Source: a virus (taxonomy: Duplodnaviria > Heunggongvirae > Uroviricota > Caudoviricetes). From it: a stretch of 39,485 bases of DNA. Shown one piece after another: positions 1-39,485 of the stretch. The position numbers and the translations under genes were made by a program. How positions within the stretch are numbered: the stretch's first letter is position 1; the number at the start of each line of letters is the position of its first letter. The stretch lies in IMG/VR virus record IMGVR_UViG_2534682294_000013; one strand, 5' to 3'. The notes beneath the pieces were generated by a model that saw only the letters and a program-made list of their open reading frames with translations, did not search any database and was not told where the DNA came from.

Positions 1-511
1 CAATTCCATTTGGTACAATCTCAATATCTGCATTTGCTAAATAAGATTGGTAATACTTTTTCAAGTATAAACTAGGCACTATCATTTTAACATTTTGCTC
101 AAGCAATTTTGGTTCAAATGCATTATGCATATGTATAACCACTCTTGCCTGAGGAGCTCGCTTACGAATTTGAGTGTATAGCTTCATGCTATTATGAACT
201 ACAATAACACTTTCTTTCGTTATAGGAAAATCATGTGCAATATTCAATATTCTCTGTGAATATGGAAGAGGATCAAGTCTTGTCCATTTTTGAAATAACC
301 GCTTATATATGCGACTGAATCCAACCCTATGAATACTACAATTATCATTAACAAAGGTGTAATTTGAGTATCCTGGATTTTTGATACAAACAATACGATT
401 TGGAAAATTGGTACGCTGAGCAACCTGATACATCCACGTTTCAACAGCAGCCGCTCCGCGAGGAGGAATTGAAAAAATAGGAGTAACCGTAAATATTATT
501 TTATCAACCAT
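1..511 (-). CDS. LPS core glycosyltransferase, N-terminal ~170 codons only (3' end beyond window start)
   Basis: Own minus-strand translation from ATG at 509-511: MVDKIIFTVTPIFSIPPRGAAAVETWMYQVAQRTNFPNRIV..., open to position 1. Directly downstream of the second GT8 gene in the waa operon, the position of waaD in R3-type loci (synteny only). Confidence 0.5.
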   Translation of the reverse strand, partial: MVDKIIFTVTPIFSIPPRGAAAVETWMYQVAQRTNFPNRIVCIKNPGYSNYTFVNDNCSIHRVGFSRIYKRLFQKWTRLDPLPYSQRILNIAHDFPITKESVIVVHNSMKLYTQIRKRAPQARVVIHMHNAFEPKLLEQNVKMIVPSLYLKKYYQSYLANADIEIVPNGI

Positions 512-519
512 CTCGTATA

Positions 520-1533
520 TTAACCTTTCATAACATTATATTTAATTGCTGTAAAAACACCATCGAGAAATTTTTTCTGGTAAAGCAAGTGTTTATATTT
601 TTCTTTGTACTCATGTTTTTTAACAGCTTTTTTATAAGGTATATTTCTCCATGGTGATATATTATAAATATTACGAAAATAATCTGCAGAGGCGTAGTTC
701 GCCCAATCATGCCATGGCTTAGTTATACCAGTATAATGTATGAAGACAGTGTCATCATTAATAAACCGGGTGTAATATTCACTATTTTTTTCTTCAAATT
801 CTGACTTTATAGTATAAATACAATTATATTTTCTCGGTAATATTTTAGCATGATGTAGAAACATTAAGTTTAAAATATCTTGATCCGGGTACTTTAATTT
901 TTTTATAATTGACTCATCTGATAATAGATCAAAGAATTTTTCCGTTAGTCTTTGTTTTAACCATTCCCGTAAATTAATATACATTACACCAGAGTTAAAA
1001 TAGCTACCGTTAAAATCCTCATTACACAAACGCTCAGCGCTTTTACTTTGCATAGCATCTACATCAATTACCACTGCCCCATATTCATCTTTAAACTCTA
1101 ATGCTATTAACTCGTTCAATGAACCCTTACAGACGATATCAGCATCAAGATATAATAATGAATCCAATCGCGCAGAAAAATAATCAAATGAAAGCAAACG
1201 ATAATAAATAGATACTGGCCAGATATTTGATTGAGGTAGCGCCTTCAATGGCTCAGAATCAATATGATATAATTTAATTACTGTTTGATACTTCGTTGCT
1301 AATTGTGATAATAATTCAATATACTCTTTGTCTAAGTAATCAGCGATTATGTGAAAGGTAAATTTGTTTTGTTTATTATTTTCAAGAATTGAAGCAATTG
1401 AAATCGCAGCCCCAACCTGGTAGTTCTCATCAATACCCCATGAGACATTAAACGTTTCCCGTTCATCAAGTTTAACGGGGCGCTTGTCCAGTTCAATTAT
1501 ATCTTTAAATTGAGTAAGATGTTTAAAATCCAA
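520..1533 (-). CDS. waaJ: LPS outer-core glycosyltransferase, GT8 family (second GT8 of operon)
   Basis: 337-aa ORF with GT8-like sequence including DxD (YLDADIVC); located after waaY as in R3-type core loci. Symbol assigned by synteny, not verified. Confidence 0.55.
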   Translation of the reverse strand: MDFKHLTQFKDIIELDKRPVKLDERETFNVSWGIDENYQVGAAISIASILENNKQNKFTFHIIADYLDKEYIELLSQLATKYQTVIKLYHIDSEPLKALPQSNIWPVSIYYRLLSFDYFSARLDSLLYLDADIVCKGSLNELIALEFKDEYGAVVIDVDAMQSKSAERLCNEDFNGSYFNSGVMYINLREWLKQRLTEKFFDLLSDESIIKKLKYPDQDILNLMFLHHAKILPRKYNCIYTIKSEFEEKNSEYYTRFINDDTVFIHYTGITKPWHDWANYASADYFRNIYNISPWRNIPYKKAVKKHEYKEKYKHLLYQKKFLDGVFTAIKYNVMKG

Positions 1534-1557
1534 TTTAATTACCCTTCATTATAATCA

Positions 1558-2265
1558 TTATTTGCTCTTCAATCCTAGTTTGACTTTTACATCCCTGATT
1601 ACTTTTTTAATTTTCTTTTTGAATATAAGATATGTATAGCCAAAGTCTTTCAATTCATTTTTTATATTATAGTGCCGTTCAAGATCAATGCGATCTTTTG
1701 CTTTTAAAACAGCGGTTGTTTTTTTACCTGAAAGGTCAATTAGTCTTAAACCTTTTTCGGATACTATAAAATTTCCCTTATGAGGATCGCCAGACACCAT
1801 TCCATGCTGATGCAACTCTTTTATCGATTCTGATAATTGATCCTTCAGATCTTCAGAAATTTCCAAATACTCATTTAACCCGACACCTTCAATATACTCA
1901 ATGAGCATAATATAATAATGAGCGAAATTTAATGTTTTACGTTCAGCTAGCAAAAAATAGTCATTAATTGATTGGATGCCTTCACCACGTACCCGATCGG
2001 TTTGATAAATTAAATTTTCATAATAATCTTTTTTTATGCAAGATTTTAAGAAACGTTCGGTCATTTTATGCTTTGGCGCATAAACTTTAAGTACAAGAGG
2101 TCCACGAGCAGTGTCAATAAGAATGACTTTAGTATCATCAATAGAACGAAAAACTTTTAATGTTTTAACCCTGCAAGTTAAAAAGTCATTTAGAACTTGC
2201 TCATAAAAGGGATCATTATCTTTTATGAAAACTTTCACCCCATTTATCGTTTTATTATATATCAT
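1558..2265 (-). CDS. waaY: LPS core heptose kinase WaaY
   Basis: 235-aa ORF, kinase-like (HQHGMVSGDPHKGNF, IDLSGK), right size and operon position for WaaY. Confidence 0.8.
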   Translation of the reverse strand: MIYNKTINGVKVFIKDNDPFYEQVLNDFLTCRVKTLKVFRSIDDTKVILIDTARGPLVLKVYAPKHKMTERFLKSCIKKDYYENLIYQTDRVRGEGIQSINDYFLLAERKTLNFAHYYIMLIEYIEGVGLNEYLEISEDLKDQLSESIKELHQHGMVSGDPHKGNFIVSEKGLRLIDLSGKKTTAVLKAKDRIDLERHYNIKNELKDFGYTYLIFKKKIKKVIRDVKVKLGLKSK

Positions 2266-2290
2266 AATGAATTATTTTAACCTTAAATCT

Positions 2291-3298
2291 TTAGAAGCAT
2301 TTTTCTTTATAATACTTTAAATAATTAAAAATGCCTGCCATATAATGCTTTTGTTTAAATTTATGTTTTGCACAATACCGATACTGATTGCTATTTACAG
2401 GTTTAAGTAAATCTTCTTTACTCCACGGAGAAGCTGCTTTGGCGATCAAAAAACTACGTGACACCGGATAGTCAGCCCACTCATGCCAAGGTTTTGTAGG
2501 TCCCACATAGTGTATAAACACGGTGTCATCATTGACTGGATTATCAACTTTGTCTTTTAATTCATAGTTAATACTATATCGGGTATTATATTTCTCCGAA
2601 ATAAACTTCACTTTACCATTCAATAATACATTCAGTACATCTTGATCAAGGTGGGTGATTTTACTTACCCAATCTGGGTCACGCAACATTTCAATAGCTT
2701 TTGACGAAATGTTATTTAGATTCCACTCATCAATATTTATCAGTAAAAAACCAGCATTGAAATATCCAGAAGCTAACTGTGGTGTAGTTAATACCGAGGC
2801 TCGATTTTGCCACCATTCAACATCTCTTTCAGCTACAACTGCGGCAATTTCATTAGTAGAAAATTGATAATCTAAGAGTTCTTTAATACTACCCTTGCAA
2901 GCAATATCTGCATCAAGATATAGTATTTTTTCATGTTTATGATAGAAATAATCTGCAATTATAAATCGAAAATATGTTGCGTAAGTCCAGTTTTTCGTGC
3001 TTGGTAATGACTTCAGCTTATCACAATTGATAACATAAATATTAATTCTTGAATTATATTGTTTTGCTAAATCAGAAAAATATAATTTGTCTTTATCACT
3101 GATATAATCTGTGAAAACATGAAATTCACAAGAGATTTCTCTATTGTTTAATAGAATAGATGCGATGGCTACACCACATCCAAAAAGAAAATTTCTGTCA
3201 ATACCAAATGCTATATCAAGAGTATTTTTAGATCTTATATTTTGATAATGAAAATTATACTCAAAAAGGATGATGTCACTATCATTGAGTTGAGACAT
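2291..3298 (-). CDS. waaI: LPS outer-core glycosyltransferase, GT8 family (first GT8, directly after waaP)
   Basis: 335-aa ORF, paralogous to the 520-1533 product (YLDADIACKG DxD motif). The single GT8 between waaP and waaY fits R3-type waaI rather than the K-12 waaS-waaB-waaO arrangement. Symbol by synteny. Confidence 0.5.
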   Translation of the reverse strand: MSQLNDSDIILFEYNFHYQNIRSKNTLDIAFGIDRNFLFGCGVAIASILLNNREISCEFHVFTDYISDKDKLYFSDLAKQYNSRINIYVINCDKLKSLPSTKNWTYATYFRFIIADYFYHKHEKILYLDADIACKGSIKELLDYQFSTNEIAAVVAERDVEWWQNRASVLTTPQLASGYFNAGFLLINIDEWNLNNISSKAIEMLRDPDWVSKITHLDQDVLNVLLNGKVKFISEKYNTRYSINYELKDKVDNPVNDDTVFIHYVGPTKPWHEWADYPVSRSFLIAKAASPWSKEDLLKPVNSNQYRYCAKHKFKQKHYMAGIFNYLKYYKEKCF

Positions 3299-3340
3299 AT
3301 TTATTCTGTATCCAAAATTTTGGCAAAAATAAGTTACGGG

Positions 3341-4138
3341 TTACAACGATTTTCGAATCGTTCTTTCCCTGATTTTTGTGGCTTTTGCTTCTGCTTGCGA
3401 CAGCAGTCCTTGTTCCTGCTTGAGAATGTCTTTAAGCGGGGCGGCAAAATACACTTTCATAAACCGCCAGATATCCCGCTGAGTCAGGCCGATATTCATC
3501 GAAGAAAAATAAAGCCCAATAAGATCTTTATCCCGCCAACGACGTGGAACGCGCGTGCGAAGCTGCGCCCGGTGCAGGTCAATTACCGAAATTTTTAACT
3601 CCTCTTCCTTACCGGAAAAAGGCAAGTGCAGCAGGAAATGACAGATATAACAGTCACGGTGGTTAATGCCCGCAGCATGCATATCGTGCACCATCGTCGC
3701 GACACGCTTAATAAGCATACGCTTTACGCGAACATCTGGAGGGTTAGTCGCCCAGTCAGCACAGTAATCTTCAAGACTTATGGTTGGTGTCAGATCTTCG
3801 GTAATAATAAATGAAGTTCTGGTCAGCGGATTCATGCCTTTTTCGCCAAATGCCACCCCATACATAGTATCAACGCCGACATCCCGCAGTCGATGAATCG
3901 CATTCCATTCGCGGTCTGCGCCTAATACTGGCATCCGCAATGAGAGTAAATTTTTGATTATCTCTTTCAGGGTCGTGCCGCGATGCCATTTGAGAAAATA
4001 GCTTTTGCCCGCCATTTCAAATCGCAGAGTGCGGCGAGTTTCCAGTTCACGAAAAACCTCACCCTGCAAGGTTTTAACTTCCTCAAAAGGATCTTTACCG
4101 CGCCATAACGTGGCAAACGGCTCTTTAAGTTCAACCAT
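3341..4138 (-). CDS. waaP: LPS core heptose(I) kinase WaaP
   Basis: ORF track 3341-4147; start trimmed to the Met giving [14 protein letters not shown]... (265 aa), which matches WaaP as I remember it. Start at 4147 is also possible. Confidence 0.85.
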
Positions 4139-5255
4139 CCAGACCACCCGTTATGATATCCGCCGCTTTCTCTGGCAGACTGTATAAATCTTGTGTATCA
4201 GCATAATGTCGCGCATTTTCCGCCCAGGCCTGGCGCAATGAAGATTGCGTTAACGCTTTGCGTAAAATCTCATTCAATGTTTCCTGGCGGAATGGCTCAG
4301 CAATAGCCTCGCCGCAATTGGCGTCGACAATATAATGCGCATAGCCACAAACGGCTGTTGTTAGTACCGGTAATCCTGCAGTAATCGCTTCCAGTAGCAC
4401 AATTCCCGCTGCTTCCTGGTAGGCAGGATGCAGTAATAAATCCGCCGCCGCCATTAATTCCGAGACATCGTTGCGCCCCGAGAAGAAGTGAACATTACTG
4501 CGCACGCCGCGTTTTTCTGCCAGCGCCTCAAATTTTCGCGGTTTATCCTGTCCAACAACATATAGCAATGTGTTGTGGCGCAGCGAATCCGGTAACGAAG
4601 CAAGTGCTTCAATGGAACGATCGACACCTTTACGCGTGAAGTCTGAACCGACCTGCAACAATAAATATTGTTGTTCGGTTATTCCATTCTTCTTACGGAA
4701 GATTTCACGGCTATTAGCTGGCTGCTGGCTATATTTACGATCAGGATAAATCCCCGGTGGTAGAATATGAAAACGCTCCGCTTCAGTCTGATAATGTTTC
4801 TGGAAATCGGCGATTTGCTTATCTGTCAGCATCAGCAGCTGTGTCGGCTTGCCCTGTTCGAAGGTTGCCCGCTCAAAGGCGGCATAATGGCGATAACGTG
4901 ACGTCAGGTGATAGAAAAAGCCTTTTTCCTGCGCGACTTTCTCGGCATAACAAACATCAGCGGCATAATAAACGTCCAGCCCCGGCATTTTGTTGAATCC
5001 AACGACTTTATCGACGGGATGTTCGCGTAAATGTTTTTGCACCCAGGCAAAATACTCCGCATTGCGCCCGTGATTGGTATGCGATTTAACCGGCACTTTG
5101 ATCAGTTCAAATACATCAGGGCATTCGCCTTCCCACGACTGGGTATAAACCCGAACATGATGACCTCGGGCGGCGACTGTCTGAGCAATACGCATAAAAT
5201 CGCGCTGCAAACCGCCAAAGGGAAAATATTTATATAAACAAAAAGCAACGATCAT
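4131..5255 (-). CDS. waaG: LPS core glucosyltransferase I WaaG (GT4)
   Basis: 374-aa [27 protein letters not shown]...; matches WaaG in length and sequence as remembered. Confidence 0.9.
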
Positions 5256-6310
5256 AACGACGTACCTGTCGTGGAGGAGGGCAGTAATTTATCGACAGCA
5301 GCAATGACATCTGCCGCCGGAATAACCGAAAGATACATCTCATTTCGGTCACGCTGATCGCGCGTTGGCATTTCCCGGTAATCTCCCGCCCAGAATTGAA
5401 TCATGTTATTTGACCAAGGACGCCAGAAAATATGGTCTGTCGCACCAAACAGCGATATCAGCGGCGTATTAACTGCAGCGGCAATATGCGCCGGTGCGGA
5501 ATCAACGCCAATAAACAGCTGCGCATGATCGATTAACGCACCAAGTTCCGGGAAGGTCACCTTTCCAGCCAGCGCCGTTACTGGTGGCGTCTGGCATCCT
5601 TGCGCAATTTCATTGACGCAGGCCAGATCGTCTTTATCTGGGCCGGACGTCAGAACGACTTCATAACCACGAGCATGTAAGGCATCAATCACAGCGGAAA
5701 ACTTGGCGTTGTCCCAGCATTTGAAGATTTGCCGCGCCGTAGGTTGGATAACCACATAATTTTGTCCAACACCAGCGTGATCAAGTTCGCGACGCATACG
5801 TTTCCAGCTTGCAGGCGGGTAACTCATGGTTGTCTGCTTCACCAACGAATCAAGTCCCAATGGTGTCAGCACGGATAAGTTACTTTCCACCACATTTCCA
5901 CCCTGCAACGGCACCAAATGGGTGAAACTTTTACGCCAAAAAGCAGACTGCCGATGATGATAATCCTGGGAAATTTTCACACGGGCATTTAATAAGCGAA
6001 CCAGTATAGCAACCATCCATTGATCGGTAAGATTGACGATAAGGTCATACTTATTGGCACGTAATACCTTGATGAGATGAAAAAAGTTGGCAATTTTTTC
6101 TGAGGCTTTTGCTTTTTTATTTTTTATGCCGTAGAGCGCGTTAATCTCTGGATTTTCAGACAGGATCGGGATGGTGTCCTGATAAAGCAGCACATCGATT
6201 TTTGCGTCAGGGTAATTTTTTTTCAGCGAACTAATGACGGGAGTAGTTAATAACATATCCCCATGAAAACGCATCTTAATGAGCAAAATTCTTCGAAATG
6301 GCTTATCCAC
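5252..6310 (-). CDS. waaQ: LPS heptosyltransferase III WaaQ
   Basis: 352-aa ORF, first gene of the long waa operon, divergent from waaA. An internal start (MRFHGDMLL) is possible. Confidence 0.8.
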   Translation of the reverse strand: MDKPFRRILLIKMRFHGDMLLTTPVISSLKKNYPDAKIDVLLYQDTIPILSENPEINALYGIKNKKAKASEKIANFFHLIKVLRANKYDLIVNLTDQWMVAILVRLLNARVKISQDYHHRQSAFWRKSFTHLVPLQGGNVVESNLSVLTPLGLDSLVKQTTMSYPPASWKRMRRELDHAGVGQNYVVIQPTARQIFKCWDNAKFSAVIDALHARGYEVVLTSGPDKDDLACVNEIAQGCQTPPVTALAGKVTFPELGALIDHAQLFIGVDSAPAHIAAAVNTPLISLFGATDHIFWRPWSNNMIQFWAGDYREMPTRDQRDRNEMYLSVIPAADVIAAVDKLLPSSTTGTSL

Positions 6311-6359
6311 AAGTAACTCTTTTTGTTGAGATTATCCGATTAAGGTGAAGCAGAAAAAG

Positions 6360-6371
6360 CACGCTACCGCC
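6360..6371 (-). promoter_or_regulatory. ops / JUMPstart element (GGCGGTAGCGTG) in the waaQ operon leader
   Basis: Plus strand reads cacgctaccgcc at 6360-6371, i.e. GGCGGTAGCGTG on the minus strand ~40-50 nt upstream of the waaQ start. ops is the RfaH recruitment site known for waa operons. Confidence 0.7.
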
Positions 6372-6722
6372 CCAGGCTCAACAGCTACCTGAATACTGAT
6401 ACCGCACTGATATTGACGCGCTAGTGTATCACTTCTTTCGCGGCAATCCGACCCGAATGATTTTTAAGCACATTGTTGATTTTCAATAAAGAAATCAATC
6501 AAATAAAATCATTAGCAACCATATTCTTTCACTGTTGCTCTGCGATTCCTTCCTGCACGTACAGCAGAAATCAATGAATCGCATAAAAATACAAAAAAAG
6601 TATAGATGTTCAGCAAGAATTGGCGGGTAAATTGCTATTTAAGTCAAAAACGGGAAAAGTAATGGTAAAGCCACAGCTAAATACATAGAATCCCCAGCAC
6701 ATCCATAAGTCAGCTATTTACT

Positions 6723-8487
<1,765 letters not shown>

Positions 8488-8525
8488 CGTTTATGCCGGA
8501 TGGTATGCCATCCGGCGCGCATGAA

Positions 8526-9335
8526 TTACTTCTGGCACTGCCGACAATAAAACGTTGCCCGCTGCGCATGTTTAGTCGCCACAATCGGCGTACCGCACAC
8601 CCGACACGGCTCACCTTTTCGCCCGTAAACCTGCAATTCCTGAGCGAAATAGCCCGGTTTACCATCACTTTGCAGAAAATCTTTCAGCGTTGTACCACCC
8701 TGCTCAATCGAACGCAGCAACACCGCTTTAATCACCCGAGCTAACAATTCACACTCTGCCAGCGACAGTGATGACGCCAGCCGATCCGGATGGATCCCCG
8801 CCGCAAACAGTGATTCGCTGGCATAGATATTCCCTACCCCTACCACCAGCTTGTTATCCATCAGCCACGGTTTAATCGCCGTTTTTTTCTTCGCGCACTT
8901 CTGATGCAGATACTCACCATTGAAATCGTCGCTAAGCGGCTCCGGTCCAAGATGGGCCAGCACATTATGCCCTTCCAGCTCTTTGGTCCACAGCCAGGCA
9001 CCAAAGCGGCGCGGATCGGTGTAGCGCAGCACTTTGCCGTTGCTCATCACCAAATCCACATGGTCATGCTTTTCAGGGGGAAGTTCTTCTGGAAGGATGC
9101 GCAGGCTGCCAGACATCCCTAAATGAATGATAATCCAGCCCTCAGGCAGCTCCAGCAGCAGATATTTAGCCCGCCGCTGCACGCTAAGCACTGGTTGGTC
9201 GCTTAAACGGTAGATCTCTTCTGAAACCGGCCAGCGCAAGCGTCCGTTGCGCACCACTGCATGAAGAATGGTTGCACCAACGAGATGCGGTTCTATGCCG
9301 CGGCGGCTGGTTTCAACTTCGGGTAATTCAGGCAT
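8526..9335 (-). CDS. mutM: formamidopyrimidine-DNA glycosylase (Fpg)
   Basis: 269-aa ORF starting MPELPEVE (N-terminal Pro-Glu catalytic pair) with a C-terminal zinc finger (CRVCGTPI ... CRQCQ). Confidence 0.9.
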
Positions 9336-9432
9336 AGCATCTCCAGGAATGAACAGATGCAGTCAATATGGGGGCAAGCAGATAACAAAAAACCCCGCCG
9401 GAGCGAGGTTTTTTGTTACATCAAAGCGAGAA

Positions 9433-9603
<171 letters not shown>

Positions 9604-9620
9604 TTATTTCCTCTAAGTAC

Positions 9621-9878
<258 letters not shown>

Positions 9879-10073
9879 TTAGCTCGAGCTTCGTATGGGG
9901 TATTGGCGCCTCGTCAGGCTTTACAGCCCGGTCATCGCAGTTCTATGTGAACTCTCGATTGCCAGGCCCAAATGCCAAACCCGAGATTCTCAAAGGTGGC
10001 GTAGTATACGCTGACTCAGCGATGTGCTCAAGTCCCGAACAGACAAAGATCCCGAAGGATCGCGCATAGCGGG

Positions 10074-10748
10074 TTAAATCCAGCCGCGTTCGGCAAAAGA
10101 AACATACTCTCCACGCCCAATCACGATATGGTCGAGCACGCGTAAATCCATGAACTGACAACTCTTTATTATCCGTTCAGTAATGAGTTTATCCGCTTTA
10201 CTGGGTTCAGCACAACCCGAAGGGTGATTATGTGCAAGGATCAGCGCCGAGGCGTTTATTTTTATCGCTTCGCGGATAATTTCCCGAGGATGGACTTCAA
10301 CATGGTTTAGCGTGCCGGAAAAAAGACGGCTATGCGTTATAACCCGGTGTTGGGAGTCGAGAAAGATCACCATAAAGATCTCCCGCTCCTCACCCGTGAG
10401 CTGGCTTTGTAAAAATTCCCGCGTCATCTCCGGGCTGAGTAAAGGGCTTTCTTCACGCATCCGCACGTTGTAGTAACGTCGCGCCAGTTCAGCAATCCCC
10501 TTTAACTGGGCAAATTTCGCTACGCCAATTCCATGAACACCACTAAATTGTTCATATTCAGAGGTTAACAAGCCATAAAGAGAGCCGAAATTCTCCAGCA
10601 TCTCTTTTGCCAGGGTTAATACATCTTTACCGCGCGTTCCGGTACGCAGAAATAGCGCCAGCAGCTCGACATCAGTTAAGGCGCTAATACCAAACTTCAG
10701 CATTTTTTCGCGCGGCATCAACAGCTGTGCATTGTTTTTCACCTTCAC
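10074..10748 (-). CDS. yicR: RadC-like JAB-domain protein YicR
   Basis: 224-aa ORF with the JAMM-like motif (HNHPSG) near the C-terminus; divergent from coaBC as in E. coli. A start two codons downstream is possible. Confidence 0.85.
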
Positions 10749-10913
10749 CTCCTTTGTGGTGCTCGCATCCTGTCATAGCCGTTCCGTTAAATCGACGGCC
10801 AGTTTTCAATCCTGGAAAGCGCCTCGCAAAGTGAATCTCAGGTGAAGGCACGACAACAAAAGTATTGTGATAAAATCGCCAACTTCTGGTGTCACCCAAC
10901 AGGAAAAATCATC

Positions 10914-12134
10914 ATGAGCCTGGCCGGTAAAAAAATCGTTCTCGGCGTTAGCGGCGGTATTGCTGCCTATAAAACCCCTGAACTGGTGCGTCGTTTGCGC
11001 GATCGCGGGGCCGACGTCCGCGTAGCCATGACCGAAGCGGCAAAAGCCTTTATCACCCCACTTAGCTTGCAGGCGGTTTCTGGTTATCCCGTTTCCGACA
11101 GTTTGCTGGACCCGGCAGCCGAAGCCGCTATGGGCCATATTGAGCTGGGTAAATGGGCTGATTTAGTGATTCTCGCCCCTGCCACGGCAGATTTGATTGC
11201 CCGTGTTGCTGCCGGAATGGCGAATGACCTGGTATCGACGATTTGTCTGGCTACACCTGCGCCTGTAGCCGTGCTCCCCGCCATGAACCAGCAGATGTAC
11301 CGTGCCGCTGCCACGCAGCATAATTTAGAGGTGCTTGCTTCCCGTGGTTTGCTCATCTGGGGGCCAGACAGTGGCAGTCAGGCTTGTGGTGATATCGGTC
11401 CTGGGCGAATGCTCGATCCGTTAACCATTGTGGATATGGCGGTAGCGCATTTTTCGCCCGTCAACGACCTGAAACATCTGAACATTATGATTACCGCCGG
11501 CCCGACGCGTGAACCGCTCGATCCCGTGCGTTATATCTCTAATCACAGCTCCGGCAAGATGGGTTTTGCTATCGCCGCCGCCGCTGCCCGTCGTGGCGCG
11601 AACGTCACGCTGGTATCAGGTCCGGTTTCACTACCGACGCCACCGTTTGTTAAACGTGTTGATGTGATGACCGCGCTGGAAATGGAAGCCGCCGTGAATG
11701 CTTCTGTACAGCAGCAAAATATTTTTATCGGCTGCGCCGCCGTGGCGGATTATCGCGCAGCTACCGTGGCCCCAGAGAAAATCAAAAAGCAGGCCACGCA
11801 GGGTGATGAATTAACAATAAAAATGGTTAAAAACCCCGATATCGTCGCAGGCGTTGCCGCACTAAAAGACCATCGACCCTACGTCGTTGGATTTGCCGCC
11901 GAAACAAATAATGTGGAAGAATACGCCCGGCAAAAACGTATCCGTAAAAACCTTGATCTGATCTGCGCGAACGATGTTTCCCAGCCAACTCAAGGATTTA
12001 ACAGCGACAACAACGCATTACACCTTTTCTGGCAGGACGGAGATAAAGTCTTACCGCTTGAGCGCAAAGAGCTCCTTGGCCAATTATTACTCGACGAGAT
12101 CGTGACCCGTTATGATGAAAAAAATCGACGTTAA
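10914..12134 (+). CDS. coaBC: bifunctional phosphopantothenoylcysteine decarboxylase / synthetase (Dfp)
   Basis: ORF track 10842-12134 trimmed to [20 protein letters not shown]... (406 aa). Confidence 0.9.
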
Positions 12135-12570
12135 GATTCTGGACCCGCGCGTTGGGAAGGAATTTCCGCTCCCGACTTATGCCACCTCTGGCTCTGCCGG
12201 ACTTGACCTGCGTGCCTGTCTCGACGACGCCGTAGAACTGGCTCCGGGTGACACTACGCTGGTTCCGACCGGGCTGGCGATTCATATTGCCGATCCTTCA
12301 CTGGCGGCAATGATGCTGCCGCGCTCCGGATTGGGACATAAGCACGGTATCGTGCTTGGTAACCTGGTAGGATTGATCGATTCCGACTATCAGGGCCAGT
12401 TGATGATTTCCGTGTGGAACCGTGGTCAGGACAGCTTCACCATTCAACCTGGCGAACGTATCGCCCAGATGATTTTTGTTCCGGTAGTACAGGCTGAATT
12501 TAATCTGGTGGAAGATTTCGACGCCACCGACCGCGGTGAAGGCGGCTTTGGTCACTCTGGTCGTCAGTAA
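12112..12570 (+). CDS. dut: dUTP diphosphatase
   Basis: 152-aa [38 protein letters not shown]...; overlaps the coaBC 3' end by 23 nt. Confidence 0.9.
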
Positions 12571-12676
12571 CACATACGCATCCGAATAACGTCATAACAT
12601 AGCCGTAAACATTTCGTTTGCGGTCATAGCGTGGGTGCCGCCTGGCAAGTGCTTATTTTCAGGGGTATTTTGTAAC

Positions 12677-13273
12677 ATGGCAGAAAAACAAACTGCGAAA
12701 AGGAACCGTCGCGAGGAAATACTTCAGTCTCTGGCGCTGATGCTGGAATCCAGCGATGGAAGCCAACGTATCACGACGGCAAAACTGGCCGCCTCTGTCG
12801 GCGTTTCCGAAGCGGCACTGTATCGCCACTTCCCCAGTAAGACCCGCATGTTCGATAGCCTGATTGAGTTTATCGAAGATAGCCTGATTACTCGCATCAA
12901 TCTGATTCTGAAAGATGAGAAAGACACCACAGCGCGCCTGCGTCTGATTGTGTTGCTGCTTCTCGGTTTTGGTGAGCGTAATCCTGGCCTGACCCGCATC
13001 CTCACTGGTCATGCGCTAATGTTTGAACAGGATCGCCTGCAAGGGCGCATCAACCAGCTGTTCGAGCGTATTGAAGCGCAGCTGCGTCAGGTATTGCGTG
13101 AAAAGAGAATGCGTGAGGGTGAAGGTTACACCACCGATGAAACCCTGCTGGCAAGCCAGATCCTAGCCTTCTGTGAAGGTATGCTGTCACGTTTTGTCCG
13201 CAGCGAATTTAAATACCGCCCGACGGATGATTTTGACGCCCGCTGGCCGCTAATTGCGGCACAGTTGCAGTAA
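12677..13273 (+). CDS. slmA: nucleoid occlusion factor SlmA (TetR family)
   Basis: ORF track 12635-13273 trimmed to [20 protein letters not shown]... (198 aa). Confidence 0.9.
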
Positions 13274-13309
13274 TATGACGCCGGATGACTTTTCATCCGG
13301 CGAGTTTCT

Positions 13310-13951
13310 TTAAACGCCAAACTCTTCGCGATAGGCCTTAACCGCCGCCAGATGTTCCGCCATTTCCGGCTTCTCTTCCAGGTAAGCAATCAGGTCTTTC
13401 AGGGTGATGATAGAGATCACTTTGCAGTTGTAATCACGCTCAACTTCCTGAATCGCCGAAATCTCGCCGCGCCCCCGTTCCTGACGATCAAGCGAAATCA
13501 ACACGCCAGCAAGCGTCGCGCCATTAGCCTGAATAATCTCCATCGATTCGCGAATCGCCGTTCCGGCGGTGATCACATCATCTACCAGCATTACGCGTCC
13601 TTGTAACGCGCTACCAACCAGATTGCCGCCTTCACCGTGGTCTTTTGCCTCTTTGCGGTTAAAGCAGTACGGCAGGTCAAGGTCATGATGCTCCGCCAGC
13701 GCCACGGCGGTAGTGGTGGCAATCGGGATCCCTTTGTAAGCAGGGCCAAACAGCAGATCGAACTCAAGGCCGGAATCCACCAACGCTTCAGCGTAAAAAC
13801 GGCCTAACAGTGCCAGATCGCGCCCGGTATTAAACAGCCCGGCGTTGAAGAAATAGGGGCTTTTGCGCCCGGACTTCAACGTAAACTCGCCAAACTTTAA
13901 CACCTGCTTGCCAAGCGCAAATTCAATAAACTGGCGCTGATATGGTTTCAT
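13310..13951 (-). CDS. pyrE: orotate phosphoribosyltransferase
   Basis: ORF track 13310-13966 trimmed to [15 protein letters not shown]... (213 aa); PRPP-binding motif [13 protein letters not shown]. Confidence 0.9.
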
Positions 13952-13983
13952 GCCTTCGCTCCTCATCTTACTTTTCTACAGAC

Positions 13984-14009
13984 AAAAAAAAGGCGACTCA
14001 TCAGTCGCC
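13984..14009 (-). terminator. pyrE attenuator: hairpin plus U-run in the rph-pyrE intergenic region
   Basis: Plus strand aaaaaaaa-ggcgact-catc-agtcgcc: 7-bp stem 13992-13998 / 14003-14009 preceded by an A8 run, so on the minus strand a hairpin followed by U8. The known pyrE attenuator lies between rph and pyrE. Confidence 0.6.
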
Positions 14010-14016
14010 TTAAAAA

Positions 14017-14733
14017 TCAGTTTGCCAGCGCCGCCTTCTGCGTCGCTACAATGGATTCGATTCCCCCTCGGGCCAGAGCCAACAAGGTGAGTAGCTCTTC
14101 ATGGGTGAACGGCTCGCCTTCTGCCGTCCCCTGCACTTCAATGATGCGCCCGTCTTCGGTCATCACTACGTTCATGTCGGTCTCTGCGGCAGAGTCTTCA
14201 ACGTATTCCAGATCGCAAACCGCTTCGCCGTTCACAATTCCGACAGAAACTGCGGCTACCATCCCTTTCATCGGGTTGGTTTTCAGCTTGCCGTTTTCCA
14301 CCAGCTTCTGTAGCGCATCTGCCAGCGCCACGCAGGCACCCGTAATCGACGCGGTACGCGTGCCACCATCAGCCTGAAGCACGTCGCAGTCCAGCGTAAT
14401 GGTGAACTCACCCAGCGCTTTCAAATCTACTGCCGCGCGAAGAGCACGGGCGATCAGACGCTGGATTTCCATTGTGCGTCCACCCTGCTTACCTTTCGCC
14501 GCTTCACGAGCGTTACGGGTGTGGGTAGAACGTGGCAGCATGCCGTACTCTGCGGTGATCCAGCCCTGGCCCTGACCTTTCAGGAAGCGCGGCACGCCTT
14601 CTTCAATAGAGGCGGTACACAACACTTTGGTATCGCCAAATTCGACCAGCACCGAGCCTTCTGCATGTTTTGTATAGTTACGAGTCAGGGTAACGGGACG
14701 CACCTGATTATTGCTACGGCCTGCTGGACGCAT
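14017..14733 (-). CDS. rph: ribonuclease PH (full length)
   Basis: ORF track 14017-14757 trimmed to [38 protein letters not shown]... (238 aa); reading frame intact to the C-terminus. Confidence 0.9.
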
Positions 14734-14859
14734 ATTGAAATCTCCGGCTTGAAACAAATGTGGCTGCGCATTATACGGACTTCCGGCGGTTATTCCTATC
14801 CTGACAAGGCATCGATGGCTATAATCCTTCCACCTCTCCTTTTATAAACAGGAACGTCT

Positions 14860-15723
14860 ATGATCCGCAGTATGACCGCCTACGCCCGGCGTGAAATCAA
14901 GGGTGAATGGGGGAGCGCAACCTGGGAAATGCGCTCGGTAAACCAGCGTTATCTGGAAACTTACTTTCGTCTGCCGGAGCAGTTCCGTAGCCTTGAACCT
15001 GTCGTTCGCGAGCGTATTCGTTCTCGCCTGACGCGCGGTAAAGTGGAATGTACCCTGCGCTATGAGCCAGATGTTAGCGCGCAAGGTGAGCTGATCCTCA
15101 ACGAAAAACTGGCTAAACAGCTGGTAACTGCCGCGAACTGGGTAAAAATGCAGAGTGACGAAGGGGAAATCAACCCGGTTGATATTCTACGCTGGCCGGG
15201 CGTGATGGCAGCCCAGGAGCAGGATCTTGACGCCATTGCCGCTGAAATTCTCGCGGCGCTGGATGGTACGCTGGACGACTTTATTGTCGCGCGCGAAACC
15301 GAAGGTCAGGCACTGAAAGCATTGATCGTGCAGCGTCTGGAAGGCGTCACCGCCGAAGTGGTCAAAGTCCGCGCCCATATGCCGGAAATCCTGCAATGGC
15401 AGCGTGAGCGTCTGGTCGCGAAGCTGGAAGATGCTCAGGTTCAGTTGGAAAACAACCGTCTGGAGCAGGAGCTGGTTCTGCTGGCACAACGAATTGACGT
15501 TGCCGAAGAACTGGACCGCCTGGAAGCGCATGTCAAAGAGACCTACAACATTCTGAAGAAAAAAGAAGCCGTTGGTCGTCGTCTGGACTTTATGATGCAG
15601 GAATTCAACCGCGAGTCGAACACTCTTGCGTCGAAGTCTATCAATGCCGAAGTGACAAACTCCGCGATTGAGCTGAAAGTGTTGATTGAGCAGATGCGCG
15701 AGCAGATTCAGAACATTGAATAA
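14860..15723 (+). CDS. yicC: YicC-family stress-induced protein
   Basis: 287-aa ORF MIRSMTAYARREIKGEWGSATWEMRSVNQRYLE...; conserved neighbour of rph/dinD. Confidence 0.85.
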   Translation: MIRSMTAYARREIKGEWGSATWEMRSVNQRYLETYFRLPEQFRSLEPVVRERIRSRLTRGKVECTLRYEPDVSAQGELILNEKLAKQLVTAANWVKMQSDEGEINPVDILRWPGVMAAQEQDLDAIAAEILAALDGTLDDFIVARETEGQALKALIVQRLEGVTAEVVKVRAHMPEILQWQRERLVAKLEDAQVQLENNRLEQELVLLAQRIDVAEELDRLEAHVKETYNILKKKEAVGRRLDFMMQEFNRESNTLASKSINAEVTNSAIELKVLIEQMREQIQNIE

Positions 15724-15760
15724 CTCGTAACGCCAATTCTTACTTTTCAGCCTTCACAAA

Positions 15761-15790
15761 TGCCGCCCACTCAAACAGAGCGGCATTTTT
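15761..15790 (+). terminator. intrinsic terminator downstream of yicC
   Basis: tgccgc-ccactcaaacagag-cggcattttt: 6-bp GC-rich stem followed by T5, ~40 nt after the yicC stop. Confidence 0.5.
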
Positions 15791-15882
15791 CTTCCCCGCA
15801 ACTTCAATTCTGTTTTGCGTGCCTGCTCCAGATTTTGTGATGTTTTTTTGCCCAGCACACTGAGAACGTGAGATACTCACAA

Positions 15883-15898
15883 CTGTATATAAATACAG
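15883..15898. promoter_or_regulatory. LexA box (SOS operator) upstream of dinD
   Basis: CTGTATATAAATACAG, a perfect CTGT-N8-ACAG palindrome ~45 nt upstream of the dinD start. Confidence 0.8.
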
Positions 15899-15943
15899 TT
15901 ACAGATTTACTTTCTTTGCAATCGATATCACATGGAGTGGGCA

Positions 15944-16768
15944 ATGAACGAACATCATCAACCTTTTGAAGAAATACGGCATTATGGCACTGAAGGGCAA
16001 GAATTTTGGTCAGCTAGAGAATTGGCACCGTTACTGGATTATCGGGACTGGCGCAATTTTCAAAAGGTACTGGCCCGCGCGACTCAAGCGTGCGAAGCCA
16101 GCAATCAAGCTGCATCTGACCATTTCGTTGAAACCACCAAAATGGTTGTATTAGGTTCAGGGGCTCAACGAGAACTTGAAGATGTTCATCTCTCCCGCTA
16201 TGCCTGTTACCTGGTAGTACAAAACGGCGACCCTGCGAAACCGGTCATTGCGGCAGGGCAGACTTATTTTGCTATCCAGACCCGACGGCAGGAGCTTGCT
16301 GACGATGAAGCATTTAAGCAACTTCGTGAAGACGAAAAGCGTCTGTTTCTGAGAAATGAGTTGAAAGAACATAACAAACAATTGGTTGAGGCAGCACAGC
16401 AAGCTGCGGTAGCGACAGCTACTGATTTCGCCATATTTCAGAATCATGGTTACCAGGGGCTGTATGGTGGATTAGATCAGAAAGCCATCCACCAACTGAA
16501 GGGGCTGAAAAAGAGTCAGAAGATCCTGGATCATATGGGTTCAACAGAACTGGCGGCTAATCTCTTTCGAGCTACCCAAACAGAAGAAAAACTCAAGCGG
16601 GATGGCGTGAATTCAAAACAGCAAGCTAATACCACACACTTTGATGTGGGTAGCAAGGTGAGGCAAACCATTCAGGAACTTGGCGGAACCATGCCTGAGG
16701 AGTTGCCGACCCCGCAGGTCAGCATCAAGCAGTTGGAAAACAGTGTAAAAATTACAGAGAAGAAATAG
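15944..16768 (+). CDS. dinD: DNA damage-inducible protein D
   Basis: ORF track 15932-16768 trimmed to MNEHHQPFEEIRHYGTEGQEFW... (274 aa); preceded by a LexA box. Confidence 0.85.
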   Translation: MNEHHQPFEEIRHYGTEGQEFWSARELAPLLDYRDWRNFQKVLARATQACEASNQAASDHFVETTKMVVLGSGAQRELEDVHLSRYACYLVVQNGDPAKPVIAAGQTYFAIQTRRQELADDEAFKQLREDEKRLFLRNELKEHNKQLVEAAQQAAVATATDFAIFQNHGYQGLYGGLDQKAIHQLKGLKKSQKILDHMGSTELAANLFRATQTEEKLKRDGVNSKQQANTTHFDVGSKVRQTIQELGGTMPEELPTPQVSIKQLENSVKITEKK

Positions 16769-17059
16769 CAGAAACTAAAAACTCTTTTTGTTGATTGAGA
16801 TACCCGATGCGTAAGCCAAAGTCCAGGTGCGGTGAACACAATGGCTAAACATTGCACCTTTCTTTTCCACCCCTCAATTTTAACCTATTTTTTCTTATGC
16901 ATTTTCTCAGACAAGAAGTCAGAAGAATGCATCTACGCTACAGAAAATAGCGATTTCACATAACTACAAGTTATCAATTTCCTCTCACCTTAAAAAATCT
17001 CAATCGTGACAATACGCACAAATCGCTACCCTGCCAGACAGATTTTTAGGGAGAGAACC

Positions 17060-19470
<2,411 letters not shown>

Positions 19471-19489
19471 TCACAGGCAAATGCGGAAA

Positions 19490-20237
<748 letters not shown>

Positions 20238-20291
20238 ACCTGATTTCAGTATCATGCCCAGTCATTTCTTCACCTGTGGAGCTTTTTAAGT

Positions 20292-20567
20292 ATGGCACGC
20301 GTAACTGTTCAGGACGCTGTAGAGAAAATTGGTAACCGTTTTGACCTGGTACTGGTCGCCGCGCGTCGCGCTCGTCAGATGCAGGTAGGCGGAAAGGATC
20401 CGCTGGTACCGGAAGAAAACGATAAAACCACTGTAATCGCGCTGCGCGAAATCGAAGAAGGTCTGATCAACAACCAGATCCTCGACGTTCGCGAACGCCA
20501 GGAACAGCAAGAGCAGGAAGCCGCTGAATTACAAGCCGTTACCGCTATTGCTGAAGGTCGTCGTTAA
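20292..20567 (+). CDS. rpoZ: RNA polymerase omega subunit
   Basis: 91-aa [32 protein letters not shown]... Confidence 0.9.
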
Positions 20568-20585
20568 TCACAAAGCGGGTCGCCC

Positions 20586-22694
20586 TTGTATCTGTTTGAA
20601 AGCCTGAATCAACTGATTCAAACCTACCTGCCGGAAGACCAAATCAAGCGTCTGCGGCAGGCGTATCTCGTTGCACGTGATGCTCACGAGGGGCAAACAC
20701 GTTCAAGCGGTGAACCCTATATCACGCACCCGGTAGCGGTTGCCTGCATTCTGGCCGAGATGAAACTCGACTATGAAACGCTGATGGCGGCGCTGCTGCA
20801 TGACGTGATTGAAGATACTCCCGCCACCTACCAGGATATGGAACAGCTTTTTGGTAAAAGCGTCGCCGAGCTGGTAGAGGGGGTGTCGAAACTTGATAAA
20901 CTCAAGTTCCGCGATAAGAAAGAGGCGCAGGCCGAAAACTTTCGCAAGATGATTATGGCGATGGTGCAGGATATCCGCGTCATCCTCATCAAACTTGCCG
21001 ACCGTACCCACAACATGCGCACGCTGGGCTCACTTCGCCCGGACAAACGTCGCCGCATCGCCCGTGAAACTCTCGAAATTTACAGCCCGCTGGCGCACCG
21101 TTTAGGTATCCACCACATTAAAACCGAACTCGAAGAGCTGGGTTTTGAGGCGCTGTATCCCAACCGTTATCGCGTAATCAAAGAAGTGGTGAAAGCCGCG
21201 CGCGGCAACCGTAAAGAGATGATCCAGAAGATTCTTTCTGAAATCGAAGGGCGTTTGCAGGAAGCGGGAATACCGTGCCGCGTCAGTGGTCGCGAAAAGC
21301 ATCTTTATTCGATTTACTGTAAAATGGTGCTCAAAGAGCAGCGTTTTCACTCAATCATGGACATCTACGCTTTCCGCGTGATCGTCAATGATTCTGACAC
21401 CTGTTATCGCGTGCTGGGCCAGATGCACAGCCTGTACAAGCCGCGTCCGGGCCGCGTGAAAGACTATATCGCCATTCCAAAAGCGAACGGCTATCAGTCG
21501 TTGCACACCTCGATGATTGGCCCGCACGGCGTGCCGGTTGAGGTCCAGATCCGTACCGAAGATATGGATCAGATGGCGGAGATGGGTGTTGCCGCGCACT
21601 GGGCTTATAAAGAGCACGGCGAAACCAGTACTACCGCACAAATCCGCGCCCAGCGCTGGATGCAAAGCCTGCTGGAGCTGCAACAGAGCGCCGGTAGTTC
21701 GTTTGAATTTATCGAGAGCGTTAAATCCGATCTCTTCCCGGATGAGATTTACGTTTTCACACCGGAAGGGCGCATTGTCGAGCTGCCTGCCGGTGCAACG
21801 CCCGTCGACTTCGCTTATGCAGTGCATACCGATATCGGCCATGCCTGCGTGGGCGCACGCGTCGACCGCCAGCCTTACCCGCTGTCGCAGCCGCTTACTA
21901 GCGGTCAGACCGTTGAAATCATTACCGCTCCGGGCGCTCGCCCGAATGCCGCTTGGCTGAACTTTGTCGTTAGCTCGAAAGCGCGCGCCAAAATTCGTCA
22001 GTTGCTGAAAAACCTCAAGCGTGATGATTCTGTAAGCCTGGGCCGTCGTCTGCTCAACCATGCTTTGGGTGGTAGCCGTAAGCTCAATGAAATCCCGCAG
22101 GAAAATATTCAGCGCGAGCTGGATCGCATGAAGCTGGCAACGCTTGACGATCTGCTGGCAGAAATCGGCCTTGGTAACGCAATGAGCGTGGTGGTCGCGA
22201 AAAATCTACAACATGGGGACGCCTCCATTCCACCGGCGACTCAAAGCCACGGGCATCTGCCGATCAAAGGCGCTGATGGCGTGCTGATCACCTTTGCGAA
22301 ATGCTGCCGCCCCATTCCTGGCGACCCGATTATCGCCCACGTCAGCCCCGGTAAAGGTCTGGTGATCCACCATGAATCCTGCCGTAACATCCGTGGCTAC
22401 CAGAAAGAGCCAGAGAAGTTTATGGCTGTGGAATGGGATAAAGAGACGGCGCAGGAGTTCATCACCGAAATCAAGGTGGAGATGTTCAATCATCAGGGTG
22501 CGCTGGCAAACCTGACGGCGGCAATTAACACCACGACCTCGAATATTCAAAGTTTGAATACGGAAGAGAAAGATGGTCGCGTCTACAGCGCCTTTATTCG
22601 TCTGACCGCTCGTGACCGTGTGCATCTGGCGAATATCATGCGCAAAATCCGCGTGATGCCAGACGTGATTAAAGTCACCCGAAACCGAAATTAA
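20586..22694 (+). CDS. spoT: bifunctional (p)ppGpp synthetase II / hydrolase SpoT
   Basis: 702-aa ORF beginning at a TTG codon (ttg tat ctg ttt gaa agc) 19 nt after rpoZ; HD domain motif (HDVIEDT) and synthetase domain. Confidence 0.9.
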   Translation: MYLFESLNQLIQTYLPEDQIKRLRQAYLVARDAHEGQTRSSGEPYITHPVAVACILAEMKLDYETLMAALLHDVIEDTPATYQDMEQLFGKSVAELVEGVSKLDKLKFRDKKEAQAENFRKMIMAMVQDIRVILIKLADRTHNMRTLGSLRPDKRRRIARETLEIYSPLAHRLGIHHIKTELEELGFEALYPNRYRVIKEVVKAARGNRKEMIQKILSEIEGRLQEAGIPCRVSGREKHLYSIYCKMVLKEQRFHSIMDIYAFRVIVNDSDTCYRVLGQMHSLYKPRPGRVKDYIAIPKANGYQSLHTSMIGPHGVPVEVQIRTEDMDQMAEMGVAAHWAYKEHGETSTTAQIRAQRWMQSLLELQQSAGSSFEFIESVKSDLFPDEIYVFTPEGRIVELPAGATPVDFAYAVHTDIGHACVGARVDRQPYPLSQPLTSGQTVEIITAPGARPNAAWLNFVVSSKARAKIRQLLKNLKRDDSVSLGRRLLNHALGGSRKLNEIPQENIQRELDRMKLATLDDLLAEIGLGNAMSVVVAKNLQHGDASIPPATQSHGHLPIKGADGVLITFAKCCRPIPGDPIIAHVSPGKGLVIHHESCRNIRGYQKEPEKFMAVEWDKETAQEFITEIKVEMFNHQGALANLTAAINTTTSNIQSLNTEEKDGRVYSAFIRLTARDRVHLANIMRKIRVMPDVIKVTRNRN

Positions 22695-22700
22695 TGTTTT

Positions 22701-23390
22701 ATGAACCCAACACGTTATGCACGCATCTGCGAAATGCTCGCCAGGCGGCAGCCTGATCTGACCGTCTGCATGGAGCAGGTCCACAAACCTCATAACGTTT
22801 CTGCGATTATTCGTACCGCAGATGCCGTTGGCGTACATGAAGTTCACGCCGTCTGGCCTGGTAGCCGCATGCGCACCATGGCTTCGGCAGCGGCGGGTAG
22901 TAACAGCTGGGTACAGGTGAAAACACACCGCACCATTGGCGATGCCGTCGCTCATCTCAAAGGCCAGGGCATGCAGATTCTGGCAACCCATCTTTCTGAT
23001 AACGCTGTCGATTTCCGCGAAATTGATTACACTCGCCCGACCTGCATTTTGATGGGACAGGAGAAAACGGGCATCACGCAGGAAGCATTGGCCCTGGCGG
23101 ATCAGGACATCATCATTCCGATGATCGGCATGGTGCAGTCGCTGAATGTTTCCGTTGCCTCAGCCCTCATTCTTTACGAAGCCCAGCGTCAGCGGCAAAA
23201 TGCAGGCATGTACCTGCGTGAAAACAGCATGTTGCCGGAAGCAGAGCAACAACGCCTGTTGTTTGAAGGCGGCTATCCGGTGCTGGCGAAAGTCGCAAAA
23301 CGCAAAGGCCTGCCTTATCCCCACGTCAATCAGCAAGGCGAGATCGAAGCTGATGCCGACTGGTGGGCTACTATGCAGGCTGCAGGGTAA
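22701..23390 (+). CDS. trmH: tRNA (guanosine18-2'-O)-methyltransferase (SpoU)
   Basis: 229-aa ORF MNPTRYARICEMLARRQPDLTVCMEQVHKPHNVSAIIRTADAVG... Confidence 0.9.
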   Translation: MNPTRYARICEMLARRQPDLTVCMEQVHKPHNVSAIIRTADAVGVHEVHAVWPGSRMRTMASAAAGSNSWVQVKTHRTIGDAVAHLKGQGMQILATHLSDNAVDFREIDYTRPTCILMGQEKTGITQEALALADQDIIIPMIGMVQSLNVSVASALILYEAQRQRQNAGMYLRENSMLPEAEQQRLLFEGGYPVLAKVAKRKGLPYPHVNQQGEIEADADWWATMQAAG

Positions 23391-23395
23391 GTGCC

Positions 23396-25477
23396 ATGAC
23401 AGGTCGCCTGTTAGATGCTGTCCCACTCAGTTCCCTAACGGGCGTTGGCGCAGCACTTAGTAACAAACTGGCGAAAATCAACCTGCATACCGTGCAGGAT
23501 CTACTCTTACACCTTCCCCTGCGCTACGAAGATCGCACCCATCTCTACCCCATCGGAGAACTACTGCCGGGCGTTTATGCCACGGTGGAAGGCGAAGTGC
23601 TGAACTGCAATATCTCCTTCGGCGGTCGGCGGATGATGACCTGCCAGATCAGCGACGGTTCCGGCATCCTCACCATGCGCTTTTTCAATTTCAGCGCGGC
23701 AATGAAAAATAGCCTGGCGACGGGCCGCCGTGTACTGGCTTATGGCGAAGCAAAGCGCGGTAAATATGGTGCGGAGATGATCCACCCGGAATACCGCGTG
23801 CAGGGCGATCTCAGCACGCCAGAATTACAGGAAACGCTCACGCCGGTTTATCCAACAACGGAAGGCGTAAAGCAGGCCACGCTGCGTAAATTAACCGACC
23901 AGGCGCTGGATCTGCTCGACACCTGCGCCATTGAAGAACTCCTGCCGCCGGAACTGTCACAAGGAATGATGACGCTACCGGAAGCGTTGCGCACTTTGCA
24001 CCGCCCGCCACCGACGCTACAGCTTAGCGATCTGGAAACCGGGCAGCATCCAGCGCAACGTCGTCTGATTCTGGAAGAACTGCTGGCGCACAACCTCAGC
24101 ATGTTAGCCTTACGTGCCGGAGCACAGCGTTTTCATGCCCAGCCGCTGAGCGCCAATGATGCGCTGAAAAATAAACTCCTCGCAGCCTTACCGTTCAAGC
24201 CAACGGGCGCACAGGCACGCGTAGTGGCGGAGATCGAGCGCGATATGGCGCTGGATGTGCCGATGATGCGCCTGGTACAGGGCGATGTAGGTTCCGGTAA
24301 AACGCTGGTCGCCGCCCTCGCCGCGCTGCGTGCGATTGCCCACGGCAAACAGGTGGCATTGATGGCACCAACCGAATTACTCGCCGAACAGCACGCCAAT
24401 AACTTCCGCAACTGGTTTGAACCGCTCGGTATCGAAGTGGGCTGGCTCGCCGGTAAGCAGAAAGGCAAAGCGCGACTGTCTCAGCAGGAAGCCATCGCCA
24501 GCGGTCAGGTGCAGATGATTGTTGGTACGCACGCCATCTTCCAGGAACAGGTGCAGTTTAACGGTCTGGCGCTGGTGATTATCGACGAACAACATCGCTT
24601 TGGCGTGCATCAGCGTCTGGCGTTATGGGAGAAAGGCCAGCAGCAAGGCTTCCATCCGCATCAGTTGATCATGACCGCCACGCCGATCCCCCGCACGCTG
24701 GCAATGACGGCGTATGCCGATCTCGATACCTCGGTGATAGATGAGCTGCCGCCAGGCCGCACGCCAGTGACTACGGTCGCTATTCCTGATACCCGCCGTA
24801 CCGACATCATTGACCGCGTGCGCCACGCCTGCATAACTGAAGGTCGTCAGGCGTACTGGGTTTGTACGTTGATTGAAGAGTCAGAGTTACTGGAAGCGCA
24901 GGCGGCGGAAGCTACCTGGGAAGAGTTGAAACTGGCGCTACCAGAATTGAATGTTGGCCTGGTACACGGGCGGATGAAACCAGCCGAGAAACAGGCGGTG
25001 ATGGCGTCGTTTAAACAAGGTGAGCTACATCTGCTAGTTGCCACTACCGTTATTGAAGTCGGTGTTGATGTGCCTAACGCCAGCCTGATGATTATCGAAA
25101 ACCCTGAGCGTCTGGGTCTGGCGCAGTTACACCAGCTTCGCGGGCGTGTAGGTCGTGGTGCGGTGGCTTCTCACTGCGTGCTGCTCTACAAAACGCCGCT
25201 CTCCAAAACCGCGCAAATTCGGCTGCAAGTGCTGCGCGACAGCAACGACGGTTTTGTGATTGCACAGAAAGACTTAGAGATTCGCGGACCGGGTGAACTG
25301 TTAGGTACGCGTCAGACGGGTAATGCTGAGTTTAAAGTGGCGGATTTACTGCGCGATCAGGCGATGATCCCGGAAGTTCAGCGCCTGGCGCGACATATTC
25401 ACGAACGTTACCCACAACAAGCAAAAGCCCTGATAGAACGCTGGATGCCGGAGACGGAACGTTACTCCAACGCATGA
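23396..25477 (+). CDS. recG: ATP-dependent DNA helicase RecG
   Basis: ORF track 23363-25477 trimmed to MTGRLLDAVPLSSLTGVGAALSNKLAKI... (693 aa); helicase motifs GDVGSGKT and DEQHRFG. Confidence 0.9.
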   Translation: MTGRLLDAVPLSSLTGVGAALSNKLAKINLHTVQDLLLHLPLRYEDRTHLYPIGELLPGVYATVEGEVLNCNISFGGRRMMTCQISDGSGILTMRFFNFSAAMKNSLATGRRVLAYGEAKRGKYGAEMIHPEYRVQGDLSTPELQETLTPVYPTTEGVKQATLRKLTDQALDLLDTCAIEELLPPELSQGMMTLPEALRTLHRPPPTLQLSDLETGQHPAQRRLILEELLAHNLSMLALRAGAQRFHAQPLSANDALKNKLLAALPFKPTGAQARVVAEIERDMALDVPMMRLVQGDVGSGKTLVAALAALRAIAHGKQVALMAPTELLAEQHANNFRNWFEPLGIEVGWLAGKQKGKARLSQQEAIASGQVQMIVGTHAIFQEQVQFNGLALVIIDEQHRFGVHQRLALWEKGQQQGFHPHQLIMTATPIPRTLAMTAYADLDTSVIDELPPGRTPVTTVAIPDTRRTDIIDRVRHACITEGRQAYWVCTLIEESELLEAQAAEATWEELKLALPELNVGLVHGRMKPAEKQAVMASFKQGELHLLVATTVIEVGVDVPNASLMIIENPERLGLAQLHQLRGRVGRGAVASHCVLLYKTPLSKTAQIRLQVLRDSNDGFVIAQKDLEIRGPGELLGTRQTGNAEFKVADLLRDQAMIPEVQRLARHIHERYPQQAKALIERWMPETERYSNA

Positions 25478-26328
25478 CCAGACTCATCACAAGACAAGTC
25501 ACGCAGTAAATCTTCAATCTGGATAGTGAGGATATCCATTGCCTCATACGCATCCTGTGCAATTCGCGCCGCCATTGCGCCTTCCGGTTCACCACGCAGA
25601 ATTTCAGCCGCTGCCTGTACGCCAGCCACAATCATTTCAGGTGTTAACATTTGGCGAAGAAAAGCGCGATTATCAGAGGACCAGCCATCTTTATGGCCTA
25701 ATGGATGCCCCCAGCCTATCCATTCTTGCGACCATAACGGATTGGCTTCTATGGGATAAATTAGATGCGCGGCATACTGAATAGCACACACCGCTTTTCC
25801 TGGCGTATCCAGCGCCCACCAGCGCGACCAGAGAGAACGAATTAACGGCGCGGCCCCACCCAGAGTATTGAACACCGCCAGCCAGCAAAGAACGTTATTG
25901 AAACCACGCTCGTTATCCATACGCTGCAACGCGGTGTCCAGTAAAAATTGCCGTACCTGCTGGCGTTGGGAAGCATTCATCATCTCCTGCCAGAGATAGG
26001 GCCGACACAATGCCTTCATTAAGGATTCTTCGAAGTGATCACCATAACCGCCAGCTAAAACGGTTTCATGCCATTGCGCCAGGCAGAGCGGAAACAGATA
26101 GCGAAACAACTCTATTTGCATCGGTTCGTTATAAACGAGATTGAGTACATAGTAAGCACTCAAATCCCATTCGCTGATCTGCTGCCACTCTTTAGCCGCC
26201 AGCGCCTTGAGTTCGGCATCTGCGTAATCAAATTCCGTTTCCCATACACAGAGCACTGGCGGCTCATCACCAAAAATATGGCGACAGTGTTCACGTAGCG
26301 TTTCCGGTTCCTTCCGACGCTTTTTCAT
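25462..26328 (-). CDS. hypothetical protein, 288 aa, Trp-rich, no recognisable motif
   Basis: Long open frame (MKKRRKEPETLREHCRHIFGDEPPVL...) starting 2 nt after the gltS stop, with no competing long ORF on the other strand; 3' end overlaps the recG 3' end by 16 nt. I do not recognise the product. Confidence 0.65.
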   Translation of the reverse strand: MKKRRKEPETLREHCRHIFGDEPPVLCVWETEFDYADAELKALAAKEWQQISEWDLSAYYVLNLVYNEPMQIELFRYLFPLCLAQWHETVLAGGYGDHFEESLMKALCRPYLWQEMMNASQRQQVRQFLLDTALQRMDNERGFNNVLCWLAVFNTLGGAAPLIRSLWSRWWALDTPGKAVCAIQYAAHLIYPIEANPLWSQEWIGWGHPLGHKDGWSSDNRAFLRQMLTPEMIVAGVQAAAEILRGEPEGAMAARIAQDAYEAMDILTIQIEDLLRDLSCDESGHALE

Positions 26329-26330
26329 TT

Positions 26331-27536
26331 TTAACCGGCAAAAATCGGCAACATTAAATACAGCTTAATCACCAGCGCATTGACGATATCGATAAAGAAC
26401 GCACCGACCATCGGCACCACCAAAAACGCCATGTGCGACGGGCCAAAGCGTTCAGTGATCGCCTGCATGTTGGCGATTGCCGTTGGCGTTGCACCGAGGC
26501 CAAAACCACAGTGACCCGCAGCCAGCACTGCCGCATCGTAGTTTTTGCCCATCATGCGCCAGGTAACGAAGATGGCATACAACGCCATGAAGATGGTCTG
26601 TACCACCAGAATCGCCAGCATCGGCAGCGCCAGCGAAGCCAGCTCCCACAGTTTCAGCCCCATCAGCGCCATCGCCAGGAACAACGACAGGCTTACGTTA
26701 CCCAGCACGGATACCGCACGCTCAAAGACGCGGTAAAAGCCCATCATTGACAGACCGTTGCTCAGAATCACGCCAACAAACAGTACACAGACGAAGGTCG
26801 GCAGTTCAAAAGCAGTGCCAGCCAAAAGTTGCGCAACAATTTTCCCCACCGTCAGGCAGATAGCAATCAGCGCGATAGTTTCAATCAGCACCAGCGAGGT
26901 GATCATGCGGCCCACATCCGGCTTTTCAAACGCCGTCGGGACTTCCTGGTCATCCGGAATACCGTTCGGCGTGGTGGAGTGTTTCACCAGATAGCGCGCC
27001 ACCGGACCGCCAATCAAGCCGCCCAGCACCAGACCGAACGTTGCACAGGCCATCGCCACTTCCGTCGCATTGGTGAAGCCATAACGTTCAATGAACAATT
27101 TACTCCACGCAGCGCCCGTACCGTGACCGCCGGAAAGCGTAATAGAACCGGCCAACAGCCCCATCAGCGGATCAAGCCCTAACAGGCTAGCCATACCAAT
27201 GCCAATGGCATTTTGCATCACCAACAGACCAACAACCACAATCAAGAAGATGCCAACCACACGCCCACCGGCACGCAAACTGGCAATGTTGGCGTTCAGG
27301 CCAATGGTGGCGAAGAAAGCCAGCATTAACGGATCGCGCAGGGACATATCAAAGTTGACTTCCCAGCCCATGCTTTTTTTCAGTACTAGTAGCGCCAGCG
27401 CCACCAACAAACCACCCGCAACAGGTTCCGGTATGGTGTATTTCTTCAAAAAGGAGACGGAATGGACCAACTTACGCCCGAGCAACAACGTCAGCGTTGC
27501 GGCAACAAGCGTTGCTAAAGTATCGAGATGAAACAT
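26331..27536 (-). CDS. gltS: sodium/glutamate symporter
   Basis: 401-aa polytopic membrane ORF MFHLDTLATLVAATLTLLLGRKL... Confidence 0.9.
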   Translation of the reverse strand: MFHLDTLATLVAATLTLLLGRKLVHSVSFLKKYTIPEPVAGGLLVALALLVLKKSMGWEVNFDMSLRDPLMLAFFATIGLNANIASLRAGGRVVGIFLIVVVGLLVMQNAIGIGMASLLGLDPLMGLLAGSITLSGGHGTGAAWSKLFIERYGFTNATEVAMACATFGLVLGGLIGGPVARYLVKHSTTPNGIPDDQEVPTAFEKPDVGRMITSLVLIETIALIAICLTVGKIVAQLLAGTAFELPTFVCVLFVGVILSNGLSMMGFYRVFERAVSVLGNVSLSLFLAMALMGLKLWELASLALPMLAILVVQTIFMALYAIFVTWRMMGKNYDAAVLAAGHCGFGLGATPTAIANMQAITERFGPSHMAFLVVPMVGAFFIDIVNALVIKLYLMLPIFAG

Positions 27537-27815
27537 AGTTACTCCTTTGTATCCGCATCACTCTTTCATACTCGTCATACTTCATCGCGCAGTGGCAACT
27601 TCATGAACTATGACGGGTATCGAGTTATGCTTTCCTGGGTCAAATTCTCAGCTGTTAATGAACAAATGGCATGGATTTTAAGCAGAAAAATACCAAAAGT
27701 TATATAAAAAAGTGCATTTATCTCATTTAAATATTTAGATGAGGATGTGGCAAACGTTTGCTTTTCTCTTTCGGTCAGCTAAAATGCCCGCTTTGCTACC
27801 ACGGGATTGTTTTCG

Positions 27816-29207
27816 ATGTCTGTTTCCACCCTCGAGTCAGAAAATGCGCAACCGGTTGCGCAGACTCAAAACAGCGAACTGATTTACCGTCTTGAAGATC
27901 GTCCGCCGCTTCCTCAAACCCTGTTTGCCGCCTGTCAGCATCTGCTGGCGATGTTCGTTGCGGTGATCACGCCAGCGCTATTAATCTGCCAGGCGCTGGG
28001 TTTACCGGCACAAGACACGCAACACATTATTAGTATGTCGCTGTTTGCCTCCGGTGTGGCATCGATTATTCAAATTAAGGCCTGGGGTCCGGTTGGCTCC
28101 GGGCTGTTGTCTATTCAGGGCACCAGCTTCAACTTTGTTGCCCCGCTGATTATGGGCGGTACCGCGCTGAAAACCGGTGGTGCTGATGTTCCTACCATGA
28201 TGGCGGCTTTGTTCGGCACGTTGATGCTGGCAAGTTGCACCGAGATGGTGATCTCCCGCGTTCTGCATCTGGCGCGCCGCATTATTACGCCGCTGGTTTC
28301 TGGCGTTGTGGTGATGATTATCGGCCTGTCGCTAATTCAGGTTGGGTTAACGTCCATTGGCGGCGGTTACGCAGCCATGAGCGATAACACCTTCGGCGCA
28401 CCGAAAAATCTGCTGCTGGCAGGCGTGGTCTTAGCCTTAATTATCCTGCTTAACCGTCAACGTAACCCTTACTTACGCGTGGCCTCACTGGTGATTGCGA
28501 TGGCGGCCGGATATGCGCTGGCGTGGTTTATGGGCATGTTGCCAGAAAGCAACGAACCGATGACGCAAGAACTGATTATGGTGCCAACGCCGCTCTATTA
28601 CGGTCTTGGCATTGAATGGAGTCTGCTGCTGCCGCTGATGCTGGTCTTTATGATCACTTCGCTGGAAACCATTGGCGATATCACGGCGACCTCTGACGTT
28701 TCCGAACAGCCAGTGTCCGGTCCGCTGTACATGAAACGCCTGAAAGGCGGCGTGCTGGCAAACGGCCTGAACTCGTTTGTTTCGGCGGTGTTTAACACCT
28801 TCCCGAACTCCTGCTTCGGGCAAAACAACGGAGTGATCCAGTTGACTGGTGTTGCCAGCCGCTATGTCGGTTTTGTCGTCGCGCTGATGTTGATCGTGCT
28901 GGGTCTGTTCCCGGCAGTGAGCGGTTTTGTACAACACATTCCAGAACCGGTTCTGGGCGGCGCAACGCTTGTAATGTTTGGCACCATCGCCGCCTCCGGT
29001 GTGCGTATCGTTTCTCGTGAGCCGCTGAACCGTCGGGCGATTCTGATTATCGCGCTGTCGCTGGCGGTTGGTCTGGGCGTGTCTCAGCAGCCGCTGATTT
29101 TGCAGTTTGCCCCTGAATGGCTGAAAAACCTGCTCTCCTCCGGGATCGCCGCGGGCGGTATTACTGCCATCGTGCTGAATCTGATTTTCCCACCAGAAAA
29201 ACAGTAA
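27816..29207 (+). CDS. xanP: xanthine permease (NCS2 family)
   Basis: ORF track 27807-29207 trimmed to [32 protein letters not shown]... (463 aa). Confidence 0.9.
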
Positions 29208-29214
29208 TTCACTG

Positions 29215-29239
29215 GCGGCGGTAAGATAATTACCGCCGC
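29215..29239 (+). terminator. hairpin downstream of xanP (terminator-like, no clear T-run)
   Basis: gcggcggtaa-gataa-ttaccgccgc: 10-bp perfect stem 8 nt after the xanP stop; the following sequence is not T-rich. Confidence 0.3.
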
Positions 29240-29327
29240 AGTCTCACCTCTTTCACCATTCCCGCCTTGAGGATTGCGCGTAAATCGTGCATAACTCCCT
29301 TATGTGCATTTCACGGGATGGAAGACC

Positions 29328-31037
29328 ATGAAATTTATTGGGAAGCTGCTTCTCTACATTCTCATCGCTCTGTTAGTGGTGATCGCTGGCCTCTATTTTC
29401 TTCTGCAAACCCGCTGGGGAGCAGAACATATCAGCGCATGGGTTTCCGAGAATAGCGACTATCATCTGGCCTTCGGGGCGATGGATCACCGTTTTTCCGC
29501 GCCATCTCATATCGTGCTGGAGAACGTCACGTTTGGTCGTGATGGTCAGCCCGCGACCCTGGTGGCAAAAAGTGTCGACATTGCGCTAAGCAGTCGGCAA
29601 CTGACCGAACCACGCCATGTCGATACCATCCTGCTGGAAAACGGGACGCTGAATCTCACCGACCAGACCGCGCCGCTACCGTTCAAAGCCGATCGTCTGC
29701 AACTGCGTGATATGGCGTTTAATAGCCCGAATAGCGAATGGAAACTGAGCGCGCAGCGGGTAAATGGCGGCGTGGTTCCGTGGTCACCAGAAGCCGGTAA
29801 AGTGCTGGGTACGAAGGCGCAGATTCAGTTTAGTGCCGGATCGCTTTCGCTCAATGATGTTCCTGCCACCAATGTACTGATTGAAGGCAGTATTGATAAC
29901 GATCGCGTTACGCTGACTAACCTGGGTGCCGACATCGCCCGCGGGACATTAACCGGAAACGCGCAGCGTAACGCCGACGGCAGCTGGCAAGTGGAAAATC
30001 TGCGCATGGCGGATATCCGTCTACAAAGCGAAAAATCGCTAACCGACTTCTTTGCGCCATTACGCTCTGTCCCGTCGTTGCAGATTGGTCGCCTGGAAGT
30101 GATCGATGCTCGTTTGCAAGGTCCGGACTGGGCGGTGACCGACCTCGATCTCAGCTTGCGCAACATGACCTTCAGTAAAGATGACTGGCAGACACAAGAA
30201 GGCAAACTGTCGATGAACGCTAGCGAGTTCATTTATGGTTCGCTGCATTTATTTGACCCGATTATAAACGCGGAATTTTCCCCGCAGGGCGTAGCGCTGC
30301 GCCAGTTCACCAGCCGCTGGGAAGGGGGTATGGTCAGAACGTCAGGGAACTGGCTGCGTGACGGGAAAACGTTGATCCTTGATGATGCGGCAATTGCCGG
30401 GCTGGAATATACCTTGCCGAAAAACTGGCAACAGTTGTGGATGGAAACGACACCCGGTTGGTTAAACAGCCTGCAACTGAAGAGATTTAGCGCCAGCCGC
30501 AATCTGATCATTGATATCGACCCTGACTTCCCGTGGCAGCTCACCACGCTCGATGGTTACGGTGCCAACCTGACGCTGGTTACCGATCATAAATGGGGCG
30601 TCTGGAGTGGCTCGGCGAATCTGAATGCCGCCGCCGCGACATTCAATCGTGTTGATGTTCGTCGCCCGTCGCTGGCGCTGACCGCCAACAGCAGCACGGT
30701 GAATATCAGCGAACTGAGTGCATTTACTGAAAAAGGCATTCTGGAAGCCACTGCCAGTGTTTCACAAACGCCACAACGTCAGACCCATATCAGCCTGAAT
30801 GGACGCGGTGTGCCGGTGAATATTTTGCAACAATGGGGATGGCCTGAATTACCGTTGACTGGCGACGGCAATATTCAGCTTACCGCCAGTGGCGATATTC
30901 AGGCCAATGTCCCGCTGAAACCTACGGTTAGCGGGCAACTCCATGCCGTGAACGCCGCAAAGCAGCAAGTGACTCAAACCATGAATGCGGGCGTCGTTTC
31001 CAGTAGCGAAGTTACATCGACAGAGCCGGTGCAGTAA
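29328..31037 (+). CDS. yicH: AsmA-family protein YicH
   Basis: ORF track 29304-31037 trimmed to MKFIGKLLLYILIALLVVIAGLYFLLQTRWG... (569 aa), with N-terminal membrane anchor. Confidence 0.85.
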   Translation: MKFIGKLLLYILIALLVVIAGLYFLLQTRWGAEHISAWVSENSDYHLAFGAMDHRFSAPSHIVLENVTFGRDGQPATLVAKSVDIALSSRQLTEPRHVDTILLENGTLNLTDQTAPLPFKADRLQLRDMAFNSPNSEWKLSAQRVNGGVVPWSPEAGKVLGTKAQIQFSAGSLSLNDVPATNVLIEGSIDNDRVTLTNLGADIARGTLTGNAQRNADGSWQVENLRMADIRLQSEKSLTDFFAPLRSVPSLQIGRLEVIDARLQGPDWAVTDLDLSLRNMTFSKDDWQTQEGKLSMNASEFIYGSLHLFDPIINAEFSPQGVALRQFTSRWEGGMVRTSGNWLRDGKTLILDDAAIAGLEYTLPKNWQQLWMETTPGWLNSLQLKRFSASRNLIIDIDPDFPWQLTTLDGYGANLTLVTDHKWGVWSGSANLNAAAATFNRVDVRRPSLALTANSSTVNISELSAFTEKGILEATASVSQTPQRQTHISLNGRGVPVNILQQWGWPELPLTGDGNIQLTASGDIQANVPLKPTVSGQLHAVNAAKQQVTQTMNAGVVSSSEVTSTEPVQ

Positions 31038-31049
31038 AAATCAATCTCG

Positions 31050-31074
31050 CCGGGTACGACTCAGACGTACCCGG
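31050..31074. terminator. hairpin between convergent yicH and yicI
   Basis: ccgggtacg-actcaga-cgtacccgg: 9-bp stem in the 52-nt gap between the two stop codons; no strong T-run on either side. Confidence 0.35.
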
Positions 31075-31089
31075 CATTCCATCAATAGA

Positions 31090-33408
31090 TTACAACGTAA
31101 TTGTCAGCGCATTCCCTTGAGGCGTCACCACCAGCCCCTGCTCACTTTCAGCCTGCGAACCACCTTGCAGACCATTTACTTTCACAATATTGCGCAAGCA
31201 CAGTGTCCAGTTCTTCGCCTCGCCCGCACCAGTCACAGTAATCGTGTTGCCAGTACGCGCCGCTTTCAGGGTGAAAAGAACGGAACCGTCAGCAGCGGGC
31301 ACTTCACAGATGGCTTCATGCCCGTCTTGTAGATTAAAGAGCTGGAATGCCGTGCCTTCGTGCCACGCGTAATCGGGACGTTGCTCGTTGTTGCCCAGCG
31401 CCAGTAGGGTGTTATCACGCACATAAACGGGCAGACTCAGGAAGCTGTGCTGCTGTTTATGCCAGCGACTACCATCGAGTTCATCGTTGTGCCACAGATG
31501 TGTCCAGCGACCTTCCGGCAAGTAGAACTGCACATCGCCCGCTTCACTGAACACCGGAGCAACCATCACGTTGTCGCCTAACATGTATTGACGGTCAAGG
31601 TAATCACAAGCCGGATCGTCCGGGAACTCCATCATCATGGCCCGCATCATCGGCGTACCCCGCGCGTTCGCACGAGCAGCTTCACGATACAGATACGGCA
31701 TCATGCGGCATTTCAGTTGCGTGAAGAAGCGCACCACATCACAGGACTCATCATCGTAGGCCCACGGCACACGATAAGATTTGCTGCCATGTAAACGGCT
31801 ATGGCTGGAGAGCAAACCAAACGCGCACCAGCGTTTGTAAACGTGCGCCAGAGCGGTATTCTCAAAGCCGCCGATATCGTGGCTCCAGAAACCAAAACCT
31901 GAAAGGCCAATAGACAAACCACCGCGCAGGCTTTCCGCCATTGATTCGTAGTTAGCGTAACAGTCACCACCCCAGTGTACCGGGAATTTCTGCGCACCAA
32001 CGGAGGCCGAGCGAGCAAACAAGACGGCTTCTTCCTCGCCAACGGTGTCCTTGAGCACGTTCCACACCAGTTCGTTGTAGATGTACGCATAATGGTTATG
32101 CATTTTCTGCGGATCGGAACCGTCAAACCACTGAACATCGATTGGAATACGTTCGCCAAAGTCGGTCTTAAAGCAATCAACGCCCATCGCGACCAGACCT
32201 TTCAGTTTGTCGGCGTACCATTTGCAGGCATCCGGATTGGTAAAGTCATAAATCGCCAGACCTGGCTGCCATTTATCCCACTGCCATAACGAACCGTCCG
32301 GGCGTTTGAGTAAATAGCCTTTCTCTTGTAACTCTTTAAAGACAGGGGATTTTTGCCCGATATAGGGGTTAATCCAGACGCAGATTTTTAGCCCTTTCGC
32401 TTTCAGGCGGCGGATCATCCCTTCCGGGTCCGGGAAAGTCAGCGGGTCCCACTCAAAATCGCACCACTGGAAGGCTTTCATCCAGAAACAGTCAAAGTGA
32501 AAAACATGCAGTGGCAGATTGCGTCCCGCCATACCATCGATAAAGCTGTTTACCGTCGCTTCGTCGTAGTTGGTGGTAAATGAAGTGGTTAGCCACAGGC
32601 CGAAGGACCACGCGGGCGGCAGCGCCGGACGACCAGTAAAACGGGTATAACGATCAAGTACCGCTTTCGGCGTCGGGCCGTCGATAACAAAGTATTCGAG
32701 ATATTCACTCTCAACGCTGAACTGCACTTTGGAGACTTTCTCCGATCCCACTTCAAAAGAGACGCATTGAGGATGATTGACCAGTACCCCATAGCCACGG
32801 TTAGTCATATAGAACGGGATATTTTTATACGCCTGTTCAGTACTTGTGCCGCCGTCCCGGTTCCAGGTCTCTACCGTCTGGCCATTGCGCACCAGGGCAG
32901 TAAAGCGCTCTCCCAGACCGTAAACTGTTTCGCCAACGCCAAGATCCAGCCGCTCAAACATATAATTTCGTTGATTATTCGTGTCCTGCACGTAGCCATT
33001 ATTTTTCACCTGACTACCGGTAATACGTTCGCCGTTGCGCAGAAAATCCAGTGACCAGAACTCACCTTTGCTGACACGCGCGCTTAAGTTGCCACTTTTA
33101 AACTCAGCGTAACGTTCTGTGTTTTCGATTGTGACCTTCACGTCCTGCAAAATATTGAGCGGATAATGAGGACCGTTATTCAGCGCCCCCTGAAAATGCT
33201 CAATCCGTACACCGACAATACCTTCCTGTGGGGAGAAAAAGCGCAGCGTAAATAAAGGCGTATCAAGCTGCCAGGTTCGTTCACGCACATCACGGGGGGC
33301 AGCATAGACCACCATTTCATTACCCTGCTGTTCAACCTCGAACACCTGAAGCGGGTGAATCAAATTGAGGCCAGGTTGAATCAACCAGTTTCCGTCGCTA
33401 ATTTTCAT
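31090..33408 (-). CDS. yicI: alpha-xylosidase (GH31)
   Basis: 772-aa [32 protein letters not shown]...; GH31-type catalytic region (WINPYI, KTDFGE). Confidence 0.9.
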
Positions 33409-33417
33409 TGCCGTTCC

Positions 33418-34800
33418 TTAGTTCTGCACTTCTTGAGAGGTGAATTGTTGCTGGCAACGGCGTTTGCCCTGGGCCAGCTGTTCCATAACGGTTTTCAGAT
33501 TGTGCGTCGTGAGTGAGTAGTAGCGTTTAGCGATAATCGCGCTCAGCAAATAACAGATCGCCGGAACAATCGTGAATAGCGCAATAATGATGCTAATCGT
33601 GGCGCTGTTCTGCGCTTTTTCTGCCGCATCATATCCGCCATAAGCCAGCATCCAGCCGATAAGAGCGCCGCCGAAGGCCAACCCCAGTTTGAGCACAAAC
33701 AGCGTGCCAGCAAAACTGATCCCGGTCAGGCGTTTACCATTGCACCACTCGCCGTAGTCGACGGTATCGGACATCATTACCCACTGGATAGGTGTCACCA
33801 GTTGATGCAATACACCAATCACGAAGATGAAGACAAACATAGTGATGCTGGCCTGCATAGGAACAAAGAACATCGCGAGGCTAATCACTGCCAGCAGGGC
33901 GTTCGTCCACCAGAAGATAGTGACTTTACATTTCCAGTCGGTCAGCGGTTTTGCCAGTGCGGAACCAATCAGGTTACCCACGCAATAAGTGGTGAGAAAA
34001 GCGACAAACACTTCCGGCGTACCCAAAATCCATGTGACGTAATACATCATCGCTCCACCGCGGACGCACACCGCCAGGATATTGAAAATGGTTAGTAAAC
34101 CGACAATCCGCCACTGGTCGTTTTGCCAGATATCACGTAAATCTTCCCGCATAGACGTCGTTGTAGGTGGTGCTTCAACGCGTTCTTTAGTGGTGAAGAA
34201 ACAGAATGCCAGCATCATGAATGCCACCACGGAAAGGACCGCGATACCGCCCTGGAAACCGAGTGGTTTATTATCACCGCCAATTAAATTAACCAGTGGC
34301 ATCATCAGAACAGTAGAGAGCATGCCTCCCGCGGTCGCCAGCACAAAACGCCAGGATTGCAGCGAGATACGCTGAGTCGGGTCATTGGTGATTACACCAC
34401 CCAATGCGCAGTAAGGGATATTGACGACGGTATAAAGTAAGGTAAGTAGGGTGTAAGTAATTGCTGCATAGATCATTTTGCCGTTCATACTGAGATCTGG
34501 CGTGCTATAGGCCAGTACACAGACGATCCCAAATGGCAGTGCGCCACACAGTACCCACGGACGAAATTTACCCCAGCGAGAGCGCGTTCGATCGGCCAAC
34601 AACCCCATGCAAGGATCGGAAATCGCATCCAGTGCACGAGCGACCAAAAACATGGTTCCGACAAATCCGGCAGGTATGCCAAAATTATCGGTATAAAAGA
34701 ACATCATATATAACATTACGTTATCGAAAATAATGTGGCTGGCGGCGTCTCCCATGCCATAACCAATTTTCTCTTTAACGGACAACACTTCACTCTTCAT
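33418..34800 (-). CDS. yicJ: GPH-family sugar:cation symporter YicJ
   Basis: ORF track 33418-34857 trimmed to MKSEVLSVKEKIGYGMGDAASHIIF... (460 aa); 9 nt downstream of yicI on the same strand. Confidence 0.85.
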   Translation of the reverse strand: MKSEVLSVKEKIGYGMGDAASHIIFDNVMLYMMFFYTDNFGIPAGFVGTMFLVARALDAISDPCMGLLADRTRSRWGKFRPWVLCGALPFGIVCVLAYSTPDLSMNGKMIYAAITYTLLTLLYTVVNIPYCALGGVITNDPTQRISLQSWRFVLATAGGMLSTVLMMPLVNLIGGDNKPLGFQGGIAVLSVVAFMMLAFCFFTTKERVEAPPTTTSMREDLRDIWQNDQWRIVGLLTIFNILAVCVRGGAMMYYVTWILGTPEVFVAFLTTYCVGNLIGSALAKPLTDWKCKVTIFWWTNALLAVISLAMFFVPMQASITMFVFIFVIGVLHQLVTPIQWVMMSDTVDYGEWCNGKRLTGISFAGTLFVLKLGLAFGGALIGWMLAYGGYDAAEKAQNSATISIIIALFTIVPAICYLLSAIIAKRYYSLTTHNLKTVMEQLAQGKRRCQQQFTSQEVQN

Positions 34801-35055
34801 CTGCTTTTCCTTGATGCTATAGGGGTGCTGAGACCGATAACGCATTTTGTAAACCATCCCTGTGAGAGCGAATATTCCGATATCTGGTTATTAATTTATG
34901 ATTCTTGTTTTATGTGATCGTGGTAGCGTTAATTCCGCTCATATATCATTGTAAAATATGAGTTTTATATGAATTATAATGCTTTCGTGATAATACGCTG
35001 CGTGTATTAGGCGGAAAAAACTGATCTGGGGGATGTAGAAACTCAAGGAAGTAGC

Positions 35056-35061
35056 TATAAT
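35056..35061 (+). promoter_or_regulatory. candidate -10 hexamer (TATAAT) upstream of selC
   Basis: Perfect TATAAT ~30 nt upstream of the mature tRNA 5' end; no convincing -35 found. Confidence 0.3.
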
Positions 35062-35092
35062 GCGCCCCGCCTCCATGTAGCAATCGAGGCGC

Positions 35093-35187
35093 GGAAGATC
35101 GTCGTCTCCGGTGAGGCGGCTGGACTTCAAATCCAGTTGGGGCCGCCAGCGGTCCCGGGCAGGTTCGACTCCTGTGATCTTCCGCCA
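35093..35187 (+). tRNA. selC: tRNA-Sec (selenocysteine, UCA anticodon)
   Basis: GGAAGATCGTCGTCTCCGGTGAGGCGGCTGGACTTCAAATCCAGTTGGGGCCGCCAGCGGTCCCGGGCAGGTTCGACTCCTGTGATCTTCCGCCA: 95 nt with long variable arm, ACTTCAAAT anticodon loop and encoded CCA; matches E. coli selC as remembered. Confidence 0.95.
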
Positions 35188-35349
35188 AACCTCATCCAGC
35201 CAGTTCCGAGATACTCCATAAAATACTTTATATTCAATACGATGAATAATCAGCTTGTCCGTAATAGTCCGAGATCATCTCCCTGAATCCGCGAAAAATA
35301 TGTATAGTAATGTGTATAGATTTTTTATACGTAGTTTTCAGTTATACAC

Positions 35350-36537
35350 ATGGCTCTAACCGATATACAGATCAAACGTGCAAAACCACAAGACAAACCA
35401 TACACATTGAACGATGGACAAGGTCTGTCATTGCTTATCAATCCCGATGGCTCGAAAGGCTGGCGTTTCCGTTTCCGGTTTGCAGGGAAAGCGCGGTTAA
35501 TGTCATTTGGCAGCTACGATTTAGTAAGCCTCGCAGAAGCACGTGAGAAGCGTGATATCGCCCGTAAGCAGGTTGCTAATGGCATTGACCCGGTAGAGGA
35601 ACGCAAAGCTTTAAGACTCGCTCAAAAGCTATCAACAGAAAATTCTTTCGAAGCAATATGTCGAGAATGGTATACCAACAAAGCTGATCGCTGGACTGTA
35701 GCCTATCGAGAAGAAATCATTAGGACATTCGAGCAGGATGTCTTCCCGTTCATTGGTAAACGTCCTATCAGTGAAATCAAACCATTAGAACTGCTTGAAG
35801 TATTGCGACGAATAGAGAAACGAGGAGCACTAGAGAAGACCAGAAAAGTGCGCCAAAGATGCGGTGAGGTCTTTCGTTATGCAATCATAACTGGCCGAGC
35901 TGAATACAACCCAGCACCTGATTTAGCTATCGCTCTGGCCGTTCCTAAGCCAAAACACCACCCATTTTTATCTGTCGAAGAGTTGCCTTATTTTATTCGG
36001 GATTTGGAGGCATACTCCGGCAGCATAATCACCAAAAATGCAACTAAGATAGTTATGCTTACTGGTGTAAGAACGCAGGAGATGCGCTTTGCTACGTGGG
36101 AAGAGGTTGATTTGGATAAGGAGGTTTGGGAGATACCAGCGGAACGTATGAAAATGCGTAGGCCTCACATTGTTCCTTTATCTACTCAGGTAGTTGACCT
36201 TTTTAAACAGCTCAAACCAATTACCGGTCATTACCCTTACATCTTTATTGGCAGGAACAACCGTAGCAAACCGATCTCGAAAGAAAGTGTTTCACAAGTG
36301 ATTGAGTTACTTGGTTACAAAGGCCGTGCTACAGGTCATGGATTTAGACATACAATGTCAACAATATTACATGAACAAGGGTTTGACAGTGCCTGGATTG
36401 AGATGCAATTAGCACATGTTGATAAAAATTCTATTCGTGGAACATACAATCACGCACAATATTTAGAAAATAGACGCGCAATGCTTCAGTGGTATAGTAA
36501 CTTCATATTTAATAAAATTAGTGAAGACACACTTTGA
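35350..36537 (+). CDS. int: P4-family tyrosine integrase
   Basis: 395-aa ORF MALTDIQIKRAKPQDKPYTLNDGQGLSLLINPDGSKGWRFRFRFAGK... (typical P4-integrase N-terminus) with a C-terminal catalytic region (HGFRHT ... Y); 162 nt 3' of selC. Confidence 0.85.
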   Translation: MALTDIQIKRAKPQDKPYTLNDGQGLSLLINPDGSKGWRFRFRFAGKARLMSFGSYDLVSLAEAREKRDIARKQVANGIDPVEERKALRLAQKLSTENSFEAICREWYTNKADRWTVAYREEIIRTFEQDVFPFIGKRPISEIKPLELLEVLRRIEKRGALEKTRKVRQRCGEVFRYAIITGRAEYNPAPDLAIALAVPKPKHHPFLSVEELPYFIRDLEAYSGSIITKNATKIVMLTGVRTQEMRFATWEEVDLDKEVWEIPAERMKMRRPHIVPLSTQVVDLFKQLKPITGHYPYIFIGRNNRSKPISKESVSQVIELLGYKGRATGHGFRHTMSTILHEQGFDSAWIEMQLAHVDKNSIRGTYNHAQYLENRRAMLQWYSNFIFNKISEDTL

Positions 36538-36547
36538 TTTATAAATA

Positions 36548-36575
36548 AAAAGAGCCTCTTCCGAAGCTCTTTTTT
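36548..36575. terminator. bidirectional intrinsic terminator between convergent int and the cargo operon
   Basis: aaaagagc-ctcttccgaa-gctctttt: 8-bp stem flanked by an A-run 5' and a T-run 3', so it reads as hairpin plus U-run on both strands; 10 nt after the int stop and 7 nt after the small-ORF stop. Confidence 0.45.
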
Positions 36576-36581
36576 AATTGT

Positions 36582-36755
36582 TTATTTATTGTTCTTCAAT
36601 CTTTTATCTTCTTGTAAAACAAGATTATTTAACACTTTAATTGACTTGGAGGATAAATCATCTCCTCCTAACATATTTTTTTTCCATTCCGGCCATTCAT
36701 TAATTATTTTTTTAGTTGCAACCACATGTTTAATAAAACCATTTTCGATAGACAT
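36582..36755 (-). CDS. small basic protein, 57 aa, translationally coupled to the upstream deaminase-fusion gene
   Basis: Own translation, not in the ORF track: MSIENGFIKHVVATKKIINEWPEWKKNMLGGDDLSSKSIKVLNNLVLQEDKRLKNNK. ATG at 36753-36755 is 1 nt after the upstream stop; AGGAG (plus strand ctcct, 36762-36766) sits 6 nt upstream of the ATG. 57 stop-free codons in ~30% GC DNA. Confidence 0.5.
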   Translation of the reverse strand: MSIENGFIKHVVATKKIINEWPEWKKNMLGGDDLSSKSIKVLNNLVLQEDKRLKNNK

Positions 36756-36756
36756 G

Positions 36757-38277
36757 TTAAACTCCTATGATCTTTGCGAATAAGTTAACAGAAATCTGCT
36801 CTCTTTCCAAGTAAGAAATAGGCAACAGTGATATTCTTAATGACGAATTAGACTCAGTCCATTTAACAACATTTCCCGACTTATCTTTTCTCTTAATTTT
36901 ATTACCACTTCCATTAACAATGGAAAATAGATTAAAATAGACTCGTGGACCTATTCCAATAAAAGGTTCGAAAAGCACCTTTCCTTGGTTTTTTTCATCA
37001 TTAGTTATTGATTCTGAATGAAATTCATAAGCCTTACTTTTTGGATATGGCTCTATGTAAACCACCCTCTTTATTCCCGAAGCTATAATATGCTTAGCGC
37101 AGTTGTGGCATGGGAAAGTAGTGCAATATATATAAGCATCTTGAGTACTAATATTTGTTCTAGCGCATGCTAAAATAGCTTCCATTTCAGCATGCACCAC
37201 ACGACCATATTCCGTAATATCTTGAATCAGGCTGTTATTGAGGATTCTCTCAAAATTATCACGAGATTTTCTAGGTATTTGATTGAGAATATCATGTATA
37301 ATTTCTCTTTTTTGTTTAGCATTCGAATCAAAACCTCTTACATAGTCCCTTCCTTCCGGATAGTCTTCATAAATTTCGTTCTCTGCATTAAAATATGGCC
37401 AGTATAAACCACCACCAGACTTAGGAACATCATTAGCACCAGTTGACATAATAGCGTAATTTTTTGCTAATACAGCTCCAACTTGTCTTGATAAATCAGC
37501 AGATCTCAAAGCTGAAGAAAAGGCCATATACATTGCATATTCATCAAATGTTGGCGTAATAAAAGGATTACCGAATAGCAAATCAAAAACTCTTTTTATA
37601 TCATTATTAAGTTTATCATCTCGGCCATCTTGGTTTAAAAAGAAATCAGCCAAATGAAATGTATCTCTGGTATGCTGCCCATGCCCAGACTCTTCATCTT
37701 CATCTCTAGCAATCAATAACGCTGCTTTATCTTCTGGAATTCCTTTATTACGAATTAAATTATCTAACCTGCGACTCTCATCAGAAAAAATACCAAACAA
37801 TAAAAATCCCGAGCCATATACTTCTCTTAATTTATACACCTCTTCTGGATGCTTTATTGAATTTATAACATATGCAATTCCTTTTTTATTTATTTGTAAA
37901 CGTGCATGCTTTGCCCTAATCTCATTAATTTTAGCTATTGCTCCAAGAGCCAATATATAATTACATTCACTATCCTCCCTCAGTTTATTTCCCTTAGTCA
38001 TTAAGCCATCAATTCTTTGGTAATTATCTGTATAATCTCCATTACCTAAGAGCTCAGCTATCACATCAGATGAAATCCGAACTTCAGAACATTCAAATTT
38101 ATATAAGGATAATCTATCTCTTATTTTTTTTGTAATTGCTTCTAGGTCTGTGCCAACGGAAGAAACTAACCCTATTACCATTTCTGCTAAAGGTCCTGTG
38201 GATTGCTTATCCTCCCCTGAGTTTTTTAAAAGCTGAGGTGCTTCTTTATTCAATTCTGTTATCTTTGTAATTTTCAT
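36757..38277 (-). CDS. two-domain protein: unassigned N-terminal domain fused to a cytidine/dCMP-deaminase-like zinc-binding domain; candidate anti-phage deaminase
   Basis: 506-aa ORF. C-terminal half has the CDA-fold signature: FDEYAMYMAFSSALRSADLSRQVGAVLAKNYAIMSTGAND (aa 244-283), HAEMEAI (H362, E364) and PCHNC (C390, C393). N-terminal ~230 aa has a Gly-rich segment GLVSSVGTD but no canonical Walker A. AT-rich; lies between int and cos/psu. Confidence 0.85.
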   Translation of the reverse strand: MKITKITELNKEAPQLLKNSGEDKQSTGPLAEMVIGLVSSVGTDLEAITKKIRDRLSLYKFECSEVRISSDVIAELLGNGDYTDNYQRIDGLMTKGNKLREDSECNYILALGAIAKINEIRAKHARLQINKKGIAYVINSIKHPEEVYKLREVYGSGFLLFGIFSDESRRLDNLIRNKGIPEDKAALLIARDEDEESGHGQHTRDTFHLADFFLNQDGRDDKLNNDIKRVFDLLFGNPFITPTFDEYAMYMAFSSALRSADLSRQVGAVLAKNYAIMSTGANDVPKSGGGLYWPYFNAENEIYEDYPEGRDYVRGFDSNAKQKREIIHDILNQIPRKSRDNFERILNNSLIQDITEYGRVVHAEMEAILACARTNISTQDAYIYCTTFPCHNCAKHIIASGIKRVVYIEPYPKSKAYEFHSESITNDEKNQGKVLFEPFIGIGPRVYFNLFSIVNGSGNKIKRKDKSGNVVKWTESNSSLRISLLPISYLEREQISVNLFAKIIGV

Positions 38278-38475
38278 ATGAAGTCATTCATCCAGTGAAG
38301 ATACAAAACATTTTTATAAATAATTCTTAGCATGTTTTCTATGTTTTCATTAAATTTTTTGAATTACCTCATGTTTTACATTTAAGCAACACAAGGTAAA
38401 CAACTGTTATATAAGAAAATTGAAAGCATAATGAATGATGTAGTTGGCTGTCACGTCTTCCCACTTCGTAGGGCG

Positions 38476-38490
38476 GATTCAGGCTGAATC
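38476..38490. repeat. 15-bp perfect palindrome in the cargo-operon upstream region
   Basis: gattcag-g-ctgaatc: 7-bp inverted arms around one central nucleotide, ~200 nt upstream of the deaminase-fusion start codon. Confidence 0.4.
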
Positions 38491-38734
38491 ATAGATAGTT
38501 TTAGACCTCTTATAGGACCGAATGTATAAGATGAAGGTATTAGAGGAGCTGAGCGCCTTCAAAACCGCCACTCAGTATCTAAACCGGGCAATACTTTCTC
38601 GCCCCTAACTTAGCCACTCATGGGCTCATCACGCCATCAAACATTACTGCACGATCACTAATACTCGTTCGAAACGGCACAGTACTACGGTACACCAAGT
38701 CCCGCAAAAATAAATACATTACCGCTGGCGCGCA

Positions 38735-38753
38735 GTGCTTTCCCCGCCTCGCC
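38735..38753. other. P2/P4-type cos site (19-nt cohesive-end sequence)
   Basis: gtgctttccccgcctcgcc is the exact reverse complement of GGCGAGGCGGGGAAAGCAC, the P2/P4 cohesive end as I remember it; located just 3' of psu as in P4. Confidence 0.7.
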
Positions 38754-38856
38754 CGCCCGCTTTGCGGGGCGGTTTTAATGCAGTTTCACTGACACGCTCA
38801 GGCCGCGCCGGGAATGGCGCGGTCTGCAGAAAATGAGGCAGGAAAACGCATGCAAA

Positions 38857-38887
38857 GCCATGCACCTTATCGATGCATGGCTTTTTT
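38857..38887 (+). terminator. intrinsic terminator (strongest in + orientation) 30 nt beyond the psu stop
   Basis: gccatgca-ccttatcga-tgcatggc-tttttt: 8-bp stem plus T6 on the plus strand, preceded by AAA so it may act in both directions. Confidence 0.5.
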
Positions 38888-38917
38888 CAGTAAAAACGGG
38901 CGGATTTTCGGGGAGTT

Positions 38918-39485
38918 TTACACAGACTGATGTGATGCCAGTTGCGCACTTTTACGCGAAAAAATCATGTTCTGCGCAGGGGTGAATTTTTCACGGCTGT
39001 CATCCACCGAAGCCGCGTCAGGCCTGAATCCGATGGTCGTTAAAATGTCGCTATCCTGTGCGGAATAATTAATTTTTTCCCCCTTCGCAAGCCAGGACAG
39101 GAGGGCTTCACGCAGGGCATCTGTGGCACGCTGTATGGCACAGTTTCGGGCAATGGCCGTCAGCTCACTGTAACCCATCAGCTCCGGTGCCAGTGCGGCC
39201 GCCAGTACTGTGCCGTGCTGCTGCATAAAATCATTCAGCCGGTCGCGGATGCTGATGTGCTGAACGGCTTCATGCGAACGAATATAACGACCGGCGGCCT
39301 GATTCACCTGCCATTTTCTGACTTCGATAATATTGCGTAATTCGTCCAGGCGGCTGACGTTTCTGCCTTCTCCTGACAGAAGCCGCAGATATTCCTGTTC
39401 GGCCGCTGCCAGCTCATTTTTGCGTTGCAGCCATGCTGCTTTGTTATTCTGACAGGTGTCAAAGGCCTGCTGTAAGGCTGTGCTT
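38918..39485 (-). CDS. psu: P4 Psu-like polarity-suppression / capsid decoration protein (5' end ~5 nt beyond window)
   Basis: The frame of track ORF 38918-39307 stays open to the window edge. Own translation from the edge: STALQQAFDTCQNNKAAWLQRKNELAAAEQEYLRLLSGEGRNVSRLDELRNIIEVRKWQVNQAAGRYIRSHEAV...; resembles the P4 Psu N-terminus as remembered, and the implied length (~190 aa) fits. Confidence 0.65.
   Translation of the reverse strand, partial: STALQQAFDTCQNNKAAWLQRKNELAAAEQEYLRLLSGEGRNVSRLDELRNIIEVRKWQVNQAAGRYIRSHEAVQHISIRDRLNDFMQQHGTVLAAALAPELMGYSELTAIARNCAIQRATDALREALLSWLAKGEKINYSAQDSDILTTIGFRPDAASVDDSREKFTPAQNMIFSRKSAQLASHQSV

Follow-up and report, generated by a model that had tools for sequence, protein, structure and literature searches.

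Ybl159, a candidate orphan immunity gene of a proposed Rhs toxin-immunity family in the recG 3' flank of Escherichia coli

The question raised by this locus is what function is served by a gene that lies between the core genes recG and gltS in some strains of Escherichia coli and is missing from others. Within the window (the whole stretch of DNA analysed, 39,485 nucleotides) the gene occupies positions 25,462–26,328 on the minus strand, as an 867-nt frame that starts with ATG, ends with TAA and encodes a 288-aa protein named Ybl159 in UniRef. The frame was defined from the open reading frame list, the sequence, RefSeq, family alignments, selection and a structure model, and it is annotated in E. 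coli O157:H7, to which the window belongs, as CDS WP_000747329.1, 'hypothetical protein'. Upstream of it lies gltS, the gene of a sodium/glutamate symporter (26,331–27,536, minus strand; open reading frame list and annotation), whose stop codon (26,331–26,333) is separated from the ATG (26,326–26,328) by a 2-nt spacer, AA. This TAA-AA-ATG junction (26,326–26,333) reads TAAAAATG on the minus strand. Inspection of the sequence revealed no Shine-Dalgarno sequence at the E. coli junction, which suggests translational coupling to gltS. No promoter-like or terminator-like sites were found between the two genes, which are probably co-transcribed in the E. coli lineage. On its other side the gene converges with recG (23,396–25,477, plus strand; annotation and locus comparison). 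The stop codon of Ybl159 (25,462–25,464) lies inside recG, whose own stop, TGA, is at 25,475–25,477, and the two 3' ends thus share 16 nt (25,462–25,477, a feature without strand) that encode …H-A-L-E-stop opposite …R-Y-S-N-A-stop. No terminator-like site was found between them. These coordinates agree with those of an earlier note on this DNA, made from the sequence alone, which called the product unrecognised and gave it no function.

The frame is a genuine gene and not a chance open reading frame, because it is a RefSeq CDS, is conserved with omega below 1 and has a confident predicted fold. Comparison with syntenic orthologs gave pN values of 0.20–0.37 and pS values of 0.71–0.85; none of the 12 Escherichia-type alleles examined is disrupted, and omega lies at 0.12–0.27 in those that diverge more. 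Between genera the protein retains 48–69% identity (divergence 31–52%), compared with 90–95% for RecG (divergence 5–8%), and Ybl159 evolves 5–10 times faster than RecG, yet under purifying selection. The G+C content of 50.3% is core-like, as the earlier note had judged, although GC3 (0.50) falls below that of gltS (0.65) and recG (0.62). This lower GC3, together with an annotation that says only 'hypothetical', could be taken to indicate a spurious frame or a decaying pseudogene. Such a reading is effectively refuted by the intact orthologs at 48–71% identity, by omega values well below 1, by the canonical Shine-Dalgarno sequences that precede orthologs, by the confident fold and by a family of 441 clusters.

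Mapping of presence and absence at the recG-gltS junction, a check proposed in the earlier note, places the gene in 1,911–1,918 of 5,426 complete E. coli genomes (~35%). K-12 has no gene at this position, and its recG and gltS are adjacent, as the earlier note had it, with only a 168-bp spacer between them. E. coli strains that lack the gene carry either a 33-bp hairpin or the same hairpin interrupted by a REP-like insert, which makes 168 bp in K-12, and allele comparison places the swapped segment at 25,468–26,330 (without strand), with its left boundary within the last recG codons. The hairpin was considered as a deletion scar, since ATGAAGCGGCGG after the gltS stop resembles the start of the gene, ATGAAAAAGCGTCGG, but the match is too short for a clear scar and offers only a hint. 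Salmonella appears to share the polymorphism, as the gene is present in the genus and was not found in the species representative. Of the earlier suggestion of a strain-variable insertion, the variability stands, but 'insertion' probably has the wrong polarity: the gene looks like a long-standing occupant of the recG 3' flank with a history of repeated loss. Its age, rather than recent mobility, is borne out by its occurrence at the same site in several enterobacterial genera and by its absence from phage genomes. Three matches from a plasmid collection look chromosomal, as one of them overlaps recG and the other two are records of megabase size.

Salmonella has an intact ortholog at the equivalent position beside recG, as do at least six further lineages of enterobacteria, which include Klebsiella sp., Pseudocitrobacter, Superficieibacter, Intestinirhabdus and Enterobacter sp. 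The sole neighbour conserved beside every enterobacterial copy is recG, at a gap of 0–14 nt or with a 16-nt overlap; Pseudocitrobacter and Intestinirhabdus have the identical 16-nt overlap and …ALE C-terminus. Tight coupling to gltS, as previously proposed, is limited to E. coli, Salmonella and one other lineage and fails for several genera. A stoichiometric accessory or regulatory subunit of GltS, made through translational coupling, would fit the 2-nt gap without a Shine-Dalgarno sequence in E. coli, the same 2-nt layout in Salmonella and the 1-nt overlap in the host of family member P0023. It is nonetheless quite improbable, as the five genera named above carry the gene beside recG with gltS absent from the locus (L003–L008 and L030) and with a GGGAGG Shine-Dalgarno sequence of its own, most E. 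coli have gltS without the gene, family members outside the Enterobacteriaceae never lie beside gltS, and the protein is soluble and acidic. We give even less credence to a role tied to the recG overlap, in which Ybl159 would work with RecG in DNA repair or antisense read-through would tune the 3' end of the spoT-trmH-recG operon. The conserved adjacency, the tight spacing without a terminator-like site and the presence of a hairpin terminator in alleles lacking the gene are in keeping with such a role. However, the two genes are convergent and therefore not co-transcribed, beyond the Enterobacteriaceae the family is found without recG, inherited synteny explains the adjacency, and purifying selection on the protein sequence means that the gene is not a mere spacer.

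The protein itself is rich in tryptophan (13 Trp, 4.5%) and has a pI of 4.93. Its C-terminal helices (aa 249–288; 25,465–25,584, minus strand), recognised from composition and the structure model, hold 10 acidic and 2 basic residues, while the N-terminal tail MKKRRKEPET (26,299–26,328, minus strand; alignment and structure model) is basic, as in most orthologs, and is modelled with lower confidence. A transmembrane segment is not expected, with a highest Kyte-Doolittle 19-residue mean of 1.46, and no signal peptide was found in Ybl159. The Trp-rich, acidic and soluble character read from the sequence earlier is thus sustained. An AF2 model (pLDDT 88.6, pTM 0.88) is confident and all-helical, with 15 helices. 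Family alignments identify QIELFRYLFPLCLAQW (aa 71–86; 26,071–26,118, minus strand) as the most conserved block; within it lie Q71 and W86, both near-invariant, and P80, the sole position without variation in the wide family. A second motif, WSRWW (aa 167–171; 25,816–25,830, minus strand; family alignments), contains W170, which is near-invariant throughout the family. Eight residues in all are near-invariant across phyla (Y60, Q71, P80, W86, W170, G177, W216, and N220).

Database searches bore out that the product is unrecognised. No Pfam family matches Ybl159 at E ≤ 1, none of 89 family members matched Pfam at E ≤ 0.01, and NCBIfam, PADLOC and PHROGs returned no match to the protein. Neither the single protein nor the family profile had a significant sequence match in the PDB, and a Foldseek search with the model against the PDB and BFVD gave no match at E ≤ 0.001. 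An alignment to the CdiI immunity protein of E. coli 3006 (6cp8_D) spanned 80 residues at 9.8 Å rmsd and was dismissed as not meaningful. A profile search for source names and domain fusions of the family returned only 'hypothetical protein', and a literature search on locus tags, ybl159 and the recG/gltS/O157 context found no relevant paper. Ybl159 is best explained as a cytoplasmic all-helical protein from a previously undescribed family.

A profile search placed about 441 clusters (50% identity) in this family across several phyla, and a metagenome scan was seeded with alignment A1. The family forms a BLAST continuum and is sporadic in Proteobacteria, Planctomycetota, Acidobacteriota, Armatimonadota and Cyanobacteria. 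No neighbour gene shared across distant family loci was found. Outside the Rhs loci described below, the neighbourhoods are of conflict type: a TIR_2 protein with muramidases (L086), Tox-PL-2 nearby (L091), tandem HEAT_2 genes (L092), McrBC (L010), an array of ankyrin, NUDIX and DUF genes (L018), and patatin, RNA ligase and RlaP (L109). A truncated gene upstream of the family member in L112/L113, considered as a toxin, is the HTH tail of a regulator.

Only one genomic context of the family is informative, namely the immunity slot of Rhs polymorphic toxins, which are delivered by type VI secretion systems (T6SS). P0173 (L029) starts 12 nt after an Rhs gene on the same strand, P0197 (L104/L105) starts 2 nt after one, and P0195 (L108) again 12 nt after one, each in the same orientation. 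The Rhs proteins preceding P0173 and P0197 are 1,340–1,345 aa long, that of L108 is truncated, and L104 is a VgrG/T6SS cluster. The Rhs proteins of these loci share a domain of ~105 aa after a DPxGL motif, at 76% identity, with no Pfam or PDB match. At L106/L107, a decayed copy of this C-terminus with in-frame stop codons lies directly before family member P0196, and both lie downstream of a full-length Rhs gene with a different C-terminal domain. By its arrangement, this pair looks like a classic displaced orphan toxin-immunity module. Among the fetched loci, the ~105-aa domain was seen only in Rhs-linked ones, the L106/L107 remnant included, and no homologs were found in the 39-kb window, plasmids or phages. 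A search for Rhs across 103 loci found only L029, L104–L108 being outside that set, and toxin adjacency was seen in only one clade, with 4 distinct loci among roughly 45 non-E. coli contexts.

Ybl159 has full-length homology to the proteins encoded directly behind these Rhs toxins. Alignment of the E. coli clade to the Rhs-linked clade with hhalign gave a probability of 99.9% (E = 6.7e-33, 269 columns), and a profile built from the E. coli clade only matches P0173 at E = 1.9e-26, although identity between the E. coli protein and the Rhs-linked ones is only about 24%. The window holds no match to Rhs, VgrG, PAAR or the toxin domain, and no toxin gene or toxin remnant was found beside the E. coli copy or any enterobacterial copy.

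We therefore propose, with a probability of roughly 45%, that Ybl159 belongs to a new family of Rhs toxin-immunity genes and is an orphan among them, a link that goes beyond the earlier note. The O157:H7 copy, without an adjacent cognate toxin, would be expressed from the gltS transcript by translational coupling, and the protein would protect the ~35% of E. coli strains that carry the gene, by binding and thereby neutralising a small toxin domain that competitors inject and that acts in the cytoplasm. The E. coli copy may still confer immunity, putatively by direct binding. Strain-level presence and absence, sporadic taxonomic distribution, rapid divergence and the lack of a signal peptide or transmembrane segment form an immunity-like population biology that counts in favour of the proposal. 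Orphan immunity genes against non-self T6SS/Rhs effectors are documented (PMC10539506, PMC12247911, PMC5361080), among them orphan immunities to an Rhs NADase in Serratia (PMC10539506), orphan immunity genes in Bacteroidales (PMC12247911) and immunity arrays in Vibrio cholerae (PMC5361080). A fuller version of the proposal is unlikely to hold in every part. It would have ybl159 as a vertically inherited orphan immunity gene with a presence/absence polymorphism at a single core position, the 3' flank of recG, in Escherichia, Salmonella and further enterobacterial genera, kept by recurrent exposure to a putative Rhs-type toxin, wired into the gltS housekeeping operon for constitutive expression and, together with the ~105-aa Rhs C-terminal domain, defining a new toxin-immunity family.

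Several observations count against immunity. Toxin adjacency was seen in one clade only, the enterobacterial copies have no toxin gene or remnant beside them, the toxin domain had no homolog in the window, plasmids or phages, and identity to the Rhs-linked proteins is low. Orphan immunity genes do not usually keep one place for so long in several genera, as this gene does next to recG, which could reflect domestication for another role; and the eight near-invariant residues represent more conservation than many immunity families have. Ybl159 might instead have an endogenous role as a cytoplasmic protein of helical repeats, for instance in binding or regulating some protein of the cell. The Rhs-linked clade would then be a secondary recruitment of the fold, and the enterobacterial copies would never have conferred immunity, or would no longer do so. 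We regard this as rather unlikely, as about 65% of E. coli, K-12 included, live without the gene, the family is sporadic across taxa and evolves at the pace given above relative to RecG, and no context holds a conserved partner gene while the neighbourhoods are of conflict type. Two planctomycete-type loci, in which a family member lies beside genes for RlaP, RNA ligase and an R2K ATP-grasp protein, raise the further idea that the family belongs to a system that responds to RNA damage or repairs RNA. These are just two related loci with RlaP proteins that are 66% identical, the genes of L109 do not form one operon, and the association is absent elsewhere, including from all enterobacteria. The same neighbourhoods would also fit immunity, as they are what one would expect of a defence island directed at a toxin that targets RNA, and we hold an RNA-repair function to be very improbable.

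If the immunity proposal is correct, about one third of E. coli, including O157:H7 and many Shiga-toxin-producing strains, would have a constitutive shield against a contact-dependent toxin that K-12 and the remaining two thirds lack, making the gene a determinant of strain competition in the gut. It would also provide the first functional handle on an unannotated family of ~441 clusters and on a new small Rhs toxin domain. If it is wrong, what is left is an orphan family, well validated and with a confident predicted structure, at a core-genome site that varies, a modest but useful correction of annotation.

The closest known systems include HEAT/ARM/TOG-type alpha-solenoid proteins (the Cep104 TOG domain 5lph, Nup188, and importins), although neither Ybl159 nor the 89 family members have a HEAT, ARM or TPR sequence-profile match in Pfam. 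Known anti-phage defence and phage families differ from Ybl159, as shown by the lack of PADLOC and PHROG matches and its absence from phage genomes. Rhs/T6SS effector-immunity pairs also belong among the closest systems. In RhsI-type pairs the immunity gene lies directly downstream of the Rhs toxin domain, and the Rhs-linked homologs fill the same slot, with one toxin C-terminal domain that recurs with the family and one locus in a VgrG cluster. Unlike these pairs, the E. coli gene lies away from any rhs, vgrG or toxin remnant and follows a glutamate transporter gene, and neither the toxin domain nor the family matches the Pfam Tox, Ntox or Imm models. With known orphan immunity genes Ybl159 shares a stand-alone, strain-polymorphic and fast-evolving nature without a cognate effector. 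Those genes usually reside in effector clusters, immunity arrays or mobile islands, whereas ybl159 is a single gene between two core genes that is probably coupled to gltS, overlaps recG and has kept its site across enterobacterial genera.

Within the window, whose gene order is waa genes, coaBC, spoT, trmH, recG, ORF, gltS, xanP, yicH, yicI, yicJ, selC, a 288-codon ORF (25462-26328, minus strand; ATG start, TAA stop) lies between recG and gltS. The window matches E. coli O157:H7 chromosomes at 100% identity. At its selC end (35093-39485), RefSeq names place after tRNA-Sec (selC) a tyrosine integrase, a 57-aa hypothetical gene and genes for an "anti-phage dCTP deaminase" and a "phage polarity suppression protein"; the segment resembles an element integrated at selC, either a P4-like satellite or a defence islet. 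Sequence read-out bore out the ORF arrangement described in an earlier note: the minus-strand junction of gltS stop and ORF start reads TAA-AA-ATG, with a 2-nt spacer, and the 3' ends of the ORF and convergent recG (TGA ending at 25477) overlap by 16 nt. The product is also Trp-rich (13 Trp, 4.5%; pI 4.93) with a C-terminus dominated by acidic residues (10 of the last 40, against 2 basic) as that note had it, and its hydrophobicity profile contains no stretch fitting a membrane helix. The G+C content, previously called core-like, is so overall (50.3%), but not at third codon positions, where a GC3 of 0.50 falls below those of gltS (0.65) and recG (0.62). The gene does appear unrecognised: RefSeq lists it as "hypothetical protein" (WP_000747329.1), UniRef names the product "Ybl159," the protein falls outside all curated protein families, and a full-text literature search with likely locus tags, "ybl159" and the gene neighbourhood returned nothing on it. 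The 90%-identity cluster holding the exact Ybl159 sequence is chimeric, with a 401-aa GltS as representative and GltS as most of its named members, which is probably why the exact sequence was not the top match in the homologue search.

The gene is variable among strains, as had been suspected, and distinguishes K-12 from O157:H7 and from one in three E. coli strains. Out of 5,426 complete E. coli genomes, 1,911-1,918 carry it at ≥95% identity, in every case on the chromosome and nearly always in single copy. K-12, where recG and gltS are indeed neighbours, has only a 168-bp spacer (L001, the K-12-type locus, 3293-3460), an allele found in ~1,870 of these genomes. The other ~1,640 carry a 33-bp spacer (locus L027, 1817-1849) consisting of one GC-rich hairpin between both stop codons; the K-12 spacer is this hairpin interrupted by a ~135-bp REP-like insert. 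The block swapped between alleles spans window positions 25468-26330. Both allele types encode a RecG ending S-N-A-stop with different codons, TCC AAC GCA TGA when the ORF is present and TCG AAT GCG TAA when it is absent, such that all four synonymous or stop positions differ within the last 11 nt of recG (window 25467-25477; L001 3282-3292; L027 1806-1816). L027 nonetheless matches the window at 100% identity over the preceding ~300 nt, which places the left allele boundary inside the last recG codons. On the minus strand the 33-bp spacer begins TAA-CCG-ATGAAGCGGCGG, resembling the ORF start TAA-AA-ATGAAAAAGCGTCGG, and may be a deletion scar retaining the first ORF codons. The recG gene itself is mosaic relative to K-12, with 99-100% identity over the first ~650 nt and 90-97% over most of 24040-25310 in the 3' half, and its pattern against a 33-bp-allele strain is different again; gltS and xanP are 98-100% identical to K-12. 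This mosaicism suggests that recombination tracts flank the variable junction.

Homologs with 48-71% identity occupy the equivalent site, where they run convergently into the recG 3' end and either leave a gap of 0-14 nt or overlap it by 16 nt, in Salmonella enterica, Klebsiella sp., Pseudocitrobacter, two Superficieibacter species, Intestinirhabdus, Enterobacter sp. kpr-6 and one further enterobacterium. The exception is Superficieibacter electus, where a ~350-nt recG gap contains an extra ORF. Coupling to gltS is also seen in Salmonella, with a 2-nt gap, and in the host of family member P0023, with a 1-nt overlap. The remaining enterobacterial genera have no gltS at the locus; upstream of the ORF lies xanP or, in loci L003-L006, an unrelated gene whose N-terminus, read by eye, we take to be glpX-like. 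A canonical GGGAGG Shine-Dalgarno precedes the ORF in the gltS-less Pseudocitrobacter, Superficieibacter sp. and Enterobacter sp. kpr-6. Between genera, pN of 0.20-0.37 against saturated pS of 0.71-0.85 indicates purifying selection; none of the 12 Escherichia-type alleles examined is disrupted, and those that diverge more have omega values of 0.12-0.27. Ybl159 nevertheless diverges 5-10 times faster than RecG at matched loci (48-69% versus 90-95% identity). The ORF was not found in a search of phage genomes, and three matches in a plasmid collection appear to be chromosomal: one extends across recG, and the other two are on megabase-sized records. Judged from these comparisons, the ORF is a real gene and a long-standing occupant of the recG 3' site, in keeping with the earlier suggestion that it is old rather than recently mobile.

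Word-indexed searches recovered only ~33 clusters of the wider family, whereas an exhaustive profile search (E ≤ 0.001) recovered 441, nearly all single-domain proteins of 270-330 aa. Carriers among species-representative genomes occur sporadically in Enterobacteriaceae, Leminorella, Cupriavidus, Zoogloeaceae, Planctomycetota, Bryobacterales, Chthonomonadaceae and Microcoleus. In Leminorella grimontii (L009, 4933-7835) a member lies on the same strand between genes that we take, from their N-terminal sequences, to be gapA and yeaD. These two genes are neighbours in E. coli; the arrangement would be another instance, the second, of the gene wedged between core genes. One planctomycete member (L019, 5959-8111) is split by an inserted element with 276-aa and 107-aa ORFs, probably an IS, and the copy at locus L017 is broken up across reading frames.

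Non-enterobacterial loci generally have no neighbour in common, except in one clade encoded directly behind Rhs toxin genes. Here, P0173 (L029) begins 12 nt downstream of the gene for a 1,340-aa Rhs protein that contains DUF6531, RHS repeats and a YD shell. In P0197 (L104/L105) the distance to the preceding gene, which encodes a 1,345-aa Rhs protein and lies in a cluster with two VgrG genes, is 2 nt, and P0195 (L108) begins 12 nt after a truncated Rhs protein. After the DPxGL motif all three Rhs proteins share a ~105-aa domain (L029 5666-5986; L104 6676-6996; L108 1432-1752) with 76% identity and the pattern AFNPI…RDKR..GGGGTHGLVNR.REQILG…GW.THE…PPTG.ER.VPK.CR, including the glycine-rich GGGGTHGLVNR. 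It has no Pfam or PDB match and may represent a new toxin family. At L106/L107 the full-length Rhs protein has another C-terminal domain, and a decayed remnant of the ~105-aa toxin C-terminus, with in-frame stop codons, directly precedes P0196, whose true N-terminus reaches up to the remnant; this is a classic displaced orphan module of toxin remnant and immunity gene. The homology of E. coli Ybl159 to this clade is solid: hhalign aligns the two clades over 269 columns (probability 99.9%, E = 6.7e-33), a profile from the E. coli clade alone matches P0173 (E = 1.9e-26), and the family forms a BLAST continuum.

The best-supported hypothesis, to which we give a probability of about 0.45, is that the family confers immunity to this toxin domain of Rhs proteins, with the E. 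coli gene as one of its orphans. Family members would neutralise a small, cytoplasm-acting Rhs toxin domain, and E. coli Ybl159, as a putative orphan immunity protein, could shield its carriers from toxins delivered by other bacteria. Other orphan immunity genes have been demonstrated to protect in this way (PMC10539506; PMC12247911; PMC5361080). Because the gltS-ORF interval contains no promoter-like site, terminator-like site or Shine-Dalgarno, we propose that Ybl159 would be expressed constitutively from the gltS message. Three features fit orphan immunity: strains differ in whether they carry the gene, its protein evolves fast while under purifying selection, and the family is distributed patchily across taxa. 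Against it, and holding our estimate at that level, toxin linkage occurs in only 4 of ~45 non-E. coli contexts, no enterobacterial copy is flanked by a toxin remnant, and an orphan immunity gene would not usually keep one position from genus to genus. A helical binding protein with no immunity role is the next most likely reading, somewhat less probable than immunity.

Elsewhere in the family the neighbouring genes are of conflict type. L086 has a TIR_2 protein and two muramidases immediately upstream, L091 has Tox-PL-2 at 2 kb, L092 has tandem HEAT_2 genes, L010 has McrBC, L018 has ankyrin, NUDIX and DUF genes in an array, and L109 has patatin, RNA ligase and RlaP. At two planctomycete-type loci (L085, 8382-10908; L109, 6999-9736) the member adjoins RNA-repair-type genes, namely RlaP nucleotidyltransferases, RNA ligase and R2K ATP-grasp. 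A role for Ybl159 linked to GltS, RecG or RNA repair seems to us far less likely than either immunity or a helical binding role.

The immunity proposal introduces no new principle, and offers a clean, cheaply testable hypothesis for an unannotated gene. Ybl159 appears to resemble HEAT/ARM proteins in architecture only. Its likeness to Rhs/T6SS immunity proteins lies in the role proposed for the family, which would make this a putative new family of toxin immunity proteins, with an orphan that, unusually, sits within the core genome; it differs from them in that the window copy is not adjacent to a toxin, and is therefore classed only as a putative orphan.

Follow-up and report, generated by a model that had tools for sequence, protein, structure and literature searches.

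A very probable P4-type satellite with a dCTP deaminase-family cassette beside cos at selC of Escherichia coli O157:H7

The satellite phage P4 has leuX as its own integration target. Among P4-like satellites, those classified as Type A contain all seven core components (Moura de Sousa and Rocha, PMC8628076), and a hotspot located between psu and int and adjoining cos has been described in these elements (Rousset et al., 2022, PMC9122126). The retronphage phiR73 resides in the selenocystyl-tRNA gene as a P4-like cryptic prophage (Sun, Inouye and Inouye, 1991, cited in PMC6174562). With regard to dCTP deaminases, positive phage-resistance results have been obtained for alleles other than the present one (Tal et al., bioRxiv 10.1101/2021.04.26.441389), members of the family protect against only some phages, and the avcID locus, a type III toxin-antitoxin system, produces the co-oriented antitoxin sRNA AvcI, a transcript of ~280 nt (PMC10511110). 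A two-gene cassette from E. coli O157:H7 FRIK944, synthesised with its native promoter and cloned as pFR98, conferred no detectable defence on the phage panel employed (PMC9122126).

The window analysed here is a stretch of 39,485 nucleotides (IMG/VR virus record IMGVR_UViG_2534682294_000013) which corresponds, with 0 mismatches, to positions 4812207–4851691 of the FRIK944 chromosome. Positions 35093–39485 very probably represent the selC-proximal third of an integrated P4-type satellite phage of 11,069 bp in E. coli O157:H7 (Table 1). The locus is already known, as it was catalogued and cloned in 2022 by Rousset et al. (PMC9122126); the value of its description lies in a correct annotation, i.e., a complete satellite instead of loose "phage-like genes", which provides a textbook case as well as an example of a P4 satellite with a nucleotide-depletion defence gene in the cos-adjacent slot.

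Table 1. Features of the selC-proximal part of the satellite (positions are those of the window).
Feature	Positions	Strand	Basis
selC (tRNA-Sec, anticodon TCA), intact	35093..35187	+	ARAGORN; Rfam RF01852 tRNA-Sec, 83.8 bits
Satellite left end: putative attL arm region, integrase promoter and leader	35188..35349	+	Conserved (94%) with sister satellite
P4-family tyrosine integrase, 395 aa, selC-specific type	35350..36537	+	Pfam Arm-DNA-bind_3, Phage_int_M, Phage_integrase
Variable (hotspot) cassette, 2,228 bp	36501..38728		Homology with AIPR-carrying sister satellite ends at 36500 and resumes at 38729
Putative intrinsic terminator hairpin, active in both directions, separating int from the convergent cargo operon, AAAAAGAGCCTCTTCCGAAGCTCTTTTTT	36547..36575		RNA folds
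57-aa ORF, hypothetical protein WP_000021256.1	36582..36755	-	ORF listing; W-P-x-W-K motif
Anti-phage dCTP deaminase (by family), 506 aa	36757..38277	-	NCBIfam NF041025, PADLOC dCTPase, Pfam dCMP_cyt_deam_1
Non-coding stretch upstream of cargo operon, 451 nt	38278..38728	-	GC, alignments
Predicted cos packaging site (19-nt cohesive end at 38735-38753)	38729..38785	-	Flanks conserved with P4 and P2
psu (polarity suppression, capsid decoration protein), 188 of 190 codons plus stop inside the window	38918..39485	-	Pfam Psu, E = 4.5e-63

The satellite extends from attL, within the intact tRNA-Sec gene, to attR. The attL core comprises the last 21 nt of selC (35167–35187, GACTCCTGTGATCTTCCGCCA) and is repeated exactly 11,069 bp downstream (positions 31144–31164 of the FRIK944 locus extract). 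Its order is selC-int-cargo-cos-psu-delta-sid-alpA-...-epsilon-...-alpha-crr-attR, colinear with P4, with int and alpha as the terminal genes and only att between them. Beyond the end of the window, the PGAP annotation of FRIK944 lists delta, sid, alpA-like, Icd-like, epsilon, orf151, DUF5375 and alpha genes, none of them flagged as a pseudogene; their products include the Pfam families Ogr_Delta, Phage_AlpA and Derepression and primase domains, and these genes have the same lengths as their P4 counterparts. The RNAs isrK and C4 (CI RNA) score above the Rfam gathering threshold, and the crr repeats and the attR core are also present in this region. All seven P4 core components occur in the element, which corresponds to a Type A P4-like satellite as defined in PMC8628076. 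The initial annotation, made from the window, had proposed a P4-like satellite at selC with tRNA-Sec, a P4-type integrase (+), an AT-rich cargo operon (-), the cos 19-mer and psu (-), all of which lie at the positions it gave, and had placed delta, sid and alpha homologues beyond the window; the P4 core genes and the attL/attR pair of the identical FRIK944 sequence bear out this proposal.

The comparison with strains devoid of the element, also suggested at that stage, located an exact satellite-free selC junction in 370 of 5,426 complete E. coli genomes, and divergence from this junction begins right at the 3' end of the tRNA. In those 370 genomes the LEE adjoins selC directly; in FRIK944 the satellite sits between selC and the LEE. 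The adjoining selC/LEE island, for which the names 933L and SpLE4 are in use, carries a P4-family integrase, and the integrases of the two elements are 68% identical. The satellite entered a selC gene already occupied by the LEE island, and this insertion produced a tandem array, an arrangement absent from the first reading of the window. The locus shows the stacking of two elements with related integrases at a single tRNA gene, beside the main virulence island of O157:H7. The satellite integrase had no close relative in the phage collection searched (best match 49%). The hairpin that separates int from the convergent cargo operon was missed by a consensus terminator scan; the RNA of the minus strand is predicted to fold with -15.9 kcal/mol (z = -5.65) and that of the plus strand with -11 kcal/mol (z = -4.5).

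The packaging site is recognised by the 19-mer GGCGAGGCGGGGAAAGCAC, which occurs exactly at 38735–38753 (minus strand) as the sole match in the window even when 2 mismatches are allowed; none of 100 shuffled controls contained it. The 19-mer forms part of a 57-nt block (38729–38785) conserved in a four-way alignment of the window, P4, P2 and a sister satellite, and P2-like phages match positions 38706–38795 at 86–88%. This combination of an exact 19-mer and a conserved core predicts a cos of the P2/P4 type on which a P2-type terminase could act. As for psu, the reading frame is open from 39484 to the stop codon at 38918–38920, with only the first two codons past the end of the window; the gene shares 98.4% nucleotide identity with that of P4, and 187 of the 190 residues of the full FRIK944 Psu protein are identical to P4 Psu. 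A frameshift in psu was considered and discarded, as the 129-aa ORF that suggested it is an artefact of the ORF listing at the window edge and translation shows one open frame. The proposals that the 19-mer is not a chance match and that the neighboring gene encodes Psu were both upheld, as was the assignment of the cargo to the int-to-cos hotspot, where same-backbone sister satellites carry unrelated cargo (AIPR, retron St85, GAF or GapS4a).

Cargo is exchanged in the int-to-cos interval: the cassette next to cos, between psu/cos and int, differs in content on a conserved backbone. In the present element it starts within int, of which it takes in the final 37 nt, and continues with the terminator, two cargo genes and the 451-nt region upstream of them, and its edge at 38729 is 6 nt from the cos 19-mer. 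It was found in only 12 of the 5,426 complete E. coli genomes, in every case at the selC site, with 99.8–100% conservation among the carriers. The GC content is 33.8% in the 506-aa gene and 26.4% in the 57-aa gene (49.8% in the rest of the window). The upstream stretch is composed of a proximal portion of ~170 nt (24.5% GC), conserved with the closest homologues and read as promoter and 5' UTR, and a distal portion of ~290 nt (38441–38728; 47% GC) that is not common to the 89–90% identical deaminase homologues of Scandinavium and Raoultella. For the upstream stretch there were no Rfam matches, a fold z of 0.01 and no convincing ORF, and a sensitive blastn search with 38430–38728 in all complete E. 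coli genomes gave matches only in the 12 carriers. The antitoxin RNA AvcI lies upstream of its deaminase gene. An equivalent RNA in 38441–38728 was not supported, as this sequence folds like its shuffled versions, is empty in Rfam and is not conserved upstream of the Scandinavium and Raoultella homologues; such an RNA may lie within the proximal AT-rich ~170 nt.

The larger cargo gene encodes a protein with a kinase-like N-terminal region and a zinc deaminase domain in its C-terminal part (Pfam dCMP_cyt_deam_1, E = 5.6e-20). It scores 470.7 bits against the equivalog model NF041025 (cut-off 400) and matches the PADLOC dCTPase profile with E = 1.2e-168, and its zinc-binding motifs are intact (HAE at residue 362 and PCHNC, i.e., P-C-x-x-C, at residue 389). 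Its matches among solved structures are confined to dCMP deaminase domains, with no full-length relative. The gene pair next to cos is also present in related satellites of Raoultella, Yersinia and a contig labelled Vagococcus.

The 57-aa ORF is translationally coupled to the deaminase gene, with its ATG 1 nt past the deaminase stop codon and GGAG upstream. A search with Pfam, PADLOC and NCBIfam models gave no matches to the small protein, and a word-indexed protein search retrieved close relatives only, all named "hypothetical". By means of ORF listing combined with a degenerate DNA pattern, 60 of the 80 loci with deaminase homologues, from different phyla, were seen to have a homologue at the same position, and the W-P-x-W-K motif (W21-P22-x-W24-K25 in the 57-aa protein) is invariant in the family. 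A literature search for reports of a small protein that partners dCTP deaminases returned nothing relevant, which is not proof of absence, and the conservation of this ORF beside deaminases may be a new observation. We tentatively propose, as a possibility somewhat short of an even chance, that these W-P-x-W-K proteins of ~50–75 aa constitute an unrecognised, phylum-spanning family whose members are partners dedicated to anti-phage dCTP deaminases, for instance sensor subunits or labile inhibitors. In that case, the dCTP deaminase defence that textbooks present as "single-gene" would really be a two-gene system; regulation of the deaminase by the small protein could explain why these enzymes are silent until infection and also why some cloned alleles, including that of pFR98, show no activity.

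From established P4 biology, the life cycle of the element can be envisaged as follows. Int would recombine attP with the 3' end of selC, regenerating the tRNA gene, and CI RNA would keep the prophage silent. In the presence of a P2-type helper, epsilon would derepress the satellite and delta would activate its late genes; small capsids would then be built with Sid and Psu, and the helper terminase would cut cos and package the 11-kb genome. When a lytic phage stops host transcription, the deaminase and the 57-aa protein coupled to it may jointly turn dCTP into dUTP, and the loss of dCTP would starve phage DNA synthesis and protect the host along with its resident satellite.

Many unrelated islands reside at selC, and an integrase of the LEE type is located at a distance of only 11 kb, so the element might be regarded as a generic genomic island or as a satellite of another kind (PICI, cf-PICI) with a coincidental cos 19-mer. 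This reading is refuted, its probability being negligible, by the exact 19-mer (0 of 100 shuffles) inside a block common to P4 and P2 and by the full P4 gene set that follows in P4 order. An improbable, though less remote, explanation is that of a fixed P4 remnant, a cryptic island with P4-like sequence that can no longer be mobilised. The position of the element, wedged between selC and the LEE, agrees with it, as does the 99.8–100% identity among seven O157:H7 chromosomes, which fits vertical inheritance. However, the core genes are all full length and 98–99% identical to those of functional P4, cos, attL, attR, crr and CI RNA are intact, and the same element occurs with 98.2–98.6% identity in five unrelated non-O157 genomes, which implies recent horizontal spread.

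The activity of the cargo is a separate matter. Since pFR98 gave no detectable defence, the anti-phage role of the FRIK944 allele is assigned by homology only, and this negative result speaks for an allele that does not act as an anti-phage system in E. coli, either because it is inactive or very narrow in range or because it serves another role such as a satellite-stabilising addiction module. We consider this rather unlikely, given that the deaminase exceeds the NF041025 equivalog cut-off with intact HAE and PCxxC motifs, that the cassette is 99.8–100% conserved in 12 genomes, that the gene pair has been kept next to cos in the Raoultella, Yersinia and Vagococcus-labelled satellites and that narrow phage ranges are known for family members (PMC10511110). 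The preferred reading is that of a defence cargo, by family, carried in the hotspot of a P4-type satellite.

In relation to the known defence systems, the deaminase belongs by profile to the same two-domain family as the dCTP deaminase of Tal et al. (bioRxiv 10.1101/2021.04.26.441389) and AvcD of AvcID (PMC10511110), and it would share with them the proposed action, i.e., dCTP depletion after phage-induced transcription shut-off; the AW1.7 enzyme has 576 aa vs 506 aa in the present case. With respect to AvcID, a 451-nt non-coding leader precedes the gene, in which an AvcI-like RNA was not demonstrated by Rfam, fold or alignment. The "Cytidine deaminase" entry pFR98 (PMC9122126) is the same locus, as WP_000704989, WP_000021256, NZ_CP016625 and the cloned sequence from cos all match the window; that study discusses neither the selC/LEE tandem nor how widely the small ORF is conserved.

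Like the element described here, phiR73 is a P4-type satellite at selC with defence-type cargo; its cargo is a retron, whereas the deaminase and 57-aa ORF do not qualify as one. Retron-bearing sister elements are present at the selC site in other strains. The LEE island uses the same attB and an integrase 68% identical to that of the satellite, but it is not a satellite, being instead a large island that contains IS elements and genes for type III secretion. P4 itself (X51522 / NC_001609; 11,624 bp vs 11,069 bp for the satellite) shares the segment cos-psu-delta-sid-ori-CI RNA-alpA (vis)-epsilon-orf151-orf106-alpha-crr as one colinear piece with 97.5% identity over 7,353 bp; the Sid, Psu and alpha proteins are 98, 98, and 99% identical, respectively, and the 19-nt cohesive end is the same. 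In contrast, its integrase differs (38% identity, E = 4e-94) and its cargo is gop-beta-cII instead of the deaminase and the 57-aa gene. Judged by sequence, the backbone from cos to crr is essentially P4 itself, whereas the int/att module and the cargo are not those of P4.

The element at selC is supported as a complete P4-type satellite whose dCTP-deaminase cassette occupies the hotspot known to lie beside cos, with LEE in tandem at the same tRNA gene. All five landmarks named by the initial annotation (tRNA-Sec, integrase, minus-strand cargo, cohesive-end 19-mer and psu) were found in the window, and the GC content of the 506-aa and 57-aa cargo genes is 33.8 and 26.4%, respectively, vs. 49.8% across the chromosomal portion of the window.

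selC and satellite features located in the window
Feature	Position	Strand	Basis
tRNA-Sec	35093-35187	+	Rfam
Tyrosine integrase (int), 395 aa	35350-36537	+	Arm-DNA-bind_3 / Phage_int_M / Phage_integrase
Bidirectional terminator hairpin	36547-36575	both	fold z = -4.5 and -5.65
Cargo gene, 57 aa	36582-36755	-	ORF
Cargo gene, 506 aa	36757-38277	-	ORF
P2/P4 cohesive-end 19-mer, exact	38735-38753	-	pattern search
psu	stop at 38918, open to window edge, only two codons missing	-	Pfam Psu E = 4.5e-63

Seven E. coli O157:H7 chromosomes are 100% identical to window positions 35093-39485, and the whole window corresponds to 4812207-4851691 of strain FRIK944 with 0 mismatches. The remainder of the P4 gene set, expected past the window edge, is present in this strain: after psu come delta and sid (166 and 244 aa), genes for an AlpA-type HTH protein of 88 aa and for an Icd-like protein, and further on epsilon (95 aa), orf151, DUF5375/orf106 and alpha (777 aa). 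Gene lengths beyond psu equal those annotated in P4, with 0 pseudogene flags, and protein identity to P4 reaches 98% for Sid, 99% for alpha and 98% for Psu, which confirms the relationship proposed for the psu-like ORF. Pfam recognizes Ogr_Delta, Phage_AlpA, Derepression and primase-helicase domains among the satellite proteins, and the Rfam matches to isrK and to the CI immunity RNA (C4 family) exceed the gathering score. Downstream of alpha, two repeats spaced by ~180 nt and rich in GGTGAACA iterons correspond to crr. The predicted attR repeat of the selC 3' end also occurs downstream of alpha and crr, as an exact 21-nt copy (GACTCCTGTGATCTTCCGCCA; 31144-31164 of the extended FRIK944 locus, L001), and the satellite measures 11,069 bp. 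With backbone, cos, attR and gene set all present, the assignment as a P4-type satellite at selC holds.

Directly past attR, another integrase of the P4 family (68% identity to that of the satellite) is followed by IS elements and then by espF and other LEE type III secretion genes; satellite and LEE thus form a tandem array at selC (L001 31135-32541 and onward). A synthetic satellite-free junction, composed of 300 nt up to the selC 3' end and 300 nt from past attR, is contiguous in 370 of 5,426 genomes (in some at 100% identity), that is, selC is joined straight to the LEE-side integrase. Therefore, site-specific recombination placed the satellite precisely in a selC gene already occupied by LEE. 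The segment comprising the attL arm and int is matched with at least 80% coverage in 471 genomes, 164 of them with at least 90% identity. Megablast with the selC-to-psu query matched three places in the FRIK944 record (NZ_CP016625), and a second P4 hotspot with an HTH + RE_EcoO109I + methylase cassette is listed for this strain (Rousset et al., 2022, PMC9122126, Table S1), so FRIK944 has more than one P4-like element.

Elsewhere in the window, a 288-aa hypothetical gene without a match in Pfam lies between gltS and recG, whose 3' end it overlaps by 16 nt (25462-26328, minus strand; L001 10370-11236). K-12 is not known to have a gene at this position.

The placement of the cargo in an int-to-cos hotspot is borne out by comparison with selC satellites of other E. 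coli strains, which share the backbone (96.6-97.1% identity) and differ in cargo (e.g., AIPR protein, retron St85 system, RT+SLATT, GAF-domain gene or GapS4a), and it agrees with the defense hotspot described from psu to int, directly beside cos (Rousset et al., 2022, PMC9122126). Relative to the AIPR-bearing satellite, homology stops at position 36500, 37 nt short of the int stop, and returns at 38729, which leaves 6 nt to the cohesive end; since the first limit falls inside int, the integrase C-terminus belongs to the swapped block. The swapped part is the last 37 nt of int (36501-36537), about 12 codons. Sister-satellite integrases are 390-395 aa long with unlike C-terminal tails, which places a recombination breakpoint inside the gene. 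The cassette (2,228 bp) consists of the terminator hairpin, the two cargo genes and a 451-nt upstream non-coding region, and occurs in 12 of 5,426 complete E. coli genomes, every time at the selC satellite slot. The distal ~290 nt of the leader (38441-38728; 47% GC), between cos and the AT-rich cargo promoter region, are 100% conserved in these 12 carriers. This stretch contains no ORF, Rfam match or unusual fold, has no relative beyond the carriers among complete E. coli genomes and is missing upstream of the closest deaminase homologs.

The 506-aa protein scores 470.7 bits against NCBIfam NF041025 ('anti-phage dCTP deaminase'; curated cut-off 400), matches PADLOC dCTPase (E = 1.2e-168) and keeps both zinc motifs, HAE and PCxxC. 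Given its homology to AvcD (PMC10511110) and to the enzymes described by Tal et al. (bioRxiv 10.1101/2021.04.26.441389), it would likely deaminate dCTP when a phage shuts off host transcription. Homologs 74-90% identical occur in the same arrangement in four loci, L008 (Scandinavium), L009 (Raoultella), L010 and L011 (Yersinia proxima), where the deaminase and a small ORF are accompanied by a convergent integrase of the selC type, incomplete on the truncated contig of L008; cos also lies upstream of the gene pair in L009-L011. L010 (NZ_JBQPOM010000030.1), labeled Vagococcus sp. WN89Y, combines an enterobacterial-type P4 cos, a 75%-identical deaminase, a small ORF and an integrase of the selC type; for a contig assigned to a Gram-positive genus, this combination is probably due to contamination or mis-binning.

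The locus was listed and cloned previously, hence the finding is already known. In their supplement, Rousset et al. (2022; PMC9122126) tabulate NZ_CP016625 with WP_000704989 (+ WP_000021256) as a P4 hotspot system and enter plasmid pFR98 as 'Cytidine deaminase, P4, 2 genes, E. coli O157:H7 FRIK944'. The pFR98 insert starts at the cos site of the window and encodes both cargo proteins. The synthesized system displayed no activity on the phage panel of that study (Methods), and this negative result is the sole experimental datum on the FRIK944 allele.

The small ORF may be an exception. It starts 1 nt past the deaminase stop, preceded by GGAG, and ORFs of 49-74 aa directly follow the deaminase in every homolog inspected, among Enterobacterales, Pseudomonas, Vibrio, Acinetobacter, Firmicutes, Myxococcota, Planctomycetota and Acidobacteriota. 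Alignment of 17 small ORFs displays four invariant positions (W21, P22, W24, and K25). The degenerate W-P-x-W-K pattern occurs once, on the coding strand and within ~200 nt past the deaminase match, in 60 of 80 homolog loci (62 for the shorter W-P-x-W), against a chance expectation that we estimate at ~3e-5 per locus. The 57-aa protein, named hypothetical in source annotations, has no model in Pfam, PADLOC or NCBIfam; the literature searched contained no description of a small ORF beside the dCTP deaminase, and Tal et al. (bioRxiv 10.1101/2021.04.26.441389) handled the system as a single gene. The ORF is a member of a mini-protein family widely conserved across many phyla, with an invariant W-P-x-W-K motif. 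As a guess, its product might be a partner that regulates the deaminase, or else a labile inhibitor.

The cos-like 19-mer is no chance match to the P2/P4 cohesive end: it is unique at up to two mismatches, 0 of 100 shuffles gave a match, and it lies within a 57-nt block (38729-38785) that shows little or no variation among the satellite, P4, P2 and one sister satellite. In this four-way comparison likeness on the cargo side ends 6-7 nt past the cohesive end. From cos to crr, 7,353 bp of P4 align as one colinear megablast piece 97.5% identical to the satellite, whereas P4 Int is only 38% identical to the satellite integrase; the satellite is thus a P4 backbone with another integration module and other cargo.

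Follow-up and report, generated by a model that had tools for sequence, protein, structure and literature searches.

Downstream of one subfamily of anti-phage dCTP deaminases lies a conserved mini-protein, recognised here by sequence comparison, and it is this second component that is new in the cassette we describe. The locus itself is no discovery, as RefSeq already names the deaminase and a study of P4 hotspots already catalogues the cassette. The two genes lie on the minus strand of a 39,485-nucleotide stretch of DNA (the window), whose source strain is E. coli O157:H7 FRIK944 and to which the record of that strain is identical. Gene A (36757..38277, minus strand) encodes the 506-aa deaminase WP_000704989, and gene B (36582..36755, minus strand) encodes the 57-aa W-P-x-W-K mini-protein WP_000021256. 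Gene B very probably works with the enzyme as a true partner, because it begins after a gap of one nucleotide with its own Shine-Dalgarno sequence, its adjacency is conserved, its dN/dS is low, it is fused to the deaminase in one genome and its distribution follows the enzyme clades.

The organization of the locus is that of a compact operon. At the junction (ATAGGAGTTTAACATG, read on the minus strand) the TAA stop of gene A is followed by a single nucleotide and then the ATG of gene B, with AGGAG 6 nt 5′ of the ATG. The 506-codon and 57-codon reading frames and their spacing are as the initial annotation, made from the DNA sequence of this one locus, had read them, and translation of gene B is coupled to that of gene A. 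The unit has a single terminator, 3′ of gene B (36540..36574, minus strand), which combines a 12-bp stem (about 36547-36574) with a U-run. The hairpin and T-run proposed earlier to close the unit fold with a dG of -15.9 kcal/mol (z = -5.7), a value equalled by none of 200 shuffled sequences. A simple terminator scan overlooked this terminator, which was confirmed by folding.

Conservation of gene B is concentrated in a module of some 30 N-terminal residues (F7, W21, P22, W24 and K25), which is followed by a variable polar/basic tail. A homologous ORF was present at the deaminase stop in nine fetched loci (among L002-L011 and L013), at enzyme identities of 54-90%; these loci include non-P4 contexts, in Lonsdalea, in Rahnella and on a Vibrio plasmid. 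Homologues of the enzyme numbered at least 331. In a survey of 80 species-representative genomes with a subfamily deaminase, a W-P-x-W-K ORF was positioned precisely at the stop codon of the deaminase in 48, spanning several phyla. Every match in the survey was a same-strand ORF at this position, and none of the approximately 3000 other ORFs scanned was significant for the module. The enzyme is evidently able to exist alone, since 32 of the 80 members are without gene B, and presence or absence of gene B tracks the enzyme clades. Deaminase and gene B are also paired outside satellites, on the chromosomes and plasmids of many phyla. Gene B is under purifying selection, with dN/dS values of 0.11-0.46 and differences richest at the third codon position. 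In one Methylocucumis genome (L051) the module is naturally fused in frame to the C-terminus of the deaminase. Homologues of 585-610 aa were also considered as candidate C-terminal peptide fusions; these were ruled out, as their extra length is N-terminal and every one of them has the same C-terminal end motif, which leaves L051 as the single true fusion. The small protein-coding partner first proposed from this locus is therefore real, and its conservation far beyond P4 satellites makes for a stronger case than the one originally put forward.

Gene B belongs to no family in Pfam, NCBIfam or PADLOC, and our literature search found no paper describing it as a conserved partner. All nine members examined weakly match phrog_38465, a family of unknown function (best match 1.5e-4). 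The monomer model is moderately confident (pLDDT 67) and consists of one long helix and a short one; a fold search with this model gave no structural match.

The W-P-x-W-K module is also found at the termini of unrelated proteins, including NUDIX, MazG and HTH proteins and many of unknown function, and these proteins sit in phage-like contexts. Sequences with the module formed 377 clusters. Matches to the nucleotide hydrolases reached 1e-10 for a NUDIX fusion (P0205) and 3.4e-5 for a MazG fusion (P0184). A tblastn search for phage-encoded decoys with the consensus module returned one weak match in 50,697 phage records, the search being insensitive for a query of 34 aa. The villin headpiece (VHP) was considered as a possible identity for the module and was rejected. 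Alignment by hhalign of the module with HP35, a headpiece with the motif L-P-x-W-K, gave a probability of 61.6% and a suggestive register. A PDB profile search with the module returned no VHP, the Pfam VHP model matched just one distant module member (0.0055), the fold search gave no support, and the gene B model has a long helix and a short helix rather than the three helices of a headpiece.

Gene A almost certainly belongs to the anti-phage dCTP deaminase family. It matches the NCBIfam equivalog NF041025 with 470.7 bits (curated cutoff 400 bits), residues 32-453 aligning to positions 1-432 of the 437-position model, and a defence-system annotation of the kind proposed earlier returned the PADLOC dCTPase model with 560.9 bits (1.2e-168). 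The zinc-dependent dCMP/dCTP-deaminase domain occupies residues of about 244-453 (36919..37548, minus strand) and contains Pfam dCMP_cyt_deam_1 (PF00383; 5.6e-20). Sequence matches in the PDB are to the dCMP deaminases of T4, S. mutans and human, and the model of the domain matches the dCMP-deaminase fold of 1vq2, 2hvw and 7fh4 in Foldseek, as expected from the initial annotation. The zinc signature noted there, H362-A-E364 with P389-C390-x-x-C393, occurs here and without variation throughout a family alignment of 16 sequences; H362, E364, C390 and C393 are the zinc and catalytic residues.

The N-terminal domain (residues of about 31-235; 37573..38187, minus strand) had been left unassigned. 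Its AlphaFold model (pLDDT about 90) overturns this, as it resembles adenylate-kinase-like and dephospho-CoA-kinase folds; Foldseek matched 3lw7/3h0k with TM scores of 0.71-0.73 (target-normalised), and also 2if2 and 6pk5. We describe the domain as P-loop-kinase-like, with the non-canonical loop G36-L-V-S-S-V-G42-T43. A lysine-free loop of this type, G-L-V-[GSC]-[AS]-V-G-T, is typical of the family, which also keeps a Walker-B-like strand. Similarly, the approximately 70 residues between TGANDVP and HAEMEA contain many positions that are invariant in all homologues, and the NCBIfam model aligns with this stretch from one end to the other. Three features had been taken as possible marks of an undescribed variant; the small partner stands, whereas the missing canonical P-loop and the long insertion are both family-typical and fall away.

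The cassette sits in the cargo hotspot of a P4-like satellite integrated at selC, the position assigned to it from the start. The tRNA-Sec gene (selC; 35093..35187, plus strand) was identified by ARAGORN and by RefSeq annotation of the identical record. It is followed by a P4-type tyrosine integrase (35350..36537, plus strand; Pfam Arm-DNA-bind_3, Phage_int_M and Phage_integrase), which forms one hotspot border. At the other border, sequence reading located GGCGAGGCGGGGAAAGCAC (38735..38753, minus strand), which we take to be the P4/P2-type cos cohesive-end sequence. In every P4 hotspot insert the conserved portion ends with the same string (Rousset Table S2, PMC9122126). Beyond it lies psu, for the polarity suppression protein (38918..39485, minus strand; Pfam Psu 4.5e-63 and RefSeq annotation), which extends past the window end. 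Further genes past this point in the identical FRIK944 record are annotated by RefSeq as delta/ogr, sid-like, icd-like and alpha primase-helicase. The two-gene unit is AT-rich cargo, as first described, with a G+C of 0.29-0.35 over 36501-38500 compared with about 0.45-0.57 for the core genes on either side, and it occupies the interval from integrase to cos/psu in which the variable genes of P4-like satellites lie. Satellite loci L003-L008 also carry the deaminase as hotspot cargo. The locus is rare: of 5426 complete E. coli genomes, 12 have it.

Two subfamilies of this enzyme family have been characterised, the Tal AW1.7/U09 type and AvcD, and by sequence gene A belongs to a subfamily different from either. 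The enzymes from E. coli AW1.7 and U09 (the 'dCTPdeaminase' of DefenseFinder and PADLOC) define a dCTP deaminase defence in which dCTP is depleted upon infection (Tal et al., preprint 10.1101/2021.04.26.441389). They share with gene A the kinase-like N-terminal and zinc deaminase C-terminal domains, the RefSeq product name and an occurrence in defence islands and on mobile elements. However, identity is 25-27% over part of the protein only, the AW1.7 enzyme has 576 aa rather than 506, and its loop reads G-R-T-G-S-G-C-T-T where gene A has G-L-V-S-S-V-G-T-D. The Tal system is a single gene, and the AW1.7 locus has no W-P-x-W-K ORF.

The AvcID system of Vibrio cholerae and relatives (DcdV/DifV), a type III toxin-antitoxin defence system, combines an enzyme of the same two-domain family with a small co-transcribed partner element, and the present pair may share its logic of an enzyme restrained until infection. 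In AvcID the partner is a 5′ non-coding RNA, AvcI, of 171-300 nt, which is co-transcribed with avcD and is not sequence-conserved between species (preprint 10.1101/2021.03.31.437871; PMC10511110), whereas here it is a 3′ protein-coding gene under purifying selection. Gene A also lacks the AvcD-type motifs G-A-V-G-S and h-h-h-D-Q and the E-to-C spacing of 27; it has T43 where the AvcD type carries Ser in place of the Walker-A Lys, I-N-S for the D-Q of Walker B and a spacing of 26, a comparison that uses the residue numbers of the published mutants (S52K, D162A/Q163A, E384A and C411A) and not the V. cholerae sequence itself. Homologues that do carry the AvcD motifs are only 34-35% identical to gene A and have a small ORF upstream and none downstream. 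The avcID locus of ETEC H10407 was not found in the E. coli collection with gene A and plasmid homologue queries.

Based on this comparison, the region upstream of gene A might encode an RNA antitoxin of the AvcI kind, leaving gene B as an accessory or unrelated passenger. The locus does have a long untranslated leader of about 450 nt (38278..38726, minus strand), presumed to bear the promoter, and AvcI likewise lies 5′ of its enzyme gene. The proximal ~110 nt of the leader (38280-38388) is common to close homologues by blastn, but the middle part occurs in this E. coli variant alone, and even homologues with 88-90% identity do not have it; the leader as such is found in the same 12 E. coli genomes only. 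As AvcI is itself unconserved between species, this missing conservation is compatible with an RNA antitoxin. The leader nevertheless gave no match of note in Rfam, and its predicted fold is no more stable than that of shuffled sequence (z = -0.36). A promoter scan found one sigma-70-like site (38454-38425), fewer than in shuffled sequence and not above chance. In addition, no conserved 5′ RNA or ORF was seen upstream of the enzyme across the subfamily, and many loci have little upstream intergenic space, the distance from the enzyme start to the nearest upstream ORF of at least 100 aa being below 150 nt in 15 of 44 loci. Taken with the strictly conserved position of gene B, and with the absence from gene A of the motifs seen in homologues with 5′ small ORFs, these observations make control by a leader RNA improbable.

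We favor, as somewhat the better supported account, a two-gene nucleotide-depletion defence cassette in which gene B is a regulatory subunit. In this model gene A and gene B, as cargo of the P4-like satellite hotspot, would be translated from the same mRNA. By analogy with characterised relatives, gene A would convert dCTP/dCMP to dUTP/dUMP once infection stops host gene expression, and so starve phage DNA synthesis. Both substrate and trigger are taken from homologues that are 25-35% identical, and the kinase-like N-terminal domain, which relatives need for function, may be required here too. Through its conserved N-terminal helix-turn (F-x3-h-x6-V-x2-W-P-x-W-K), gene B would bind the enzyme and serve as its own regulatory subunit, whose task is most likely inhibition or sensing. 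In the version we prefer, gene B would restrain the enzyme in uninfected cells as a protein equivalent of the RNA antitoxin AvcI, and its disordered tail would make it labile; it might also, or instead, be the element by which infection is sensed. Gene A would be expected to need an inhibitor because its AvcD relatives become toxic when the antitoxin is missing (Hsueh et al., preprint 10.1101/2021.03.31.437871) and the subfamily has no conserved 5′ RNA or ORF to supply one.

An inhibitory or antitoxin-like role can be assigned only tentatively, as we infer both the physical binding of gene B to gene A and the direction of its effect. The pair resembles toxin-first type II toxin-antitoxin systems in having a small protein encoded directly 3′ of, and coupled to, a possibly toxic enzyme, in the disordered tail and in the occasional fusion to the enzyme C-terminus, as in fused toxin-antitoxin defence proteins, which bear a regulatory domain at the C-terminus. 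The adjacency, coupling and co-conservation typical of type II protein antitoxins are all seen here, and neutralisation by binding would complete the likeness. Gene B differs in having no DNA-binding domain and in the presence of its module on unrelated proteins. The toxin-first order, though known, is atypical for type II pairs and counts against an antitoxin, and the stable fusion in L051 argues against simple degradation-based regulation of a separate one. The occurrence of the module on unrelated proteins in phage-like contexts is easier to reconcile with a general adaptor or sensor than with an inhibitor specific to deaminases. Gene B could accordingly be an activator or phage-sensing adaptor, whose module detects a cue from phage or host and then activates any nucleotide-pool enzyme that it is fused to or encoded beside. 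Fusion of the module to other nucleotide hydrolases (NUDIX, MazG) and to many unrelated domains would suit such a role, and the stable in-frame deaminase fusion resembles fused sensor domains. We consider this unlikely, however, as relatives of the deaminase respond to general transcription shut-off rather than to a specific protein (PMC10511110), the module is missing beside 32 of 80 enzymes, and activation, like inhibition, is an inferred direction.

The exact cassette has been subjected to one published functional test. Rousset et al. (2022; PMC9122126) listed both proteins as P4 hotspot system no. 35, giving no conservation of gene B, and synthesised the locus from FRIK944 as plasmid pFR98. 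We found the pFR98 insert to correspond to window positions 36482-38780, with no sequence difference and both protein sequences identical. Carried in MG1655 with its native promoter, pFR98 gave no defence against eight phages (lambda, T4, P1, 186cIts, CLB_P2, LF82_P8, AL505_P2 and T7; PMC9122126). The initial annotation had called the locus a nucleotide-deaminating anti-phage module; homology bears this out and RefSeq and PMC9122126 already contain it, but the phage protection it anticipated was not seen with this panel. Defence activity of the subfamily is thus putative, the only test of the cassette having been negative.

This result, together with the rarity of the locus in E. coli (12/5426 genomes), raises the prospect that the cassette does not protect the host, and either serves the satellite, for example by skewing dNTP pools in helper exploitation or competition, or is inert in this lineage. 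We give this little credence, given that neither ORF is disrupted, purifying selection has maintained the catalytic residues and the partner, and the same pair occurs outside satellites. The panel was also small, and was without T3, T5 and SEC-type phages, which AvcD homologues block. A need for other phages, or for a specific trigger, could explain the negative result; the latter is also what a phage-sensing adaptor would lead one to expect from a small panel.

dCTP deaminases provide an established defence through nucleotide depletion, yet how the enzymes are silenced and set free is understood for one subfamily only, that with the AvcI RNA. A mini-protein that is strictly co-located, coupled in translation and occasionally fused suggests a second, protein-based control in a widespread subfamily. 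It is conceivable, if rather doubtful, that W-P-x-W-K mini-proteins form an unrecognised class of protein regulators (antitoxins, infection sensors or both) for nucleotide-depleting defence enzymes, replacing the AvcI RNA in a large clade of dCTP deaminases that spans phyla, and that the module, fused also to NUDIX, MazG and other proteins, is a general switch in conflicts between phage and host over nucleotides; a gene for 57 aa, four of them invariant, provides a convenient handle for testing such ideas. Defence-system finders in which 'dCTPdeaminase' is a one-gene system overlook this conserved second component, and gene B often goes uncalled as a gene altogether, as in L006 and L013.

The window is identical (100% over the region tested) to E. 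coli O157:H7 strain FRIK944. Both minus-strand ORFs described in the initial annotation are present exactly as it gave them, gene A at 36757-38277 (506 aa) and gene B at 36582-36755 (57 aa). On the minus strand the junction reads ...ATAGGAGTTTAACATG, in which the TAA stop of gene A is followed by a single nucleotide and then the ATG of gene B, with AGGAG 6 nt upstream of this ATG. The two-gene unit ends in a 12-bp hairpin and U-run (dG -15.9 kcal/mol, z = -5.7), and the cargo has a G+C content of 0.29-0.35 versus ~0.45-0.57 in the adjoining core genes. On one side lie tRNA-Sec (selC, 35093-35187) and the integrase (35350-36537), and on the other the cos-type string GGCGAGGCGGGGAAAGCAC (38735-38753) and Psu (from 38918); beyond the window end, the identical record continues with delta/ogr, sid-like, icd-like and alpha primase-helicase genes. 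The element housing the cassette is a P4-like satellite at selC.

The gene A product (WP_000704989) scores 470.7 bits against the NCBIfam equivalog NF041025, 'anti-phage dCTP deaminase' (cutoff 400), in an end-to-end alignment of residues 32-453 with model positions 1-432 of 437. It also matches the PADLOC dCTPase model (1.2e-168) and Pfam dCMP_cyt_deam_1 (5.6e-20), and all 16 sequences of an alignment covering 50-90% identity retain H362, A363, E364, P389, C390 and C393. Its AlphaFold model (mean pLDDT 76; ~90 over residues 31-240) resembles the dCMP deaminases of T4 (1vq2) and S. mutans (2hvw) and the bifunctional dCMP/dCTP deaminase of PBCV-1 (7fh4). The N-terminal half, previously left unassigned, resembles the adenylate-kinase-like structures 3lw7/3h0k (target-normalised TM 0.71-0.73) and dephospho-CoA kinase 2if2, and is therefore the kinase-like domain expected for the family. 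Homology evidence thus supports an enzyme with kinase-like and deaminase domains that would deplete dC nucleotides.

The proposal of a deaminase defence module in the P4 hotspot is borne out by this homology, but the module is already known. RefSeq names the protein 'anti-phage dCTP deaminase', and Rousset et al. 2022 list WP_000704989 among P4 hotspot loci (Table S1, PMC9122126). Two of the three arguments for novelty are also wrong: the P-loop lysine is missing from the family consensus itself (G-L-V-G-A-V-G-T-[DEN]-L), and the long insertion in the deaminase domain, the TGANDVP-HAEMEA stretch, is rich in residues invariant in every homologue of the 16-sequence alignment (G289-G-L-Y-W293, G309-R-D311, D317-S-N319), so that both are family traits that do not distinguish gene A. 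The cassette has even been assayed. Plasmid pFR98 ('Cytidine deaminase, P4, 2 genes, Escherichia coli O157:H7 FRIK944'; Table S2B, PMC9122126) encodes the 506-aa protein as Protein 1 and MSIENGFIKHVVATKKIINEWPEWKKNMLGGDDLSSKSIKVLNNLVLQEDKRLKNNK as Protein 2, and its primer ends place the insert at 36482-38780, spanning leader, both genes and terminator. In this sole published assay, which was negative, no activity of the FRIK944 system was detected in MG1655 against lambda, T4, P1, 186cIts, CLB_P2, LF82_P8, AL505_P2 and T7 (Methods, PMC9122126). The authors acknowledge the smallness of the panel (PMC9122126), which is without T3, T5, T6 and the SEC phages, on which homologues of the V. cholerae deaminase AvcD scored.

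What appears new here is the status of the small downstream gene as a conserved second component throughout a deaminase subfamily, and the occurrence of its module on other nucleotide-pool enzymes; searches of curated libraries and of the searchable literature turned up neither a recognition of the former nor a report of the latter. The resulting system is readily testable rather than paradigm-changing. A word-based protein search with gene B returned only 9 close relatives. At the loci of deaminase homologues, an ORF of 53-57 aa begins 1 nt past the deaminase stop or overlaps it by 11-14 nt in Scandinavium (enzyme identity 90%), Klebsiella-type metagenome contigs (88%), the satellite locus L006 (75%), Kosakonia and Yersinia (74%), Serratia (68%), Lonsdalea (60%; adjoining mnmE and hipBA, outside a satellite), Rahnella (56%; a different element) and a Vibrio nigripulchritudo plasmid (54%). 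All of these mini-proteins have M1, W21, P22, W24 and K25 in common. The gene is uncalled in L006 (4520-4693; a P4-like satellite, GCA_052220145.1) and unannotated on the Vibrio plasmid (L013, 3421-3600), so the family is under-represented in protein databases.

An HMM built from these mini-proteins was run on 80 species-representative loci, covering 3036 ORFs of 30 aa or more from both strands. In 48 of the loci it found a single match at E<1e-3, always the same-strand ORF at the deaminase stop codon, and in no locus was any other ORF a significant match. Positive loci come from Pseudomonas, Photorhabdus, Vibrio, Acinetobacter, Morganella, Shewanella, Desulfobacula, Planctomycetota, Myxococcota, Acidobacteriota (Sulfidibacter, Acanthopleuribacter) and Cohnella; most of the 32 loci without a match belong to one clade of ~590-aa enzymes with the loop I-G-I-V-S-A-V-G-T-E-S. 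The first 30 codons show a dN/dS of 0.11-0.46, with 237/178/333 differences at codon positions 1/2/3, indicating that selection constrains the protein. Methylocucumis oryzae has the module as an in-frame fusion at the C-terminus of its deaminase (...SYLEREIAAIGKLSESIDNLDITTPSDELTGLIKKLGAHVKQWPNWKKNVLGTF*; 527 aa, NZ_LAJX01000208.1, L051 1483-3066), and this copy is without the low-complexity tail of the free mini-proteins; no such fusion occurs among the 120 closest deaminase homologues. The protein-coding small partner, the remaining argument for novelty, is thus real and conserved.

Comparison with characterised enzymes places gene A apart. The two enzymes of Tal et al., retrieved from complete genomes via the published construct fragments, are only 25-27% identical to gene A, over part of its length only, and carry a different N-terminal loop, G-R-T-G-S-G-C-T-T, containing the G29/C30 mutated by those authors; unlike the window locus, theirs have no W-P-x-W-K ORF anywhere. 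Two plasmid homologues (L014 and L015; 34-35% identity) combine G-A-V-G-S-G and h-h-h-D-Q with an E-to-C spacing of 27. The V. cholerae AvcD mutants S52K, D162A/Q163A, E384A and C411A/C414A (10.1101/2021.03.31.437871) imply the same pattern, AvcD being placed here by residue numbering and not by its sequence. Both plasmid homologues have an annotated ORF of ~60 aa immediately upstream of the deaminase, in the position of the RNA antitoxin AvcI (L014 705-887; L015 1688-1873), and none downstream. In contrast, gene A combines T43 and I-N-S with a spacing of 26, as do all 77 scorable enzymes among the 80 species-representative homologues, which defines a third subfamily. The negative pFR98 test appears to be its only experimental record. 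Many homologues of 585-610 aa (L018, L022, L035, L066, P0030/P0059/P0122) carry an extra N-terminal domain of ~90 residues (...NGG.MNW..STG.I.FQG...), both with and without a downstream mini-protein. The L014/L015 hosts are a 4.6-kb E. coli/Klebsiella plasmid family and an IncI1 plasmid, the tiny plasmids appearing to hold little beyond replicon and deaminase system.

The cargo starts right behind the cos string, and an untranslated leader of ~450 nt (38278-38726) precedes gene A. Only its proximal ~110 nt are common to the closest homologues. The middle part is confined to the 12 E. coli genomes with the cassette, has no Rfam match and is no more stably folded than shuffled sequence (z = -0.36). 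A stretch of ~320 nt (38388-38707, minus strand), likewise limited to these 12 genomes, is richer in G+C (~50%) and contains no notable ORF; homologues of 88-90% identity lack it, their leaders being equally long and unrelated (778 nt, L003/L004). By a crude measure, the gap between the longest ORF of the enzyme and the next ORF upstream of 100 aa or more is below 150 nt in 15 of the 44 subfamily loci bearing the small gene, versus 171-300 nt for AvcI RNAs (PMC10511110), which suggests that a 5' RNA of AvcI size is not a general subfamily feature. As AvcI RNAs lack sequence conservation (10.1101/2021.03.31.437871), the window leader may still hold an RNA partner.

In relatives, deaminase activity is unleashed once phage shuts off host transcription (10.1101/2021.04.26.441389; PMC10511110), and the gene A enzyme would deplete dC nucleotides in the same way. 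Gene B is strictly adjacent to the enzyme gene, translationally coupled to it, conserved together with it across phyla and naturally fused to it in one genome, all of which points to the gene B product as a dedicated subunit, predicted to associate physically with the enzyme. Since relatives need an inhibitor against self-intoxication (10.1101/2021.03.31.437871) and the subfamily has no recognisable 5' partner, we tentatively favour an inhibitory, antitoxin-like role for gene B, or that of a combined inhibitor and sensor. The main rival, in which gene B is an activator or sensor of the enzyme, seems rather unlikely to us, while the occurrence of the module on other nucleotide hydrolases and its stable fusion to a deaminase fit this rival at least as well.

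Gene B matches no Pfam, NCBIfam or PADLOC family; the nine aligned mini-proteins all show weak similarity to the uncharacterised family phrog_38465 (best 1.5e-4). When 1.84 billion representatives were searched exhaustively with a profile, the module turned up in 377 clusters at E<=0.001. Of 143 proteins among the matches listed, 103 are of at most 80 aa and 32 longer than 100 aa, and in the longer proteins the module is N-terminal (24), C-terminal (12) or internal (4). Among the domains joined to it are NUDIX (P0205, 1e-10, on a phage-like contig), MazG (P0184, 3.4e-5) and HTH (P0166), in each case with the ~30-residue module as the N-terminus; in many further carriers the remainder has no family. 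This suggests a portable module tied to nucleotide metabolism. The NUDIX carrier on the phage-like contig (L098 4001-4606, metagenome contig Ga0642624_27428) has RNA ligase, NMN transporter and DUF4406 genes as neighbours. The AlphaFold model of gene B (pLDDT 67 overall, a moderate value; 71-84 over residues 1-30) shows a helix over residues 3-19, then a turn at W21-P22 and a second, short helix (23-26), with a tail of low confidence, and a fold search with it returned no structural match. The module shares hydrophobic spacing and P-x-W-K with the villin headpiece (hhalign 61.6%), a resemblance supported by neither a PDB profile search nor the model, and thus an unconfirmed lead.

Two further regions deserve mention. 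Window 1-3500 is a second AT-rich block (G+C 0.27-0.35) with waaO, rfaY and glucosyltransferases, that is, the familiar low-G+C outer-core lipopolysaccharide region and no island of interest. Just past the window end, directly behind the satellite, the FRIK944 record (4858658-4863106; L001 22053-26501) carries in order a second tyrosine integrase, the ISEc31 transposase, a truncated yeeU antitoxin, the cbtA toxin and DUF5983/DUF957 genes; mobile elements are therefore stacked in tandem at selC, where the LEE of O157:H7 is inserted as well.

Follow-up and report, generated by a model that had tools for sequence, protein, structure and literature searches.

The window, by which we mean the whole stretch of 39,485 nucleotides analysed here, contains a gene for an AvcD-like anti-phage dCTP deaminase and, directly downstream on the same strand, a small gene whose product is the subject of this study (Table 1). 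The deaminase matches PADLOC dCTPase (PDLC02373) over residues 31-501 with an E value of 1.2e-168 and Pfam dCMP_cyt_deam_1 over residues 244-408 with an E value of 5.6e-20. It thereby has the two-domain AvcD-type architecture, with a P-loop kinase-like region in the N-terminal and a dCMP deaminase domain in the C-terminal part. A kinase domain was not found in it with Pfam, and the N-terminal half is covered by the PADLOC profile only. The TAA stop codon of the deaminase gene (36757-36759) and the ATG start codon of the small gene (36753-36755) are separated by a single C (36756). Directly behind the small gene lies a GC-rich hairpin with a folding energy of -15.9 kcal/mol (z = -6.7), which recurs in three diverged cassettes with differing stem sequences. 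Because this hairpin follows the small gene and not the deaminase gene, we assign one terminator to both. With a gap of one nucleotide, a Shine-Dalgarno sequence and a common terminator, the bicistronic layout is that of a type II toxin-antitoxin-like operon. Upstream of the deaminase gene, four of the five related cassettes compared with the window share an AT-rich block (L012 only a part of it, L013 none), and a consensus promoter was not called inside it.

Table 1 Features of the deaminase cassette and its surroundings in the window
Feature	Position	Strand	Basis and remarks
tRNA-Sec (selC), satellite integration site	35093..35187	+	
P4-type tyrosine integrase gene, convergent with the deaminase operon	35350..36537	+	Pfam Arm-DNA-bind_3, Phage_int_M, Phage_integrase
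Intrinsic terminator, GC-rich hairpin followed by a U-tract	36541..36574	-	Directly 3' of the small gene, facing the convergent integrase gene
Small gene	36582..36755	-	57 codons plus TAA; product MSIENGFIKHVVATKKIINEWPEWKKNMLGGDDLSSKSIKVLNNLVLQEDKRLKNNK; RefSeq WP_000021256.1 'hypothetical protein'
Conserved module, residues F7-G31 (FIKHVVATKKIINEWPEWKKNMLGG)	36663..36737	-	Alignment A1, 39 family members
AvcD-like anti-phage dCTP deaminase gene, 506 aa	36757..38277	-	RefSeq WP_000704989.1; product name 'anti-phage dCTP deaminase'
Shine-Dalgarno sequence AGGAG	36762..36766	-	6 nt upstream of the small-gene ATG, within the final codons of the deaminase gene
AT-rich block of ~110 nt, putative promoter and 5' UTR	38278..38390 (approximate)	-	Alignment of upstream regions
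P2/P4-type cos core GGCGAGGCGGGGAAAGCAC	38735..38753	-	psu-proximal edge of the variable cargo region of the satellite
psu, polarity suppression protein of a P4-like satellite	38918..39485	-	Pfam Psu E = 4.5e-63; RefSeq annotation of the identical locus; cut by the window end

An earlier note on this DNA, made from the sequence alone, had drawn attention to the small open reading frame, and its coordinates and peptide match the re-derived sequence exactly. It had also called the frame unlisted, which is correct for the ORF track then at hand but not for RefSeq/PGAP, where the product is already annotated under the accession given in Table 1, in 12 complete E. coli genomes of which seven are O157:H7.

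The two genes form a cassette with a GC content of 33% versus 49% for the window. On the chromosome, the order of elements is psu, cos core, two-gene cassette, integrase gene, tRNA-Sec and finally yicJ and yicI. The 19-mer designated cos core in Table 1 is the P2/P4 cohesive end. The cassette is located beside cos and between the psu and int genes of a P4-like element, and its counterpart in Klebsiella grimontii likewise resides between psu and int. This interval of P4-like satellites has been described as a defence hotspot (Rousset et al., PMC9122126). Judged by gene order and neighbourhood, the two-gene operon is defence cargo in the psu-int hotspot of a P4-like satellite integrated at selC.

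Coding status of the small gene

Given the base composition of the ORF itself (26% GC, probability of a stop codon 0.10), a run of 56 further codons without a stop has a chance probability of ~0.002, and the earlier argument that the frame is open beyond chance expectation holds at this composition. A word-indexed search of 5.8 billion proteins yielded few close relatives of the small protein; four diverged full-length forms were obtained, i.e., the E. coli type and those of Klebsiella grimontii, Scandinavium and one unassigned read assembly. Among the cultured phages and plasmids searched, there was no close homologue of the E. coli protein. Wherever their genomic context is available, the ORFs of close homologues start 1 nt after the gene for a 506-aa deaminase. 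Among the four diverged cassettes, which share 73-84% nucleotide identity in the ORF, the differences within the small ORF fall mainly on third codon positions and dN/dS amounts to 0.11-0.20, while the deaminase in the same cassettes exhibits values of 0.04-0.09 and dS is similar for the two genes. The ratio points to purifying selection at the protein level and supports the proposal that the frame is really coding. Homologous loci with a disrupted frame but a conserved nucleotide sequence had been named beforehand as the observation that would speak against a protein, and in the diverged homologues the frame stays open. Instability is confined to the last ~7 codons, which differ owing to an indel of 1 nt within A-rich sequence. 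Some truncated or frameshifted variants (P0005, P0007-P0009) were seen in short assemblies and map to an A8 run at positions 36676-36683.

These frameshifted variants, the AT-richness of the DNA and the fact that the known regulator of AvcD is an RNA would all suit a chance open frame or an RNA element, either an AvcI-like antitoxin or a 3' UTR. The same is true for an antisense ORF of 64 codons at 36589-36783 (+) that is also open in the window. It shares wobble positions with the sense ORF and codon-position statistics alone therefore cannot pick the strand. However, the antisense frames contain about two stops on average in 63 family members and are open in only 6-9 loci, and the amino acid motif described below is kept where nucleotide identity has fallen to background. 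Rfam searches returned nothing relevant for the cassette. Together with the low probability of a chance frame and the dN/dS values, these findings practically exclude a chance frame or an RNA element. Going by its substitution pattern and its persistence as an open frame, the 57-codon ORF is a genuine protein-coding gene.

Conservation of the gene pair

For an assessment across a wider range, we fetched 80 loci of deaminase relatives sharing 46-90% identity with the window enzyme. The sample comprises Enterobacterales, Pseudomonas, Vibrio, Acinetobacter, Burkholderiales, Desulfobacterota, Myxococcota, Planctomycetota, Firmicutes and Acidobacteriota. A W[PS]xW[KR] motif is encoded downstream of the deaminase gene in 62 of the 80 loci (same strand, -30 to +300 nt relative to the stop codon), as compared to 0.33 hits expected by chance from the rest of the same loci. 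Counting one QPEWKK variant, a separate partner ORF is present in 63 loci, and one further locus carries an in-frame fusion. The partner ORFs have a median length of 59 residues (range 41-76); 59 of the 63 start with ATG and 53 are preceded by an SD-like sequence. For all but two of them, the start codon lies between -26 and +17 nt from the deaminase stop codon, and 15 are ATGA overlaps. The coupling to the deaminase gene that the earlier note had read from the window is thus supported by a stop/start junction at the same place in 61/63 homologous operons. The note had further singled out a protein partner, as opposed to an RNA, as a difference from the known system worth testing, and the conservation of the peptide motif across phyla argues for the protein. 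On the strength of this recurrent arrangement, the small protein is the second cistron and a conserved operon partner of the AvcD-like deaminase.

The partner is absent in 16 of the 80 relatives. An N-terminal extension of ~110 residues was noted for 12 of these 16 deaminases versus 15 of the 64 others; as start sites were called crudely, the higher frequency of the extension in partner-less enzymes is only suggestive.

Two natural fusions connect the conserved motif region, hereafter termed the module, with deaminase domains. In Methylocucumis oryzae (L066), a 527-aa deaminase that is normal in other respects carries it as an in-frame C-terminal fusion. In locus P0164, it forms the N-terminus of a 226-aa phage-type dCMP deaminase encoded next to genes for a dUTPase and a methyltransferase. 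We count both fusions toward a direct association with the deaminase, which they suggest. A second C-terminal deaminase-module fusion (P0192) was given little weight since the deaminase at this locus looks broken.

The tight translational coupling, which suggests a fixed stoichiometry, and the two fusions would also be in agreement with a structural or assembly subunit that serves folding, oligomerisation or stability of the deaminase and has no switch function. The N-terminal extension of the partner-less enzymes could substitute for such a subunit, with the reservation about start sites mentioned above. On the other hand, a purely structural function leaves unexplained why phages carry the module with no AvcD-like deaminase nearby and why it was recently exchanged between a phage and a defence operon (see below), and the variable, low-complexity tail of the small protein would be unusual in this role. 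We therefore consider a structural subunit improbable. Nor does it appear at all likely that the small protein is an independent passenger with its own function, e.g. as a regulator of operon transcription or as a separate anti-phage or anti-helper factor, that merely resides in the same operon. Such a passenger would be compatible with the presence of the module in places with no deaminase nearby, and the interaction with the deaminase is something that we infer. However, the adjacency of stop and start codons is kept across phyla and in unrelated genomic contexts, the fusions to deaminase domains arose twice independently and a known DNA-binding domain was not detected in the small protein.

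The W-P-x-W-K module

In alignment A1, the partner proteins are held together by a core of ~25 residues with the consensus F-x2-[HY]-[LI]-x2-[AS]-x3-[VI]-x2-W-P-x-W-K-[KQR]-x2-[LG]. W21 and W24 are invariant among the 39 members, P22 and K25 are present in no less than 90% of the sequences, and the regions N- and C-terminal of the module are variable and of low complexity. The small protein is not covered by any model in Pfam, NCBIfam or PADLOC, nor do these collections place a known DNA-binding domain in it. The family is nevertheless large: a profile search of 1.84 billion representative proteins retrieved 707 clusters at E <= 0.001, mostly of 40-75 residues. Each of the ten module proteins tested matches phrog_38465, and the match always falls on profile positions ~5-41, with E values ranging from 4e-13 for the Pseudomonas partner to 0.029; the match of the window protein is weak (E = 0.0027, residues 6-29). 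Neither phrog_38465 nor phrog_29728 carries a functional annotation in PHROG. The former might draw on deaminase cassettes that were deposited as phage, MT838710.1 being one such record. This GenBank entry, named 'Bacteriophage sp.', was also dropped as a candidate phage mimic, as it contains the whole deaminase cassette.

AlphaFold2 predicts a helix for residues 3-19 of the window protein, a turn at W-P, a second helix for residues 23-28 and a third for residues 36-55. Confidence is moderate, with a mean pLDDT of 71 overall and values of 71-77 in the module. A Foldseek search with this model did not reveal a resembling solved structure, and the PDB contains neither a chain with the module nor a full-length AvcD-like structure. 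The [LW]-P-x-W-K-Q pattern resembles that of the villin headpiece. We rejected this relationship because only one of seven members scored with Pfam PF02209, and this at 17 bits stayed below the cut-off of 27.

Module copies in phages

The viral and metagenomic scans were performed with sub-alignment A2, which samples only the WPxWKQxxL sub-type. In IMG/VR, 22 loci with the full module were detected, and an AvcD-like deaminase is encoded nearby in only one of them. In the other 21, the module is embedded in unrelated proteins of 45-322 residues, one of which has an rIIB-like domain. Among metagenomic loci with at least 1.5 kb of upstream flank, the deaminase gene is located directly upstream of the module in 18 of 42, while the remaining 24 contain the module in longer ORFs with a median of 143 codons from stop to stop. 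Neighbouring genes in the deaminase-less loci encode phage helicases, clamp loaders, processivity factors, polymerase subunits, HNH endonucleases and a portal protein. Overall, the fusions in which phages carry the module vary widely and have lengths of 45-410 residues. Cultured phages with the module comprise Pectobacterium phage Peat1 (a 108-aa early-region protein), Pectobacterium phage phiTE (phiTE_068), Pseudomonas phage D3 (orf44) and a Xanthomonas jumbo phage, whose XbC2_73 consists of 37 residues. The latter and the proteins from loci L100/L101 make up a set of module-only phage proteins with lengths of 37-48 residues.

The closest link between phage and defence contexts was found for the phage locus L097. 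Its module shares 95% nucleotide identity over 85 nt with the partner gene in a deaminase operon from Myxococcales (L048; also L168), and the sequences flanking the module are unrelated. The neighbours of the L097 gene encode a DnaB-like helicase and a processivity factor. For a second phage copy (L154), identity is 85%, against a background median of 52% between modules from phage and defence contexts. A segment the size of the module has thus been exchanged recently between the L097 phage gene and the L048 defence operon.

The surroundings of the phage copies bring up the main rival to an inhibitor. The module may dock on a phage or host hub, such as a complex for replication or nucleotide synthesis, to which it would also give many phage proteins access, and the small protein would then detect infection and either activate the deaminase or be titrated off it. 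In phages, the module is attached to many unrelated domains and encoded among genes for helicases, clamp loaders, processivity factors and polymerases; in P0164, it is joined to a phage-type dCMP deaminase beside a dUTPase gene, and the fusion in cis in L066 fits a sensor domain. On the other side, a candidate hub was not identified, capture of the cognate inhibitor is the simpler explanation for a phage copy that shares 95% nucleotide identity with a defence partner, and the module-only phage proteins have nothing to deliver to a hub. A sensor or adaptor function is unlikely on balance, though it deserves to be taken seriously.

Comparison with known systems

The AvcI regulator of V. cholerae is encoded on the 5' side of avcD, with the same orientation, and functions as an RNA that is not translated and whose sequence is not conserved between species (Hsueh et al.; bioRxiv 10.1101/2021.03.31.437871; PMC10511110). 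AvcD-related enzymes are toxic alone and restrained by an adjacent, co-transcribed element (PMC10511110). With AvcID (DcdV-DifV of V. cholerae VSP-1), the window operon has in common a profile-matching deaminase, a small, adjacent and co-transcribed partner and a defence based on nucleotide depletion. By analogy, we propose for the window operon that the partner restrains a toxic enzyme until infection occurs. The two systems differ in that AvcI lies 5' of avcD whereas the window partner lies 3' of the deaminase gene, and in that AvcI is an untranslated RNA whereas the window partner evolves as a protein, with the dN/dS values given above and a peptide module that persists across phyla. Because of its 3' location and its conservation as a protein, the window element is not AvcI. 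We also considered an AvcI-like RNA on the 5' side and rejected it. Alignment of the upstream regions of six cassettes revealed conservation only for the ~110-nt block and the P4 cos region, and a conserved 5' element as large as AvcI was not found; an additional RNA regulator could exist.

Anti-phage dCTP deaminases have also been introduced as a single-gene system (Tal et al.; bioRxiv 10.1101/2021.04.26.441389). The window deaminase resembles this class by its match to PADLOC dCTPase and by bearing its RefSeq name. In contrast to the single genes catalogued, the window system is a two-gene operon. The tested enzymes, those of E. coli AW1.7 (576 aa) and of a U09-like locus (577 aa), are 25-27% identical to the window enzyme over the deaminase domain, and a module ORF was not found downstream of their genes in the genomes examined. 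An E. coli enzyme of the CV839-06 type (589 aa, 48% identical) is likewise encoded without a partner. Since these three types of enzyme and the 16 partner-less relatives described above have none, the deaminase family can work without the small protein.

Type II toxin-antitoxin operons may have the toxin gene in first position, as is the case for higBA and mqsRA. The window operon is similar to these in being bicistronic and in having the enzyme gene followed by that for a small, translationally coupled protein with a disordered tail. It differs in that the small protein has no recognisable DNA-binding domain, that the enzyme is a nucleotide deaminase and that neutralisation by the small protein and its lability are putative. 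With respect to autoregulation, as in type II systems, neither Pfam nor NCBIfam detected a domain, and the three helices of the AlphaFold2 model did not match a fold in the PDB.

Phages are known to carry antitoxin mimics, for example the pseudo-ToxI of Pectobacterium phage phiTE and Dmd of phage T4. The module copies resemble these in that phages possess the core of the partner with no AvcD-like deaminase nearby and that one copy appears to be a recent, module-sized capture. It is the pseudo-ToxI phage phiTE itself that also encodes a module protein. The mimics differ from the module copies in that many of the latter are fused to other domains and that their function in counter-defence is putative.

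Discussion

We propose the following model. Transcription from the promoter would proceed through the gene for the AvcD-like dCTP deaminase and the small gene up to the terminator. As the start codon of the small gene abuts the deaminase stop codon and is served by its own Shine-Dalgarno sequence, translation of the small gene is probably coupled to that of the deaminase. The small protein consists of the predicted helix, W-P-x-W-K turn and helix, followed by the variable, low-complexity tail. The module would bind the deaminase directly and keep the enzyme inactive in uninfected cells, so that the small protein would do as a protein what the AvcI antitoxin does as an RNA. Infection would free the enzyme, either because the partner is lost after shut-off of host gene expression or because it is displaced, and the freed deaminase would deplete dCTP/dCMP. 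The module proteins of phages would be captured copies that keep the deaminase off.

We thus assign a probability of about one half to the small protein being a deaminase-binding regulatory subunit, most likely an antitoxin-like inhibitor that has been captured by phages. The sequences show a coding gene, a conserved operon partner, fusions of the module to deaminase domains and a module that phage proteins share and that was recently exchanged between a phage and a defence operon; we infer that the small protein physically binds the deaminase, that its effect is inhibitory and that the phage copies serve in counter-defence. The inhibitory direction is suggested, first, by analogy with the related AvcD enzymes and their toxicity when alone, second, by the lack of an apparent alternative inhibitor in the cassette, where only ~110 nt are conserved upstream, and third, by the consideration that a phage would benefit from an inhibitor but not from an activator. 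Several observations speak against this reading. The fusion in cis in L066 is unexpected for a labile, titratable antitoxin, the diverse phage fusions among replication genes could mean that the module docks on some other common target, and the partner-less relatives and tested enzymes do without the small protein. The AlphaFold2 model, too, is of moderate confidence only. Among the roles suggested in the earlier note, i.e., inhibitor, regulator or phage-sensing partner, the data favour the inhibitor without settling the matter. In the broader sense, the small protein is probably a regulator of the anti-phage deaminase that is undescribed in the papers and profile libraries searched. The full-text literature searched, the coverage of which is incomplete, does not describe a small protein partner of such deaminases. 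What goes beyond the earlier note is that, going by the homologues collected here, there is a widespread, uncurated family of small proteins that partner AvcD-like deaminases and have their core in common with phages.

Up to now, anti-phage dCTP deaminases have entered the catalogues either as single-gene systems or paired with an RNA antitoxin. What keeps them silent and what switches them on upon infection is only partly understood, and the partner offers a concrete handle on this question. It accompanies ~80% of the closer relatives of the window enzyme, and its peptide motif is short enough for mutation residue by residue. With no model for the partner in PADLOC and no name for it in NCBIfam, these annotation resources miss half of the operon. 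Should the phage copies inhibit the enzyme, they would constitute a new anti-defence family present in cultured phages (Peat1, phiTE, D3, XbC2) and provide ready-made tools to switch the deaminase off. The segment with 95% nucleotide identity in phage and defence contexts directly records the arms race, down to the scale of a single module of 25 residues. A more far-reaching idea, which we put forward tentatively and at less than even odds, is that the WPxWK module is a mobile protein 'key' for nucleotide-depleting deaminases: in bacteria, it would serve as an inhibitor or sensor in place of the AvcI RNA, and phages would have captured it time and again, by itself or joined to other proteins, so as to keep the enzyme inactive. 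If true, this would represent, within the literature searched, the first protein regulator and the first phage-encoded inhibitor family for dCTP-deaminase immunity.

The small gene and its 3' flank

The small gene and the integrase gene converge on a predicted hairpin, listed with the other features of this region in the table. Because A- and U-runs flank the hairpin on either side, it is possibly bidirectional and may serve as terminator for transcription arriving from both directions. Within the small gene itself, codons W24-K25-K26-N27 are spanned by an A8 homopolymer, and three database variants of the protein (P0007, P0008 and P0009) resemble +/-1 frameshifts located at this run. These frameshifts could be sequencing errors of short read assemblies, or they could reflect genuine slippage that turns the partner off. 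The antisense reading frame overlapping the small gene is a shadow ORF of the usual kind, which homologues do not conserve.

Features in and next to the small gene (window coordinates)
Feature	Position	Strand	Remark
Terminator hairpin	36541-36574		Between small-gene stop (36582-36584) and integrase end (36537); genes convergent
A8 homopolymer	36676-36683	-	Within small gene
Antisense ORF, 64 codons	36589-36783	+	Overlaps small gene, wobble positions in common

The W-P-x-W-K module in other proteins

The module of about 25 residues that characterizes the partner proteins is found in various architectures. It occurs in two tandem copies in the 99-aa protein P0025 (FWDYVSAASKRVEAWPSWKRATFSP twice), is linked to a C-terminal part of ~140 residues in P0037 and precedes a dCMP deaminase domain in P0164 (226 aa, L117 771-1451). 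The gene for the last of these is flanked by genes for a dUTPase and an N6/N4 methyltransferase on a 2.2-kb contig that looks like a phage nucleotide-metabolism cluster. A phage protein encoded at L096 658-1626, and present also in L147, carries the module close to its C-terminus, together with an rIIB-like domain (phrog_609, E = 1.5e-51). rIIB has been linked to counteracting abortive infection. The cultured Xanthomonas jumbo phage XbC2 has an annotated protein of 37 residues, XbC2_73 (L201 2495-2608), that consists of the module only. A gene for a polynucleotide kinase/phosphatase precedes its gene by ~500 nt and one for an RNA ligase is ~2 kb away. Genes of these two kinds are often tied to the repair of RNA damage inflicted by defence. 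A complete cassette of deaminase and small ORF, the deaminase sharing 53% identity with that of the window, was found on a 4954-nt entry designated 'UNVERIFIED Bacteriophage sp.' (L200, GenBank MT838710.1). Though filed in a phage collection, this entry is probably bacterial or satellite DNA and not a phage genome.

Deaminases without a partner gene

Among the 80 deaminase relatives compared (L010-L089), an N-terminal extension of ~110 residues is more common in enzymes without a 3' partner (12 of 16) than in the others (15 of 64), with start sites called crudely. The E. coli CV839-06-type deaminase (L090, 589 aa) is an example of such an extended, partner-less enzyme, and the extension may constitute an alternative, built-in regulator. 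At several partner-less loci (L077, L079, L080), the deaminase stop overlaps the start of an ORF of >300 codons by -1 or -4. By their N-terminal sequences, the long ORFs in L079 and L080 look like candidate type I restriction R subunits, and the deaminase at such loci may sit inside a restriction-modification operon.

Cassettes in interrupted and decaying loci

In two metagenome contigs (L189, WNGA01015225.1, and L190, WNFV01018806.1), an insertion of ~1.8 kb splits the deaminase gene, such that query residues 8-424 match positions 159-1424 and residues 420-500 match 3200-3427; the partner ORF downstream is still intact. In the Scandinavium sp. copies, the neighbouring integrase is in four pieces, with a transposase remnant (rve_3) upstream (L006 2242-3407, L007 1-124). 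Deaminase and small ORF are both intact beside this broken integrase, and the cassette was therefore retained during satellite decay in Scandinavium sp.

Follow-up and report, generated by a model that had tools for sequence, protein, structure and literature searches.

A putative anti-phage dCTP deaminase of the AvcD/DcdV family in a P4-like satellite, whose long spacer and lysine-less P-loop are family-wide features

The stretch of DNA analysed here (39,485 nt in full, referred to below as the window) encodes a 506-aa protein which, judged from its sequence, is very probably a standard member of the AvcD/DcdV family, encoded by a cargo gene that sits in the defence slot of a P4-like satellite. 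A long spacer before the HAE zinc ligand and a glycine-rich loop without lysine, described in a first-pass annotation as a non-canonical architecture, are defining features of the whole family. Profile matches and the conservation of both features among distant homologues point away from an exceptional protein and towards the known anti-phage dCTP deaminases. The gene is already correctly annotated as a known defence family, and its architecture is the established norm of that family. The coding sequence lies as follows.

36757..38277 (-), coding sequence of the 506-aa anti-phage dCTP deaminase (AvcD/DcdV family); ORF list, NF041025, PADLOC, RefSeq
36757-36759 (-), stop codon of the deaminase gene; ORF list

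The evidence for family membership comprises the NF041025 match, the PADLOC and phrog_9198 matches, the homologue set, the RefSeq annotation and the P4 satellite context. The NCBIfam equivalog NF041025, 'anti-phage dCTP deaminase', matches at 470.7 bits (curated cut-off 400 bits), with aa 32-453 aligned to positions 1-432 of the 437 in the profile. In profile searches with the deaminase protein, the PADLOC model dCTPase (PDLC02373) matched with an E value of 1.2e-168, and phrog_9198 matches over the full length. RefSeq names the protein 'anti-phage dCTP deaminase' (WP_000704989.1, E. coli O157:H7; DNA identity 100%). Homologues number 1725 representatives of 50%-identity clusters at E<=1e-30, nearly all of which align from aa ~31 to ~500; identity to many family members is about 50-55%, and the closest cluster representative is 90% identical. 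The family as a whole amounts to about 8900 representative hits, and its members of 580-610 aa are extended at the N-terminus by about 100 aa. In the present protein a P-loop-kinase-like domain at the N-terminus is fused to a zinc cytidine/dCMP deaminase domain at the C-terminus, and it combines the family profile match with intact zinc motifs, a divergent allosteric motif followed by a long spacer, and a location on a mobile element. Deamination of dCTP and dCMP, depletion of dC nucleotides on infection and protection against phage are known for homologues and are predicted here by analogy.

The same comparisons bear on whether the flagged features are merely local oddities, without function, of a degenerate or decaying gene copy. 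Apart from the mismatch to textbook motifs nothing favours this reading, which has a negligible probability: the ORF is intact and 100% identical across seven complete O157:H7 genomes, and each flagged feature is retained in hundreds of distant homologues. The family alignments rule it out. Of the 5426 complete E. coli genomes, no more than 12 carry the gene.

The P4-like satellite sits at tRNA-Sec, and the deaminase operon fills its variable slot, flanked by psu and int. The neighbours are as follows.

35093-35187, tRNA-Sec, adjoining the integrase gene
35350..36537 (+), P4-type tyrosine integrase; ORF list, RefSeq
38918..39307 (-), 129-aa ORF, the 3' part of the P4 polarity suppression gene (psu); ORF list, RefSeq

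In RefSeq, psu is a longer gene of 573 nt that shares its stop codon with the 129-aa ORF, and P4 sequences downstream of psu are common to loci L003-L005. Elsewhere in the window, the low-GC stretch at positions 1-4000 is an ordinary waa LPS-core cluster.

The C-terminal part of the protein comprises the deaminase domain with its zinc site and spacer, and a conserved tail.

36919..37572 (-), aa 236-453, zinc-dependent dCMP-deaminase-fold domain including the spacer
37195..37431 (-), aa 283-361, spacer subdomain between G-A-N-D and H-A-E; family alignments, predicted structure
37186..37194 (-), H362-A-E364, zinc ligand and catalytic glutamate; motif position
37099..37113 (-), P389-C390-H-N-C393, zinc-binding cysteines; motif position
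36760..36918 (-), aa 454-506, conserved C-terminal tail with a final helix at 486-504; profiles, predicted structure

The motifs first quoted for this ORF are all present (GLVSSVGTD at aa 36-44, HAE at 362-364 and PCHNC at 389-393), and the zinc site is close to invariant: H362 and E364 are each found in 142 of 143 representatives, and C390 and C393 each in 141 of 143. The first deaminase block (T279-G-A-N282-D) is indeed far from the zinc histidine, 79 residues lying between N282 and H362. The string originally given for it, KSGGG...GRVV, spans 76 residues from aa 286 and not from aa 284, residues 284-285 being V-P. Compared with most stand-alone dCMP deaminases, the spacer is a genuine insertion. 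The Pfam PF00383 match takes in aa 244-408, where 165 residues face 99 profile positions, leaving about 66 residues extra. The statement that stand-alone enzymes have a much shorter spacer is borne out by the dCMP deaminase of S. mutans (2hvv; 25 residues) and by human DCTD (2w4l; 29 residues), but not by phage T4 Cd (1vq2), in which the same gap, counted like the others from alignments, is 63 residues long.

Within its own family the spacer is of ordinary length. An alignment showing this had been named beforehand as the result that would count against an unusual insertion, and it is the result obtained, because the spacer has the modal family length and carries invariant residues: 79 residues is the family mode, and among 142 diverse representatives the median is 81, the 5th-95th percentile range 73-115 and the minimum 66. 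In family alignments G289, G290, Y292, W293, D305, R310, D311, D317, N319, T355, E356 and R359 are invariant or nearly so. The predicted structure has a beta-hairpin (295-297 and 302-304) and helices at 311-314, 318-332, 336-347 and 350-353, with a pLDDT of about 86-94 in the whole-protein model, falling to about 66 at aa 351-360. The structural-neighbour search suggested for each domain brought nothing for the spacer: modelled alone (pLDDT 66) it had no significant neighbour in the PDB, the best Foldseek E value being 7.4. In PDB copies dated 2026 no solved structure matched the deaminase over its full length, by sequence or by fold, and full-text literature searches for structural work on the anti-phage dCTP deaminases gave none.

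The position of the allosteric motif, G[YW]N[AG] in regulated enzymes, is occupied here by G280-A-N-D283; across the family position 281 is A, C, T or S and position 283 is D or E. The V. cholerae enzyme DcdV has GCND at this site and is not inhibited by dTTP. The roles of the allosteric motif, and of loop 367-396 with K392 in human CDADC1, have been described (PMC12088426): in stand-alone dCMP deaminases the equivalent loop forms the allosteric site and is located where protomers meet, and in CDADC1 it provides a lysine to the alpha-phosphate of dCTP. By analogy, the spacer appears to take the place of the dCTP/dTTP allosteric-site and protomer-interface loop of stand-alone enzymes. There is close to an even chance that the invariant R310, R359, Y292 and W293 help to build an enlarged triphosphate pocket, a domain or subunit interface, or both; a dedicated infection sensor is less likely.

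It had also been proposed that the spacer is a regulatory or oligomerization element keeping the deaminase off until infection, for instance as an autoinhibitory lid or as the surface bound by an inhibitor. The place of the equivalent loop in stand-alone enzymes (PMC12088426) makes a role in assembly or regulation plausible, its conservation is strong, and the lower pLDDT (66) of the segment leading up to H362 (aa 351-360) would suit a mobile element. However, what keeps DcdV inactive is an sRNA whose gene lies 5' of that of the enzyme (bioRxiv 10.1101/2021.03.31.437871). The escape substitutions E123K, A126T, K201R, K511E and Q514R were placed by the same authors in the kinase-like and deaminase domains, and by their numbering K511E and Q514R, in a protein of 532 aa, are ~20 residues short of the C-terminus (10.1101/2021.03.31.437871). 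None of the five was reported in the spacer, in a screen that may not have been saturated. The invariant Arg, Asp, Tyr and Trp residues, moreover, resemble a ligand pocket more than a surface for a regulator peculiar to one species, and conservation of the sRNAs does not extend across species. An off-switch in the spacer is thus unsupported as first proposed, and a regulatory role of this kind is considered unlikely.

The C-terminal region had been underestimated: 113 residues, rather than ~60, follow C393. Roughly the last 50 (aa 454-506) lie outside the deaminase core and the NCBIfam profile, which ends at aa 453; the PADLOC match, by contrast, runs on to aa 501 and that of phrog_9198 to aa 502. 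Invariant residues in this tail are G458, R463, K464, G468, R481, Y489 and E493.

The N-terminal half of the protein is divided as follows.

38188..38277 (-), aa 1-30, unconserved N-terminal stretch, predicted to be disordered; pLDDT <50 for residues 1-27, family profiles begin at aa 31-32
37573..38187 (-), aa 31-235, nucleotide-kinase-like domain (P-loop kinase fold)
38146..38172 (-), aa 36-44, GLVSSVGTD, degenerate P-loop without lysine; motif position, predicted secondary structure

In a Pfam scan of the whole protein no family covers the N-terminal domain. It has the fold of a P-loop nucleotide (monophosphate) kinase, and the glycine-rich loop lies, in the predicted structure, between strand beta1 (31-39) and a helix at 45-58. 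The description of this loop as resembling Walker A without its lysine was accurate, as was that of the domain as kinase-like with a degenerate P-loop; the GxxxxGK[ST] signature with its catalytic lysine is missing. The family-wide pattern is G36-x-x-[GAS]-[AP]-V-G42-[T/V/A]-[DN]. G42 is present in all of 140 representatives and T43 in 83 of 143, and a lysine occurs within the loop in only five of 143 (absent in 138), never at the canonical Walker position, which seems to be taken by G42 or T43. Other conserved elements of the domain are an invariant K142, where the Arg of the kinase 'DGxxR' monophosphate-site motif would be, and a lid-like segment, R191-D192-x-x-E195 ... G200-Q201.

Both domains are essential in homologues (10.1101/2021.03.31.437871, 10.1101/2021.04.26.441389). 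The filamentation that DcdV induces is lost with S52K in Walker A and with D162A+Q163A in Walker B (10.1101/2021.03.31.437871), and in the E. coli AW1.7 enzyme the kinase-motif substitutions G29A and C30A abolish defence (bioRxiv 10.1101/2021.04.26.441389). The mutant tests initially proposed for this protein have in effect been performed on homologues. The 270 homologues retrieved included no V. cholerae-like sequence through which the published V. cholerae and V. parahaemolyticus mutations could be mapped. By spacing, S52 of DcdV probably corresponds to S39 or S40 here; D162 and Q163 most likely correspond to N139 and S140, since D and Q occur at those positions in some representatives.

These observations favour, with some confidence, a degenerate nucleotide-monophosphate-kinase-like module that binds a nucleotide, another phosphate-bearing ligand or an inhibitory RNA without transferring phosphate; given the kinase-like fold and the degenerate P-loop, nucleotide binding without canonical kinase chemistry is a reasonable expectation. 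The domain might instead be a working kinase of non-canonical type, which could, for instance, interconvert phosphorylation states of dC nucleotides to feed the deaminase by means of non-Walker residues such as K142. A phosphotransfer role was proposed by Hsueh et al. (10.1101/2021.03.31.437871), and such a role would fit the full nucleotide-kinase fold with its lid-like segment and the loss of activity in the motif mutants. It is nevertheless improbable: essentially the whole family lacks the Walker A lysine, the second Walker glycine is replaced by V, I, L or T, N139 stands where 3lw7 has its Walker B-type Asp, at a position that varies across the family (R, D, N or K), and the publications consulted report no kinase activity.

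For the system as a whole, published homologues suggest the following mode of action. In an uninfected cell the enzyme would be kept inactive; when a phage shuts off host transcription, a labile inhibitor would be lost; the zinc deaminase domain would then convert dCTP and dCMP to dUTP and dUMP, and this conversion would starve phage DNA synthesis. AvcID is a type III toxin-antitoxin system in which a non-coding RNA antitoxin (AvcI/DifV) lies immediately 5' of the deaminase gene and is co-transcribed with it. Here a non-coding gap of 640 nt (38278-38917) lies upstream of the gene. An E-value-based Rfam scan for an AvcI-like sRNA gave no match in this gap, and the lone hit was a chance snoRNA inside the coding sequence; AvcI sequences are unconserved between species, so that an antitoxin RNA may still be encoded there. 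An upstream region of 443 nt has a fold z-score of -1.41. Alignment of the upstream sequence with the four closest loci retains only about 100 nt of AT-rich promoter-proximal sequence, in the two nearest.

Immediately downstream of the deaminase gene are two further features on the same strand.

36582..36755 (-), 57-aa ORF with the motif W21-P-E-W24-K and AGGAG before its start; ORF list, RefSeq, sequence context
36541..36570 (-), intrinsic-terminator-like hairpin, AGAGCTTC-GGAA-GAGGCTCT, then TTTTTATTTAT; read from the sequence

The small ORF begins 1 nt past the deaminase stop and is present in RefSeq as WP_000021256.1, 'hypothetical protein'. At 53 of 81 homologous loci, from several phyla, a homologous small ORF likewise follows the deaminase gene (opposite-strand control, 1 of 81), and the WPxWK motif is invariant in the alignment. 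Conversely, in searches begun from the small protein, a deaminase lay immediately upstream in three of three cases. The protein has no family in Pfam, NCBIfam or PADLOC and a weak but consistent match to phrog_38465, whose function is unknown; no natural fusion of microprotein and deaminase was present among 270 homologues, and full-text literature searches brought up no small partner protein. The hairpin, which is absent from the pattern-scan list, follows the small ORF directly and probably marks the end of a two-gene operon, with the 57-aa ORF probably encoding a co-translated partner microprotein of the deaminase.

A tentative extension, held at rather less than even probability, is that in most lineages the system is a two-gene module, in which the coupled microprotein of ~50-75 aa (an amphipathic helix, then the invariant W-P-x-W-K) is a subunit or regulator of the enzyme. 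It could be a protein counterpart of, or an addition to, the AvcI RNA, or a sensor or activator. If the two-gene reading is true, the spacer, the lysine-less P-loop domain and the C-terminal tail would be docking surfaces for the microprotein or its ligand.

As first stated, the finding changes little, the family being known and the supposed anomalies its norm. The WPxWK gene, present at about two thirds of loci, could change both the definition of the system and how it is cloned, as catalogues list a single gene. [quoted passage not shown]

The closest known systems are AvcD/DcdV of Vibrio cholerae, V. parahaemolyticus, Proteus mirabilis and ETEC (Hsueh et al. 2022; 10.1101/2021.03.31.437871) and the dCTP deaminases of E. 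coli AW1.7 and U09 (Tal et al. 2022; 10.1101/2021.04.26.441389). Common to all are an N-terminal P-loop-kinase-like domain, a C-terminal zinc deaminase with HAE...PCxxC, a divergent G[AC]ND in place of the allosteric motif, above-cut-off matches to the same family HMMs and location in a mobile defence island. The present locus differs in the conserved 57-aa ORF that follows the deaminase, which is mentioned in neither preprint. The AW1.7 enzyme is 576 aa long and, judged from the published mutations C370/C401, seemingly has Cys as its first zinc ligand.

Among more distant relatives, the N-terminal domain shares 15% identity with Sulfolobus solfataricus SSO1041 (UPF0200/adenylate-kinase-related; 3lw7, 3h0k); the N-terminal parts of the two proteins, in which a P-loop would be expected, fail to align by sequence, and the loop of the deaminase family lacks the lysine. 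Stand-alone allosteric dCMP deaminases of the DCTD type are single-domain proteins of ~140-190 aa with G[YW]N[AG], whereas the protein described here has GAND, two domains in 506 aa and a 79-aa spacer against 25-63 residues. Human CDADC1, a (d)CTP deaminase with the DCTD fold (PMC12088426; 9hfq), carries a second, inactive deaminase domain in the place of the kinase-like domain and a loop of about 30 residues against 79 here, and belongs to vertebrate metabolism rather than to defence.

On sequence grounds, the 506-aa deaminase ORF is an ordinary member of a defence family that is already characterised, and it had been annotated as such. The NCBIfam equivalog NF041025 ('anti-phage dCTP deaminase') matches aa 32-453 on profile positions 1-432/437 with 470.7 bits (curated cut-off 400 bits), the PADLOC dCTPase model matches at 1.2e-168, and phrog_9198 matches along the full length. 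A word-indexed search retrieved 7859 relatives, many already named anti-phage dCTP deaminase; among 50%-identity representatives, searched exhaustively, 1725 matched at E<=1e-30, nearly all spanning aa ~31 to ~500. The DNA of the gene is 100% identical in E. coli O157:H7 genomes, including FRIK944, and its RefSeq entry is WP_000704989.1, anti-phage dCTP deaminase. Among 5426 complete E. coli genomes, just 12 carry the gene.

A P4-like satellite, integrated at tRNA-Sec (selC), carries the deaminase operon; the region has these features:

35093-35187, tRNA-Sec (selC), the satellite integration site
35350-36537, integrase of the P4-like satellite
36541-36570 (-), intrinsic-terminator-like hairpin, AGAGCTTC GGAA GAGGCTCT, then the T-run TTTTTATTTAT, right after the small ORF
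36582..36755 (-), 57-aa ORF starting 1 nt past the deaminase stop and preceded by AGGAG; 'hypothetical protein' in RefSeq
36757..38277 (-), anti-phage dCTP deaminase CDS, 506-aa ORF
38278-38720 (-), ~440 nt of non-coding DNA, not conserved with related loci, separating the deaminase start from the conserved P4 sequence that follows psu
38918-39307, psu of the P4-like satellite

The gene order is integrase, 57-aa ORF, deaminase, psu and an ogr/delta-like gene, and continues towards the primase. The deaminase occupies the slot for variable cargo that int and psu enclose, a known hotspot for defence genes in P4-like satellites. L003-L005, the homologous loci nearest to this one, have the P4 sequences downstream of psu in common with it, which places their copies of the gene in the same slot of related satellites. 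Elsewhere in the window, positions 1-4150 (-) are low in GC (31-40%) and encode two family-8 glycosyltransferases, WaaY and a WaaP-type LPS kinase; a mobile element was considered here and rejected, the gene content being that of an ordinary waa LPS-core cluster.

The first-pass annotation had described a non-canonical architecture, with a long insertion ahead of the H-A-E zinc ligand and a lysine-less glycine-rich loop. Both features are real, but both are hallmarks of the anti-phage dCTP deaminase family. Translation of the ORF places GLVSSVGTD (aa 36-44), H-A-E (362-364) and P-C-H-N-C (389-393) where they had been reported. The inserted string, given as beginning at aa 284, begins at aa 286 and is 76 residues long, aa 284-285 being V-P, and 113 residues, not about 60, follow C393 of the PCxxC motif. 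N282, which closes the first deaminase block (T-G-A-N-D), is separated from H362 by 79 residues. PF00383 (Pfam) covers aa 244-408 with just 99 profile positions, so the deaminase carries ~66 surplus residues.

This gap is of the same length in close homologues (mode 79, n=120), and in 142 diverse representatives, 39-53% identical, its median is 81 (5th-95th percentile 73-115, minimum 66). The spacer had been put forward as unusual; its length proves ordinary for the subfamily, and, judged from these alignments, a spacer of about 80 residues is the norm for anti-phage dCTP deaminases. The comparison with stand-alone dCMP deaminases holds for most but not all of them: counted on alignments, the gap is 25 residues in S. 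mutans (2hvv) and 29 in the human enzyme (2w4l), against 79 here, but T4 (1vq2) has 63. Few parts of the protein are as well conserved in family alignments as the spacer, where P285, G289, G290, Y292, W293, D305, R310, D311, D317, N319, T355, E356 and R359 are invariant or nearly so. A confident AlphaFold2 model from 104 sequences (pLDDT 87.8, pTM 0.85) folds it as a beta-hairpin and three or four helices; pLDDT here is ~86-94, dropping to 66 only at aa 351-360. Modelled alone (pLDDT 66), the spacer had no solved neighbour (best E 7.4).

In the same model the glycine-rich loop joins strand 31-39 to helix 45-58. Its family motif is [GA]36-L-V-[GAS]-[AP]-[VIL]-G42-[T/V/A/S]-[DN]; G42 is found in 140/140 representatives and T43 in just 83/143, while 5/143 have a lysine somewhere in the loop, in no case at the canonical position. 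If G36 is the first Walker glycine and T43 the Walker Ser/Thr, G42 would stand in the lysine's place. The profile of the N-domain (aa 31-235) matches the adenylate-kinase-related Sulfolobus solfataricus SSO1041 (3lw7/3h0k) by sequence (E = 2e-5), aligning I-I-N-S-L-K142-H-P-E-E-V on V-F-D-G-V-R-S-L-A-E-V and R-D192-x-D-E195...G200-Q201 on R-R-D-R-E-E-L-K-L-G. We take the I-I-N-S-L-K142 segment to correspond to 'DGxxR', the motif of the nucleotide-monophosphate site in adenylate-type kinases. On that reading the domain would keep monophosphate-site and lid features, with the ATP-site lysine lost. K142 and D192 are each conserved in 142/143 representatives, Q201 in 143/143 and R170 in 130/143.

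It was proposed earlier that the N-domain binds nucleotide but lacks canonical kinase chemistry. This is a reasonable reading, and not a new one: both founding papers mutated the motif and found it essential. Vibrio cholerae DcdV (= AvcD) combines a P-loop-kinase-like domain at the N-terminus with a dCMP deaminase at the C-terminus, acts on both dCMP and dCTP, and causes filamentation that is abolished by S52K (Walker A), D162A+Q163A (Walker B), E384A or C411A+C414A (Hsueh et al., 10.1101/2021.03.31.437871). [quoted passage not shown] The searches turned up no solved structure of the family: by sequence, the PDB matched dCMP deaminases only, for the C-domain, and the literature searches returned no cryo-EM study.

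The most interesting new item, outside the architecture first described, is the conserved microprotein encoded downstream, an amphipathic helix followed by an invariant W-P-x-W-K. The terminator-like hairpin directly after its ORF, which is absent from the consensus scan's list, suggests that deaminase and microprotein form one transcription unit. By tblastn and ORF extraction at 80 loci, each with a deaminase homologue and taken from different species, a 50-76-aa same-strand ORF was found overlapping or abutting the deaminase stop, mostly at an offset of -29 to +17, with the core F-x-x-H-L-x-x-x-x-x-x-V-x-x-W-P-x-W-K. The motif lies directly downstream of the deaminase in 53/81 loci, and about four more have degenerate versions; it occurs in 1/81 on the opposite strand and 6/81 in a control segment further downstream. 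The observation covers the window, L002-L081 and L083-L088, and extends over several phyla, with Enterobacterales, Pseudomonas, Acinetobacter, Vibrio, Planctomycetota, Myxococcota, Paenibacillaceae and Oscillospiraceae among the taxa. Reverse look-ups from the small protein in Acinetobacter, Pantoea and Leminorella found a ~500-aa deaminase immediately upstream in 3/3. It belongs to no Pfam, NCBIfam or PADLOC family, matches phrog_38465 (function unknown) weakly but consistently, and has database relatives all named 'hypothetical protein'. A small partner ORF is mentioned neither in the two founding papers (10.1101/2021.03.31.437871, 10.1101/2021.04.26.441389) nor in full-text literature searches. 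The 57-aa ORF is probably a genuine, translationally coupled partner of the deaminase.

A second E. coli enzyme type has no WPxWK ORF downstream:

L082 (E. coli CV839-06) 2215-3984, 590-aa enzyme with an extra N-terminal domain

Its gene adjoins restriction and PD-(D/E)XK nuclease genes. The extra domain, ~100 aa with motifs like ...W...TG.I.FQG..., also occurs in many 580-610-aa Pseudomonas and metagenomic homologues.

DcdV is inhibited post-translationally by the sRNA DifV/AvcI, encoded 5' of the gene (10.1101/2021.03.31.437871), and later work describes activation via transcription shut-off and AvcI decay (PMC10511110). Across the 640 nt that separate psu from the deaminase start, Rfam gave no match, a single weak promoter-like site lies at 38454-38425, structure excess is not significant (z = -1.41), and conservation with the nearest loci is limited to ~100 nt. 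Since AvcI RNAs are not conserved in sequence (10.1101/2021.03.31.437871), sequence matching neither shows nor excludes an RNA antitoxin here; an AvcI-like RNA would be expected at 38278-38720. The sRNA-escape substitutions in DcdV are E123K, A126T, K201R, K511E and Q514R, the last two ~20 residues before the end of the 532-aa protein (10.1101/2021.03.31.437871). Because K511E and Q514R lie near the DcdV C-terminus, the tail is, by position only, a better candidate than the spacer for inhibitor contact. In our protein the deaminase core extends to ~aa 451 (strands 404-407 and 434-438; helices 416-419 and 444-451), and is followed by an extended conserved segment (G458, R463, K464, G468, W473, R481) and a helix at 486-504 (Y489, E493).

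The residual value of the architecture lies in the mechanistic role of the spacer and the degenerate kinase-like domain. The divergent allosteric motif, which reads GAND in our protein, directly precedes the spacer; in DcdV, GCND replaces G[Y/W]NG and dTTP does not inhibit (10.1101/2021.03.31.437871). That the spacer is simply needed for a triphosphate substrate is countered by PBCV-1 bi-DCD, which acts on dCTP without any insert. In regulated dCMP deaminases, the allosteric motif and the next loop build the dCTP/dTTP site at the protomer interface (PMC12088426). In CDADC1, the human DCTD-fold dCTP deaminase, the corresponding loop (367-396) rearranges so that K392 binds the dCTP alpha-phosphate (PMC12088426). 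By analogy with CDADC1 and the regulated dCMP deaminases, the invariant R359, three residues ahead of H362, together with R310 and Y292/W293, are candidates for contacts to the substrate phosphate or sugar, or for an interface.

What the first reader, a model, noticed from the sequence alone, without database searches (positions are those of the whole stretch)
38278..38734. 457-nt AT-rich non-coding region upstream of the cargo operon, with a perfect 15-bp palindrome; candidate control region or small RNA
Seen in sequence: between the deaminase-fusion start codon and the cos site there is no ORF of note on either strand. The first ~200 nt are very AT-rich with several -10-like hexamers (TATAAA, TATAAC on the minus strand). 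A perfect palindrome gattcag-g-ctgaatc lies at 38476-38490. Inference: the palindrome is a candidate operator for a dimeric regulator, possibly satellite- or helper-phage-encoded, that gates the cargo promoter. If this is a toxin-antitoxin-like deaminase, an RNA antitoxin could also be encoded here; I recall the described RNA antitoxin being encoded immediately upstream of its deaminase gene, orientation not remembered. Part of this region may instead be packaging sequence adjoining cos.
Basis: inference. Interest (0 to 1): 0.45.

Follow-up and report, generated by a model that had tools for sequence, protein, structure and literature searches.

The report
Cargo promoter plus non-functional hotspot spacer
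The stretch between the packaging site of a P4-like satellite and its anti-phage dCTP deaminase gene is an ordinary intergenic region, made of a conserved promoter next to the gene and about 290 bases of lineage-specific filler, and the palindrome in it is a chance feature rather than an operator or an RNA antitoxin.

Summary
The sequence facts hold. There is no ORF of note, the palindrome GATTCAGGCTGAATC lies at 38476-38490, and TATAAA and TATAAC hexamers are on the minus strand. Only the gene-proximal 153 nt are AT-rich (24% GC); the remaining 290 nt are 45% GC.

The interval has three parts.
- **38721-38734:** the last 14 nt of the cos region shared with P4 and P2-like phages.
- **38431-38720:** a non-coding spacer found only in this satellite lineage. 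It has no detectable counterpart at 10 of 11 other related deaminase loci. It shows no conserved structure, no terminator, no repeats and no Rfam match. Against the Raoultella lineage it has diverged at about the neutral rate.
- **38278-38430:** the cassette's control region. A sigma-70-type promoter, TAGAAA-17-TATAAA (38341-38313), has a TATAA core invariant in 11 loci, one of them outside any satellite.

The palindrome is expected by chance in about 15% of such intervals. It is broken, without compensation, in the closest divergent homologue. An AvcI-type RNA antitoxin is not supported, because several relatives have only 26-141 nt upstream of the gene.

Seen in passing: a conserved, unannotated 57-aa ORF directly after the deaminase gene, found across phyla.

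The parts
38735..38753 (-). 19-nt cos cohesive-end sequence GGCGAGGCGGGGAAAGCAC; the right-hand boundary of the finding
   Evidence: Window 38754 aligns to the last base (11624) of the linear P4 genome. Sequence read. Aligned to P4 positions 1-19. That these 19 nt are the cohesive end is from my own knowledge of P2/P4.
38721..38734 (.). End of the cos packaging region shared by P4-like satellites and P2-like helpers
   Evidence: About 1700 E. coli genomes match the window only from about 38721 (a few from 38702) onward. Matches to the cos region of P2-like phages span 38721-38882. No substitutions against L102 in these 14 nt.
38581..38712 (-). Distal spacer segment: non-coding, homologous to the same position in the Raoultella-type satellite (L003/L085) at about 60% identity, with no conserved structure
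   Evidence: The sequence-only model R2 hits L085 and L003 at 28 and 27 bits, E 2e-7 to 5e-7. The model with structure, R1, scores lower at 23 bits. Pair counts are no better than shuffles. Four-fold-site divergence window-L003 is 41%.
38431..38580 (.). Middle spacer segment: found only in the window / L112 / L102 / L103 lineage; no ORF, no match anywhere else
   Evidence: loci; E. coli genomes; plasmids, phages; IMG/VR. 9.5% divergence from L102.
38476..38490 (.). Perfect 7-1-7 palindrome GATTCAGGCTGAATC; a chance feature
   Evidence: chance level. Broken in L102/L103, where minus-strand GATTCAGCCTGAATC becomes GATCCTGCCTGAATC. Weak hairpin of -3.8 to -4.4 kcal/mol.
38425..38454 (-). Weak second promoter-like site GTGACA-18-TATGCT at the spacer/cassette junction
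   Evidence: The only hit of the consensus scan in 38100-39000 (1 site found, 2.1 expected in shuffles). Kept in L102/L103 as GTGACA-18-TATACT. No counterpart seen in more distant loci.
38342..38430 (-). AT-rich stretch upstream of the core promoter; partly conserved motif ATGAkrTAAT.CAAA about 90-100 nt before the ATG
   Evidence: GC is about 24% over the proximal 153 nt that contain this stretch. 80% identical to L003 over 38426-38305. 19% divergence from L102, which is not below the four-fold-site rate. Alignment A2.
38313..38341 (-). Core sigma-70-type promoter of the deaminase cassette: -35 TAGAAA (38341-38336), 17-nt spacer, -10 TATAAA (38318-38313); transcription start predicted near 38306
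   Evidence: TATAA is invariant or nearly so, and the -35-like AGAAA is largely conserved at fixed spacing, in 11 loci with 68-100% identical deaminases. These include L099, which lies outside any satellite. 2 of 29 substitutions against L102. The scan tool skips this site because it requires T at position 6 of the -10 hexamer.
38278..38312 (-). Short 5' leader with a purine-rich Shine-Dalgarno-like stretch (GGATGA, 38293-38288)
   Evidence: 2 of 35 substitutions against L102.
36757..38277 (-). Anti-phage dCTP deaminase (AvcD/DcdV family), 506 aa
   Evidence: NCBIfam NF041025, 470.7 bits against a cutoff of 400. PADLOC dCTPase, 1.2e-168. Pfam dCMP_cyt_deam_1. RefSeq product name.
36582..36755 (-). 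57-aa ORF starting 1 nt after the deaminase stop; conserved small protein with a WPEWKK motif
   Evidence: No Pfam, PADLOC or NCBIfam family.
36547..36574 (-). Intrinsic terminator hairpin closing the cassette, between the small ORF and int
   Evidence: 12-bp stem, -15.9 kcal/mol, z = -5.9, followed by UUUUUAUUU.
38854..38884 (-). Terminator hairpin between psu and cos; likely to stop P4 late-operon transcripts before they reach the finding region
   Evidence: 13-bp stem, -22 kcal/mol, z = -3.8, followed by UUUGCAUGCGUUUU.

Best explanation
The interval is a composite intergenic region in the defence hotspot of a P4-like satellite integrated at tRNA-Sec. It has three parts.

1. **38721-38734:** the tail of the cos packaging region.
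2. **38431-38720:** about 290 nt of satellite-lineage spacer, 45% GC. It was most likely left by recombination at the hotspot, comparable to the 246-nt cos-gop leader of P4. It has no sequence-specific function, and the palindrome in it is a chance feature.
3. **38278-38430:** the AT-rich 5' control region that travels with the deaminase cassette.

The cassette is self-contained. A sigma-70-type promoter (TAGAAA-17-TATAAA, 38341-38313) starts transcription near 38306. A leader of about 30 nt with a Shine-Dalgarno-like stretch leads into the dCTP deaminase gene, then the translationally coupled 57-aa ORF. Transcription ends at the hairpin at 36547-36574. A terminator hairpin after psu (38854-38884) is likely to stop P4 late-operon transcripts before they reach the cassette.

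Shown here: homology boundaries, base composition, conservation of the promoter motif, and the lack of conservation or structure in the spacer. Inferred: promoter activity, the transcription start, and that the spacer is dispensable.
For: **Boundaries**
- P4 backbone and P2-like cos homology stop at about 38721.
- Homology with the closest other deaminase loci resumes only at about 38426 (L003, 80% identity) or about 38388 (L002).
- GC steps from 24% (38278-38430) to 45% (38431-38720) to 54% (38721-39485, cos to psu).

**Promoter**
- The TATAA core is invariant, and a -35-like hexamer sits 17 nt upstream, in 11 loci including a non-satellite context.
- Promoter and leader diverge 6-7% from L102, against 15.3% at four-fold sites of the gene.

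**Spacer**
- No detectable counterpart (blastn, nhmmer, covariance models) at L002/L082, L004, L005/L094, L086, L087, L090, L099, L100, L006 or L007, that is 10 of 11 other related deaminase loci. The exception is 130 nt in L003/L085.
- cos-to-ATG distance ranges from 128 to about 560 nt.
- Window versus L003: about 60% identity in the one alignable piece, equal to the 59% identity at four-fold sites.
- L003 versus L085: upstream 3.6% divergent against 1.8% at four-fold sites.
- The sequence-only model beats the structure model, and there is no covariation.
- Folding z-scores are -0.67, +0.43 and -1.46.
- No Rfam family, no tandem repeats, no ORF, and no match in plasmids, phages or other IMG/VR contigs.
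- A 2026 survey of P4/P2 hotspots describes small intergenic stretches in defence loci as likely remnants of intense recombination (PMC13586616).

**Transcription-unit limits**
- Terminator hairpins at 36547-36574 and 38854-38884.
Against: - Within the lineage, the spacer differs from L102 at 24 of 289 sites (8.3%), below the 15.3% at four-fold sites (Fisher p = 0.03). This could mean mild constraint. It could equally reflect mosaic ancestry or non-neutral four-fold sites.
- A second promoter-like site (38454-38425) is kept in L102, so part of the spacer may be transcribed as a long leader.
- AvcI RNAs of different species share no sequence similarity (bioRxiv 10.1101/2021.03.31.437871), so lack of conservation alone cannot exclude a fast-evolving RNA.
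- Only two independent variants of the spacer were available.
- No transcript data were available.
Confidence: 0.7

Rival explanations
1. The 45%-GC segment (about 38431-38720, minus strand) encodes a lineage-specific AvcI/DifV-type RNA that binds and inhibits the deaminase until phage-induced transcription shut-off lets it decay.
For: - The gene is a true AvcD-family dCTP deaminase.
- AvcI lies immediately 5' of avcD on the same strand, is 152-174 nt at minimum and about 280 nt as a transcript, has no terminator before avcD, and shows no sequence similarity between species.
- The segment has the right size and side.
- Its within-lineage divergence (8.3%) is below that of four-fold sites (15.3%, p = 0.03).
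Against: - Deaminases 88-90% identical (L003/L085, L002/L082) have this segment replaced, diverged to about 60% identity, or cut away by an IS element, yet keep an intact gene.
- Relatives have only 128 nt (Yersinia), 141 nt (L099), 65 nt (L006) or 26 nt (L007) upstream, and 99-125 nt in Acinetobacter and Vibrio loci.
- The conserved promoter lies downstream of the segment. No promoter-like site was found upstream of it, and a terminator hairpin follows psu.
- Structure adds nothing to the homology score and there is no covariation. Folding z = -0.67.
Confidence: 0.08
2. The palindrome at 38476-38490 is an operator or activator site for a dimeric regulator, satellite- or helper-encoded, that gates cargo expression.
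For: It is a perfect 7-1-7 palindrome that occurs once in the window. Its near edge lies 22 nt upstream of the -35 of the weak promoter-like site at 38454-38425, a position compatible with an activator.
Against: - It is at chance level: 0.68 such palindromes per kb in the window, and 14.7% of simulated intervals have one.
- Two uncompensated substitutions in one arm in L102/L103, although the flanks are conserved.
- Absent from the other homologous loci compared.
- Its centre is about 140 nt upstream of the conserved -35, too far for a repressor of that promoter.
Confidence: 0.03
3. The deaminase is also transcribed from the upstream promoter-like site (start near 38418). This would give a ~140-nt AT-rich leader that acts in cis, for example as a target of H-NS silencing or Rho-dependent attenuation, the latter possibly relieved by Psu.
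For: - GTGACA-18-TATGCT at 38454-38425 is the only consensus-scan hit, and it is kept (TATACT) in L102/L103.
- The stretch is 24% GC, which is typical of H-NS-bound foreign DNA (general knowledge).
- Psu, the Rho inhibitor, is the neighbouring gene.
Against: - The scan finds 1 site where shuffles give 2.1.
- The site has no counterpart in loci beyond L102/L103.
- 38342-38430 diverges 19% from L102, not below neutral.
- Relatives with 26-141 nt upstream cannot have such a leader.
Confidence: 0.12
4. The cos-proximal part of the interval (up to about 38590) is extended packaging or late-transcript sequence of this satellite lineage.
For: The segment 38581-38712 is homologous, at the same position next to cos, in a second satellite lineage (L003/L085; E about 1e-7). 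Its GC content is closer to the backbone than to the cargo.
Against: - P2-like helpers, which supply the terminase, share homology only down to 38721.
- P4 itself and about 1700 E. coli P4-like elements diverge by about 38700-38721.
- Other deaminase-carrying satellites lack the segment and have 128-215 nt between cos and the gene.
- Identity between the two lineages is at the neutral level.
Confidence: 0.05

Closest known systems
AvcI (DifV) RNA antitoxin of the AvcID system (Vibrio cholerae VSP-1; homologues tested from V. parahaemolyticus, Proteus mirabilis and E. coli H10407)
   Same: The neighbouring gene is an AvcD-family dCTP deaminase. The interval lies on the 5' side of it, is non-coding, and is long enough to hold a 170-280-nt RNA.
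   Different: There is no evidence of an RNA gene. The conserved promoter is downstream of the candidate segment, and the segment is not retained with closely related deaminases. There is no conserved structure. Many family members have far too little upstream space. Inhibition of the enzyme could not be tested.
cos-gop leader of satellite phage P4 (P4 positions 20-246)
   Same: Same position: a non-coding stretch of a few hundred nt between the cos end and the first gene of the psu-int hotspot, on the same strand. The first ~50 nt after cos are similar.
   Different: Beyond about 50 nt there is no sequence similarity. The cargo is a deaminase cassette with its own AT-rich promoter, not gop-beta-cII.
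Intergenic remnants in P4/P2 defence hotspots (Nucleic Acids Res 2026, PMC13586616)
   Same: A short non-coding stretch inside a defence locus with no recognisable homology, flanked by a swapped defence cassette. That paper's interpretation is that such stretches are leftovers of intense recombination.
   Different: I found no trace of a former gene (no frame longer than 59 aa), so a pseudogene origin is not shown. I did not run a translated search against a large protein database.
ToxI-type type III antitoxin RNAs
   Same: The idea of an RNA encoded upstream of a toxin gene in a phage-defence locus.
   Different: ToxI-type antitoxins are tandem direct repeats followed by a terminator. No tandem repeats and no intrinsic terminator lie between the region and the gene.

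Membership tests
AvcI/DifV RNA antitoxin | Non-coding RNA gene immediately 5' of avcD on the same strand | tested here: inconclusive
   A non-coding interval exists on that side, but nothing marks an RNA gene in it. There is no Rfam hit, no promoter-like site upstream of 38454 on the minus strand, and no unusual folding energy.
AvcI/DifV RNA antitoxin | Transcribed together with avcD from a start site upstream of the RNA | not testable with these tools
   No transcript data. The prediction points the other way: the only promoter motif conserved across relatives (38341-38313) lies between the candidate segment and the gene, and a terminator hairpin follows psu.
AvcI/DifV RNA antitoxin | An RNA of at least about 150-170 nt kept with its cognate deaminase in related loci | tested here: not met
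   Segment 38431-38720 has no detectable counterpart at 10 of 11 other related deaminase loci. It is about 60% identical over only 130 nt in L003/L085, whose deaminase is 88-89% identical. Upstream space is 26-141 nt in L007, L006, L094 and L099.
AvcI/DifV RNA antitoxin | Conserved secondary structure with compensatory changes | tested here: not met
   Structure model 23 bits against sequence-only model 27-28 bits on L003/L085. 3 pairs change on both sides against 3.1 in shuffles. No double changes window-L102. Power is low, with only 2-4 distinct sequences.
AvcI/DifV RNA antitoxin | Binds and inhibits AvcD after translation; labile, decays on transcription shut-off | not testable with these tools
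   Needs experiments: co-expression and filamentation assay, Northern blot after rifampicin.
ToxI-type type III antitoxin | Tandem direct repeats upstream of the toxin gene, followed by a terminator | tested here: not met
   Tandem Repeats Finder found 0 arrays at score 30 or above in 38200-38800. Only three trivial two-copy direct repeats. No terminator-like site between 38720 and 38278.
Sigma-70-type promoter / 5' control region of the cargo cassette | -35 and -10 hexamers at 16-18-nt spacing, a suitable distance upstream of the start codon | tested here: met
   TAGAAA (4/6) - 17 nt - TATAAA (5/6) at 38341-38313; the -10 ends 36 nt before the ATG.
Sigma-70-type promoter / 5' control region of the cargo cassette | Motif conserved in position in orthologous loci | tested here: met
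   The TATAA core is invariant or at least 90% conserved, and the -35-like hexamer is aligned, in 11 loci with 68-100% identical deaminases, including the non-satellite locus L099. 6.9% divergence against 15.3% at four-fold sites.
Sigma-70-type promoter / 5' control region of the cargo cassette | Transcription starts there | not testable with these tools
   Needs 5' RACE, dRNA-seq or a reporter fusion.
P4/P2 cos packaging region | Homology to the cos region of P4 and of P2-like helper phages | tested here: not met
   This holds only for 38721-38734. P2-like matches span 38721-38882, and the P4 right end maps to 38754. About 1700 E. coli genomes match only from 38702-38721 onward. P4 left-end similarity fades about 50 nt after the cos end.
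Operator for a dimeric regulator | Palindrome conserved in homologous loci, rarer than chance, and placed at a promoter | tested here: not met
   Broken in L102/L103 and absent elsewhere. Chance probability about 0.15. Its centre is about 140 nt upstream of the conserved -35.

The most novel reading that the evidence does not exclude
The 290-nt, 45%-GC segment (38431-38720) is a fast-evolving, lineage-specific AvcI-like RNA that restrains this deaminase. The weak within-lineage constraint (8.3% against 15.3% divergence, p = 0.03) would be its only trace. Related lineages would then carry non-homologous RNAs, or rely on another partner such as the conserved 57-aa protein encoded directly after the gene.
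Probability: 0.07. Interest if true: 0.45.

Novelty: already known. Interest (0 to 1): 0.12.

Why it matters
For this finding, little. It shows that a defence cassette in a P4 hotspot carries its own short promoter, and that the extra sequence next to cos is filler. That fits published views of rapid cassette swapping in these hotspots.

It is useful as a caution. The AvcI model from Vibrio cholerae cannot be carried over by position alone to every dCTP deaminase locus, because many relatives have under 130 nt upstream.

The more promising lead lies outside the finding. A small WPEWKK-motif protein is encoded immediately after the deaminase gene in at least 114 of 176 loci across several phyla. 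Neither the defence-system databases I searched nor the papers I found mention it.

Tried and rejected
- **Rfam** at E up to 10 over 36400-39485: only noise.
- **Folding energy** of both strands against shuffles: unremarkable.
- **blastn of the spacer** against plasmids and phages: no match.
- **Exact-pattern scans of IMG/VR:** two spacer patterns returned only the two contigs already found through the protein. The palindrome pattern and two patterns aimed at the L003-type segment returned nothing.
- **H10407 AvcID locus:** I looked for the experimentally tested E. coli H10407 locus by blastn. I found only a different E. coli variant, near yecA, with a long-form deaminase, a 522-nt upstream gap and no small ORF. 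It is frameshifted in ETEC1731. H10407 itself did not appear.
- **Hsueh et al. 2022:** the Nature Microbiology version is not held, so I used its preprint.
- **Hairpin near cos** (38644-38684): it looked compensated between window, L102 and L003. However, L085 breaks it, its energy is ordinary (z = -0.15), and overall pair statistics match shuffles. Rejected as evidence of structure.
- **Small ORF as replacement for AvcI:** I considered whether presence of the small downstream ORF and a long upstream region exclude each other. They do not cleanly, since Vibrio loci have the small ORF. I dropped the idea that it replaces AvcI.
- **Direct repeat** 38460-38479 / 38756-38775 (75%): considered as a degenerate second cos flank; too short to separate from chance.

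Full report
**Context.** The end of the window is a P4-like satellite integrated next to tRNA-Sec (35093-35187).
- int lies at 35350-36537 (+).
- A 57-aa ORF (36582-36755) and a 506-aa gene (36757-38277) lie on the minus strand.
- The finding region follows, then cos, then psu.
- The 506-aa protein is an anti-phage dCTP deaminase of the AvcD/DcdV family: NCBIfam NF041025 at 470.7 bits against a cutoff of 400, PADLOC dCTPase at 1.2e-168, and Pfam dCMP_cyt_deam_1.
- Twelve of 5426 complete E. coli genomes carry the deaminase gene (99.7-100% identical) with an identical upstream region.

**Observation.**
- The coordinates are exact. The ATG is at 38277-38275 on the minus strand, and the 19-nt cos end occupies 38753-38735. 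Window 38754 aligns to the last base of the linear P4 genome.
- No ORF with a start codon exceeds 33 aa, and RefSeq annotates nothing here.
- The palindrome GATTCAGGCTGAATC is at 38476-38490.
- 'AT-rich' holds only for 38278-38430 (24% GC). The segment 38431-38720 is 45% GC, above the gene's 34%.
- The palindrome is not unusual. The window holds 27 perfect palindromes of this class (0.68 per kb), and 14.7% of simulated 457-nt intervals contain one.

**Where the backbone ends.**
- A sensitive blastn of gene plus region against all E. coli genomes gave about 1700 genomes that match only from window 38721 onward, a few from about 38702.
- P2-like helper phages match 38721-38882, which is the shared cos region.
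- P4's own left end is similar for about 50 nt past the cos end and then unrelated. P4 has a 246-nt non-coding leader before gop.
- So at most the last 14-30 nt of the interval are packaging or backbone sequence.

**Where the cassette begins.** I collected about 190 loci encoding relatives of the deaminase.
- With the closest distinct lineages, upstream similarity is confined to the gene-proximal 110-150 nt. These lineages are Raoultella-type L003/L085 (88-89% amino-acid identity) and Scandinavium L002/L082 (90%).
- In the Scandinavium locus an IS element replaces everything beyond about 190 nt upstream, and the integrase is fragmented, yet the deaminase gene is intact.
- The distance from cos to the start codon is about 450 nt in the window and about 560 nt in L003.
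- It is only about 200 nt in L086, L087 and L100, and 128 nt in Yersinia (L005/L094).
- L099, outside any satellite, has 141 nt to the upstream gene.
- More distant relatives have 26-125 nt to a large upstream ORF.

**The promoter.** An alignment of 11 distinct upstream regions shows one motif conserved in position. A TATAA core is invariant or nearly so, with a -35-like hexamer 17 nt upstream.
- In the window this is TAGAAA (38341-38336) and TATAAA (38318-38313), 36 nt before the ATG.
- The consensus scan missed it only because it requires T at the last -10 position.
- Against L102/L103 (96% identical deaminase, whole upstream region 88% identical), the promoter and leader differ at 6-7% of sites. 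Four-fold degenerate sites of the gene differ at 15.3%.
- A 12-bp terminator hairpin (36547-36574, z = -5.9) closes the unit after the 57-aa ORF.
- A 13-bp hairpin after psu (38854-38884, z = -3.8) precedes cos.
- The cassette therefore looks like a self-contained operon. Promoter activity is inferred, not shown.

**The spacer, 38431-38720.**
- It occurs only in the window, L112 and L102/L103. It has no match in plasmids or phages.
- Its cos-proximal 130 nt are homologous to the same position in L003/L085. A sequence-only model gives 27-28 bits, E about 2e-7 to 5e-7.
- Identity there is about 60%, the same as at four-fold sites between these lineages (41% divergence). The piece has drifted at about the neutral rate.
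- The model that includes predicted structure scores lower, at 23 bits. Pair counts equal shuffles: 3 pairs with double changes against 3.1. Window against L102 shows no compensatory pair.
- Folding z-scores are -0.67 (minus strand), +0.43 (plus strand) and -1.46 (whole interval).
- Rfam gives nothing, there are no tandem repeats, and no terminator-like site lies inside the interval.
- In the independent pair L003/L085, the upstream region is more divergent (3.6%) than four-fold sites (1.8%).
- One point goes the other way. Window against L102 differs at 8.3% of spacer sites against 15.3% at four-fold sites (p = 0.03).
- A weak promoter-like site (38454-38425) is kept in L102.

**The palindrome.** In L102/L103 the flanks are conserved. 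One arm, however, carries two substitutions with no change in the other arm: GATTCAGCCTGAATC becomes GATCCTGCCTGAATC on the minus strand. It is absent from all other loci.

**The RNA-antitoxin idea.**
AvcI (DifV) lies immediately 5' of avcD on the same strand and is co-transcribed with it. It needs 152-174 nt and runs at about 280 nt. It has no terminator before avcD and no sequence similarity between species.
- Position and size are compatible with the spacer.
- The comparative evidence speaks against it. Near-identical deaminases do not keep the segment, many relatives have no room for such an RNA, the conserved promoter is downstream of it, and no structure is conserved.
- Because AvcI RNAs evolve fast, and only two variants of the spacer exist in the data, I leave this at about 8%.

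**Verdict.** This is an ordinary intergenic region made of the tail of cos, a lineage-specific spacer and the cassette's promoter. That fits the description of intergenic remnants in P4 hotspots (PMC13586616).

**Seen in passing.**
- The 57-aa ORF that starts 1 nt after the deaminase stop is a conserved protein with an N-terminal F-I-K-H-I-V-x-T-K...W-P-E-W-K-K motif.
- It was found immediately after the gene, on the same strand, in at least 114 of 176 loci. These include Photorhabdus, Pseudomonas, Vibrio, Planctomycetota, Myxococcota and Paenibacillaceae.
- Every source calls it hypothetical. It has no Pfam, PADLOC or NCBIfam family.
- I found no paper that mentions it, and the preprint describing the dCTP deaminase defence genes does not either.

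Noticed in passing
window 36582-36755 (-); also L003 4456-4629, L006 4484-4669, L012 4410-4589, L010 4443-4619 and many others: A 53-57-aa ORF starts 1 nt after the deaminase stop. It encodes a conserved small protein (motif FIKHIVxTKxxVxxWPEWKK, then a variable Lys-rich tail). It sits immediately 3' of the dCTP deaminase gene in at least 114 of 176 loci across several phyla. Every source calls it hypothetical. It has no Pfam, PADLOC or NCBIfam family, and only a weak match to phrog_38465. It may be an undescribed partner of this defence enzyme.
   Followed up: partly
window 36547-36574: A 12-bp GC-rich hairpin flanked by A-runs and T-runs lies between the small ORF and the convergent int gene (-15.9 kcal/mol, z = -5.9). 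It is probably a terminator for both strands (also visible).
   Followed up: partly
window 38854-38884: A 13-bp hairpin between psu and cos (-22 kcal/mol, z = -3.8) has T-runs on both strands. It is likely the terminator of the P4 late operon, and of any rightward transcript leaving the hotspot.
   Followed up: partly
L082 1-3407, L083 1-124: In a Scandinavium MAG, the 90%-identical deaminase cassette has an IS (rve_3 transposase) inserted about 190 nt upstream. The satellite integrase is broken into four fragments. The deaminase and small ORF remain intact, so the cassette outlives a decaying satellite.
   Followed up: partly
L089 3233-5523 (E. coli ETEC1731, next to yecA) and 17 other E. coli genomes: A second, unrelated-context E. 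coli dCTP deaminase variant. It is long-form, with a 522-nt upstream intergenic region and no small downstream ORF. In ETEC1731 it is split into two annotated genes, probably by a frameshift.
   Followed up: partly
loci L008, L009, L016, L026, L029, L032, L033, L069, L078: The deaminase family has two length classes: about 500 aa, as here, and about 585-610 aa with an extra N-terminal stretch of about 110 aa, mostly in Pseudomonas and environmental bacteria.
   Followed up: no
L011 2492-2809, L021 2506-2811: In two Vibrio loci, a 101-105-aa ORF on the same strand ends about 125 nt upstream of the deaminase gene. The whole ~590 nt upstream region that contains it is 72% identical between them. 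It might correspond to the 'small ORF' region that holds AvcI in Vibrio. I did not test whether it is coding or RNA.
   Followed up: no
window 38460-38479 and 38756-38775: A 20-nt direct repeat (75% identical) links the spacer to the GC-rich hairpin beside cos. It could be a degenerate second cos flank, but it is too short to separate from chance.
   Followed up: no
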